Shown: piece after piece, positions 1 to 64,000 of the stretch
Numbering within the stretch: position 1 is the first letter of the stretch
Layout: each line of letters starts with the position of its first letter
Source of the DNA: the human T2T-CHM13v2.0 reference genome, Homo sapiens
DNA length: 64,000 bases
Strand: one strand, 5' to 3'
NCBI RefSeq assembly: GCF_009914755.1
Contig: NC_060929.1
Program-made: the position numbers and the translations under genes
Notes under the pieces: generated by a model
Told to the model about the DNA's origin: nothing
Database searches by the model: none
The model's input: the letters and a program-made list of their open reading frames with translations, nothing else

Positions 1-562
1 GTGCATTGGGTAGTGAAGCTGGCTCCCCAGCTTCACTGGGGATGAAGTGAGTGTTCCTATGAGTCAGTGGGGGAGGATGCTGGAGGAATGAAGTCCTCGT
101 GGGCACCAAGGGAGGATGGTTACCAGAGTTCCCTGGTGCAGGCAGGGGTGACACTCCCATGAATGAAAGTAGAGCCAACTGCAGCTGATGGCCCAGCTCC
201 CAAGCAGTTCCTGAGCACCAATAGCCCTCATGGTGGTCCCTTATCAGATCTGCCCACCCAGTTCTTCCTGGGCAATGCGCTCTCTCTCTTCTTGAACACC
301 TTTTCCTAATGCCCAACCCAGCCCCAGACCCTGTTTCCTCTTTACTGTATCCTCTTGTTTCCTTTTGGTCTTGGAAAAAATTCTTACTTCCTTTAGCTCC
401 TAACCTTCTCTAGGGTACTTCTTGCTTTTCCTCAAACTCTAGTCTTTTGTTCTTTTCTGATAGGCTGATGTTCATCAGACTCAGAACCCATTCCTTTCCT
501 TTCAGACAGAATCTAAGGGAAAATGATACTATATTAATTATATGACTTATAATTGTTATATA

Positions 563-579
563 ACACACACATATGTATG

Positions 580-627
<48 letters not shown>

Positions 628-640
628 GAGAGAGAGAGAG

Positions 641-641
<1 letters not shown>
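563..641. repeat. (CA)n/(GA)n compound microsatellite
   Basis: Directly visible. Confidence 0.95.
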
Positions 642-1150
<509 letters not shown>

Positions 1151-2575
1151 GGTTTGAACATTCCTATCTTTCTACTCTAACTTGTGTGAATGTAACTGCT
1201 CCAGGGAGATCGTCTGAGTGTGGGGGAATTGTGGAAAGGTTCTGAGCACATTTTGTTTACCTAGTAAGGAGAGGGTGTTTATTTTGTCCTGAAATAGATA
1301 TTTCAGGTATCTATTTTGATCCTCTGAAAGAAAATTTGCATTGCTTTTTTTTTAACGTCTAGTTAGTATAACCAAAGAAATTGTTGCAAGACTTCACTTA
1401 CTCTATTTTCTCTAATAATCTGTAGCATGTTTGTCCTTTAAACATAACTCCCATGACATTCTTAGACTTGTGCTTCTATAGAATAAATTGCATTCAATGG
1501 ATGATATAGTTCTAATGCTGGTAATCTTATTTTACAATTGCACTTTTTGTGATTTCTTAATTTGTCTGTCTCTCCCACTAGACTTTAAATGACAAGGACC
1601 TAAACCTATTTTCACTCAACCTTGTACCCCTCCCTCTTAGAGCCTTGCACCAGGCCTAGCACACAGTTGGTGTTCCACAAATATTTGTTGAACAAATAAA
1701 CATTTCTCTATTTTGCCTTCAAACCTTCTTGAAGATTTTATCTACACTTTAGAGATAAGCATGAACAAGAATATTGGTAGAACCATGTTAAAGATGTAAG
1801 TTTCCTGTGCCACAACTCTCTAGGTCTTACCCAGATGACTTAAGGCTTCATCCCACATGACAGTTTCAGTGATTGGTTATAGCCACCTGGGGCAATTGTG
1901 TTGAGAAGGATTATGGAGCCAAGCCTGGGCTCAGAGGGAAAGAGCCAAGTACAGAATGGCTATATCCTTGCTGTGTATGTGCTAATCACACCTCACGTTG
2001 ACATGATCACCCTGCTGAGAGAAGTGGGACCAAGGAATAATCACACATATCCAGTGTTTCACACAACTTTTTTTAGCTCATAAACTCTGTGAGTTCCACA
2101 GTCCTACACCACTTCAGACATCTGTCCATAAGTAACTCGGGTCTTCCTGTGCACTTAGTGGTCTTTCAACTTAATTCAGTAGCATACGCTCAACACTTAC
2201 TATCATGGGAATGTGTTGGTGGTGCTCAATACACAGGGATTCTGTTCAGTAATCATTTTAAAAATAAATTTTATTTCTAGGATAGTTTTAAGTTAAAAGC
2301 AAATTTTACTACTCATTTTGAAAAGTCTGACTCAAATGGTAATCTGCAAATGTAACCAATTGCAATTTGCATCAACCCATGTAGTATATATATATGTGCA
2401 TGCACATACACACACAACCAGTTACCCTCTTCTTTCCACTATCATTACAACTTCTTCTGTATATCACTTCTTGGTTAATATTTGTCAAAGGGGAAGGAGA
2501 AAAGCCCAAAACTTCAAAACACACCAGGAGCATTTTTATGTCATACTGGTTGAAAAATATTCACAAACATTTCTT

Positions 2576-2871
2576 TCTTTTTTTTTTTTTTTTGAGATGG
2601 AGTCTAACCCTGTCACCAGGCTGTAGTGCAGTGGCGGGATCTCAGCTCACCGCAATCTCCGCCTCCCGGATTCAAGTGCTTCTCCTGCCTCAGCCTCCCG
2701 AGTAGCTGGGATTACAGACACGCACCACTACGCCCGGCTAATTTTTGTATTTTTAGTAGAGACGTGGTTTCACAATGTTGGCCAGGATCGTCTGATCTCC
2801 TGACCTCGTGATCTGCCCGCCTTGGCCTCCCAAAGTGCTGGGATAACAGGAGTGAGCCACTGTGCCCGGCC
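2576..2871 (-). mobile_element. Alu (AluS-type)
   Basis: Full-length Alu with poly(T). Confidence 0.92.
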
Positions 2872-2872
2872 C

Positions 2873-3620
<748 letters not shown>

Positions 3621-4261
3621 CTTGACTTCTGGGGAAAATGTTGGAGGACATAAAACTTTCACTCTGAGCCAACTGATATATTTCTTAACTGAAAGGTTTC
3701 CTAGGTCATTCACACAGAGGAAGAACAAAAGATGGTCAAGAAGAACCCTGCATGTTCTCAAATCTTCCACAGCTAATGGAAGTAGCACCAGGAAGCCAGA
3801 GGTTCTTAAACTTACTCTTATTTTATCATAATGTCAGCAATTATTCCTTCAGTTGGAATTCTCTTAAAGTGTTCCTAGAGGACAGTACAGTAAATGCTTC
3901 ACCTAAAAGTTAGGTTAGTAAAAATTACTAAGATGTTTAACAAAGTAGAGATGTTTAACAAAGTAGATAAACTACATTAAAAAAGACTATGTCATTTAGG
4001 CATTACATTAGGCTGAATGAAATAAAAACCCTGCTATGGTGACTTAATCAAGAAGAAGTTCAGAAACAGGTGGTTCACAGTGACATTAACATCCCAGGAT
4101 CCTCCCATCCTTCTGGTTTGCTTTCTTTAGGGTGTGGTGTTCATCTCACAGTCAGGAAGTGGCTTCTCCACCTTGAGCATAATGTCCATCTTTCAGGTAG
4201 GGAGAAGAAGAAGAAAGAGAAGGGCAAAAACAAAAGACTGAATCTATCTTTTTTAAACAGG

Positions 4262-4572
4262 TGATACGGTTTGGCTCTGTGTCCCCACCCAAATCTTATC
4301 TTGTAGTTCCCATAATTCCCACGTGTTGTGGGAGGGACCTGGTGGGAGATTATTGAATCTGATCGTTTTAAAAATGGGAGTTTTCCTGCACGGTTTCTCT
4401 CTTTTGCCTGCTGACCTCCATGTAAGATGTGACTTGCTCCTCCTTGCCTCCTCCCATGATTGTGAGGCTTTCCCAGCCACGTGGAACTGTAAGTCCAATT
4501 AAACCTCTTTCTATTGTAAATTGCCCAGTCTCTGCTATGTCTTTATCAGCAGTGAGAAAACGGACTAATACA
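4262..4572 (+). mobile_element. THE1-type MaLR solo LTR, inserted in an older MLT1-like element
   Basis: TGATACGGTTTGGCTCTGTGTCCCCACCCAAATC...GACTAATACA termini; 5-bp TSD ACAGG (4257-4261, 4573-4577). Confidence 0.9.
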
Positions 4573-6027
4573 ACAGGAAACTACAGCTTTTCCAGAAACC
4601 TTGCCTGTAGTCTACTACTTATACCTCATTGGCCAAAACTTTGACATATGGTCACCTAGCTGCAAACAAGAGTGAGAAATGTAGACTTTAGCTAGGTGTA
4701 TTGCTACCCAAAACGAAATTCAGGTTCTCTTGTCAGAAAGAGGAAAATATGGCTGTTGGGTTGACAACTAGCAGTGCCTACCACAAAAACACTTTTTAAA
4801 ATTGCAGCCAGAAAGGGCTTAACTCCCAGGAACCTTGGAGACTGTGAGAAAATGAAATAATTTAATATTTTGAACATAATTATTTACAGCCCCAGGCTCA
4901 TGTTCAGGTTCAGGCTGAGGGCAAAGATATGACCTTTGCTCCCACCAGCAGGCAATTAGACATAGTTGAGCAAGGGCTAGCTTGAGTGATTTTTAAAGAA
5001 CTAGGCAGGCACCTTCCTGCTTATGCTGTAGGATACCTGAAAGGCACCAGCAAGCAACGAACAACCTCAGAAGAATTTAACAATGATTGCTGATTTTTGT
5101 ATTTGGTATCCAATTTTAACACTAAAAAATTCCTGTTGGAATGGGCCAGTTGCATTCAAAAAAGCACAGTTCAAATAGCCAAAAAAACTTTTTAAAATAA
5201 AAAATCCAAACTGACTTGGCATTTCTTGAGAACTATTAAGAGGGCATCATTTCGCACTGCCCAGTAACCCTTCTTACATCCCTTATTCTCTCCTCTCCCA
5301 TTCACTCACGCATTTTGTTGTATCTTACAAAAATATTAATCCATAATGAACTAGAATTTTTAAAAACATCCTCACCACAAAGAGTTTAAGTACTGCTCTA
5401 GTATGAACCATTGATTTTGCCTTCTAAAGACCTAGAATTGGTCCAGTGGGACAGACTGTCCTTTGAGAGTTCGAATTCTTATTATTAAGGGAGAGTAGAA
5501 GGGAGGAGGACTTGGGAAGATTCGTAACACAGCAATGTTTTAACTCATTATACCATCATAAAAGGAAGGTACAAAATGTAAGAATTTTAGCTGGGGGTGG
5601 AGAATAGTGTCTTACTTAGCTTCCTCGGGCTTCCTTTACCATCACTCCAGTGTTTTAATGTTATATCCCCCCATTTTTTTCTTGGGCCTCCAGGGGAGGA
5701 AACGGGTAATGGTCAATTGACCAAAAGTAACATGGGGCAATAAATCAGAACTATTGAAATGCTATGGTTCCCCCAGATATTCTCCTGTGGCATCAAAAAG
5801 TTGAATCAGGTAAGGAAAAGTTGGCTACCCACCATATCCAATATAAATTATGACAGGTGGATATTAATTAAATATAAATTGATGACACTCTAAAAGAAAT
5901 TGGACATAAATCAGCTTTTATTGAATTGACAATATTCTTCTGTTGTGGAATATTATAATATCTCAGGCATTTGAACTCCAGCCTGATTCAATTCATAGGC
6001 TCCTGGAATGGCTCTAGATCAGATTGA

Positions 6028-6530
6028 GTATCAATTAGCTATTGCTGCATACTAAACACCCCAAACCTCAGTGGCTTTAAACAACCATCCTTCATTATTT
6101 CTCACAAGCCTAGGGGTGATGTGTGGGCTGGCTGATCACCACCACCAGGCTTGCTAATGTGTCTGAGGGTTTCCTGAAGTCTCTGCTCTAGCCTGGACTT
6201 AGCTGGAGCATCTAAGCTAGGAGAGGTCTGCTCCCTGTATTATTCATCTTTCTCCTGAGACCAGCACACATGCCTGGGTATGTTCTTCTTGTGGCAATGG
6301 CAGGAAATCCAGAGGGCAAGCAGAATCACTAAGGCCTTGGGACTTAGGCTTAGATGTGTCACTCTTCTGGCACATCACATCATTCTGCTGACCAAAGCAA
6401 ATCACATGGCCAAACCAGCTCAAAGGTGAAGGGGAGATTCTTCCCTTTTAGTGAGGAAAACCACAAAATCACATGTCAAAGGATGAGGAAGAAGACCGAT
6501 AAAGAACTGGGGCCATTCATGCAATTTCCA
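6028..6530. mobile_element. MLT1-type MaLR LTR
   Basis: ...ttagctattgctgc...ccccaaacctcagtggctttaaacaacc... consensus-like. Confidence 0.65.
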
Positions 6531-6532
6531 AA

Positions 6533-6970
6533 GTGTGATGGTTAATTTTATGTGTCAGCTTGATTGGGCCACAAGATGCTCATTTATCTCCTTCAATATT
6601 ATTTCTGGTGTGTGTGTGAGGTTGTTTCCAGAAGACATTTGAATTGCCAAACTAGGTAAAGCAGATGGCCCTCCCCAATGTGGATGGGAATTCTCCAACC
6701 CACTGACGGCCTGAATAGAAGAAAAAGACAGAGTAGAGTTGAATTCTTGCTCTGCCTGACTGCTTGAGCTGGAACATTGATCTTCTCCTGCCCTTGGCAC
6801 TCCTGGTTCTCAGACCTTCAGACTCGGATTGGAATCTATACCATTGGCTCCCTGGCTCTCATGCCTTCAAATGACACCACGGGCTTTCCTAGGTATCCAG
6901 CTTGCAGACAACAGATTGTGGGACTTCTCAGCCTCTATAATCACTGAGCCAATTCCTTATGATAAATCAT
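6533..6970 (+). mobile_element. MLT2-type ERVL LTR
   Basis: TGTGATGGTTAATTTTATGTGTCAGCTTG start; gcagatggccctccccaatgtggatggg. Confidence 0.8.
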
Positions 6971-6976
6971 ATGACA

Positions 6977-7297
<321 letters not shown>

Positions 7298-7779
7298 TTA
7301 CAGAAATCACTTTTCTAATTTGAATCATTTTTTTAAAACAGAGAGATTTCACATAAAAATCCTGATTGATTTTTTTTTTTCGAAAAATCAGAAGCTTTGC
7401 AACACAGGGTCCACATTCCCATATGTCTCCACAGTTCGCAGGAGCTGAGTAGCAGCTGCCCTGTCCATTCATTTGCTTTATCTCCCTAGCCCTTGGAGCC
7501 ATTTGAGTTTGCTTTACACAGTAGTAGTTCTACAGCCAGATCTGTTTCTCAAGCTTCAGATAGGCTTCTGCAGTGCTCACTATTTACTGAACACCTCAAA
7601 TTCAATATAATTAACAATATCGAAACTAAAGCATCCCTTCCTCCTCATGCAACATACTCTTCTCCAATAGTCCCTATCTTCCTCATCCAAGCTAGAAACC
7701 TATTCATCACTTTGACTTTTCTTTCCCTCTCTAATATACTACAGTATACAATTTTATTCACAATAAAACTACGGTGTGT

Positions 7780-8800
7780 CTAGGAAATAACCTAAGAAAG
7801 AATACCCAAGACCTTTCCCGAAACAAGTGTTAAAATTGTACTAAAGTCCAAGAAAAATAAGGTTAAGCAAAAATGTATGTGAATTGACTATCTAAATAAA
7901 GTTTTATGTTAATTCCCCTAAATAAATCTATACATTCAATGTAATCTTAATAAAAATCCCATTGGATTGTTTGAGGAACTCAACGAACTCATTCTAAAAT
8001 TTATATGGAAAAATAGAGGTTTATGAATAAGCTGATTTTGAAAAAGAAAAACAAAATAGGGCCTTGCCCTACCAGTTAAGGCATACTAAAGAACCTAAGT
8101 GATAAAAACAGAGTGGCTCTGGCATGGGAGCAGACTAATAGACAAGTGGAAAAGAATGGCGAGCTCAGAACTAGGCCCATATATAAAGATGGGAACCTGA
8201 TGGAAGATGATGGTGGTACTACAAAGCAATGCAAAGGGGATGGTCTTGAGAAAACTAGGTCATGTCTGAATACCCCCAGCTGGAATAGAGAACAAATGTG
8301 AAAGTTCAAATTATAAGATCAATAGAAGAAAATATGACTTGGGGTAAGGAAAGTCTTCATGAAACCCTACACTGTAAAGCCAAATAAAATTTTAAAAAGT
8401 AAAATAAAATAAAGACTGATTTCATGACATACAAATTAAGAACTCCTGGCTAACAAAGAACACTGGACAAAGCTAACAAATATATGACAAACTGGGAGAA
8501 GATATCTGTAATATCTAAAACTGATAAAGAAGGAATACCTTGTTTATATAAAGAACTGCAAAATAACAAGAAAGAAATGGGCAAAAAGATATGGATAGGC
8601 AATTCACAGAAAGGAAAGGACATATAGCCATTTCAACATATATACATTTCAACAAATGTATGAGATTCTCTAGTAATCAGAGGAGTATCAATTAAAACAG
8701 CAAGGAAATAGCTCATTATATTCATAATGGCAAAAAGTACAAAAAATGGTTCATATCATTTATTGGAGAGGATGTGGGAAAAAAACATTACAAAACAAAA
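7780..8800 (+). mobile_element. Ancient L1 (L1M-type) ORF2/3' fragment
   Basis: A-rich, decayed motifs such as attctaaaatttatatggaa and ggcaattcacagaa. Confidence 0.7.
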
Positions 8801-9946
8801 TCAAATCGTGAAGGGTGTCAAGTAGAATGCTTTCTTAGGGCAGCGCCTCTGCCCACTATGCTAAGTACCTCTTAGATCTGAAAACTAGGTGTGGCAAAGA
8901 CTGCTATTTACATACTCAACATGAATTTTGCCCTTCTTCCTTACTTGTAGAACCCCTATATTATTAGGAGAATAATGCGTCTAGCTTAGAAAAACACACA
9001 TATACACATAATTCCCAGCCCCACTTGCAGCAAGGGGTGGCTATTGATAGGTAGACAGGAACCATTGAGTGGGGCTTTGGGAAAGTCCTTTCATCCCTTG
9101 CCATCTTGCACCATGGATCGACCTGGAGGCTCTGGAAACATGCTCCGAGAATAGCAGAGCAGAAAGACATACCGAGCCTGGGTCCCTGAAGAACTGTGGA
9201 GTCACTGGCCATGGACTGCCCCTCTCTAGGCTTCTGTAATGTAACAGGATAACACCCTAATTTGTTTAATAAGCCACTATAGACCACCTCTGATACTAGC
9301 ACCTTAATGCAATTCCTGATATTCAAGGCTTTTTCTAAAAAAATGTCATTCTTTTCTAATGGTCAGAGGTAGGATACAGACTGGTATTACAAGGTAAAGA
9401 TAACTTAGCCTTGAACAGATTAAGACAAATAAGAGGAGCACTGCTTCAAGTAGCAGTCAATAAGCTTATTTATTTTTTCTCCAGTTAATTACTAAAAACT
9501 GAAATATCATCTTAAAGATACCTTTCAAATGGTATTTATGGAATTTCTTATCCCCTAAAGAAAATAGGTGGAGAAAGTAGAAAATAGCATCTTTTTAAAA
9601 GGACTTCAATATGTTCATTAATGGAGTCATAATGCATCAAGGGAAGTCAGAAATTTTTTGCAATACATCTTTTTTTTTGCATCACAGGGGACATACCATG
9701 TCTTCTCACTAAACTTCCTTTGATGGCTTAAGGTTACTCTTGACATGACAATAAGGTAGAATCTCTATGTTTCCAGATACAGTGCCTTGTGAAGAACTCT
9801 TCAGGCCTAAGGAGGAATGTGTACAGGCCCTAGAGAGGGCAGGTCTCTGCTGGAAAGCTCACTGTTTATGAATAATCTAGTGGGCAGTGCACAAGACAAA
9901 AATACATACAGAGCCATATTTTAAAATTTAGATTTTATTATTATTT

Positions 9947-10430
9947 ATGTATGGTGAGGCCAACAGATCAGGAGATGGTCTGCTATCAAAAAGACAGTTT
10001 ATTATTCACCCAGCCCAAGAGGAGGATGCACACCAAGCCACACAAGGCAATGTGGAGAAGCACCAAGGTCCAAAGGAGGCAGAAGGAGTGGGAGGAAACA
10101 TGGCAAAAAACATTATGTGATTTTTGCAGGAAGGAATGGACAAATCAGGATAAGCAGGTTTAGTTTGCATAATTTCAGTGGGATCTGAGATGTAGGAGTT
10201 GTTCCTAGTTGTCTGGTACTTTGCCCTGGAGTGATTAGGGCAGGGGAATATTGGCATGGAGTGTAACAGCCTGATAAAGAAGGTAGATGATCAGTGTGTG
10301 GCATGCTGGGTGAGTTGTTTGCTATGTCTAGGAATTAGCTAACCCTTGGAGGGGTTATCTCCCTGGTCAGGGAGACCCCAGATGCCAGAGCATCAAGAAT
10401 ACAAAAAATAAGAAAATATAGTTAATGGAA
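9947..10430. mobile_element. Ancient ERV LTR (ERVL-type, subfamily uncertain)
   Basis: gtgaggccaacagatcaggagat...ctagttgtctggtact...gattagggcagg motifs. Confidence 0.55.
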
Positions 10431-10863
10431 GTGGCCACTGATCTAAGACACCAAACAGGATTCTCTTGTTCAGCTGTGTTCAGCATTTACGGATACTGCT
10501 CTGCGACAGGCACTGTGCTGGGCCCTGAGAGAGGAGCATCTGCATGACACAGCTGCTGACCTCCACAAATCTCAGGCCCAGGACTCTGAGCTCATGATCT
10601 AATTCTAAATGACTTTGGCAAAGGAAGGAAGTGTGTTCCAAAGAAGGCCACATCAGTTTAAATATTGGCAAACCAATGCCAGGGTCATGCAGACAAAAGA
10701 CCAAATAAATGCACCAAACCAGAGCATTTTTCTCCCCTTTTCCACAGAATATTGTCTCTCTCTTATTTTCCCACCAGGGATGCTCCTTTTTGCGACTCAG
10801 ACCTAATGTACTTGCTCTATTTTCCCGGGGGGTCTAAACTCAGGAACCAGAAGAATGACTAAA

Positions 10864-11823
10864 TGAGAAATAAAAGTAAAATTCTGAGCCCCTGAACTGA
10901 CTGAATAGACCCATTGTTCACTACATAGAAAGCCAGTCATTGAGACAAGGAGTATTGCCAGGGAAGAAGGTTCTATTTGGGTGCTGCAGCCAAGGAGAAT
11001 AGGAAATCAGTCTCAAATCCATCTCCTCAACCAACTAAAATTAGAGGTTTATATGGCAAGGGAGAAATGTGACTACATGTGAGAAAACAGGAATTAGTGA
11101 GCGGTAAGGATGAGGACTTGTTCAACAGGCAGCAGGTGGCTGGTTAGGCAATCATGATGGGTGAGGGGTATGGTGCCTCATTGTCCAGATGCAGTGATCT
11201 GGTAAGTTTCAATTCCTTGATACTATCTGGGAGGCCTCATGGTTGGTTTCCCAAGAAAGGAACTCAGATAAGAAAGATGTAACTTTCTGAAGTTTTAAGA
11301 CTGGGAGGGTAAATTTCCAGGTTTATTCAAAAGAAACCATAAACATCAGTTCTATAGGACAGTTGGGCTGATTTCACACCAACCAGCATTCCTTCCTGAT
11401 AAGAGACCACCAACCACAGAGAAGTTCTGGCCAATCTACCAGGGACTCACAGCGAGGGTTTTCATGTCCTCTGCTTTGCCATTTGACATCAGAGGGCTGA
11501 AAACTTCACACTGGGATCATGCTAACACCACCATTTTTTGAATATGGGTCCCATAGAGAGGCAGGAAGCTTAATTGTGCATGTGCATATTTCTCCTTTCA
11601 TAAATATTCATGAATCCTCCTACAGCTCATTGAATATATTTGGCCACCCTGCTCAGCATAAATTTCTGTTCCCTTTGTCCTTCCTTCCAAGTGTCTGTTC
11701 TCAGCTTCTGACCAGAGGCTATGCTTCCAAGCCTGTCAGAAAGGCCACCCTGCAGGCTGTAACCCTTCATGAGAAATAAAGCCCTTTTCTAAATTTATTA
11801 ACCTCCTCATTCTTCAGTTGACA
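10864..11823 (+). mobile_element. ERV1 LTR (MER39-like) interrupted by an opposite-strand LTR (about 10913-11376)
   Basis: TGAGAAATAAAA... start, AATAAA near 11775, ...TTCAGTTGACA end; inner element ends ...GATTTCA. Confidence 0.65.
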
Positions 11824-11929
11824 TAAGTAGAGCATCATAGTCCCCACAAATCATTTCTGGGATACTCTGTTCTTATTTGTAAAACAAGGAGATAGGAAAT
11901 GCATGCTATACTAAAAGTTTGTTCAAAGA

Positions 11930-12790
11930 ACATCCGCACGTGCAAATGTCTGAGACCAGAGGCTGCAAGCCTCCCTGTCGCTCTTAGGGCTTCGGTAGCC
12001 ACATTGCCACAGCTCTCCACGCCCTCAGGTAACGCCCCTCCGCAGGCCGAGACGTCGGCACGTACACTGTCAGGTCTTCCCGCTTTCCGTCGCTTCCTGT
12101 TCCGTCTTGGTCCCGCCTGCCGCTGGCGCCGTTGTTTCCGGCTCAACTGGGGAGCTGCTGGAGCTCTTCTGGCCTCTGGTTTTCCGACTGCTTATCCGAC
12201 GCTCCTCCCTCTGTCTCTGTAGCTGGAGAAGGTAGTTTCCAGGAAAGTTTTCCGGTTTGCAGGCCGCGCACATCGGGCAGGGGCCATCCTCGGTCCCCTT
12301 GCTCGTTGCTCGCAGCCCCGTTCGGCTACAAGTGAGTTTCAGGGCGTCATGGCCAGGGGCCACCGCGGCCAGCCGGGTGTGAGGCTGCCTTTCGCTGCCC
12401 GCGCGCTCCAGTGGTCTCTGGGTCCGCCGGCGTCCGTTTCGGCCTGAACGCAGCCCCTCCGCGGCGACGAGCAGTCTCGCGCCGGAGCTCATGGCCTCGG
12501 AGGCGCCGTCCCCGCCGCGGTCGCCGCCGCCGCCCACCTCCCCCGAGCCTGAGCTGGCCCAGCTAAGGCGGAAGGTGGAGAAGTTGGAACGTGAACTGCG
12601 GAGCTGCAAGCGGCAGGTGCGGGAGATCGAGAAGCTGCTGCATCACACAGAACGGCTGTACCAGAACGCAGAAAGCAACAACCAGGAGCTCCGCACGCAG
12701 GTGCGCGGTCCTCCTCAGCCCCGCGCCCCATCCAGCCCAGGCGAGGCCTTCGAAGCCCGTGATAGCCTCGGAAGGGGTCCCTGGCAGGGG
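11930..12790 (+). promoter_or_regulatory. AGGF1: CpG-island promoter / 5' UTR of AGGF1
   Basis: Abrupt CpG-rich, GC-rich stretch; clustered TTCCG/TTCCGG (ETS-type) motifs at about 12075-12260; CACGTG E-box near 11937; no TATA box. Confidence 0.85.
12491..12700 (+). CDS. AGGF1: AGGF1 coding exon 1 (MASEAPSPP...ELRTQ, N-terminal coiled coil)
   Basis: ATG 12491; donor CAG|GTGCGC at 12700/12701; 210 nt; recognised N-terminus. Confidence 0.97.
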
Positions 12791-13335
12791 CTCAGAACTA
12801 CTGTAGAGTACTTAAAGTAAATAAGTAGAAGCTCAGCGCAGTTACAATTCCAAGTACCTTAGGAGCAAACCTGAGTTCAGGTTACTTGATTTAAATCAAT
12901 GTCTCGCGGCTGGCGTGAATTGAACTTAAGTACTGTGGCTACATTGTCTTCATTCTCACTTGACCTAACATCCCATTGGCAGTAGGCGCATTTACTGTAG
13001 ATCACATTTGAGTTTATTAAAATGCTGGACTTGAGTCAGAATCCCATCTCTGCTATTCACTGGGTGTGTGAACTTATATACCGAGTCTCAGTTCCCCATT
13101 AAATGAGAATGATAGCTCACAGTAGTAAAGGTGAAGTAAAACAAACAATTTTACAAACTTTTGAATGCTATACCTGTTTAAGGTTGCTCTTCTGGGCGTT
13201 TATCATCTTCAGCTTTCTTGTGTAAGTAGGGACGATATATAACTGCTTTTGTTGGAGACGTTAAGCAGCTTATTTCGTTTCCAAGATGGTAGGGGCAAAT
13301 GTTAATACTTAAACTGTCACATTAAAAACAACCTT

Positions 13336-13666
<331 letters not shown>

Positions 13667-14011
13667 CTACCTTGTTGGCAGGCCCTCTCTGCCAACAGAT
13701 TATTTCCACATAGTAACTAGTTTCAATTTGACCGTTGTCTAGTCCTTCATAATTTATTGGTGGTTTCCTAAAACCAGTATATAGGCTGAACACTGAAACG
13801 TCATCAGACTTCTTTGTTTTGTTACCAAATGGACTATGAAAATAACTGTTGAGTTGCAATGACTTTGTATGACCATTACATGGAGTTCCTGACATGACAT
13901 TATTGGAAAGTTTTTGTTTAGTCAATTTAAACACCTACGGTGTGTAATAACTATGCTAGGAAAATACAAATATGGTAAAAAAAAAAAAAAAAAAAAAAAA
14001 CAGGGAGAGGT

Positions 14012-14345
<334 letters not shown>

Positions 14346-14480
14346 TTACATGACAGCCTTTTGAAAAGCTCCTTTATAATTCTAAATTGTTGAAGTACTG
14401 CTTGCGTTAGAGATTCTAAAAGAAAACGTTTTTTGCTAATCTTCAGAGAGCCAGCATTTTGGTGTTACTGTTAATTTGAT

Positions 14481-14779
14481 AAATCAGACTAAATGATGGG
14501 ACTTTGTGAACAGATCCTTTATTTCTTACAGAAAAGAATGTTTTTATGCTAATATTTTGAGAGGTCAGCAATTCTCCCTAAAGAATTAGAAAATTTAAGA
14601 GCTATCAATTCCCATTCATGTTATCTAATATCATTCAATGTTCACGTGGATTTAGTTATTAAATGTTAATGCCTCTTATAAGCTTTAATACACTTTAAAA
14701 AAATAGTAGTTCTGTGACTAAACTGCAGCAGAAGCGAACAGAAGGTAATTGCCTGAGAGGATCATCTGTCCTCCACATG
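14481..14779 (+). repeat. Arm 1 of an approximately 300-nt inverted duplication
   Basis: Aligns end to end with the reverse complement of 15618-15929. Confidence 0.9.
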
Positions 14780-15194
14780 CCTCCATTTTAGTCCAATATT
14801 AAAAATTTAATCTCATAGAAAGTCTTGACTCTACTTTGAATAGTGATAACTCCTTACTCTCCTAGTCAGCCTCCCTTGGTTGGGGAGAGGGTGGATTCGA
14901 TTAACTGTCATTCCAAATTACTGAATGTGTTTTATTTGGAGCAGTTAAAAAGTTTTGCTTGAGAATGATAACTGGAGAACCATAATATGTATAGGGTTTG
15001 TACAAGACCCCAAAATAGCCTTGTGCAAATTACTTTGTCTTGTCTGATATTTTATGTGTAAAATTGGGGTTAGGACAACGAATATTTCAGGTGGTTTTGT
15101 GAATTAATGAGATGTTATCTAAAGCATCAAGTATAGTGCCCAGCATGTAGTAGATACTAAGTAATCTAATTCATAGTGATAGGGACAGTAGCCA

Positions 15195-15350
15195 GAGCCA
15201 GGATTTAGGGCAAGGCAATCAGGCTCCTAGGGCGAGGAATTTAATGGGGCACTAATTCCCAGCGATGAACTCTGTACTTGCATGAATCAGAGGAGCGCCT
15301 CAGATTTTTCACGATCAGTGTCTTGCTTCCCTCACTGTAGTTCCTGCCCT
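15195..15350. mobile_element. MER96-like palindromic hAT MITE
   Basis: cagagccaggatttagggcaaggcaa ... ttgcttccctcactgtagttcctgccct imperfect terminal inverted repeats. Confidence 0.55.
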
Positions 15351-15617
15351 AGTATTAGCAACAGATCAGTTTTATCACCTTTCTCTGTTTAAGCTTTATG
15401 TATCATTAAATAAATATTTAAAAGCTTGTTTTTTAGTTGGTTTCTTGTGTGTAGTAGACATTATCTCACATTGAGGTCCTCTCAGGCTGAGGTGTATTGA
15501 CTGAGGCAGCGTATTGACCGAGGCAGCATGTTACTTGCTTTTGGGCACTTCCACACACTTGTTTCTCTCTGTCCTATGTAGTAGCATCCTTTTAAGGGTA
15601 TTTTAGTGTGTGAAGTA

Positions 15618-15929
15618 CATGGAGGACAGATGCCCCTCTCAGGCCGTCACCTTCCCTGTTCTCTTCTGCTACAGTTACTTAATTATAGGACTACTGTTTA
15701 ATGAAAAAATGTATTAAAGCTTGTAAGTGGCATTAACATATTCAGGTGGATAGTTAATTCCCAGTGGAGAATACCAAATGAGTATTAGATAATCCAGTAG
15801 GGATGAGAATTTGTAAATTTTGAATTTTTGAATTCTTTAGAACTGACTTTAAAATGTTAACATAAAAGCATTCTTATTTGTTAGAAATAAAGGACCTTGT
15901 TCACAAAGTCTCATTATTTAGTTCGATTT
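15618..15929 (-). repeat. Arm 2 of an approximately 300-nt inverted duplication
   Basis: For example ggaggacagatg...ctctcaggc and agaaataaagga...tgttcacaaagtc are reverse complements of arm-1 segments. Confidence 0.9.
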
Positions 15930-16143
15930 TTGGAGGAGATATTTGGACATTTAGTAAGAGAGATTAGGAATAAAAATGCCTTTTAAATGTATAAAGTAAA
16001 ATAATAATTTTAGCTTTTCTGAAAGGGAAACTTGCTGCTCTTGACATTTCTCTAAAACAATTATTTGTAACGGTAGGAGACTGGTATATATATTATTAGA
16101 TTGTTACATGATTTCTTTTTCCTAAAGCCTTGTTTTCTCTCAG

Positions 16144-16246
16144 GTGGAAGAACTCAGTAAAATACTCCAACGTGGGAGAAATGAAGATAATAAAAAGTCT
16201 GATGTAGAAGTACAAACAGAGAACCATGCTCCTTGGTCAATCTCAG
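16144..16246 (+). CDS. AGGF1: AGGF1 exon 2 (VEELSKILQRG...WSIS)
   Basis: ttttctctcAG acceptor, CAG|GTATTT donor, 103 nt, frame continuous. Confidence 0.95.
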
Positions 16247-17266
16247 GTATTTAGCTTATAGTGAGGATATGCTAACACTGTTACATTCAAATCATGCTAA
16301 TGTTGCGTTTTCTTTTAATTTAAAATAAACAAAGATCAAGGTAAATGAGAATTGTTAATACTGTTGACGTCTCTCCATATGATAATGGTATTTTCGGATA
16401 ATCAATTTGTTCTTCTGGAGGAAAAAGTAGAAATGTATTGTCATTCCTGTGATTTCTATAATGTTGCTAATGTTTTCAGTGGCACACTCACTGAGTAATT
16501 TTTGGCAGGCAGTTAGCCATCTACTTCCATATCTGCCTTCCTTGTGACCAGGGGCATTTGTTTTCTTGTTGATGTGTTCTAATTAGAATTATGTATAGTA
16601 TCAGTCTCTCACCCTTGTGGGAATGGTGAGCCCACCACCATGGCCTTATGAATGGCATTATGTTATAAGGCAAAATAGCTGAGATACTGAGTTTTAATAT
16701 ATATGTGTCACAAGAAGAAATCATCTTTCCTATTAAGTTTTGCCTTGCTTCAGTCAGGACATAATTTTTGGCTAAATTGCTAAACATAGCAATAGTGCTA
16801 ACTTTTCTTATCTGCATGATACGTTTTAAAAAGTCTGCATGGGGAGAGAAATTTGCCAAAAAATAAATCAATCCCTAATTCCTTGCCTTTATTTCATTAT
16901 CAGTTGATAAGCAACAGTATTAAGGTATCCAGTTAGAAGTTAAGAGTTAAGTTTTTTAAATAGAACACAACCTATCTACAGATTTTTATTTTACTCTTGC
17001 TGTAGAAAATGTAACCAACTTACCTTTTTTTTTTCTTTTTAACTGACAGCTAGGGTCTTGAAGGAGACATTAGAATCAAAGATACACACTTCTGCAGATT
17101 TATCTGTGCCATCTGTTTTAATCTTTTAAAATTTGTACAGTTGTAAAAATCATGATTTATTTGAAGTATGTGCTTTTTGTGTTTAAATGCCAGTGTTTTG
17201 TAGTTAAGTCCTTTTTATATACATTATTCTAATATGATACGATTTCACTTCATTTTTTTGCTACAG

Positions 17267-17469
17267 ATTATTTTTATCAGACGTACTACAATGACGTTAG
17301 TCTTCCAAATAAAGTGACTGAACTGTCAGATCAACAAGATCAAGCTATCGAAACTTCTATTTTGAATTCTAAAGACCATTTACAAGTAGAAAATGATGCT
17401 TACCCTGGTACCGATAGAACAGAAAATGTTAAATATAGACAAGTGGACCATTTTGCCTCAAATTCACAG
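17267..17469 (+). CDS. AGGF1: AGGF1 exon 3 (DYFYQTYY...ASNSQ)
   Basis: ctacAG acceptor, CAG|GTAATA donor, 203 nt. Confidence 0.95.
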
Positions 17470-18281
17470 GTAATAAAATGCTAAACATGAAACTGTTGAT
17501 GCCCAAGAACCTGTCCTTCTTTGTTGTTATTATGTGGAAAGATAGACTTCTTTGGTCCGTCACAGCATATATAAGGGTTATAAACATTCTTATGTGTAAT
17601 TATGCAAAGAATGTTGTAGTTTTTCCAAAACCAGAATTAGAACTTCTTCATATATGTAGTGGTTTTCCTACTACATTGTGTTCCAAAATTTTGTGATCTA
17701 CATAAACTAAAACAAAATTTGTCCAGATATTTTGACTGAACAAAAGAACTGTGGACAACAATACCACATTTACACCTAAAAAAATTTTAATGTTCCTTTA
17801 TGTCAGATACCCTGCCACTATTCAAATTTCCCTGAATCTATAAATTTGTTTTTATAGTTTGTTTGAATTAGGATCCCTATTGTGTTTGATATATCTCATT
17901 TAATCTACAGTTTTCTCCTTCATTTGTCTTTTTGAAATTTTTTTTCCAATTGAACATATAATCATTGAAGAACCTAGATCTTTGTCTTAGCCAATATTTC
18001 AGGGTCTGTATTTTGTGGATGGCTTCCCTGTGGCATCATACATTTATTCTCGAATAATTGTCACTCATTTTTAGTGCCTTCAAAACTGGGTCAAAGTTGA
18101 AGTTACTGACACACTAGTAAATGTTGTAATAAGTGGTTCAAGTCATAATTGATAGTCATGCTTTTCCTTTGTAGAAATTGAAGTCGTTACTTAAACATAG
18201 TCTCAGGTCTTGAGTTCAGCCAACTTTTTAATTGATATACAGAAGCTTTTGTCTTATTTGGCATGACTATATCTTTTATAG

Positions 18282-18446
18282 GAGCCAGCATCTGCATTAG
18301 CAACAGAAGATACCTCCTTAGAAGGCTCATCATTAGCTGAAAGTTTGAGAGCTGCAGCAGAAGCGGCTGTATCACAGACTGGATTTAGTTATGATGAAAA
18401 TACTGGACTGTATTTTGACCACAGCACTGGTTTCTATTATGATTCT
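18282..18446 (+). CDS. AGGF1: AGGF1 exon 4 (EPASAL...; start of OCRE octamer repeats FSYDENTG/LYFDHSTG/FYYDS)
   Basis: ttttatAG acceptor, TCT|GTAAGT donor, 165 nt. Confidence 0.95.
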
Positions 18447-18466
18447 GTAAGTATCTCAGACCTTTT

Positions 18467-18704
<238 letters not shown>

Positions 18705-19223
18705 TAATACTGTATGATACATACTCAGTGCCTGATATCAAATATTAAACCCTAAGCCGAAGTAAGAAAGCAAAAAGCTGCATTTAAAATTATATTTGAC
18801 TCAAAACTATTTGACAGAAGAATTCTAAAATAGCTTATGATGCTACACTTCTAAGTTTTTAAAATAAGGTTAAGGTTAAAATAAATTTTATTGTGATTAT
18901 TATAGACAATGTTTTGGAGAAGTCTTTATGTATAAAAATAACAGACAAAAATACTGGAGCTTTTGTTAATAAAAGCAGATAGTTAACTACATCGTAAATA
19001 TTTTAGAACCTAAACCAATATTTTTTTCATAGAATTAATAGAGAAGTGAGGTTAATTTTAGGCTTGGAATGAGAATTTTAAAAATTATATCAAATACTTT
19101 ATGAATTCATTTTAGGCCACATAAGGAGACTTCTTTCTTGAATTCTTAGTAGTATGTTTATTATTAGCCAGTGTTTTATATCCTGTGCCTTTTAACTATT
19201 TCACTTTAAACATTCAGTCTGTT

Positions 19224-19520
19224 GGCTAGGCATGGTGGCTCACTCCTTGTAATCCTAGCACTTTAGGAGGCTGAGGCAGGTGGATTGCTTGAGTCGAGTG
19301 CAAGACCAGCCTGGGCAACACAGTGAGACTCTTTCTATAAAAAATTTTAAAAGTCAGCTGGATGTAGTGGCTCACCCTCTAGTCCCAGCTACTCAGGAGG
19401 CTGATGTGGGAGCGTCGCTTGAGCTGGGAAGATGGAGGCTGCAGTGAGCCATGATTGCACCACTGCCCTCCAGACTAGGTGACAGAGTGAGACCCTGTCT
19501 CAAAAAACAAGCAAACAAAA
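19224..19520 (+). mobile_element. Alu (AluJ-like)
   Basis: Diverged full-length Alu. Confidence 0.88.
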
Positions 19521-21256
19521 ATCAATCTGTTAGCAATGAGAACTAGGGAATTAATATGGGATCTAAAATATAATGGACCACTGACTAGGATAGAACCAGA
19601 AAATAAAGTTCTTGATTTATAATACAGTGTTATAGCTGTTGAAGTCTAATAATTATATTTCGTTGAAGATTTGATGACAATGATAGAACTCAGTCACATA
19701 CCTCAAACTCAAGAATCTAGTAATGTAATCTGGTTTTCTGAGGAATTATAGAATGTGGTACACAAAAGTGGAGTTGACGTTCATCATTCCTGTTACTGGA
19801 ACTATTGTTATCTAGAGAACATAAGATAATACTAAATATCTCAATTAACATAAGAGGTGTCATTAGTTTGTCAATCTGCATATGGTAAACTGTAAGTCCT
19901 TTGTAAAGAGAGGGTTTTCTTTCATGGGGGTTGCTAATTGACAATGCTAATTAATAACCAGGAAATTAATGTTTAAACACTTATCCAAAGGGAGTAGTTA
20001 TTTAGTTTCTAGGAAAACAATAGTTTCAAGTAGACATTAGTCTTTGTCAATCTTCTGCCTGTCTTTCTGTATCTTTTCTCTTGACATCAGTTGTTTTGTA
20101 AATGGTTAGTACGTTCTGCAGGTTATATTTCTGAGTAAATTAGGAACTTCATTGTGTTGCCATTTTCATTGTGCTAATATTTTAATAAATTTTTTTTATA
20201 TTTTGAAAATGTCTATATTTTGGACTGATAAACAGATTTAAAAGGTTTGAATTATAAAAGTTCCATTATTACTAGAAATAAAGATTGGAAAGCCTCCACT
20301 CAGTTTCTTAGTTAAGAGAAAGATGGTGAGAAATCTAAATATTTTTTGTAAGAGATCTGCAAAATGCATGGATTAAAGACAATAAATTGCAAGTGTCAAT
20401 AGTTAGAAAAATAAATTATTCTTTTTCAGGAAGTTTTAGTTGCTCAATCTCAGTACATTAAAGATGTTTCCGGGTCTGGTCTGCATGGATTTAGGATGTA
20501 AATAAAATATAGACTGTTCAATTAAATTTGGTTTTAGAGTACTGGCCAGTATATCATAAATATAGGTGATTACCTAATTTTATCTTTCTGGTTTTTAAAT
20601 CTGTAATTTGCCAAATTCATTTATGCATGGTTGCTTGTAAGTCTTATTTACTATAGAACTGATTAATTAGTGGAGACAGTTTATTGATTGCATTTTATAG
20701 AATGTTATTTTTTGGTATGCATGAACTTTATTTTCAAAATTTTCTTCTCTAATTTTAAGTTATGAACATCAAAAGACAAATCTTTGTTTTATGACATTGA
20801 GAGGAGGGTTTAGGGGTTTATACTGCCACACCATTATTGTGCAGTCATTAAGAATCAGGAGTCTAGAATTGCGCTCATATGGTCAGCTTTTTCTTATGCT
20901 TGCTTTAGTTTTCATGCCTTTAAAAGTATTATCAATTTTTTTAATGTATTAAGTGGAACCATATGAAATTGCTGTTTCTTATAAGTTAAAAGTGGTCAAG
21001 TATTGACAATTTTATATGATTAAATTTAATATTTAGATTTACTTGTTTCTCACACTAGGAAAATTAGATCAGTTATTGAATGGTAAAGTATTTTGGAAGA
21101 TTAAAGCATTTTTTATTGTTATCTTTAATTCATTGTCTTCTGAAAATACTATAGTTGTTCAAAGAAATATTTACCACATTTGAATGTATTTGGCATTTTC
21201 GTTAAGTTTATTTTATCTTACATGAATAGAATTTATTTTTTTCTTGACTTTCAAAG

Positions 21257-21445
21257 GAAAATCAACTCTATTATGATCCTTCCACTGGAATTTATTACTA
21301 TTGTGATGTGGAAAGTGGTCGTTATCAGTTTCATTCTCGAGTAGATTTGCAACCTTATCCGACTTCTAGCACAAAACAAAGTAAAGATAAAAAATTGAAG
21401 AAGAAAAGAAAAGATCCAGATTCTTCTGCAACAAATGAGGAAAAG
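21257..21445 (+). CDS. AGGF1: AGGF1 exon 5 (rest of OCRE; basic KKLKKKRK cluster)
   Basis: tttcaaAG acceptor, AAG|GTAATG donor, 189 nt. Confidence 0.95.
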
Positions 21446-21834
21446 GTAATGTCTTTACAATTTTAAAAATTGACATAATGGTGATAACATGATAATTAAG
21501 ACAAAATTTTTTATGAAACTGACAATCATTCAATAACTCTGCATTTCAAACATACCCATTAAGATAACCTAGGAAAGTTTAGATGGAGCAAACATGGACT
21601 TTTTCATAAACTCTGTCACTAGAAATAGAAAGCATTTCTTAAAATTTGAAGGAGATAGATTAAGGTCAGATAAAATATCTCGTATATAGTTTGGAAGAAG
21701 AATTCAGATCCTCAGTTGATAAGTTGATGTCAATGCACAGTTCATAATAAAAGATAAACACAGTTTATAGGTAGACATAGATACAGGTTCAACTTTCTTA
21801 GTTATGTGGAGCAATTTTTTACTTATTAGGACAA

Positions 21835-22134
<300 letters not shown>

Positions 22135-22498
22135 AGGAAAATATTAAAAAAAAAAAAAAAATCCATTGCTGACAACTGTGGAGTGAGATAACATATTTAT
22201 TAGGATTAATAGTTTAAATGGCCTGCAAGACAATGGTTAAGAAAGCGATAGTTACATTTAATTTAAAAAAGTATTATGTAGGCTTTCAGATGGTACTTGT
22301 AAAGACTAAGGGGAACCCCAAAAATGCTTATGATGATGCAATGTTAAATTGAAAGAAGGAAAATATAAAAAGTTATCAGTGTTCTTTATTTCTACTCTCT
22401 AAACAGGTAAGTTTGGTGGTTTATAGGTTATAAAGGAGGCTTGTTTGTTTTATTGATATTTTATGAACTGTGGCAACTATTTGATATCTTACTCTTGA

Positions 22499-22765
<267 letters not shown>

Positions 22766-23001
22766 TAACCAAAGAAAAATTACTTGATACTAAATTGTAA
22801 AGTTCACATAAGGAATTAGGATTCTGTTAGATTTTTTCTGTTCTCTATTTGATTTGTTTCTGTTCTATTTTTTTGTGAACAATACTTAGGAATAGAAGAG
22901 TATGTGACTAAAATACTAAAAATCAGTTTTCTGTTTGCTTTCAAGATCTCTGTTTTAATGGCTTGTGCTTGTTACTAGTGGTTTGATTGTTTGAAAGGCT
23001 A

Positions 23002-23395
<394 letters not shown>

Positions 23396-23510
23396 CTAGA
23401 GAATAGACATGGAAAGCATTCTGTGATATTTTGGTCCAGCCTCGCTCCCATAACTACTCATCTTTGCCATTCTTCTTTGAAAATGTGCGAATTCCAAGAC
23501 AAGAACTTTT

Positions 23511-25976
23511 TTTTTTTTTTTTTTTAAATTTATTTATTTTTAATTTATTTTTTTATTGATAATTCTTGGGTGTTTCTCACAGAGGGGGATTTGGCAGGGT
23601 CATGGGACAATAGTGGAGGGAAGGTCAGCAGATAAACAAGTGAACAAAGGTCTCTGGTTTTCCTAGGCAGAGGACCCTGCGGCCTTCCGCAGTGTTTGTG
23701 TCCCTGGGTACTTGAGATTAGGGAGTGGTGATGACTCTTAACGAGCATGCTGCCTTCAAGCATCTGTTTAACAAAGCACATCTTGCACCACCCTTAATCC
23801 TTTTAACCCTGAGTGGACACAGCACATGTTTCAGAGAGCACAGGGTTGGGGGTAAGGTCACAGATCAACAGGATCCCAAGGCAGAGGAATTTTTCTTAGT
23901 GCAGAACAAAATGAAGTCTCCCATGTCTACTTCTTTCTACACAGACACGGCAACCATCCGATTTCTCAATCTTTTCCCCACCTTTCTCGCCTTTCTATTC
24001 CACAAAGCCGCCATTGTCATCCTGGCCCGTTCTCAATGAGCTGTTGGGCACACCTCCCAGACGGGGTGGTGGCCGGGCAGAGGGGCTCCTCACTTCCCAG
24101 TAGGGGCGGCCGGGCAGAGGCGCCCCTCACCTCCCGGACAGGGCGGCTGGCTGGGCGGGGGGGCTGACCCCCCCCACCTCCCTCCCGGACGGGGCGGCTG
24201 GCCGGGCGGGGGGCTGACCCCCCCACCTCCCTCCCGGACGGGGCGGCTGGCCGGGCAGAGGGGCTCCTCACTTCCCAGTAGGGGCGGCCGGGCAGAGGCG
24301 CCCCTCACCTCCCGGACGGGGCGGCTGGCCGGGCGGGGGGGCTGACCCCCCCCCACCTCCCTCCCGGACGGGGCGGCTGGCCGGGCGGGGGGCTGACCCC
24401 CCCACCTCCATCCCGGACGGGGCGGCTGGCCGGGCAGAGGGGCTCCTCACTTCCCAGTAGGGGCGGCCGGGCAGAGGCGCCCCTCACCTCCCGGACGGGG
24501 CGGCTGGCCGGGCAGGGGGGCTGACCCCCCCCACCTCCCTCCCGGACGGGGCGGCTGGCCGGGCGGGGGGCCGACCCCCCCACCTCCCTCCCGGACGGGG
24601 CGGCTGGCCGGGCGGGGGGCCGACCCCCCCACCTCCCTCCCGGACGGGGCGGCTGGCCGGGCAGAGGGGCTCCTCACTTCCCAGTAGGGGCGGCCGGGCA
24701 GAGGCGCCCCTCACCTCCCAGACGGGGCGGCTGGCCGGGCGGAGGGCTGACCCCCCCACCTCCCTCCCGGACAGGGCGGCTGGCCGGGCGGGGGGCTGAC
24801 CCCCCCACCTCCCTCCCGGACGGGGCGGCTGGCCGGGCAGAGGGGCTCCTCACTTCCCAGTAGGGGCGGCCGGGCAGAGGCGCCCCTCACCTCCCAGACG
24901 GGGCGGCTGGCCGGGCGGAGGGCTGACCCCCCCACCTCCCTCCCGGACAGGGCGGCTGGCCGGGCGGGGGTCTGACCCCCCCACCTCCCTCCCGGACGGG
25001 GCGGCTGGACGGGGCGGCTGGCCGGGCAGAGGGGCTCCTCACTTCCCAGTAGGGGCGGCCGGGCAGAGGCGCCCCTCACCTCCCAGACGGGGCGGTTGGC
25101 CGGGCGGAGGGCTGACCCCCCCACCTCCCTCCCGGACGGGGCGGCTGGCCAGGCGGGGGGCTGACCCCCCCACCTCCCTCCCGGACGGGGCGGCTGGCCG
25201 GGCGGGGGGCTGACCCCCCCACCTCCCTCCCGGACGGCACGGCTGGCCAGGCGGGGGGCTGACCCCCCCCCCTCCCGGATGGCACGGCTGGCCGGGCGGG
25301 GGGGCTGACCCCCCACCTCCCTCCCGGATGGGGCGGCTGGCCGGGCGGGGGGCTGATCCCCCCCACCTCCCTCCCGGACGGGGTGGCTGCCGGGCGGAGA
25401 CGCTCCTCACTTCCCAGATGGGGTGGCTGCCGGGCGGAGAGGCTCCTCACTTCTCAGAGGGGGCAGCTGCCGGGCGGAGGGGCTCCTCACTTCTCAGACG
25501 GGGTGGTTGCCAGGCAGAGGGTCTCCTCACTTCTCAGACGGGGCGGCCGGGCAGAGACGCTCGTCACCTCCCAGACGGGGTCTCGGCCGGGCAGAGGTGC
25601 TCCTCACATCCCAGATGGGGCGGCGGGGCAGAGGCGCTCCCCACATCTCAGACAATGGGCGGCCGGGCAGAGACGCTCCTCACTTCCTAGATGTGATGGC
25701 GGCTGGGAAGAGGCGCTCCTCACTTCCTAGATGGGATGGCGGCCGGGCGGAGACGCTCCTCACTTTCCAGACTGGGCAGCCAGGCAGAGGGGCTCCTCAC
25801 ATCCCAGACGATGGGCGGCCAGGCAGAGACACTCCTCACTTCCCAGACAGGGTGGCGGCCGGGCAGAGGCTGCAATCTCGGCACTTTGGGAGGCCAAGGC
25901 AGGCGGCTGGGAGGTGTAGGTTGTAGTGAGCCGAGATCACGCCACTGCACTCCAGCCTGGGCACCATTGAGCACTC
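23511..25976 (-). mobile_element. SVA retrotransposon (probably SVA_F), 5'-truncated, antisense in AGGF1 intron 5
   Basis: poly(T), SINE-R (about 23530-24050), GC-rich VNTR (about 24050-25860), partial Alu-like domain, no CCCTCT hexamer; 13-bp TSD GACAAGAACTTTT at 23498-23510 and 25977-25989; TT/AAAA endonuclease site. Confidence 0.96.
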
Positions 25977-26507
25977 GACAAGAACTTTTAAGAAAAATCC
26001 TGTTGGAATTTTGAGAATTTCCTTAGGATTCTAAAAGGTACCTGTGAGGCCAAGAGAGTATCTTCATCTGTTTTCTTTATTTTTAAAGATATTTTTGAGC
26101 CTCACTTTTTGTAGGTGAAGGTTATGTGGAAGGAAGACAGTAGGGGAGATAGGAGTAAATAATTTGAAATATACATATGTGCCTCAGTGCCCATAAATAA
26201 GCCCTCCTTTCTTTTCACTTAATGACTATCTAATGTTCTGTACTGGCAAATAGCTTTCCCTGCATATGTTGTTCAGTAAGTAATAAATATACAAGATTGG
26301 AAACTGCTTTTTTAAGAGTATATACAGATAGGGAACTTTTTTGCTATAATTTTATAATGTAAAAGCTCCTCATGGTTTTTCAGCTCCTTGCCCTTGTTCT
26401 TGTTCTGGGTGAATTTGTATTGCTAGAAGTGTGTATAATTTATCACACTGTGAATGTTTAGCCAGTCTCCAAGCTGAACTTACGCTGTTATCAAAGATAG
26501 GTATGTG

Positions 26508-26892
<385 letters not shown>

Positions 26893-27434
26893 TTACTTTT
26901 TCTAAGGCTGAAATGATAGATTTGACCATTGTATAACACGGTGACTATTGTTAATAACAATGTGTTGTATTATTGCAAACTGCTGAGAGCAAATTTTAAG
27001 TTTCTTACCACAGAAAAATAAGTATTTCAGGTAATGTACATGTTAATTAGCTCAATTTAACCACTGTACATTGTGTACATATTTCAAAACTTCATGTTGT
27101 ACATGATAAAAATACATCATTTTTGTTAATTAAAAAATATTTATTATAAGGCATATCAACTATAAATGTACAATAAATAATAAAAGACTTATGCCAGGCA
27201 AGTTAAAATTTTGGAATAAGATAGTCACAGTTAATTTGTACTTTAAACTTTTATGTATTATCAAGCTGAATCTGAAGTACTAAATTTTAGCAAAACTACA
27301 ATTTTGCTACATATTGAGTACATTTGGATCTTTAAATTCATGTCATAAGTAAAGCTAATTCTGTATTTTATTTGTGTTGACTAGCTAATTGATTACTAGT
27401 TTAAAAAGAAAATTTAGAATAGGTATTCTTTAGG

Positions 27435-27655
27435 CCTGCACTATCCAGTAAGGTAGCCAGCAGCTCCATGTGGCTGTTGAGCACTTGAAGTTTTGCTAAT
27501 CCAAACTCAAATGTGCTGTTAAGTGTAAAATACACTCTGGATGTTGCAGACTATGTAAACTATCTCATTAATAATTTTACTTTTTAAATGTGGCTACTAG
27601 AAAATGTAAAAGTACAAATATGGTTTGTGTTACATTTTTATTGGACACCATTGGT
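27435..27655. mobile_element. MER3/MER33-like hAT-Charlie element
   Basis: tccagtaaggtagcca...atgtggct...ttgagcacttgaa; atgtggctactagaaaat; ttggaca end. Confidence 0.65.
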
Positions 27656-28018
27656 CTAGGCTATCCCATAGTCCAGGCAGTATGTGATGAGGGCCTGAAC
27701 TAGGAATGTTAAGACATTGAGAATAGAGAGACAGATTTGGATATATTTTGAGAAAAGTCTGTAGCACTTCGTAATTTTATATATGGTTAAAGGGATCTCA
27801 GAGATAACTATAGGATTTTCAATTTGGATAATAAGAAGATGGTAATATCATTAACCAAGAAAGGAAATGTGAGAAGGAGAGGGGGAACAGATTGTAACCA
27901 TTGTTATTTTACTGACACATATCTTCACGAATTCGTTGAAACTTGATGTAATGTTATAAGATAGTGATGTTTAAGAGTATTCTCCCCTGTTCCCTCGTAT
28001 CTACCCACCCTTCTCCAG

Positions 28019-28349
28019 GATTTGAACTCAGAGGATCAAAAAGCCTTCAGTGTTGAACATACAAGCTGCAATGAGGAAGAAAATTTCGCAAATATGAAAA
28101 AGAAGGCCAAAATAGGCATTCATCACAAAAATAGTCCCCCCAAAGTCACTGTTCCAACTAGTGGAAATACTATAGAGTCTCCTCTTCATGAAAACATCTC
28201 TAATTCAACATCATTTAAAGATGAGAAAATCATGGAGACTGATAGTGAACCAGAGGAAGGTGAAATTACAGACTCTCAGACTGAGGATAGTTATGACGAA
28301 GCCATTACCAGTGAAGGCAATGTAACTGCAGAAGATAGTGAGGATGAAG
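28019..28349 (+). CDS. AGGF1: AGGF1 exon 6 (DLNSEDQK...EDSEDE, acidic low-complexity region)
   Basis: ttctccAG acceptor, AAG|GTGAGT donor, 331 nt; matches ORF 28022-28357. Confidence 0.96.
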
Positions 28350-28807
28350 GTGAGTAAATAATCATTATTTAAGTAAATAGCCCAGTCTGGTAACTATAAA
28401 AGAGCAAAACCATTAAAAATGTTAGTGAGTTGTAGTATATCTGCCAGAAAGTAAACATTATTTTAATGATGTTATTGAAAATGTTGTGGGTTGCCACTTG
28501 GTTATTCTTAGAGAGTAGGATGTGAATAAATGACTAATACTTAGACCTTCAGAAGGTTTCATTGTATTGAATGGCATAGTCAGTAGAATACAAAGCCAGG
28601 TTACCTGGATTCTAATCTTAAAATATAGATTAAGGCTGTTTTAGTGGGTTAGATATTTGTAGTCTACTTTTGTAATTGAGAGAGAAAAACAAGTTGTCTT
28701 TAAAAAGTATACATTATGAATTCAGCTACATGGATATTATGGTAAATCTAATTTTTTTTTACTTGAATATATAAAGACATACTTTTAAAACACAGGATTT
28801 CATATTA

Positions 28808-29142
28808 CAGTTGGCCTTCTGTATCCATGGGTTCTACTTTAGTGGATTCAAGCAACCTCAGATCAAAAATATTCAGGGAAAAAAATGGATAGCTACATCT
28901 GTACTGAACATGTACACACTTTTTTTCTTGTTATTGTCCCCTAAATATGGTGTACCTATTTATATAGCATTTACATTGTATTAGGTGTAAGTAATCTAGA
29001 GATGATTTAAGTTATACAGAAGGATGCACATAAGTTATATGCAAATACGATACAATTTATATAAGGACTTGAACATCCATAGATTTTGGCATATGAGGAG
29101 GGATCTTGGAACTAATCCCCCACAGATACCGAGGGCCAACTG
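28808..29142. mobile_element. MER2-like Tigger MITE
   Basis: Terminal inverted repeats CAGTTGGCCTTCTGTATC / GATACCGAGGGCCAACTG, preceded by TA. Confidence 0.8.
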
Positions 29143-29195
29143 TGTAGTATATGAGCTTACTTTGTTCTTTGGTTCTCAATGGCATTTCTCTTGCA

Positions 29196-29490
29196 TTTTT
29201 TTTGAGACAGAGCCTTGCTCTATTGCCCAGGCTGGAGTGCAGTGGCGCAGTCTCGGCTTACTGTAACCTCCGCCTCCTTGGGTTCAAGTGATTCTCTTGC
29301 CTCAGCCTCCCAAGTTGCTGGGACTACAGGCGCATGTCACCACGCACACCCAGCTAATTTTTGTATTTTTAGTAGAGACAGGGTTTGACCATGTTGGCCA
29401 GGGTGGTCTTGAACTCCTGACCTCAGGTGATCTGCCTGCGTCGGCCCCCCAAAGTGCTGGGATTATAGGTGTGGACCACTGTGCCTGGCC
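29196..29490 (-). mobile_element. Alu (AluS-type)
   Basis: Full length. Confidence 0.9.
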
Positions 29491-29833
29491 TTTTTTTTTT
29501 TTTTTTTAATGGACTCAATTTTTATAACTTAAAATAATATAAAAATATTTGGGATGTTTTCAGATTCTGAAACCTTAAAAAAGAAAGAGTTGATTATTTG
29601 ATAACTGTGATAGATGCTAAATATGCAGCAACCTTTATGTGGATCACTTTAATAACAGTGTTAAGCCTTACCCATTGCTGCGTATTATACAGCAGAATTT
29701 AAGAAGTTTGTTTTAGTCAGAATTAAGATTTTTGACCAACACATTTTTATTTTATGGATGCCTCCTAGTTATCCCTATGAAGTTCTTTTTCATAGTAGTT
29801 AAATTAATATTTACTCACTTCTTTCCTTGGCAG

Positions 29834-29945
29834 ATGAAGACAAAATTTGGCCCCCATGTATTAGAGTAATTGTCATTAGATCACCTGTGTTGCAGATAGG
29901 ATCACTCTTTATCATTACTGCTGTAAACCCTGCTACAATTGGAAG
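29834..29945 (+). CDS. AGGF1: AGGF1 exon 7 (DEDKIWPPCIRVIVIRSP...ATIGR, FHA start)
   Basis: ttggcAG acceptor, AAG|GTAAAA donor, 112 nt. Confidence 0.95.
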
Positions 29946-30003
29946 GTAAAATGGTTAATATTATTATATCATTCTTTCAGTTATTTCAGAAAGGCTTTAT
30001 TAA

Positions 30004-30323
<320 letters not shown>

Positions 30324-30608
30324 TTATGTTAAGCATTATTCTATGTGCTGTGGATACAAAGAGGACTAATGCAAAATGTCTACCCAAAGGAAGCACAGTC
30401 TAGGGGGAAAGAAGACATGAGTAAATAATCACTGTGTGAAAGCACAGGAAATCTAGAGTAGCAGTAAGGAAACTGGATAATCCATAACCAGGAGATTTAC
30501 TGTTGATAGACGTGTATTTTAACATTATCTGTTTTTTAAAATTCTTTCCATGTCACTTTATATAATATGCTTCAAAAATTATTAAAGACACTTTACTTAA
30601 CTCTGCAG

Positions 30609-30660
30609 AGAAAAGGATATGGAACATACTCTCCGAATCCCTGAAGTTGGTGTCAGTAAG
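30609..30660 (+). CDS. AGGF1: AGGF1 exon 8 (EKDMEHTLRIPEVGVSK, FHA)
   Basis: ctctgcAG acceptor, AAG|GTAAGC donor, 52 nt. Confidence 0.95.
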
Positions 30661-31222
30661 GTAAGCTCTTTGATTTATCAAATATAGTCCCCTAGATGTA
30701 ATTTTTTATATTATTATTACAGTAGAAAGCTTAGGGATTTTTCTCATTTAATAGGAAGGTTAACATGCAGTGTAGTAATGGTAATAAAGGCAGTGCAGAT
30801 CTGTTTATTCCAGTGCTTGAGAAAATAATTCTTTATCACAATTTGAATAAATAAAATTATGTTTATTTTTAAGAATCTGGACAAGAGTAGAAAGCATATG
30901 AAGTCTTAAAGTAGTACCCACTTAATGAATATTTATTGAGTGAAATAAATAGGCTACATTTTATGACCTTTAAAAAATGAATCTTACCTGGCTTCTGGCT
31001 ACTTTAGTAGGTGGTTACTTTGAGCCGGAGGATTTCACAACCCAAGAATATATCCTATACCACTCAGGGTTCTTGTTTAAAACTTCTCCTAATTGAGCAT
31101 CTAATGGTTTCAGGAAAAAGAACAATTGAGTTTTCAAAACAAATAGAACAGAATTGCAACTCAAGTTATAAGTAGAAAACAACTAAAGGTTTAGCTGCTG
31201 AGATTCTTTATATATTTTTACT

Positions 31223-31522
31223 TTTTTTTTTTTTTTTTTTGAGATAGGATTTCACTCTGTTACCCAGGCTGGAGTACAGTGATGTGATCACGACTCACTG
31301 CAGCCTCATCTTCCCGGGTTCAAGCAATCCTCCCGCCTCAGCCCCGAAGGTAGCTGGGACTACAGGCATACTCTACCATGCCCAGCTAATCTTTATGTAT
31401 TTCATAGAGATGCAGTTTCACCTGGGTGTTCGCTAGGCTGGTCTCAAACTCCTGGGCTCAAGTGATCTTGCCTCTGCCTCCCAAAGTGTTGGGATTACAG
31501 GCGTGAGCCACCGCGTCTGGCT
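31223..31522 (-). mobile_element. Alu (AluJ-like)
   Basis: Full length, diverged. Confidence 0.88.
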
Positions 31523-31964
31523 GAGGCTCTTTATATTTCTCTTTCCTGTACTATGTTTTCTGTGTTTTCTCTCTCCTCTCTTATGGTTGTTATCTTTTTT
31601 CCTGTTTTGCTTTTCTCTTTTTTTGACCTTCCATTGTTCCCATTTTGCTTTTATTTAACGGACTGTAATGTGGACCTAAAGTAGATTTTATGTGATGTTT
31701 GTCTTTTTGGAATATAATTTCTCATTTTTAATTTGAAAGTCCATTTACTTTCACTTTCTGGGGACTCATTCAGAAAGAGGAAAAAGTCCTCTTAATTTTA
31801 ATTCTAAGCAGATTATGTTGCTTTTTTACTTTTTTACTATGACCTTGAGTCTCCTGCCTCCAAAAAAATAAAACAACACCTAATCTGTAACTTAAATAGC
31901 AAAGCGATCTGAGATCCTTCCCCACCTCCAGTCTAAACCATAGATAGTTCTATGGTGGCTTTTT

Positions 31965-32148
31965 CTTTTTCTTTGTTTCTTTTTTTTTTTTTTTTTTTTT
32001 TTTTATAGAGACAGGGTCTTAACTGTGTTGCCCAGGCTGGAATGCAGTGGCACGCACCACAGCCTCTGACACCTCCTGGGCTTAAGTGATCCTCCTGCCT
32101 CAGTTTCCTGAGTAGCTAGCACTATAGGCACACACCACCACACCAGGC
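31965..32148 (-). mobile_element. Partial Alu (right arm)
   Basis: poly(T) plus one Alu arm. Confidence 0.8.
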
Positions 32149-32299
32149 TTCTGGTGGCATTTCTGTTTTTTCTTTCATTTAAACTAACATCCGCTAGTGG
32201 GGTGGATAATTTGTTGGTGAAGTCAGTTTGATAGCACATATAACATGTATCCAAATAGATGAAAAACTTTTAAAAAAGAAGCTTAATGTTAGGGGAAAA

Positions 32300-33620
<1,321 letters not shown>

Positions 33621-33739
33621 TAGATAGAGTGTTATGGAACAAGGAGGGAAAGATTAGTCCTAACTATTGAACATCTTGGAAACTTCTCTGAGAAGTTGGC
33701 CTTGAGTGTTTCAAATCACATTTTGTATTAAGAATTTTT

Positions 33740-34031
33740 GGCCAGGTGTGGTGGCTCATGCTTGTAATCCCAGCACTTTGGGAGGCTGAGGCGGGAGGAT
33801 CACTTGAGCTCAGGAGTTTGAGACCAGCCTGGGCAACATGGTGAAACCCTGTCTCTACAAAAATTACAAAAATTAACCAGGTATGGTGGCACATGCCTGT
33901 GGTCCCAGCTACTCAGGAAGCTGAGGTGGGAGGATCGCTTGAGCCCAGGAGGTCAAGGCTGCAGGAAGCGGTGATCACACCACTGCACTGTAGCCTGGGT
34001 GACAGAGCGAGACCCTGTCTCAAAAAAAAAA
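33740..34031 (+). mobile_element. Alu (AluJ-like)
   Basis: Full length. Confidence 0.9.
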
Positions 34032-34374
34032 GTTTTTGATGATATGGACCAAAAAAAAAAAGTTTTTAATGATATGTACAAATACTTACATTAGGTCAAA
34101 ATTTTTCAAATTATAATCTCTAGTACCAAAGGAGAAGAGGTAGGACATATTCTAAATTTTTCATGGTAATTAAAGGTAGATTTATAGATGACATTTTCTT
34201 CTATAGCCTCTGTTTCTACCAGAAGCATATAATAGTTTGTGTTTCTAAAAAAGTATTAAGTATAATAAAATTTAAATTATCAAAGGCTCAAGTTAACATC
34301 ATCATATCATACAGAAATTGTCCATAGTTTTGAAAAGTATAATAATTAATAATTGCTTGATTTCACTTTCTAAG

Positions 34375-34476
34375 TTTCATGCAGAAATTTATTTTGACCA
34401 TGACTTACAAAGTTATGTCCTTGTGGATCAAGGCAGTCAAAATGGCACAATTGTTAATGGAAAACAGATTCTTCAG
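34375..34476 (+). CDS. AGGF1: AGGF1 exon 9 (FHAEIYF...DQGSQNGTIVNGKQILQ, FHA core)
   Basis: tttctaAG acceptor, CAG|GTGAGT donor, 102 nt; FHA S-x-N-G-T motif. Confidence 0.95.
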
Positions 34477-34847
34477 GTGAGTGTATATGTGTTAATTTGT
34501 TACCTGCACATTATTTTTAAACTGATTTTTTTTTATTTCTGAAGGGCATAATCTTTATCATTTGGTTCAGAGTAGAGTTAAGCCCAAATGTGTTACTTCG
34601 GAAGGAATTTCCAGAAAGGCTGAAAAAAGTGTATAATCAGTGGGTACTTACTTGGCTGTTGAGTTTTGACTTCTAATTATGTATCTATGCCTTATTTTCA
34701 GTTATGACTCCATTGTAAAGCTATTCAGAGTAAGTGTGTAAATGTCTCAATAGCAACTTTGAAGGTCGTCCCTTTTTTTATTGTCTTAATGGAAATGTTA
34801 CTAAATTGAAAACTGTATTAAAGGGAAAAGCTATGTCTATTCAGTTA

Positions 34848-35295
<448 letters not shown>

Positions 35296-35633
35296 TTATC
35301 CCATTCTCTTAACATTTCATCTTTTTTTATTGTGATGATTATATGTTTTGGTAATAGATTGAAGTCTAGAATTGGATATTTCTGATTGGATAGGGAGACT
35401 GGTGGGTTTGACAAGTTGCTCAGTTCAGCTATCTTCATCTCCAATAGTAGTACTTTTTTTATGGGTCATTAAGTTGGGGAAGTGTGTGCATGTGTGTATG
35501 TGTATGTGTCTATTTCATTTATAGCTATTTTAAATATATTTTAAAAATTATAATCAGACATTACTTACAGTAGATGTAAGGTAACCATAAGTGATTGTTT
35601 TGATTTCTGTTTTGTAAAATGTTTCCCCTCTAG

Positions 35634-35799
35634 CCGAAAACTAAATGTGACCCTTACGTACTTGAGCATGGAGATGAAGTCAAAATTGGAGAAACTGTCT
35701 TATCCTTTCACATTCATCCTGGCAGTGATACCTGTGATGGCTGTGAACCAGGGCAGGTTAGAGCCCACCTTCGCCTTGATAAGAAAGATGAATCTTTTG
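35634..35799 (+). CDS. AGGF1: AGGF1 exon 10 (PKTKCDPYVLEHGDEVKIG...)
   Basis: cccctctAG acceptor, TTG|GTATGT donor, 166 nt. Confidence 0.95.
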
Positions 35800-37182
35800 G
35801 TATGTGAAACAGATTAAATGTGGCTGTGATAACATTTCTCTTTCATTACCTAAATGTTCTAAAAAACATCAGTCAGCTACTGGCTACATGTCTAATTGAT
35901 ACGATACTGCATTGAGAGATATTTTATACAAAGCTATCAGTCTTGTATCCAGTTGATCTAATAATAGATTGAGATATATTTCATAAATATTACCAAATGA
36001 GACTAAGAAATAACATATATTTGGAAGTTGAGACCTAGGCTAATAGATTATAATTGTAGTTGATTTTTCTGTGTAATAATTTAGCTTCATGATATGTAGC
36101 ATTGGTCTGCTTTTTGACCAGGAAAGAGATTGATAAGCTCTCTTTCTGCTAATCCAGTTTAGTAGGCTTTTGAGGCAGACTGTAGTGGTAGTCAAATGTA
36201 CTTAAGAGCAGTTGTAATTGAAAATTGGTAAGAGAGTAGATTTTAAGTGTTTTTACCATACACAAAAAATGATAAGTACATGAAGTAGTAATGGGTATGT
36301 TAATGAGGTTGATTTAGCCAGTTAACAGTGTATACCTACATCAAAAATCATGTTGTATACCATATATACAATTTTTATCAATTAAAATAATTTAAAAAGT
36401 AATTATGACTTAAGTAATAATTTAATAAAGACTGGTTTCCTTTTGACAGGTATGTATTGATGTAAAAAAAGTCATCCACAGTTGAACTCTGTCATATAAT
36501 ATTAACGTAGGAAATAATAAGCCAAGGCATGAAGGGTTATTGATTGATACGTTTTCTGTCCTATTGATAGCTCGTGCTGTATATTGTCTATGTACCATTA
36601 TTCTTTATTATAATAGCACTGTAGGATATTACTGTTTTGCTTTCAGCCCAGCCATCGAAAGCTCTTAAAATTTAAATAGATGCTTTGAACTAGTAAGAGG
36701 TCATCTTTTTTGACATAAATTTTCCCCCTAAATGCCAAGTTTGCATGTTCATTGTTTATTTTTTGTTTTCTGATACTAATTTGAAAATGAATATGTTGCA
36801 TTACACAATAACATGAATTTTGGTTTCTCTGGCTTTTATTTTGCATATGGCTATGTTCCTTTGCAAAATTTACTTAATATTTCTGCATTTGAGATTCTAT
36901 TACAATAATCATATTGAAAAATCGAGATGTTCATTGTTCATTTTGGTAGCTATAAGATTCCTATTATCTGTGGTTTTTGCTTTACTTCTCAATTAGGTTT
37001 AGTTACCAAAATGCTGAAAGGACATCATCACAACCCAATATCCTTTATATTAATGTTTATTTCAACTTCTGGTTAATTGGAATGGGTTATATTAGTTTTT
37101 TATTAATTAAATAACATTAGTTTTAATTTTGTACAAAATCAGATTTAGTGGCTTTTTTTTAACCAAACTTTTTTTCTTTCAG

Positions 37183-37265
37183 TTGGTCCAACACTAAGTA
37201 AGGAGGAAAAAGAGTTGGAAAGAAGAAAAGAATTAAAGAAAATACGAGTAAAATATGGTTTACAG
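37183..37265 (+). CDS. AGGF1: AGGF1 exon 11 (VGPTLSKEEKELERRKELKKIRVKYGLQ)
   Basis: ttctttcAG acceptor, CAG|GTGAGG donor, 83 nt. Confidence 0.95.
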
Positions 37266-37699
37266 GTGAGGATGTTGAATATTGTTTCATTTGTTAAGCT
37301 GTATATCTGGTTTTGAGTAAAAATGTCTTTAAATATGCTCAGTACATTTTATATATAAATAGTTGTGTAGTATGATTTCGTGATTTGTATTAGTTTACTG
37401 TTCTGGTATTCATAACCTAAAAACTATTGAAGTTGGAGTAGAAAAATGATAATAGCCTACATTTGAATATACATTTCTGGTTTTCAGAAAACTTGCATTA
37501 AGATGCCTTGACATAACTAGACATGATAGTGTCTGTAGTTTGTAGTCCCTGGTACTTGGGAGGCTGAGGCAAGAAGATCGCTTTAGATCAGGAGTTCAAG
37601 GCTGCAGTGAGCTGTGATCACACTTATGAATAGGCTCTGCACTCCAGCCTGGGCAATATAGCGAGATCTTATCTCTACAAAATGATGCCATTGATTGAA

Positions 37700-39890
37700 C
37701 AACATAGTTGGAGAACTAATATGACCTGATGTAAAGACTTATTATAATTAAACTGCAGTGATTAAGGTAGTATCATATTGGCATAAAGATAAATGGATGG
37801 AACAAAATAATAGTCCAGAAGTAGATCCATGTATATGTGTGGACAATTAATTTTTGATAAAGGTGTGATGGCAGTTTGGTGGAGAAAGAGTGGTCTTTTT
37901 TTTTTTTTTTTTTTTTGAGACAGAGTCTTACTCTGTCACCCAGGCTGGAGTGCAGTGGCACAATCTCAGCTCACTGCTACCTCTGTCTCCTGGGTTCAAA
38001 TGATTGTCCTGCCTCAGCCTGACAAGCAGCTGTGATTGCAGGGGCCCGCCACCACGCCCCGCTAATTTTTGTATTTTTAGTAGAGACAAGGTTCACAGCG
38101 TTGGCCAGGCTGGTCTTGAACTCCTGACCTCAGGTGATCTGCCCACCTTCGCCTCCCAAAGTGCTGGGATTACAGGTGCGAGCCACTGTGCCCGGCCAAG
38201 AGTGGTCTTTTACAACAAATGGTGGTAGAATAATTGGATGGCCTTACCAAAAAAAAAAACACAGACAAAAAGAATGTTGATCCATACCTTGAACCATCTA
38301 TAAAAATGATCCAAAAGTGGATCATAGATATAAAAGTAAAACCTAAAACTTTAAAACTTCTAGAAACTTTTTTTTTAAAGGCAAAGATTCTAACACCAAA
38401 AGCACAATCCTTAAGAACAAATTGATAATCTGTATTTCTTCAAAATTAAAAATTAATGTTTTTCTAAAGACACTATTAAGAGACTGAAAAGACAAGCCAC
38501 AGCTGGAGAAAATATTTGCAAATCATGTATCTGGTCAAAGACTTCTATATCTAGAATATACAAAAAACTTTCAAAACTTAATAATAAGAAAACAACTCAG
38601 TTAAAAAATGGGCCAAAGATTTGAATAGATGCTTCACCAAAGAAGATATGCTGATGGCAAATAAACATCTGAAAAAATGTTCAGTATTATCAGTCTTTAA
38701 GGAAATGCAAATTAAAACCACAATGAGATACCACTACACATCTATTAGAATGCCTAAAATTTTCAAAACTGACTATAACAGGTATTGGAAGGGTTGTGGA
38801 GGAACTAGAAATCTCATACACTGCTGGTGGGAATGTAAAATGGTGCGGTTGCTTTGGTAGTTTCTTAAAAAGTTAAACATACACCTATTTTACAAGTTAG
38901 CCATTCTACTCTGAGATATTTACCCAAGGTAAATGCAACCATATGTGCATAAAAAGACCAGTAAACAAATGTTCATTGCATTTTTTTTTTGAATAACCAA
39001 AAACTGAGAAAAACTCAAATGTCTGTCATATATGGATAAGCAAACTATGGTGTTATCTGTATGGTGAAAATACTACTTAGCAATAAAAAAGCAGGAACTA
39101 GTAATATAGGCCACAACCTGGATGAATCTCAAAATAGTTATGTTGAGTGAAGCCAGATAAAACACGTGTATGTGCTTCCACTTGTGGAACAATTTCACTA
39201 TTCACTGGTTTCCAACTTGTCTGAGGTCTGTGAGACGGAACACACTCTCATACAAGTTACATGAAGCAAACTTACTACTTACAAATAGTGAGCAAGAGAT
39301 GACAGAAGCCTAGGATTTATTGGGAAACCAACCCCCAAAGCTCAGAAAGCTGCCTTCTGGGTGAATGGAGTCTCAACTGTGTGTGCCCTACTTGCACAGC
39401 AGTTGAGCAACCCTGGAAAGCATCGCACCTTGGGTTATGTACCTCAGGGTTATTTGACGCACTGGGCTAAAATGTTGAAGGACATCCTGTTTCCAGGTGG
39501 GGACTGGAACAGAGCCTGGACTGTTTTAGCCAATCCCTCCTTACCTCAGGATGTTGCATTCCCAGCACATTCTGGTTGGTGTTGAGAACTACAAACAAGA
39601 AAGTGGGAAGAACTGTTCTGCACCATTTATGTAAACTTCTAGGAAAGCAAACTAATGTATTGTGACAGAAGGAAGATGAGTGATTGCTTAGACACAAGGG
39701 AGGAATGCTACACAGGGAAGGTCTGGAGAGTTGGATTACAAAGAGAGACAAGGACACTTTTGGGAGAGATGGATATGTTTATTATCTTGCTTATGGTGAT
39801 AGTTTCATAGGTCCATAAATCCCAAAAGCATCTCATTGTACACTAAGTATGTATGATTTATTTATATTAATTATACCTCAATAAAGTTGT
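37700..39890 (+). mobile_element. L1MB/MC-type fragment containing an antisense Alu (37896-38197) and an ERVL-type LTR (about 39183-39620)
   Basis: L1 motifs ggaaatgcaaattaaaaccacaatgagataccactacac and ttatacctcaataaag 3' end; Alu TSD AAGAGTGGTCTTTT. Confidence 0.8.
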
Positions 39891-41285
39891 TTTTTAAAAA
39901 AGTTACCACTTAATCCTGTAAATAGACCAGGAAGGCAATTAATTAATATTTCTAGTTTACTTTTGAGAAACTAAAGCTTAGTAGCCCAGCTATTAAATTG
40001 TAGAGCTAGATATAGAATCTAGGTCTTAAGTATATTTGTGCTAAATTTTTATACTTCAAGAAGATGTGGAAAAAGAAGTTGCTGCCAAAATAACATATTT
40101 TTTCTGTCAAATTGTATCTTTCGTTGTTGTTGCTGTTTTACTTAGGTAGAGAAATCATAGAAAAAAGCAAGATAGGCCAATTTGGGGGGAAAATAGAAGA
40201 CATTTAAGGAGAGAATAAAATTGTTTTGCCAAAAATTTTAGCTCAATTTCTTTATTGTCTTCTGGAGGAAAAACTTACTAGGATAGATAGTTCTATATTT
40301 TTCTTCTCTTTTTAAAAGCAAAATTAATTAAAAGCTTCTGTCGTACCTTCCTTGAGTTGCTCTCCAGTCCCTAGCATCTCTCTGGATGAGTATCATACTT
40401 TTTATATAAAGATCAGCAAGTTATAACAAAGGGAAAGGGAAGGCTTCTATGAATGCTGAATTGACTACCCCTTCTTTGTGCCACCACCACACCTTGTGTA
40501 TACCTTTATTGAACCACTCGTACTGCAACAGGCCAAAGAAAGATTATGCATGTCTTCCCTCTGGCATTCCATTACCTAGCATGGAGCTTGACATACTCTT
40601 TTTCTAGGGAATGTTTGTTAAGTGACTAATAAGTCACTTAAATGGAGCTTTATTGAAGCAAAAAACTATTGTTGCCAGGGTAAATGGGTTTTTTAAAAGT
40701 CTCTACATTTCTCCCTTCCAAGAAACAGTGTCAAACTACTATAGGTCCCTTGGAACTTTCAGTTCCTTAGAGAAAAGGGGAGATAGATTTTTTTCCCCCC
40801 AAACCCCAGGGATTCTGTATTTTTCTTTGAATACTAGTAGTTCATATGACAAGATGAGAACACAGCATTAAGTCAGAATATACTGTTATTTTCACCATAT
40901 CATCTTCTTATGTATATGTATGTTGTGGCATAACTTGAAATATAAACATTTTAAAGGGAATAGACTAAAAGTAGCATATCTAATATGACAATTTCTTCAT
41001 ATCTTTTTTTTATAACTTTAATATAAATCAAGTAGAGATGGGGGTCTTGCTGTATTGCTCACACTGGTCTCAAACTCCTGACCTCTAGCTATCCTCTTGC
41101 CTCAGCTTCCCAAAATGCTAGGATTATAGGCATGAGCCACCTGTAATTTCTTCATATCATAGCTTGTTTTATTTCATTGTTTATAGAGGCCACATTGAAT
41201 CATATTCGTTAAGTAAGGCACATGTACAGAAATTGTTTTATTTATCAGCTTTCTTTTCCTGAATGAATATTTTGTGTTTATTAAG

Positions 41286-41413
41286 AATACAGAATACGAA
41301 GATGAAAAGACATTGAAGAATCCAAAATATAAAGATAGAGCTGGAAAACGTAGGGAGCAGGTTGGAAGTGAAGGAACTTTCCAAAGAGATGATGCTCCTG
41401 CATCTGTTCATTC
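41286..41413 (+). CDS. AGGF1: AGGF1 exon 12 (NTEYEDEK...YKDRAGKRRE...ASVHS)
   Basis: atttaAG acceptor (the frame-preserving one), TTC|GTAAGT donor, 128 nt. Confidence 0.93.
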
Positions 41414-41479
41414 GTAAGTTTTGAATTACAGTGGCTCGAAACATCCTTTGTTCATAATAACATTCATAGGGTGGTCTGA

Positions 41480-41811
<332 letters not shown>

Positions 41812-42719
41812 AATAAGTGGCCTTAAAATTAACACTTTAACAACAAAATGGAGACACTAAGTCTATTTATACTTTCCACTAATCTTGGAATTCTATTATC
41901 CCCTAAAAAATTGCTGAGCAAATACATGAGCACCTGTACTTAAACACACATATATGTATGTTAACAGTCTAGCCACACAGTTGAGTGTATATACTTTTAT
42001 ATGCTAGATATCTAGAAGCCTAGATTGGTAAGAACTTGGTATGGACTGGTATTTTTTAATAATTCTTTTAATACTCAAATACTTTTGTTCTTAATGACCC
42101 TGAAATATAATTTTTCTTATTTATTTTTCTCTGATTCAGTTTTCTCTTGGCAAAGTAGTCTGGATAAAAATGAAAAAGGTGATTTTTGAGGTTTGTAATA
42201 TGACCGTATTTCTGCATTTAATCAAATATTAGCTGCATTTTTTTCCTCAGAATATAAATTTTGAGTTTAGTTAAAATTTAAATTTTTCATGTAGAACTGA
42301 TAACTAATTATAAAGTTTTGATTCAATATCATATTGCATTGACTCTAAGAGTTTTATGGTTACAAATGGCAACATTTTTTTCTTAATGGTGCATAAAATA
42401 ATGGTGTACCTTAGAGTTGATGGAGTTTGATCCATTACCAACATTTTATTTGATGAAATATAGGATTACAAAGTAGGTACACTAAGCAACATGACACTTT
42501 TTTTAAGTTTAATGTTTAAAATATAATCTTGGAGAGTATAAAGAGTGCATTCAAATTAAATAAGACAAATTTAAAATAAAACACATTGGTTTGACATTGC
42601 TTGGTTATTAACTGAAGGGCTAACAGCATATTTTGTGGAACTGAAAAGATAGAACATAAAATACTCTTAAATTAGCAGAGTATAGAATCATAGGACAAAA
42701 ATGCAAACTGATTAAGAAG

Positions 42720-43290
42720 TTTTATTTCAATTTGAACTTTTTAATATGTAACATGTACAGAAAATTACACAAATTATAAGTATATAGCTCAATGATACAT
42801 CATAAGATTAACATATTGCAGAATACACATTTCTTGGACAAGAAATAGGAAATTATCAGTAACCCCAGAAGCTTATTCTCCCTGTGCCCCACCTAATCAC
42901 TGTCCTGCTGTCCTCCCGAAAGGTAATCACCATCCTAACAGCAATAGATTAATTTCACTTATTTTAAAATTTTAATGAAATGGAACAATTCAGTATTTAT
43001 TTTGTGTCTATATTTTTTGTGTTCCACATTATTTTGTTAGGTATGGTTTATTTTTATTGCTGAATAATATTCTACTGTATCACTATACCACAATTTATCC
43101 ATTTTAATCATTGCCAGACATCTGGATCATTTCTGATTTGTTGCTATTAGATTTGCTGGAAGAACATTGTTGTATGTGTGTTTTGGTGCACATGCACATG
43201 CTTTTCTAAGTAGGATATGTACCAGTGGAATTTGTGTGTCTTCAACTTTGTTAGGTAATGCCAAGCGGTTTTCTAAAGTAGTTGTACCAA
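42720..43290 (-). mobile_element. Ancient L1ME-type 3' fragment
   Basis: taccacaatttatccatt, ttttggtgcacatg, ttctaaagtagttgtaccaatt motifs. Confidence 0.65.
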
Positions 43291-43372
43291 TTACTTTTAA
43301 TTCATGAATTTATTATAAATGTGACCTAAAAGATCTTTTATAAATCAACTATCATTTTAATATTCCTTAAAG

Positions 43373-43472
43373 TGAAATTACTGATAGCAACAAAGGTCGG
43401 AAGATGTTGGAGAAGATGGGTTGGAAGAAAGGAGAGGGCCTGGGGAAGGATGGTGGAGGAATGAAAACGCCG
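43373..43472 (+). CDS. AGGF1: AGGF1 exon 13 (EITDSNKGRKMLEKMGWKKGEGLGKDGGGMKTP, G-patch)
   Basis: ccttaaAG acceptor, CCG|GTAAGA donor, 100 nt; canonical G-patch motif. Confidence 0.96.
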
Positions 43473-44059
43473 GTAAGACTTGGATTTTCTTTTATTCATT
43501 TATTCCTAGAGCAGACATTTACCGTGTACATTAATGTGCCAAACGTTGCCTTAAGTGCTAAGAATATAGTAGAAAGCAAAAGGAGACATGATTACTGCCT
43601 TTGTGGCATTCACAATTACCAAATATATACATGTGCTTTGTTTTGTGTTTTATATTTTTAGAAAGCCTCTTTTTGAGTTTTTTTCCCTACATTAAAGCTA
43701 GGGTGAGAAGTGCTGTTTCCTGAGCCAAAGGTTCTTCTGTGTTTTAGAGTCATTTTTAATAACTGTCAGAGCACTCAAGAACAATCACAGTGTTAGTTTA
43801 CAAACAGGTGGATTGTGTATGAGCTGAAAAATCTGTTTGGTTCAAGAATCAGAGCATGTAACATGAAATATAGAGAATAATCTCTGGAAAATGACATAGT
43901 GGTTTAATTAATGGTCCCATGGTTCGTAGGAGGTTTAGGTTATCTTTCACACAAACCTTAATAAGTAACCTGACTGTAGAACTTTCTGGATAATGAACTT
44001 AGTACCTAAAGAAATAATAGATGGATCAGTGTGAGTATATACCAGCTTTCTCATTTTTT

Positions 44060-44270
44060 TTGAGGTACAGTGGAAAGAACAAGGATTTTGTAGTCAGACC
44101 TAGGTTAGAATATGTGCTCTATCATTTACTAGCTATGTGGCTTTGGGCAAGTTTGGACTTTAGTTTTCTTATGAAAAAATGGGGATAAGAACTCTTTTTC
44201 AGGGTTGTCTTGAAGATAAAGCCCCTAAGCATTGTACCTTACATTAGGCACTCAGTAAATGGTAGCTTTG
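44060..44270 (+). mobile_element. MIR
   Basis: gtcagacctaggtt...tttactagctatgtggctttgggcaagtt...taggcactcagtaaatggtagct. Confidence 0.65.
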
Positions 44271-44721
44271 AATGTTCTTAAAATATTGAGAAGTGCTCCC
44301 CTCCTGTTATGAAAACAATCAAATTCTTTTTATGGTTATTAATGTTTAACCTGCTTGTTCACTTACTTAGATAAGGATAGGACAGTGGGTTTAAACATAT
44401 CCATTGCCTTTATTTCTGGTTAGGGTGGAATGACATACTCTGCAGCATCTAAATGAAATTTGGTGATTGCTAGTTAAGGAGCACTCTATTTTCTGTAAAG
44501 TAGGCTGTACTTATTGACAAGGCAAGACAACATAGAAAAATGAATGTAAGTTCCATGTATAAAGGTGTATATATTCCTGTATGTATTTGATGCATCTGAC
44601 AGGTTTTTCTTTTGCATCAATCTTTAATAAATCAAAAAATTGTAGAGTCCTAAGTTGGACACAGCAGATTTCAATGTGTTTAGACTCTAAAATAAGTCCT
44701 CTGCTCAACTTTTGGTAACAG

Positions 44722-44922
44722 ATCCAGCTTCAGCTTCGGCGAACACATGCAGGCTTGGGGACAGGCAAACCATCCTCATTTGAAGATGTTCACCTTCTCC
44801 AAAACAAGAACAAAAAAAACTGGGACAAAGCACGAGAGCGGTTTACTGAAAACTTCCCAGAAACTAAGCCTCAAAAAGATGACCCAGGGACCATGCCTTG
44901 GGTAAAAGGGACTTTAGAGTGA
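44722..44922 (+). CDS. AGGF1: AGGF1 exon 14 coding part (IQLQLRRTHAGLG...WVKGTLE*)
   Basis: aacAG acceptor; TGA 44920-44922; the exons total 2145 nt = 714 aa plus stop. Confidence 0.96.
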   Translation: MQLQLRRTHAGLGTGKPSSFEDVHLLQNKNKKNWDKARERFTENFPETKPQKDDPGTMPWVKGTLE

Positions 44923-46870
44923 AGGCTAATCATAGAAAAAAAACCTCTAGTTTTTTTAAAAATAGAATTTGGAAACTTATTTTTTCTCCCCAAAAGAATC
45001 AGCAGCACAGGGGAACTATGTCACAGTTTACCTCTTCCTGATTCAGAAATGTGTATGGTTTGCAGCTTTTAAAAACCATTTTTTTAAAACTAATAAATAG
45101 TGACTGAACCAATTTATGCAGTAAATAGACTAAAGTTCACAGGGCACGGATGAGTTTATCAAACTTCGTTATTTTATCTTGTCATTTATAACATCCATAT
45201 AAGCAACTAGCCATATAAGCAAAATTCATAGAACTACTAATGACTTAAGTGTACATCTGTTCTTGTCTCCATATATTCATGTAAGATGCACAACAAAAGA
45301 AACATCAGAAGTTTATAAAAATAAATCTGACTATATGCATCCTCATTTATTCCCTTTAGAACCTAGGTAAAAAATGTTGCGAAAACATGGGTAGTGGCGC
45401 ATACATTTTGTTATCCTTGAAATAGCCTAAGTAATGTTATTGAAGAACTAATGAACAGGTAACATATTGTAGAAAATTAGTCTTTCATTGTTTTCTTCTG
45501 TGAAGAATCTGTTGCTATGTACTGTATATTCAGCATTTATATTTGGTTTGTTTCATAGCTAATGAGGTATTTAGATATGAACAACTGAATACATATTGAA
45601 ATAGTGTGCTGGCTTTTGTAGTTTTGATAAAGACCATTGCAGGCAATGGAATTGTGCCAGAGAAATCTGATTTCTAGTACAAAAGGAATACTTAGCCAGG
45701 GCCTCAAGCTCAAGATACTTATTGAAAACATCCTCAATTGCAATAAAAACATTATAACATGAAAAAGAGTGATTTTTTGAACCGGTGATTTAAATGTATT
45801 GATCTGCTTTGAATTTTCAAGCAGCCAGAATTTTCTAGTTTAAATTGGCAGAGTTATAACAAAGGAGAGCCTCAAATATTAGACAATTGCAGTGCGGCTT
45901 TCTGGGCACAGGTGTCACTGCTCTGCCACCTATCACTATTCTTTTTCTGTTCAGTTTTTCTCTCAGGTGTTTGCTGGGAAATTAACACTGGAACTGACCC
46001 TTTTCTGGCAGTGAATGTAAGCTCTAGCTCCCCCATCTACTATAAAGAAATGTCTTCGAGATGTAGAAATAAGGAATATTCTGAAAATAAAAATTATACA
46101 GTAGTAAAGATAATTCAGAAAGAAAAAGCTACCTGTTAGAATTTCCAGTCTAAATGGCACAGGGTAGTTACGGAGAAAAGGGGATGGAGAAGGAGAAACT
46201 ATGACTAAAGATGAGAGGTATGAACGAGTTGTCAGGTTCCTATGGGCTTAAGCTAGGACAATCAGGCCCTAAACTCCAAATTTGGATAAAATATCTCTTT
46301 GCATTCTTCTTGGCCACCTGCATAGTCTGACACATACGTATGTACAGTTAGACTTGCAGGCTGCAGGAGTGCCCTGCATTGTTTTCTTTTAATTAGAAAT
46401 AAAAAGTATTAGTCTAAATGTGGTTCTGGTGCTGGTGCCCTGTATATATGTAACAATATAGGACCCCTCCAAATAGGTTTTGCTTCTGGTGAATCTTGGT
46501 CATTGGGTTAGTATATGACTGTCTATAATATTTTCCATTTGTATTATTATATTGGGGAAAACATTTTTTATCATTTTCTATTAAGAAAATGGAAAACTTA
46601 AATATGGTGTTAAAAATGGAAATATATGTGATATTTGCATTATTAAACCCCTTTGCAGATCTAAAGTCTCAGGGTTCCACTATTAGTGGTTAAAGTACTG
46701 AATAATGTCTGGGTCTATTTCCATCTGTAAAATAAGAATATTTGTCTCACGTGTCTGTCATGAATAGCAAATGAGAAAATGTATATAAAAGCACTTTGTA
46801 AATTGTAAAAGTAGTACAGATGTGAGCTTCTATTTGTTTAGAAGCATAAATGTGAATTATATACAGTTTG
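44923..46870 (+). other. AGGF1: AGGF1 3' UTR with several candidate poly(A) signals (end approximate)
   Basis: AU-rich; AATAAA near 45092, 45320, 45742, 46087, 46398; ATTAAA near 46642; CATAAA 46845 followed by a U/GU-rich tract. Confidence 0.6.
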
Positions 46871-47191
46871 AATTTTGCATAAATTTTTTGTGTCTAATTT
46901 TAAATATTTGTTTAATCACACTACACATTTTCTGAGTAGCGTTTAAGTATGTATTTTAAGTGGAGCTGCAAGTTCTGAATTTTAAGAAATCTAACATCTA
47001 ATATTTTTGCCAGAACATAAGCTGGCAAAGTTGAGAGCAGAAGAAACTTTCAACATTAGAGTAAAATAGAAATTTTTTCCAGTATTAAATAGAGGAAGCA
47101 CCCTTATCCTCAAAAAGAGGAACTTTTTTCTGCTTTTGAAACAAGTGTTACTTCTGATGTGTCATTTTTATCCTGCATTTATAGAACGTAA

Positions 47192-47556
<365 letters not shown>

Positions 47557-48699
47557 AAAAGATTATTTCTTAATTTGACATATTTTTAAAGAGCAGGCAA
47601 AGAAGATAGAAATCTCAAACAAGGGAAAGCAAGAGACGTTGGAGATTGCATACGAAGGCCATTCTGTAAAGTTGCAGGACAGAGGGATGTCCTTGGCAGG
47701 GGGCAAGAAAGCACTTGTGGACCCAAAACTCAAAGGCAGTCTCAGGAACAGTTGAAAGTATTTTCCCCACCATCTTGTTGTAAGTGTGCTTCTTTTATTA
47801 GGGCATAACTTATATTTCTGCTCTGAATCTTTGATTCAAACATTTCATTTTACTTTTTCAGCCTTTAAAGTGGAAATGGATTTTGATTCTTTAAAATGAG
47901 GCAGTGGTTACTTATATTTCTGTGTGTTTCAGGGCCCAGGCTATCTCTTCTGCTTTTCTGTTTTACTAATCTTAGTGTTGGCTTATGGCCTTGTAGTTGC
48001 AAAATGGCTTTTGAAATTTCAGACATCATATTCATACCTAAAGCAAGAAGAAAGAAGAAAGAGCAGAGTGTAGTGTTAGTTCTCTTTTTTTAGGAAAACA
48101 ACAGCTTACTCAGAAACTGACTTCTTAGGGTCATTAGCCAGAACCAGATAGCATGGCTACCCATAGAAGAGATGCTATAAAAGTGGGTAACAAGATGGTC
48201 ACATTTGGCTTAAGCCAGTCATGAACCATCACCTGCAGCTGAGAATGTTGCCGTTGGAATGAAATAGGTTCAGTGAACCAAGCAGAAGGGGGCAGTGGAT
48301 GTTGAATGGGCAGGTAGAGGTAACTGCCAGATAACGTACTTGTCCATCAGTGGGGACTACAGGGTTGCTTAAATTGTGATGCATCCCTACTATGTAATAC
48401 TTTCTGGCCATTGAAATGAATAAGATAGAACTGTGTATACCCTAGTGTAGAAGAATATCTCACAAAGCAGATTGTAGCAAAGTATATATGGCATAATCCC
48501 ATTTTTATTTTTAAATTACAAAGGTGTGTATTGAGTTGCTGATAACCCAGAGTGAGCAGACTTTCACATTTTATTATTTCTATATTTGAACTTTTAAAAA
48601 GTAAACAGGTGTGTGGTTAATGTGTATGTATATACACACTTGTGGTAAGAATTTACCCAGAAGTGGTTAAATTTGTGGTTAAGCCTTCATGGCTCAAAC

Positions 48700-49625
48700 C
48701 CAGGCATTTTTCTCACATATATACCCAGTTTCACTTACCATCTATAAACTCATGACTTCTAGGCTGTCTTAGGTTATTGATTCTGAGCTTATGACTTACA
48801 TATCCATCTCAGAGTCACTTTAAATGCAACTCCAAGACTAACTCCATAATCTTCTCCAAACCTAGTCTCTTCTAGTTTACTCTCTCCAGCTGGTAACACC
48901 ATCCATCCAGTTGTGTGAGCCAGAAGCCTGAGTCAGCCTCTGTTTCACAACCACTAGCTTTTCTCCCCTTTGTCTGTTTCCAATATATTAAATCAGTTCA
49001 CTGTTACCAGTCACCAAAATTATTCTGAGGGCTTCCTAACTGGTCTTCCTGCAGGCATTCTTTCCTCCATCTTCCACACTGCAGACAACTTCCATCTCAT
49101 CGTCTCCTGTTTGGCTTCCCATTACTTTGAGGCCATAAAACAAACTCCAGGCCCATAAAACCCTAAGGGATCTGGCCACTGCCAGCTTTCCTGGTCTCAT
49201 CTTTTGTCACTTTCCTACTTGTTCTCTGGGCCCTAGCATGCTGGCCCCTTTTTCAGTTTGTCAAACACAGCTGCCTTCTCTCATCACAGAGCCTCTTAAC
49301 ATTGTATTACATGTATGGAATGCTCTTCCTCCCCCATTTTACATAGTTAATTCTCACATAGTCTTCAGGTCTCTGCTGATTGAATCTTCAGGGATGCCTC
49401 CTTTGAAGCTCTGGACTAGATTAATTGCCTTTGATAAGTATTTTGAAAAACCATTTCTTTCATTTAGACCACTTAGCTTGGTTCACAGTTACATATTAGT
49501 GTGGTTAGTGTAATATTTCTCAGTTTCTCTAGATTGTTAAGTGCCATGTGAGCAGGACCTTGGGTATGCTTACTATTGCATCCGTAGAGCCTAGCACCAC
49601 ATCTGGTTTATACAACCATAGGCAC
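48700..49625 (+). mobile_element. L2 fragment
   Basis: Pyrimidine-rich L2 motifs cctaactggtcttcctg, tggaatgctcttcctcc, agagcctagcac. Confidence 0.6.
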
Positions 49626-50834
49626 TGAAGCACACAATGGGTAACTGCAAGTGGCTTGATGGAGTCTTATCAAGCTGTGACTGAAGAAACATGGGAACTG
49701 AGGCTACATAGAGGATCTACAACAATGGCTTTCAAACTATTTTGATGATGATCTACAATGTGAATACAATTTGTATTACAGTTCAGTACACGAGCATGTT
49801 CATAGCATATGTAACATAGATTTTGTATACCAGTACTTTGCCATAAGCTCATGTAATACACTCGTTTTCCACATCACTGATTGCATCCACTAAATTGCTT
49901 TCATAATGCACTAATGGGCTGTGTCCTACAATCAGATTTTCAAACCTTTTCAAAGAACCCATTGCATTGCCTTAGGAGCTGCAGCTGTGTGAGTCTATGT
50001 TTGTGTGATGAGGTGGGGAGAGTTTAGGATGCCAAACTGTGGTGACTCCAGTTCTCAGGCTCATTAACTACAATAGGTCTACATTCATCTGATTTGCAGT
50101 TCAAGCTTCCAGATAGGTTTGATTGCATAACAAAGAAGGGGTGAACAAAACCGAGCCTCTTACCTGTAGCCAAAACCGCATATTGTGTTGAGAAATTTAC
50201 ATAATTAAGAAATGAAGGATTTTATCTCTGAGACAATGAGGAATCCACTGAAGGATTTTAAGCAGGAAAGGAACCTCATTAGATTGCTTTATAGCAGAAT
50301 AACTATGGTTGATTGAAAGGCAGAGTGGTGACTGGAAATCTTGAGTGTAGGTTGACCTCTTTGAGAGTTTGTTCAAATATTTATTGAGCATCCACCAAAT
50401 GCTGTGCACATCTTGGAAGGCAGGAACCTTCTTTGTCTTATTCACTGCTCTGTCTTCAGCACCTAGCACAGGATTGGATGTTTGGGAGGTCCTCAATAAG
50501 CATTTGTTGGTGGAATGGATGGAATGCACATTTGTGTTGCATCTGGCACTGTGCTAGGCCCTTAACATACATTCTTTATTCTGGACACCATTTTATGAAT
50601 TAGAAAACTGAGGCTTAAGAGGTTTTTATTTTGCTCAAAGTCAAAAAGCCGGTGTGACAGAAGTGGCAGGGCTGAGGTTTCTATCTTGATTCTTTCCATC
50701 CCACAGGGATGATTAAGAGCACAGGCTGAAGAGTCTGACTGAGCTGAGTTTAAATTAAAATTCTACCACTTCCAAGCTGAGTGACCTTTAAAAATTTATT
50801 TGAACCTCTCTACCCAAGTGTCTTCTATGGAGTT

Positions 50835-51548
50835 TGTAACTGCCCATCGGGTTCGCCTTGCCTGCTGCCCAGATAAAGCCGATTTATCAAGACAGGGGAA
50901 TTGCAATAGAGAAAGAGTTTAATTCATGCAGAGCTGGCTAAGTGGGAGATGAGTTTTATTACTCAAATTGGTCTCCCTGAAAATGTGGAGACTGGGTTTT
51001 TTTTTTAAGGATAATTTGGCAGATGGGGGCTAGGATAGTGGGGAGTACTGATGGGTTTGGTCGGAGTTGAAATCATAGGGGGTCAAAGTGGGTTCTTCTT
51101 GCTGTCTTCTGTTCCTGGGTGAGCCAGGACTGGTTGAGCCAGATTATCAGTCTGGGTGGCTCCAGCTGGTGCATCAGAATGCAGGGTCTGAAAGATATCT
51201 CAACCACCAATCTTAGGTTTTACAATAGTGATTTTATCCCTAGGAGCAATTGGAGAGGTTCAAATCTTATGGCCTCTGGTTGCATAACTCCTAAACAATA
51301 ATTTCTAATCTTGAGGCTAATTTGTTAGTCTTACAAAGGCAGTCTGGTCCCCAAGCAAGAAGGGGGTTTATTTCAAGAATGGGTTGTTATCATCTTTGTT
51401 TTAAAGTTAAAATATAAACTAAGTTCCTCTAAAAGTTAGTTTGGTCTTTGCCGAGGAATGAACAAGGACAGCGTGGAGGATAGAAGCAAGACGGAGTCAG
51501 TTAGGTCAAATCTCTTTCACTGTCATAATTTTTGCAAAGGTGGTTTCA
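50835..51548 (-). mobile_element. LTR8-family ERV1 solo LTR inserted in a MIR
   Basis: Reverse complement starts TGAAACCACCTTTGCAAAAATTATGACAGTGAAAGAGAT and ends ...GGGCAGTTACA; 4-bp TSD AGTT. Confidence 0.88.
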
Positions 51549-52608
51549 AGTTTTGGTGAAGATTAAATGAGATAAGGTTTGTGTGGCACTGAGCACACTG
51601 TCTGGTGCATAATAAGCCTCCAAATATTAGTGATTATTAGCATTGTTATTATCCATGCTAGCAATACCAAGGACATGGTTGTAGGAGTAGAATCCCAGAG
51701 TAGAGATGGTGGTTATGGAAGTCAGGTAGGATGAGGAATGAGGCTAGCAAGTAGTGGATGGGTCATCCTCATTCCACAAGGCAATAGGAGATAGATGTGG
51801 ACAAGAAGACTGAGTCAGGAGCTGGCTTTCTAAGTGAATATTGGAGAATGAGGAGGAGATTGGTAGACAATAGTGAGAAAGGACAGAAGTTATTGTAGGT
51901 GACTCTCATCATCCTTAAAGGAGGAGGAATGGATTCTACATGACTTTGGAAATGGAGTCGTCTGGAGGAATGATAGGGAGATGTAGCCAGGCAACCCTGG
52001 CTCTCAGTACTCTATGGGAGCATGAGAGCTACAGGGAGAATTCCAAGAAGTAGATTTCCGGTCCCCATATGTAAAAATCTTTCAACAGCATACATTAATT
52101 CAGCAAATAGCCATGAAGCACGTAGCATAGGCCAGGCACTGTTCTAGGCACTAGGGATACAACAGTGAATAAAACAGTCAAGGCTCCCTGCCTTCATGGA
52201 GCTTACATTTATTTTTAGATAGGATTTGGCAGAATGTAAGGCCCAAGTAATACATGCAGGCCTTGATAGTTCCAGAGAGTATTAATCCAAAATAGTTTCT
52301 GTTCATTCCAAAGTCTTAAAGCCAACATTTTAAAGCAAAAATTTGGGTGGAGTGTGTGACGCGGGAAGGATTTGGGGCTTTTTTCTTAATGTTCTCAGAC
52401 TGTTTCTAAACCAGATCTATTTAGGGGAATCTTATAAACTGTGCTTTCAAAATCTTTTTAGTCATGTGTTTGAGAGTTCTGGGTATGTAGACAACAGACC
52501 TCATTGAGGCTGCAGCCCCTTGTTCAATTATGTATCTCCTCTACCTGAGAATAATAACTGCCTGCCCAGACATCTGGGTTCTATGGTTCTAAATCTGAAC
52601 ACTAAGTA

Positions 52609-52947
52609 CAGTCATGTATCACTTAACGATGGGGATATGTTCTGAGAAATGCCTTGGTGGTTATTTCGTCACTGTACAAACATCGTAGAGGTACTCACAC
52701 AAACCAAGATGGTACAGCCTACTGTACACCTAGGCTGTGTGGTATACTGATTGCTCCTAGGCTACAAACCTGTACAGCATTCTGTGGTCTGAATACTGTA
52801 GGCAATTCTAACACAGTTAAGTATTCGTATATCAAAACATACCTAAACATAGAAAAGGTACAGTAAAAATACAGTATGGTAATCTTACAGGACCACCATT
52901 GTATGTGTGGTATGTCATAGACTGAAATGTTATGTGGTGCGTGACTC
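52609..52947. mobile_element. Tigger3-like MITE
   Basis: TA+CAGTCATGTATCACTTAACGATGGGGATATGTTCTGAGAAATGC start; ...GTGACT end. Confidence 0.8.
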
Positions 52948-53106
52948 TACCAAAAAAAAATGAAACTGCATTATGCAGTTCATAACTATACAAAAAAAGA
53001 TGCAACAGGAATCAGGTCACTGGAAACTGGAAGTGATGGAAAACATGTAAATCAAAAAGTCTTTGGAGGGTGAAGAGCAAACAGATCAGAAAGTTAATGT
53101 GAATAG

Positions 53107-53447
<341 letters not shown>

Positions 53448-53703
53448 AAGAATGGCTTTTGGAAATTCTTCCTTTAAAAAACTCACTCTTCATCTATGTT
53501 AAAATTCTATGGTATTTCATTGCCCAGCATGTAGAATACAGGGAGAAGCTGGTGGAATATTATCAAATGTATTTAAACATGTGACAACGTTTTACTTAGC
53601 TTCCAATTACTAGTAGACTTCAGAGGGCAGAAGGTTGCCAGCTTATTCATCTGGTCATTACTTATCTTGACCAAAAGCCCACGAGAATATATACTGAAAG
53701 AAT

Positions 53704-56700
53704 AAAGCTTTCATTACCATTTAATGTTTTTCCTTAAAGCCTCATTTTAATACTGTGAAACCAGATTTCAGAGAATGTCATAATTAAGATTTTTATAAAA
53801 AGAAACCTTTAATACTATTTAAACATATAATGACTCCCAGTGCTACCTGAATTCATTCACATCATAAACCAACTAAAATGGGCTTTAATCTGTATGGTGA
53901 CCATGCTGCCTTTACTTAACCTTAATATACCACTATCAAGACCAATTTATGAGCCACACTAAAATAATTATCATTGTTTTATTATAATCTCACCTTATTA
54001 ACCAGAAATGTTAATCTGGTTAATCATCTACCATATTCACCAGACTGAATAATTGGCAGTTCTTTTAAAAAATCAAATTTATCCTGGAAAGAGGAGTATT
54101 TGCCAACTCAAGGATGTTTTAAAGAATGTGCTAGGGACTCGTGGCCACTCTAAAAGAGGAGTTCCAGAAATGTTGAAGCATTTTGGGAATAACTGTATAG
54201 TCTTCCAGGTCTTCTACTTTGAAGAGAGATGACTTAGATGGATAGATTTTTATATACCTTTGGGATTCCTCAGATTACTTTGTAGTCACAAGTCAGATTG
54301 AGTTTTGACTGGAGCAGGTCATTTGGCAACTATTTGATAGAAAAATATTTAATAGTATTTATCAGAAAGAGAATGTCTTGGCAGATCTCTGAGGCTTGTG
54401 TGTAGGTGTTCTCAGGAATCCTCCCAGGGAACCTGCTCTTGTGGGTTCCTTGGGAATGATTTCAGGTGAGCAGCAGGAGCCCTTAAGGCCGAAGAGACTG
54501 AAATGCATTAAGTAGGCTGGAGTCAGATGACGCGCCACAGTCACCATCTCCTGACAGTGGACAAGTCACTCTCTAGAACCTATTTTCCTAATCTATCAAA
54601 TGATGGAGTTGGACTGAACAAGGGCTGCATTTCTTTCTGGGATTTTCTGGAAATGGGGATTATATCCATGCTTTCGTTGGAGATTTTATTTTAACTAAGG
54701 ATGCTGAATGCTGAAGGAGAGGAATGTTGTCTACAAACAAAATTTTTTTATCATAAAAGTAATTCATACTTTGTGTAAAAAATTACAACAATGCAGAAGT
54801 GTATAAAGCAGAAAGTAAAAACCTCTTCCCTTAACTCAGCACTCAGGTTAATTGTTCTCTGTCTCCTGAACAGGACATTCAGGCTCGCACTAGCCATCTT
54901 TGAGGGAGTAGTTAAGATTCTAAATCCTTTCCTATGTTTTAATGGTTCTTACAATTGGTGAGATAGAAGAGTAACATTTGTGGAAGTCTTTTTTTTTCCT
55001 TCTAAAAAGGAAATTCAGATCATCTAGCCCAATTTATAAATCCATATGAAGAAGTTAAGTTCCAATACTTGAAAATAACTTAGAGTAATATAAAAATTGC
55101 AAAAGACAAAAGAAAATATATTAAAATGTTAATTAATAGCAGTTTTACAGAGGTGACAGGATTTTGGGGTGTTGTTTTTTTCTGTTCTTCTTCCTTGACT
55201 GAGGCAATACATTTTGTGTTACTTGTATAATAAAAAAGTAGATTTACATACCAGAATGGTTGATTGGCTTCAAACCAAACAGTCCAATAACTGACGCATT
55301 AAATCTTTATTGACTAAACAGCTTAAAAAATTACTACTATTTCCTTTTATTTGTTGTTGTGAATTTTACTCAGAATTAAAGATAAATGATTAGTAATTAC
55401 AGGAAAACTAACTTGTAAAAATCTTAAAGACATTGAATGGGTTAATGTACTGAGCAGCTACGGAATGCAAGGCACTGTAGGAGTAGGGTGAGTATACTCC
55501 CCACAAGGGCTCAGGGTCAGGCAGGGGAGGTGAGATAAAAACCCACAGCCATACACTAGCTGGCCTGTCCTGAGGGTTGTGAGGCACAAAATGCTAGGAG
55601 ACTAGAGAAGTAAGAAATGTCTTGACATGAGGAGAAATCAAGGAAAGCATGGTTTTAGAACATGTGTGGGATGTTTTTTGTATCGAGACTGAAGAGGCTT
55701 TTTAAAGTGGAGGGAAGGCAAACTGAGGCATAGAGATGCCAATACCAGGTCTTGTCAGGAAGAACAGAGTCCAATTTGGCTGCAGGATAGGGCATATGTA
55801 GGGGAGGGGATAAGACTGGCATGGGGGCAGAGGGGGACTTGAATGTCAGGTGACAGAGTCAAAGCTTGCACTCAAGTAGGTGATTGATAGGTGATCTTGG
55901 GGGCTTTTGAGCAGGAAGAGTGATAAATCAACATTGGCTTAGGACAATCCCTTTGGCTTTGGCGAAATTGTGACTCAGGTAAGGGACAGTTGGGGGAGAC
56001 AAGGATGGGAAGATGCATGATAAATGGGCCCTGAGCTTGGCAGGCAACAGGAAGGCAGTGCAATGTTTTGTAGAAATAGACTTAGCAGAGCAGGCGCCCA
56101 GCATTCAGCGAGACCACAGATTCTTAGCCACTGTATGACTTGAAGGTGATACTAACTCCCCTGAACCTGTCTCATCTACAAAATGGGCATAGTAGCACCT
56201 ATGTCATAGGGTTGCTTTATGGCAGGTAATTATTCTTGTAAAGCATTTAGCACAGCTCTGATGACACATGGGGAATGCTCAGTAAATATTAATGTCACTA
56301 ATTCCAGTCAATTCCATTAACTGGAATTAATTAGTTGGAGTTAGGAAGGAAACAGGTGTCAGCTGGGTCGACTGAAGGAAGCAGAGATCTCAGGAAGCAG
56401 TACATGGTGGTACAGTGGGAGCATGGCATCTGTGGGGGAGACTGTCTGCAGTGGGATCCCACCTCTATTGCTGGCCAGCTGTGATCTTGTACAGGATACT
56501 TAACCCCTTTCTAGCTCAGTTTCTTTAGCTGTAAAGCCAGCGCAATGTTACCATGGAGCTGGTATGTGAAAGCAATGCATGTTAAGTGTGTAGTATGTGC
56601 CTGATACATTGTTAGTGCCCAGTAAATGTTAGTTATCAGGTGAGGGGTGGGATGTGGGGTTGAGTAGATTTGCCTCGTCCACTCATAGAGGCAGGATGTG

Positions 56701-57585
56701 CAAGGAGGGGTGGAGACATGCAGCAAGGGATTGGGCATGAAGGTTTTCTCCAGGCCCGGGGAGAACACTCGGCCTGGAGATATTCAGGAGTCCCTGGCCC
56801 AGAGGAGATTACAACTCTGCAGGGATATGAGCCACGAGTGGAGTGTAGACATAGGCCTAAGGAAGCAATCAGACACTTCCAGAATAGAGGACATTTGCTA
56901 AGACAGCTGGCCTGGATGCTTCAAAAAGTATCATGGGAAAATATGTCGGGGTTGTTGTAGACTGAAAGTGACTAGAGTTGAAACCAAAAGAATGTATGAA
57001 CCTTGATGGGACCTGGTTGTTGTCGTTGTTTTTAAAGACAAACATTCTGGAGACAATTGTTGAATACTGATTAAGGGCTCTGTATTAGAGGCTATAAAGA
57101 AGTTACTGTTTATATTTTTAGGCATGATCATCTTAATGTAATCATGTAGAACGGTGTCTTTGTGCTCAGGAAATCTATGTGGTAATACTCAGGGGTCGAA
57201 ATGTCATTCTATGTACACATGCATGGGGTGGAGAGAATAGTAAATCTGGCAAAATGTTAACAACTATTCAATCCAAGTGGAGAGTATGTATCTGAGTATT
57301 CATTGTGCTAGCCTTTCAACTTTTTCTGGATATGTGGAATTTTTCAATATAAAAAAATAAGAAAAAAAAGAGGCCTATGGAAAAACTGGGAACCAGTATG
57401 CAACAGGAAAAGGAATTCTTTGAAGGAAAAACAGGATCCACCTACCAAGAGAGCAATTTCAAGGGAGAGATTAAGCAAAATGAAGGCTGCAAATAGATCA
57501 TCATATTTGGTCACTGGGAGATTGTGGCAGCTTGGAAATAGTCCGGTGAAGCATAGAAAACTGACATGCACCCTAGAACTTAAAG

Positions 57586-57639
<54 letters not shown>

Positions 57640-58805
57640 GTATATGTATATATGTATATATATATGTATATATGTATATATATATATAATATATACACAC
57701 ATAAAGAAAAAAAGAAAAGAAAACTGACCCAGAGTGAGGGAGTAAAAACTGGGGAGGAAGGATAGGCAGCCAGGACTTGTTGGCCCTTCTGGGTTAAGTC
57801 TTTCTTTTCAGTAAGAAAGGGAGACTGCACATTGCTGAGGAAGAAGAGCCTGGGGGAAAGGGAGGGACTGAGACAGCGAAAGGGGGAATACTACAGGAGG
57901 AAAGACCCAGTAAACGTGGGAGAGGAATGGGATGGAAAATGACAGGTAGATGTGGCCTTAAGCGGAGGGATGCTTTCCCCTTCAGCCCAGAGGTGAGCAC
58001 TATGACGACATGTGGGGAAGAAGCCCTCTTCCTAGTGACAAGGGGATGAGGTGATGTCTTGCTAAGGTGGCAGATGTGAGGCCTGAAAGTGGACATATGT
58101 GCCACACTTGTCATTAGGTCTGAAGCAAGGGAAGGATGGCCGAGGGGAGACAGAGTGCACCTGGTATTGGTTGAATAATATGGGCAGTAAAAAAGCGGGC
58201 TCTGGGACTGCCCCGATGAGGGCTAGAGATGATGCGGGTCTACAGCAGTCATGGAAACTAGAGGGGACGTCCCTCACCCACCCTTCAGAACTTGGTGTTG
58301 GGCAGATTATGCATTAGGAACTCTTTTTTTTTTTTTTTGGGTAAAAAGCTTTCTCATTTCCACGCACCCTCCACCTTGGGCTGCTGGGTGTATAGGCACA
58401 TGGTGTGATAAGTCTTTGGTATGGAATGAAGCTCTATCCTTTCAAAGTCACCAGGTTCGGGTTCCCAGCCCTAAGTGGCCATGGCACTGGGTGGTCTGGG
58501 TTCACGGGGCTCCTGGAGCTCTCGGGTGTCCCGTGTGCCACCCCAATTCCTTGCGTGCATGCCCACGAAAGGCCGCCCAGGCACCCCCGGTGACCCCATG
58601 GAAGTGAGTTTTGGTTCTGCTCTGGCTTCGAAGTGCTTCTCAAGCTGAAGCCTTAGAGTGTGGAAGATCCTACAGTTAGCTGGAGCTTCCGAGTGAGTAG
58701 CGGCTGCGGGCCTGGCTTCGGTTACGGCTTCGGTCCCAGCGGGGTCTGAAGGCATTGGCATTGGACGGAGAAGCGCTGTCCTGGGGTGGGGAAGTGGCCA
58801 CACCC
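53704..58805 (-). other. ZBED3: Probable long ZBED3 3' UTR (extent uncertain)
   Basis: Minus-strand poly(A) signal candidates: AATAAA near 55306 and 55346, 53977; ATTAAA 53720-53725. Confidence 0.4.
57566..57717 (+). mobile_element. Extremely truncated L1PA 3' end with (TA)n/(TATG)n microsatellite tail
   Basis: ATGCACCCTAGAACTTAAAGTAT matches the L1PA terminus; TSD AGAAAACTGAC at 57555-57565 and 57718-57728. Confidence 0.8.
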
Positions 58806-59540
58806 CTACAGGAGGACCTTTGTGATGACGCAGCCGTCCCTGTCACCCTCGGGGTCGTCCTTGAGCGGCGGCGGCGCAGCGGGGGCCCAGCCCAGGGCGC
58901 CCTCACGGCGGCTCACATCCCGCAGCCGCGCCTGCAGCGCCTCCCGCTCGGCCTGCAGTTCCCGGCGCGCCTGGGCCGCGGCGCGCTCTTCCTCCTGCAG
59001 CGCCCTCCGCCTCCGCTCCAGGGCGCGCTCGCCCTGCTCCACGGCCAGCTCGCGCCGCTCCAGCTCCCGCTCCCGCCGGCTGCCGCGCACGGCCAGCGCG
59101 CCCATCTGTTCCAGCAGGCGCGCCCAGTCGCCCTCGGGGGCCGCAGCGGGGCCGGGCGGCGGCGGGCAGGGCGCGGCAGGTGGGGAGCTCCCGGCGCCGC
59201 TGCTCTCCAGCTCCCGCCGGTGCGCGCTCCTCAGGTGCCTCCACAACGCCGAGGTCCCCGCGTGGAAGCCCGGGCCGCGGCCCACCTGCTCCCCGCACAG
59301 ACGGCAGGTGGCCCAGTGGCCCGACGGATGCCCGGGGCGCCCCGGCGCCAGGTGGAAGTAGCCCCAGGCCTCGGAGTATGGCGCCCCCAGGCGGCCGGGA
59401 GGCGTCGGCGTCGGCGCCGGCCCCAGTCCCGGACACTGACCGCCCCGCGCCGCCGCGTCGTCCAGCCCGCGGGCCTGGTCCATGGTGCAGGCCGGCTCGC
59501 CACTCCTCATTCTGCGGCGCCCGCACGCTGGGGAGCAGGG
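58480..59540. promoter_or_regulatory. Intragenic CpG island over the ZBED3 coding exon
   Basis: Very high GC and CpG density relative to AT-rich flanks. Confidence 0.8.
58806..59510 (-). CDS. ZBED3: ZBED3, BED-type zinc finger protein 3 (234 aa, single coding exon)
   Basis: ORF with BED finger (W-x-Y-F...C-x2-C...TSALWRHL-x3-H) followed by a coiled coil; acceptor ...ctccccAG|cgt at 59528/59527 with CTAAC branch site 59558-59562. Confidence 0.97.
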   Translation of the reverse strand: MRSGEPACTMDQARGLDDAAARGGQCPGLGPAPTPTPPGRLGAPYSEAWGYFHLAPGRPGHPSGHWATCRLCGEQVGRGPGFHAGTSALWRHLRSAHRRELESSGAGSSPPAAPCPPPPGPAAAPEGDWARLLEQMGALAVRGSRRERELERRELAVEQGERALERRRRALQEEERAAAQARRELQAEREALQARLRDVSRREGALGWAPAAPPPLKDDPEGDRDGCVITKVLL

Positions 59541-60225
59541 GAAGAATAATAATGAGTGTTAGGATCACGCACACAGCTCCTAGACTACAGTTAGCCTAAG
59601 AAACCATGCCGCCCTCCATTTTCTTACCGATGAAAAGCCTATAGTGTGTGTAGATAGTCTAAGTTTCTTTCTAATTAATCTTCAGTATTAAGTGTTGATT
59701 CCTCAGAAAAAACTGTTAAAAATATCTAGCCCTTCCTATACTAGGAATCCTCTTTGAAATCAAGTGGGTCCCCAGTCAACAAGTATTTATTCTAATAGCG
59801 GGAGGCTAAGCTGCTTGAACAGAAAGAACTAGCTAACTCCGTGCTGTGTCTGTATTAGCTTTAACTAGTCTCTGCTTTCTTAATAACAACAACGACAACA
59901 ATAAAAAAGGTACTGTCTTCAGAATAACAGCTAGGCTCCCTTATGCAGTCTTCTCTGGGTGCTGCACAGCACACTTGAGCAATGACCAGAAAAGACAGCT
60001 TTGGGAATGAAAATTTTGTTTCTTAAACTTCAGGAGTGGAAGAGCCAGTGGTGAACAGCCTTTTAAAAAGCTTTCAAAGACTGTATGTTTTTCAAGATAA
60101 AAATATGTTTTTGTGATTATAAAAACAATCTACTTATGAGAAAATCGGCAGTACTGAAAGCAATGCTTTTAAGATATGCACATTTAGGAAATAGCAATAT
60201 CCAAAGCAGCATTCTAAATTTTTAC

Positions 60226-60360
60226 CTTTAAATTAGACAGTGGGTAATTTCCCAAGGATTCTGGGGTCCCTGTCATTGCCTCAGGGTTTCCAACCATCTC
60301 AGGTGGGTAGAAACAATGCATGCAACACGATTCCTGAGTTCTGAAGAACCATCAGCAGTG
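60226..60360 (-). other. ZBED3: ZBED3 5' non-coding exon (135 nt)
   Basis: Minus-strand acceptor tttactcctAG|cac and donor AAG|GTAAAA. Confidence 0.75.
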
Positions 60361-62066
60361 CTAGGAGTAAATTCAGAGGACAGGCAGGCCAGTGAAAGAA
60401 ATGCATTCAAACCACCTTAAAGACAGATACTAGAAATACTGAGCAGCGCCATGCCCTGGTTCACTTTTTCTAACCCTTTCATAGATACCCAAGGCATAAA
60501 ACAAATAAAATTAGTTTTCTTTATTGTTTGTGCTAACTAAAAGATCCCCTCTACATATTTGCAAGATACAAAGTTTGCTCAATACTTTTAATTAAGGAAG
60601 AAAAAGAAATAAAATAACGTCTTGCTTTGTTCAACACAAAATCTGTTAAAAGGATCCAAACATAATGCAATGTCATTGCACAGTCTTTTTTATTAGGAAA
60701 CTAATTCACTACTGCAATAACCTATTAAAGAAAAGGGAATACAGAAAAAGGTGAAGTTTATTAGTTAGGAAATAAGTTCACAAAGGACCAAATGTGTGAT
60801 TCTAGATAAATTTGCTTTGAAAGTTGAAAAACAATGAGAAGAAAACACATGACAGACTTCTTGAGCTCTTCTGAGAACTTAGGGAGAAAATCAAGGGCAA
60901 GGTGAGACCCAGGCACAGTGAGATCAATGCTGCTCATACTGTCAGATTTTGAACCAGCAGCCATGGAGATGACAAAGTTCCAGAATCTTTCTTGTTAAAC
61001 ACAACTGGGAAAAACTGAAGACAAAGATGAGAATAGGAAAAATAAGCTGCTATAGTTACAGTAGCATTTAGTGTAAACTATGAATTCAGTTGCTAATAGT
61101 CTTGTTGCAGATGCACTGTACTTTTCTAAACCTAAGTATTCTTTTTCCCACCAAGCAAGTCCACTCCGGATCAGGTATGACATTTAACATATCATTTTTT
61201 TAAAAAGATAACAAATATACCAGAATCATCAAAAAAGACAAGTACCATGCGTCTTCTAACAAAGAAGTGGCTATTTACATGTCTTCTGATACACAGGCAT
61301 TGATTTAAATATGGTCACTCATGATAAAGACCAATTAGCATAGAAAATCTTTAGAAATTAAAGGCTACATTTTCCCCCAAGAGATGTATTACATTGCTAA
61401 AGTCTCAAAAGTGGGGGAAAGTAGGATGAGGAGTTACAGACCACCTTCAAGAATAGTGTTTTTATGGCCAGTAAATATTATGGTTATATAACATTATGGT
61501 TGCTAAACAGAGTAAGATTTAAGTGTTACAAACATTTTTAATTATCTAACTTTACCTAAAATTTTTCCTATACTTTTTTCTTTTTTAAAATTTCTATTTC
61601 CTTCTATATTGAATCTGATCTTTCCTGAGGTCCTTTTTTATTACTGGACAAACACAAAAGTGCAGAGACTATTATAATGAATCTTTACGACTAATTTACT
61701 TTATAAATTAAAAGGGATGTAAACGTTTCCTATAACATCAAGAGTATTGCTTTGCATTCTGATATGCTTTCTTGAGCCAAAGCTTGGAAACTGCACATAA
61801 ACCCGCAGATTCTCTTACTTGTGCCAAAGTCTGAGAGTCATCCTTACTGATGTGCCCCTGATAGTGCCAGAGGTGACTGATTACTGTCATGCTTTTTACC
61901 TCTCTGGGTTTCCTTAAAAACTGGAATGCCCAGAGGGAGTGTCGCACAGGTGAATGCCATCTGTTAGGAGTTAAAGTGGGCACAAGGATGAGAAGCACTG
62001 ACTTCGATGTCTTAATCCTTTTGACCTAGTGGAAGCCTCACCTGAGCCAGGGACAGGCTGCATCAC

Positions 62067-62204
62067 AAATGTCGGCCAGCACAGCGCTGCCCCTCCAAGG
62101 GTGGCAAGGGGACATCCTCTGCCTGGGCAGCCCTTCGATTTTGGAGGTCTTAACCGGTGGAAGGCAGCACGGGGCAAAACTGCCTCACCTTCTCAGTCCT
62201 CCAC
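62067..62204 (-). ncRNA. SNORA47: H/ACA box snoRNA SNORA47 in a ZBED3 intron
   Basis: 138 nt; hairpin 1 closed by UGGAGG/CCUCCA, hinge, hairpin 2 closed by GGCUG/UGGCC, ACA exactly 3 nt from the 3' end (ACAUUU); sequence recognised. Confidence 0.88.
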
Positions 62205-62301
62205 ATCATGCGGCTATATTCTAGCTCAATACAATCCTCAGTCTCAGTATCTGCTGAGTGACCAGCAGTCTATGGCCACAGGCCGTTAACAGCCTGGTTA
62301 G

Positions 62302-62580
62302 CTGAGCAAACTATCACAAGGACAGAAAACCAAACACCGCATGTTCTCATTCATAGGTGGGAATTGAGCAATGAGAACACGTGGACACAGGGTGGGGAAC
62401 ATCACACACAGGGGCCTGTCGTGGGGTGGCGTGGGAGGGATAGCATTAGGAGATATACCTAATGTAAATGACGAGTTAACGGGTGCAGCACACCAACATG
62501 GCACATGTATACATATGTAACAAACCTGCACGTTGTGCACATGTACCCTAGAACTTAAAGTATAAACAAAAAACAAAAAA
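62302..62580 (+). mobile_element. L1PA 3' UTR fragment
   Basis: aaaccaaacaccgcatgttctca...ccctagaacttaaagtataa plus A tail. Confidence 0.93.
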
Positions 62581-62955
62581 CTCGAGTGCATTTCAGCTGC
62601 CCCTGCAATGTGGAGGGGGAGAAACCTCTTCAGACACTTCAGCCACAACCGTAACACACAAAGAGCTCTTCAAACACAATAAAAAGACAAAAAGACCGAC
62701 AGAAAAACAGACGAGAAATATGAGTAGGCAAATGACCTAACAGCTCCACTGGCCAGGAAATTTATGAAAAGGTGCACAACATCACTTATATTCAGGGAAA
62801 TGCTATTAAAGTAGCAATAAGGTATCGTTTTACATCCATCACACCAAGAAACATTAAGAGGTCTAACAGCCAAAGTTACAAGGGAGGTAGAGAAAAGGCA
62901 CACTCCTCAATTACTAGTGAAGATGGGATGGATTTTAGGAAAGCATTCTGGCCAT

Positions 62956-63290
<335 letters not shown>

Positions 63291-63443
63291 TAATTCTGTG
63301 GTTAGCTAATAAGAAGAAAATGAAAAGTAAGAGATCCCTCAATTTTTCCTTGAACATTTTTTAAAACTAACACAAAGGTGCCAATGAATTTGAGTATTTT
63401 GCTTACATCCATCCACTCCATCCAACTCTCATTCAAATGCTCA

Positions 63444-63948
<505 letters not shown>

Positions 63949-64000
63949 CTATAGAACTATCAGCACCAATAAACACAGTCTTGTATCAGGATGTTCACGT

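What the first reader, a model, noticed from the sequence alone, without database searches (positions are those of the whole stretch)
14481..15929. Non-Alu ~300-nt inverted duplication in AGGF1 intron 1 able to form a long pre-mRNA duplex
Seen: 14481-14779 aligns end to end with the reverse complement of 15618-15929, at roughly 70-75% identity by eye. Example: ACTAAATGATGGGACTTTGTGAACA vs ACTAAATAATGAGACTTTGTGAACA; AATGTTAATGCCTCTTATAAGCTTTAATAC vs TATGTTAATGCCACTTACAAGCTTTAATAC. The spacer is about 840 nt and arm 2 ends about 215 nt before the exon 2 acceptor. I do not recognise the arms as any interspersed repeat, and they lack terminal inverted repeats or A-tails. In my manual alignment most transitions keep pairing as G-U wobble in the sense RNA (arm-1 G vs A, arm-1 T vs C) rather than A-C. 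Inference: an old, possibly selected long-range RNA duplex (splicing control or ADAR substrate). Caveat: transcription-associated A>G mutational asymmetry would give the same wobble bias without selection.
Basis: partly seen in the sequence, partly recalled or inferred. Interest (0 to 1): 0.8.

Follow-up and report, generated by a model that had tools for sequence, protein, structure and literature searches.

The report
Old single-locus inverted duplication in AGGF1 intron
Two ~300-base stretches in the first intron of the human AGGF1 gene are old, reversed copies of each other found nowhere else in the genome; they could fold into a long imperfect RNA hairpin, but nothing in the sequence shows that this hairpin has been selected.

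Summary
Window 14481-14779 aligns end to end with the reverse complement of 15618-15929. 234 of 288 aligned bases are identical (81%; 72% counting 35 gap columns), about 47 SD above shuffles.

The arms are not copies of an interspersed repeat. Whole-genome searches with each arm, and a 30-mer scan allowing 3 mismatches, found only the two arms. Two old dispersed repeats from the same window gave 1322 and 1885 candidates in the same search.

The sense RNA is predicted to pair 244 of 299 arm-1 bases with arm 2, even when the whole intron is folded.

The G-U wobble bias is real (23 of 34 transitions) but not special. Forty-two inverted Alu pairs in the same gene show 58-60% wobble, and 37 of 42 are also more stable in the sense strand.

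Best reading: a neutral relic of a local inverted duplication, tens of millions of years old. It is plausibly a weak incidental ADAR substrate. Conservation, editing and duplex reads could not be tested here. Interest is low.

The parts
14481..14779 (+). Arm 1 of the inverted duplication (299 nt, 67% A+T), in AGGF1 intron 1, 1780 nt downstream of the exon 1 donor
   Evidence: aligns end to end with the reverse complement of arm 2. It has no other copy in the genome.
14780..15617 (+). Spacer or loop (838 nt). It is unique in the genome at the sensitivity of the search and contains a 17-nt tandem duplication at 15494-15527
   Evidence: only itself found; tandem repeat; 9 of 12 stop-to-stop frames of at least 40 aa scanned; no Pfam match above cut-off; no Rfam match.
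15618..15929 (+). Arm 2 (312 nt), the reverse complement of arm 1. It ends 214 nt before the exon 2 acceptor (16144)
   Evidence: It contains a short 8-nt low-complexity array at 15807-15834.
12701..16143 (+). AGGF1 intron 1, the transcript context in which the hairpin would form. Its only two Alus (13335-13628, 13977-14290) are both in sense orientation, so the arms are the only long inverted pair inside this intron
   Evidence: Hub gene table for the exon ends. (Alu orientations). (in the whole-intron MFE, 244 of 299 arm-1 bases pair with arm 2).

Best explanation
This is a relic of one local inverted duplication. A ~300-nt piece of AGGF1 intron 1 was copied in reverse orientation about 0.84 kb away, tens of millions of years ago, and both copies have since drifted neutrally. 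The mechanism is inferred: a replication template switch or fold-back repair. Because both arms lie in one intron of an expressed gene, the pre-mRNA can fold into a long, bulged, A+U-rich hairpin that loops out 838 nt. Such a hairpin is the kind of structure ADAR edits promiscuously, so low-level incidental editing is plausible. There is no sign that the pairing is maintained by selection or that it controls splicing. The excess of G-U over A-C mismatches in the sense RNA comes from the strand-asymmetric mutation pattern of transcribed DNA. Shown here: the repeat, its uniqueness in the genome, its divergence, the predicted fold, and the background level of wobble bias. Inferred: the duplication mechanism, the age in years, the editing and the neutrality.
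For: (1) The repeat is real and far beyond chance.

(2) It is confined to one locus. Genome-wide DNA searches with arm 1 and arm 2 gave 2 candidates each, self and partner, even at E <= 10 for arm 2. A 30-mer from the best-conserved block, allowing 3 or fewer mismatches, occurs only at the two arms, with 0 hits for the reversed control. The same search tool returned 1322 and 1885 candidates for two old dispersed repeats of the window. For each control, 40 candidates were scored, at 76-89% identity apart from self. Copies as similar as the arms are to each other would therefore have been seen.

(3) I see no target-site duplication at the outer ends, no A-tail (sequence) and no coding remnant. 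There is no Rfam family in the arms or spacer: all 10 weak hits lie in the upstream Alus at 13337-14291.

(4) Age. Non-CpG K2P is 0.195 between the arms, against a median of 0.121 for 190 Alu-Alu pairs in the window. Only 15% of the Alu pairs are as diverged.

(5) Fold. In the MFE of both the 1449-nt element and the whole 3443-nt intron, 244 of 299 arm-1 bases pair with arm 2. The arm-arm cofold is -284.3 kcal/mol, against -121.8 +/- 4.6 with arm 2 shuffled. The longest uninterrupted helix is 26 bp.

(6) Neutrality. Wobble-type transitions are 23 of 34 (0.68), against 0.578 and 0.605 in 42 inverted Alu pairs of the same gene. Of those pairs, 5 of 42 (all sites) and 12 of 42 (non-CpG) reach 0.676, and binomial P is 0.16-0.26. 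The sense duplex is more stable than the antisense one in 37 of 42 Alu pairs, and 15 of 42 match or exceed the arms' difference of -0.10 kcal/mol/nt. Passages of bioRxiv 10.1101/117325 state that A>G is commoner on the non-transcribed strand and yields an excess of G and T there, citing Green et al. 2003. That is the direction that makes G-U wobbles.
Against: No other mammalian genome, conservation track, editing database or duplex-ligation data could be consulted, so neutrality rests on the absence of a signal in one genome. The wobble fraction (0.68) lies above the Alu background (0.58-0.60), though not significantly so with 34 sites. Identity is uneven along the arms: 82-88% in the outer 80 columns, 47-72% in the middle and 70-80% at the inner end. 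That could reflect local constraint or gene conversion as well as chance. A very small or very old repeat family cannot be excluded without Dfam. My estimate is fewer than roughly 75 copies at 75% identity or less, derived from the 30-mer test. The search tool also states that its repeat counts are lower bounds and that very common words are skipped.
Confidence: 0.7

Rival explanations
1. The 1449-nt unit is a single decayed DNA transposon with ~300-nt terminal inverted repeats (as in Mutator-like or some hAT-derived non-autonomous elements). The arms are its TIRs and the spacer is its interior.
For: The geometry fits: two terminal inverted arms with sharp outer ends and a non-repeated interior. 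The divergence is in the range of old mammalian transposon relics (inference).
Against: Other copies of such a family should be about as similar to the arms as the arms are to each other, yet none exists in the genome, while the search finds over 1000 candidates for two control repeats. I see no target-site duplication of 2-9 nt at the outer ends (sequence). No transposase remnant turned up: 9 of 12 frames were scanned, and only 3 sub-threshold chance-level hits appeared at E 0.058-0.088.
Confidence: 0.12
2. The duplex is a selected long-range RNA structure. It would shorten the effective intron 1, present or hide elements near the exon 2 acceptor, or serve as a dedicated ADAR or dsRNA-binding-protein site.
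For: The predicted pairing is robust in the context of the whole intron (244 of 299 bases). The arms are the only long inverted pair inside intron 1. Arm 2 ends 214 nt from the acceptor. The sense strand pairs better than the antisense strand by 30 kcal/mol.
Against: The sense-strand advantage and the wobble bias are at the background level of 42 Alu pairs in the same gene. Twelve indel events and 54 mismatches break the helix into 29 segments, the longest 26 bp. At -0.95 kcal/mol/nt it is weaker than every one of the 42 Alu pairs (-1.18 to -1.79). RefSeq lists one AGGF1 transcript, with exon 2 constitutive (hub table). No paper connecting AGGF1 with editing or an intronic inverted repeat was found. 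AGGF1 does not occur in the 3 held supplementary files of PMC8052449, which are not the full catalogue.
Confidence: 0.08
3. The arms are two independent insertions of one known, very old or very rare interspersed repeat that happen to lie head to head.
For: An unmasked stretch can still be a repeat (hub note). No repeat library was available here, and the search tool says its repeat counts are lower bounds.
Against: Two independent copies that are 81% identical imply a family whose members are about 80% alike, and those would be detected as the controls were. None was. Both arms share the same ends over about 300 nt and lie 838 nt apart, which is unlikely for a family with next to no other copies.
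Confidence: 0.05

Closest known systems
Inverted Alu pairs (IRAlus) in introns and UTRs, the main human ADAR substrates
   Same: Arms are ~300 nt, in one transcript, about 1 kb apart, and 70-86% alike. Both are predicted to form a long imperfect intramolecular duplex. The sense-strand wobble excess is the same.
   Different: This is not a SINE. It exists at a single locus in the genome. It is A+U-rich and much weaker per nucleotide, at -0.95 against a mean of -1.55 kcal/mol/nt. Its longest helix is 26 bp, against a median of 32.5. The arms arose by one duplication, not two insertions.
Long inverted repeats / long hairpin RNA loci as catalogued in LIRBase (PMC8728187; passages read)
   Same: It has a left arm, a loop and a right arm, and can be transcribed into a long hairpin.
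   Different: LIRBase keeps only arms longer than 400 nt with at least 80% matches and at most 10% indels. These arms are 299 and 312 nt with 35 of 323 gap columns, so the locus falls outside that catalogue by definition. There is no evidence of siRNA production here.
Pairs of conserved complementary regions (PCCRs) and other long-range pre-mRNA structures that regulate splicing (PMC8052449; listing abstract and supplement search only)
   Same: It is an intronic, long-range (about 1.1-1.4 kb) complementarity within one intron, near an acceptor.
   Different: PCCRs are defined by evolutionary conservation and are short helices. Here conservation is untested, and the complementarity is explained by a duplication rather than by convergent maintenance.
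Non-autonomous DNA transposons with long terminal inverted repeats
   Same: Terminal inverted arms flank a unique interior.
   Different: There are no other copies, no target-site duplication seen and no transposase remnant.

Membership tests
Interspersed repeat family (independent copies) | Many dispersed copies in the genome at similar divergence | tested here: not met
   Searches found only the two arms. Positive controls gave 1322 and 1885 candidates.
Interspersed repeat family (independent copies) | Match to a curated consensus (Dfam/Repbase) | not testable with these tools
   No repeat library is held. Rfam and Pfam gave nothing in the arms.
DNA transposon with long TIRs | Terminal inverted repeats | tested here: met
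   The arms themselves. This feature does not discriminate from a local inverted duplication.
DNA transposon with long TIRs | Target-site duplication flanking the outer ends | tested here: not met
   By eye on the sequence, no direct repeat of 2-9 nt lies at 14480/15930 or within a few bases. Age (about 0.1 substitutions per site per arm) weakens this test.
DNA transposon with long TIRs | Other family members, or a transposase remnant in the interior | tested here: not met
Long inverted repeat (LIRBase definition) | Arms over 400 nt, at least 80% matches, at most 10% indels | tested here: not met
   Arms are 299 and 312 nt. 81% of aligned bases match. 35 of 323 columns are gaps. Criteria are from passages of PMC8728187.
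ADAR-edited intramolecular dsRNA (IRAlu-like) | Long intramolecular duplex within one transcript | tested here: met
   In silico only: 244 of 299 arm-1 bases pair with arm 2 in the MFE of the element and of the whole intron.
ADAR-edited intramolecular dsRNA (IRAlu-like) | Clustered A-to-I sites in RNA | not testable with these tools
   No editing database or RNA-seq is held. Literature searches found nothing on AGGF1 intron editing.
Conserved long-range pre-mRNA structure (PCCR-type) | Conservation of both sides across species, with compensatory changes | not testable with these tools
   No other vertebrate genome is held. AGGF1 is absent from the 3 held supplementary files of PMC8052449, which are not the full catalogue.
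Conserved long-range pre-mRNA structure (PCCR-type) | Pairing-preserving substitution bias above the local mutational background | tested here: not met
   0.68 against 0.58-0.60 in 42 Alu pairs, P = 0.16-0.26.

The most novel reading that the evidence does not exclude
A unique, non-transposon intronic hairpin, born by a local inverted duplication in an early primate or earlier ancestor, has been co-opted. It would be bound or edited by ADAR or other dsRNA-binding proteins and would tune removal of AGGF1 intron 1 or use of the exon 2 acceptor 214 nt downstream. The better-preserved outer and inner thirds of the arms would be the functional helices.
Probability: 0.06. Interest if true: 0.45.

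Novelty: new member of a known kind. Interest (0 to 1): 0.2.

Why it matters
If the neutral reading is right, this is an ordinary by-product of genome evolution. Its main use is as a worked caution: a G-U-preserving substitution bias in an intronic inverted repeat is what transcription-associated mutation asymmetry produces anyway, so it is not evidence of selection for RNA pairing. The Alu-pair control used here gives a simple in-gene baseline for that test. If the duplex were functional, it would be a rare non-Alu, single-locus long hairpin acting on a constitutive intron of an angiogenesis gene. Nothing found here points that way.

Tried and rejected
(1) A sequence-only covariance model of the two arms (R1) was built to search the genome more sensitively. 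The genome search does not accept models for this genome, so it went unused.

(3) Rfam at a permissive threshold over 13000-16500 gave 10 weak hits, all in the two upstream Alus and none in the arms or spacer.

(4) Of the 12 stop-to-stop frames of at least 40 aa overlapping 14400-16000, I scanned 9 against Pfam. The three dropped were 14288-14464, 15951-16103 and 15964-16092, which lie outside the element. The scan gave 3 sub-threshold hits (E 0.058-0.088, below the curated cut-offs), taken as chance.

(5) By eye, part of the spacer (about 15150-15260) reminded me of an old SINE. This is recall only. The genome search with the whole spacer found only itself, so I make no claim.

(6) Literature. 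The searches 'AGGF1 / intron 1 / inverted repeat' and 'AGGF1 / ADAR / A-to-I / dsRNA' found no paper on this structure. Passages of PMC3606216 only place ZBED3 downstream of AGGF1.

Those hold long-range structure and RIC-seq lists and could bear on experimental support for the duplex.

(8) A link to the nearby hAT-derived gene ZBED3 was considered and dropped. It lies about 38 kb away, and nothing connects it to the arms.

Full report
OBSERVATION

The sequence and the repeat finder show five collinear inverted blocks between 14481-14775 and 15620-15929. They are 32-47 nt long and 76-91% complementary.

A global alignment of 14481-14779 with the reverse complement of 15618-15929 has 323 columns (MAFFT agrees):
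- 234 matches, 54 mismatches (34 transitions, 20 transversions) and 35 gap columns in 12 gap events.
- That is 81% identity over aligned bases, or 72% with gaps counted.
- The local alignment score is 279, against 29.9 +/- 5.3 (maximum 53) for 300 shuffles of arm 2.

BLAST puts the pair at E = 2.3e-40 within the window and about 4e-38 against the whole 3.1-Gb genome. The spacer is 838 nt, and arm 2 ends 214 nt before exon 2 (hub table).

IS IT AN INTERSPERSED REPEAT?

No repeat library was available, so I asked the genome itself.
- Arm 1 and arm 2, searched as DNA against the window's own assembly, each gave exactly two candidates: self and partner. This held even at E <= 10 for arm 2.
- The spacer gave only itself.
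- A 30-mer from the best-conserved block, scanned with up to 3 mismatches, occurs at the two arms only. The partner has 2 mismatches, and the reversed-pattern control gave none.

The tool warns that it is a candidate-based search, so I ran positive controls. A self-BLAST of the window shows three dispersed, old-looking pairs at 68-76% identity. Two of these were used as queries:
- 26964-27143 returned 1322 candidates, 40 scored, at 76-84% identity apart from self.
- 3353-3464 returned 1885 candidates, 40 scored, at 82-89% identity.

The search therefore does see families whose members are as alike as the two arms are, and it sees none for the arms.

Within the 64-kb window the arms match only each other, while about 20 Alus match one another. 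I see no target-site duplication at the outer ends and no A-tail. No Rfam family matches the arms or spacer: all 10 permissive hits lie in the two upstream Alus. There is no coding remnant either. Nine of 12 frames were scanned, giving only three chance-level sub-threshold Pfam hits.

The simplest reading is one local inverted duplication. A single transposon with 300-nt terminal repeats would need to be the only surviving copy of its family.

AGE

K2P distance between the arms is 0.22, or 0.195 at non-CpG sites. The 190 pairwise comparisons of the window's 20 Alus have a non-CpG median of 0.121 (quartiles 0.102-0.160, maximum 0.266), and 15% of those pairs are as diverged as the arms.

The duplication is thus older than most Alu insertions here and comparable with the oldest. 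With recalled neutral rates of about 1-2.2e-9 per site per year, 0.10-0.11 substitutions per arm corresponds to roughly 50-100 million years. This is an inference. Gene conversion between the arms would make the true age greater.

CAN THE RNA FOLD?

- In the minimum-free-energy structure of the 1449-nt element, 244 of 299 arm-1 bases pair with arm 2, in 29 uninterrupted helices. The longest is 26 bp (14487-14512 with 15898-15923).
- The same 244 of 299 pair when the whole 3443-nt intron is folded.
- Arm-arm cofolding gives -284.3 kcal/mol, against -121.8 +/- 4.6 with arm 2 shuffled (30 shuffles).

Thermodynamically the hairpin is credible. Both Alus in intron 1 are in sense orientation, so the hairpin has no Alu competitor within the intron.

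It is a weak duplex by the standard of known ADAR substrates. It scores -0.95 kcal/mol per nucleotide. The 42 inverted Alu pairs within AGGF1 range from -1.18 to -1.79 (mean -1.55), and their longest helices have a median of 32.5 bp.

IS THE WOBBLE BIAS A SIGN OF SELECTION?

Of 34 transitions, 23 leave a G-U pair in the sense RNA and 11 leave A-C. This gives P = 0.058 against 50:50. The sense duplex is 30 kcal/mol more stable than the antisense one.

The proper null is not 50:50. Passages of bioRxiv 10.1101/117325 state, citing Green et al. 2003, that A>G mutations are commoner on the non-transcribed strand. This produces an excess of G and T there, which is the direction that turns A-U and G-C pairs into G-U.

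I measured the local baseline with the 7 sense and 6 antisense Alus (each at least 240 nt) inside AGGF1. These are 42 inverted pairs that nobody supposes to be selected for pairing with each other.
- Wobble-type transitions are 908 against 664 (0.578) at all sites, and 411 against 268 (0.605) outside CpG contexts.
- Five of 42 pairs (all sites) and 12 of 42 (non-CpG) reach the arms' 0.676.
- Against these baselines the arms give P = 0.16 and 0.25. Like for like at non-CpG sites, they give 21 of 31, P = 0.26.
- The sense duplex is the more stable one in 37 of 42 Alu pairs, and 15 of 42 equal or exceed the arms' sense advantage of 0.10 kcal/mol per nucleotide.

Identity is uneven along the arms: 82-88% in the outer part, 47-72% in the middle and 70-80% at the inner end. 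With one genome this cannot be told apart from chance, alignment uncertainty around indels, or old gene conversion.

WHAT IT MOST LIKELY IS AND DOES

I estimate 0.7 for a neutral relic of a local inverted duplication. The mechanism is inferred: template switching or fold-back repair. The age of the junctions leaves no microhomology to read. Its transcript can form a long, bulged, A+U-rich hairpin that loops out 838 nt of intron 1. Like inverted Alus it may be edited incidentally by ADAR, but nothing indicates a selected role.

The rivals, with my probabilities, are:
- a one-off long-TIR transposon relic (0.12);
- a selected splicing or ADAR structure (0.08);
- two independent copies of a rare or very old known repeat (0.05).

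COMPARISON WITH KNOWN KINDS

The locus works like an inverted Alu pair but is not a SINE and exists at a single locus. It fits the general notion of a long inverted repeat or hairpin RNA locus. It fails the LIRBase thresholds (arms over 400 nt, at most 10% indels; passages of PMC8728187). It cannot be filed as a conserved long-range structure of the PCCR type, because conservation is untested and the one testable criterion, a pairing-preserving bias above background, is not met.

Two searches for AGGF1 with inverted-repeat or editing terms found no description of this locus. AGGF1 is absent from the three held supplementary files of PMC8052449, which are not the full catalogue.

LIMITS

- No other vertebrate genome, no Dfam, no editing or RNA-RNA ligation data.

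VERDICT

This is an ordinary instance of a known kind. Interest 0.2.

Noticed in passing
window 21850-22135 (-) and 23013-23291 (+): An inverted Alu pair only 878 nt apart in AGGF1 intron 5. It has the strongest predicted duplex feature of the gene's 42 pairs: a 70-bp uninterrupted helix and -464 kcal/mol. It is a far better dsRNA/ADAR candidate than the finding under review.
   Followed up: partly
window 15494-15527: A 17-nt tandem duplication (2.0 copies, 94% matches) inside the spacer.
   Followed up: no
window 13335-13628 and 13977-14290: Two sense-oriented Alus just upstream of arm 1. They give sub-threshold Rfam hits to SRP RNA and to the Alu-derived families mir-1268 and mir-3135. Intron 1 has no antisense Alu.
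   Followed up: partly
window 26964-27143 / 36211-36394; 3353-3464 / 52693-52799; 33135-33281 / 38700-38842: Three dispersed non-Alu pairs at 68-76% identity. The first two belong to families with more than 1000 candidate copies in the genome. They are old interspersed repeats of unnamed family, and two were used here as positive controls.
   Followed up: partly
AGGF1 transcription unit, window 12128-46904: A general strand asymmetry. Across 42 inverted Alu pairs, transitions that leave G-U in the sense RNA outnumber those that leave A-C by 908 to 664. The sense duplex is more stable than the antisense one in 37 of 42 pairs.
   Followed up: yes
window 15150-15260 (spacer): By eye this stretch resembles the core of an old SINE. 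This is recall only. The genome search with the spacer returned only itself, so it is unverified.
   Followed up: partly
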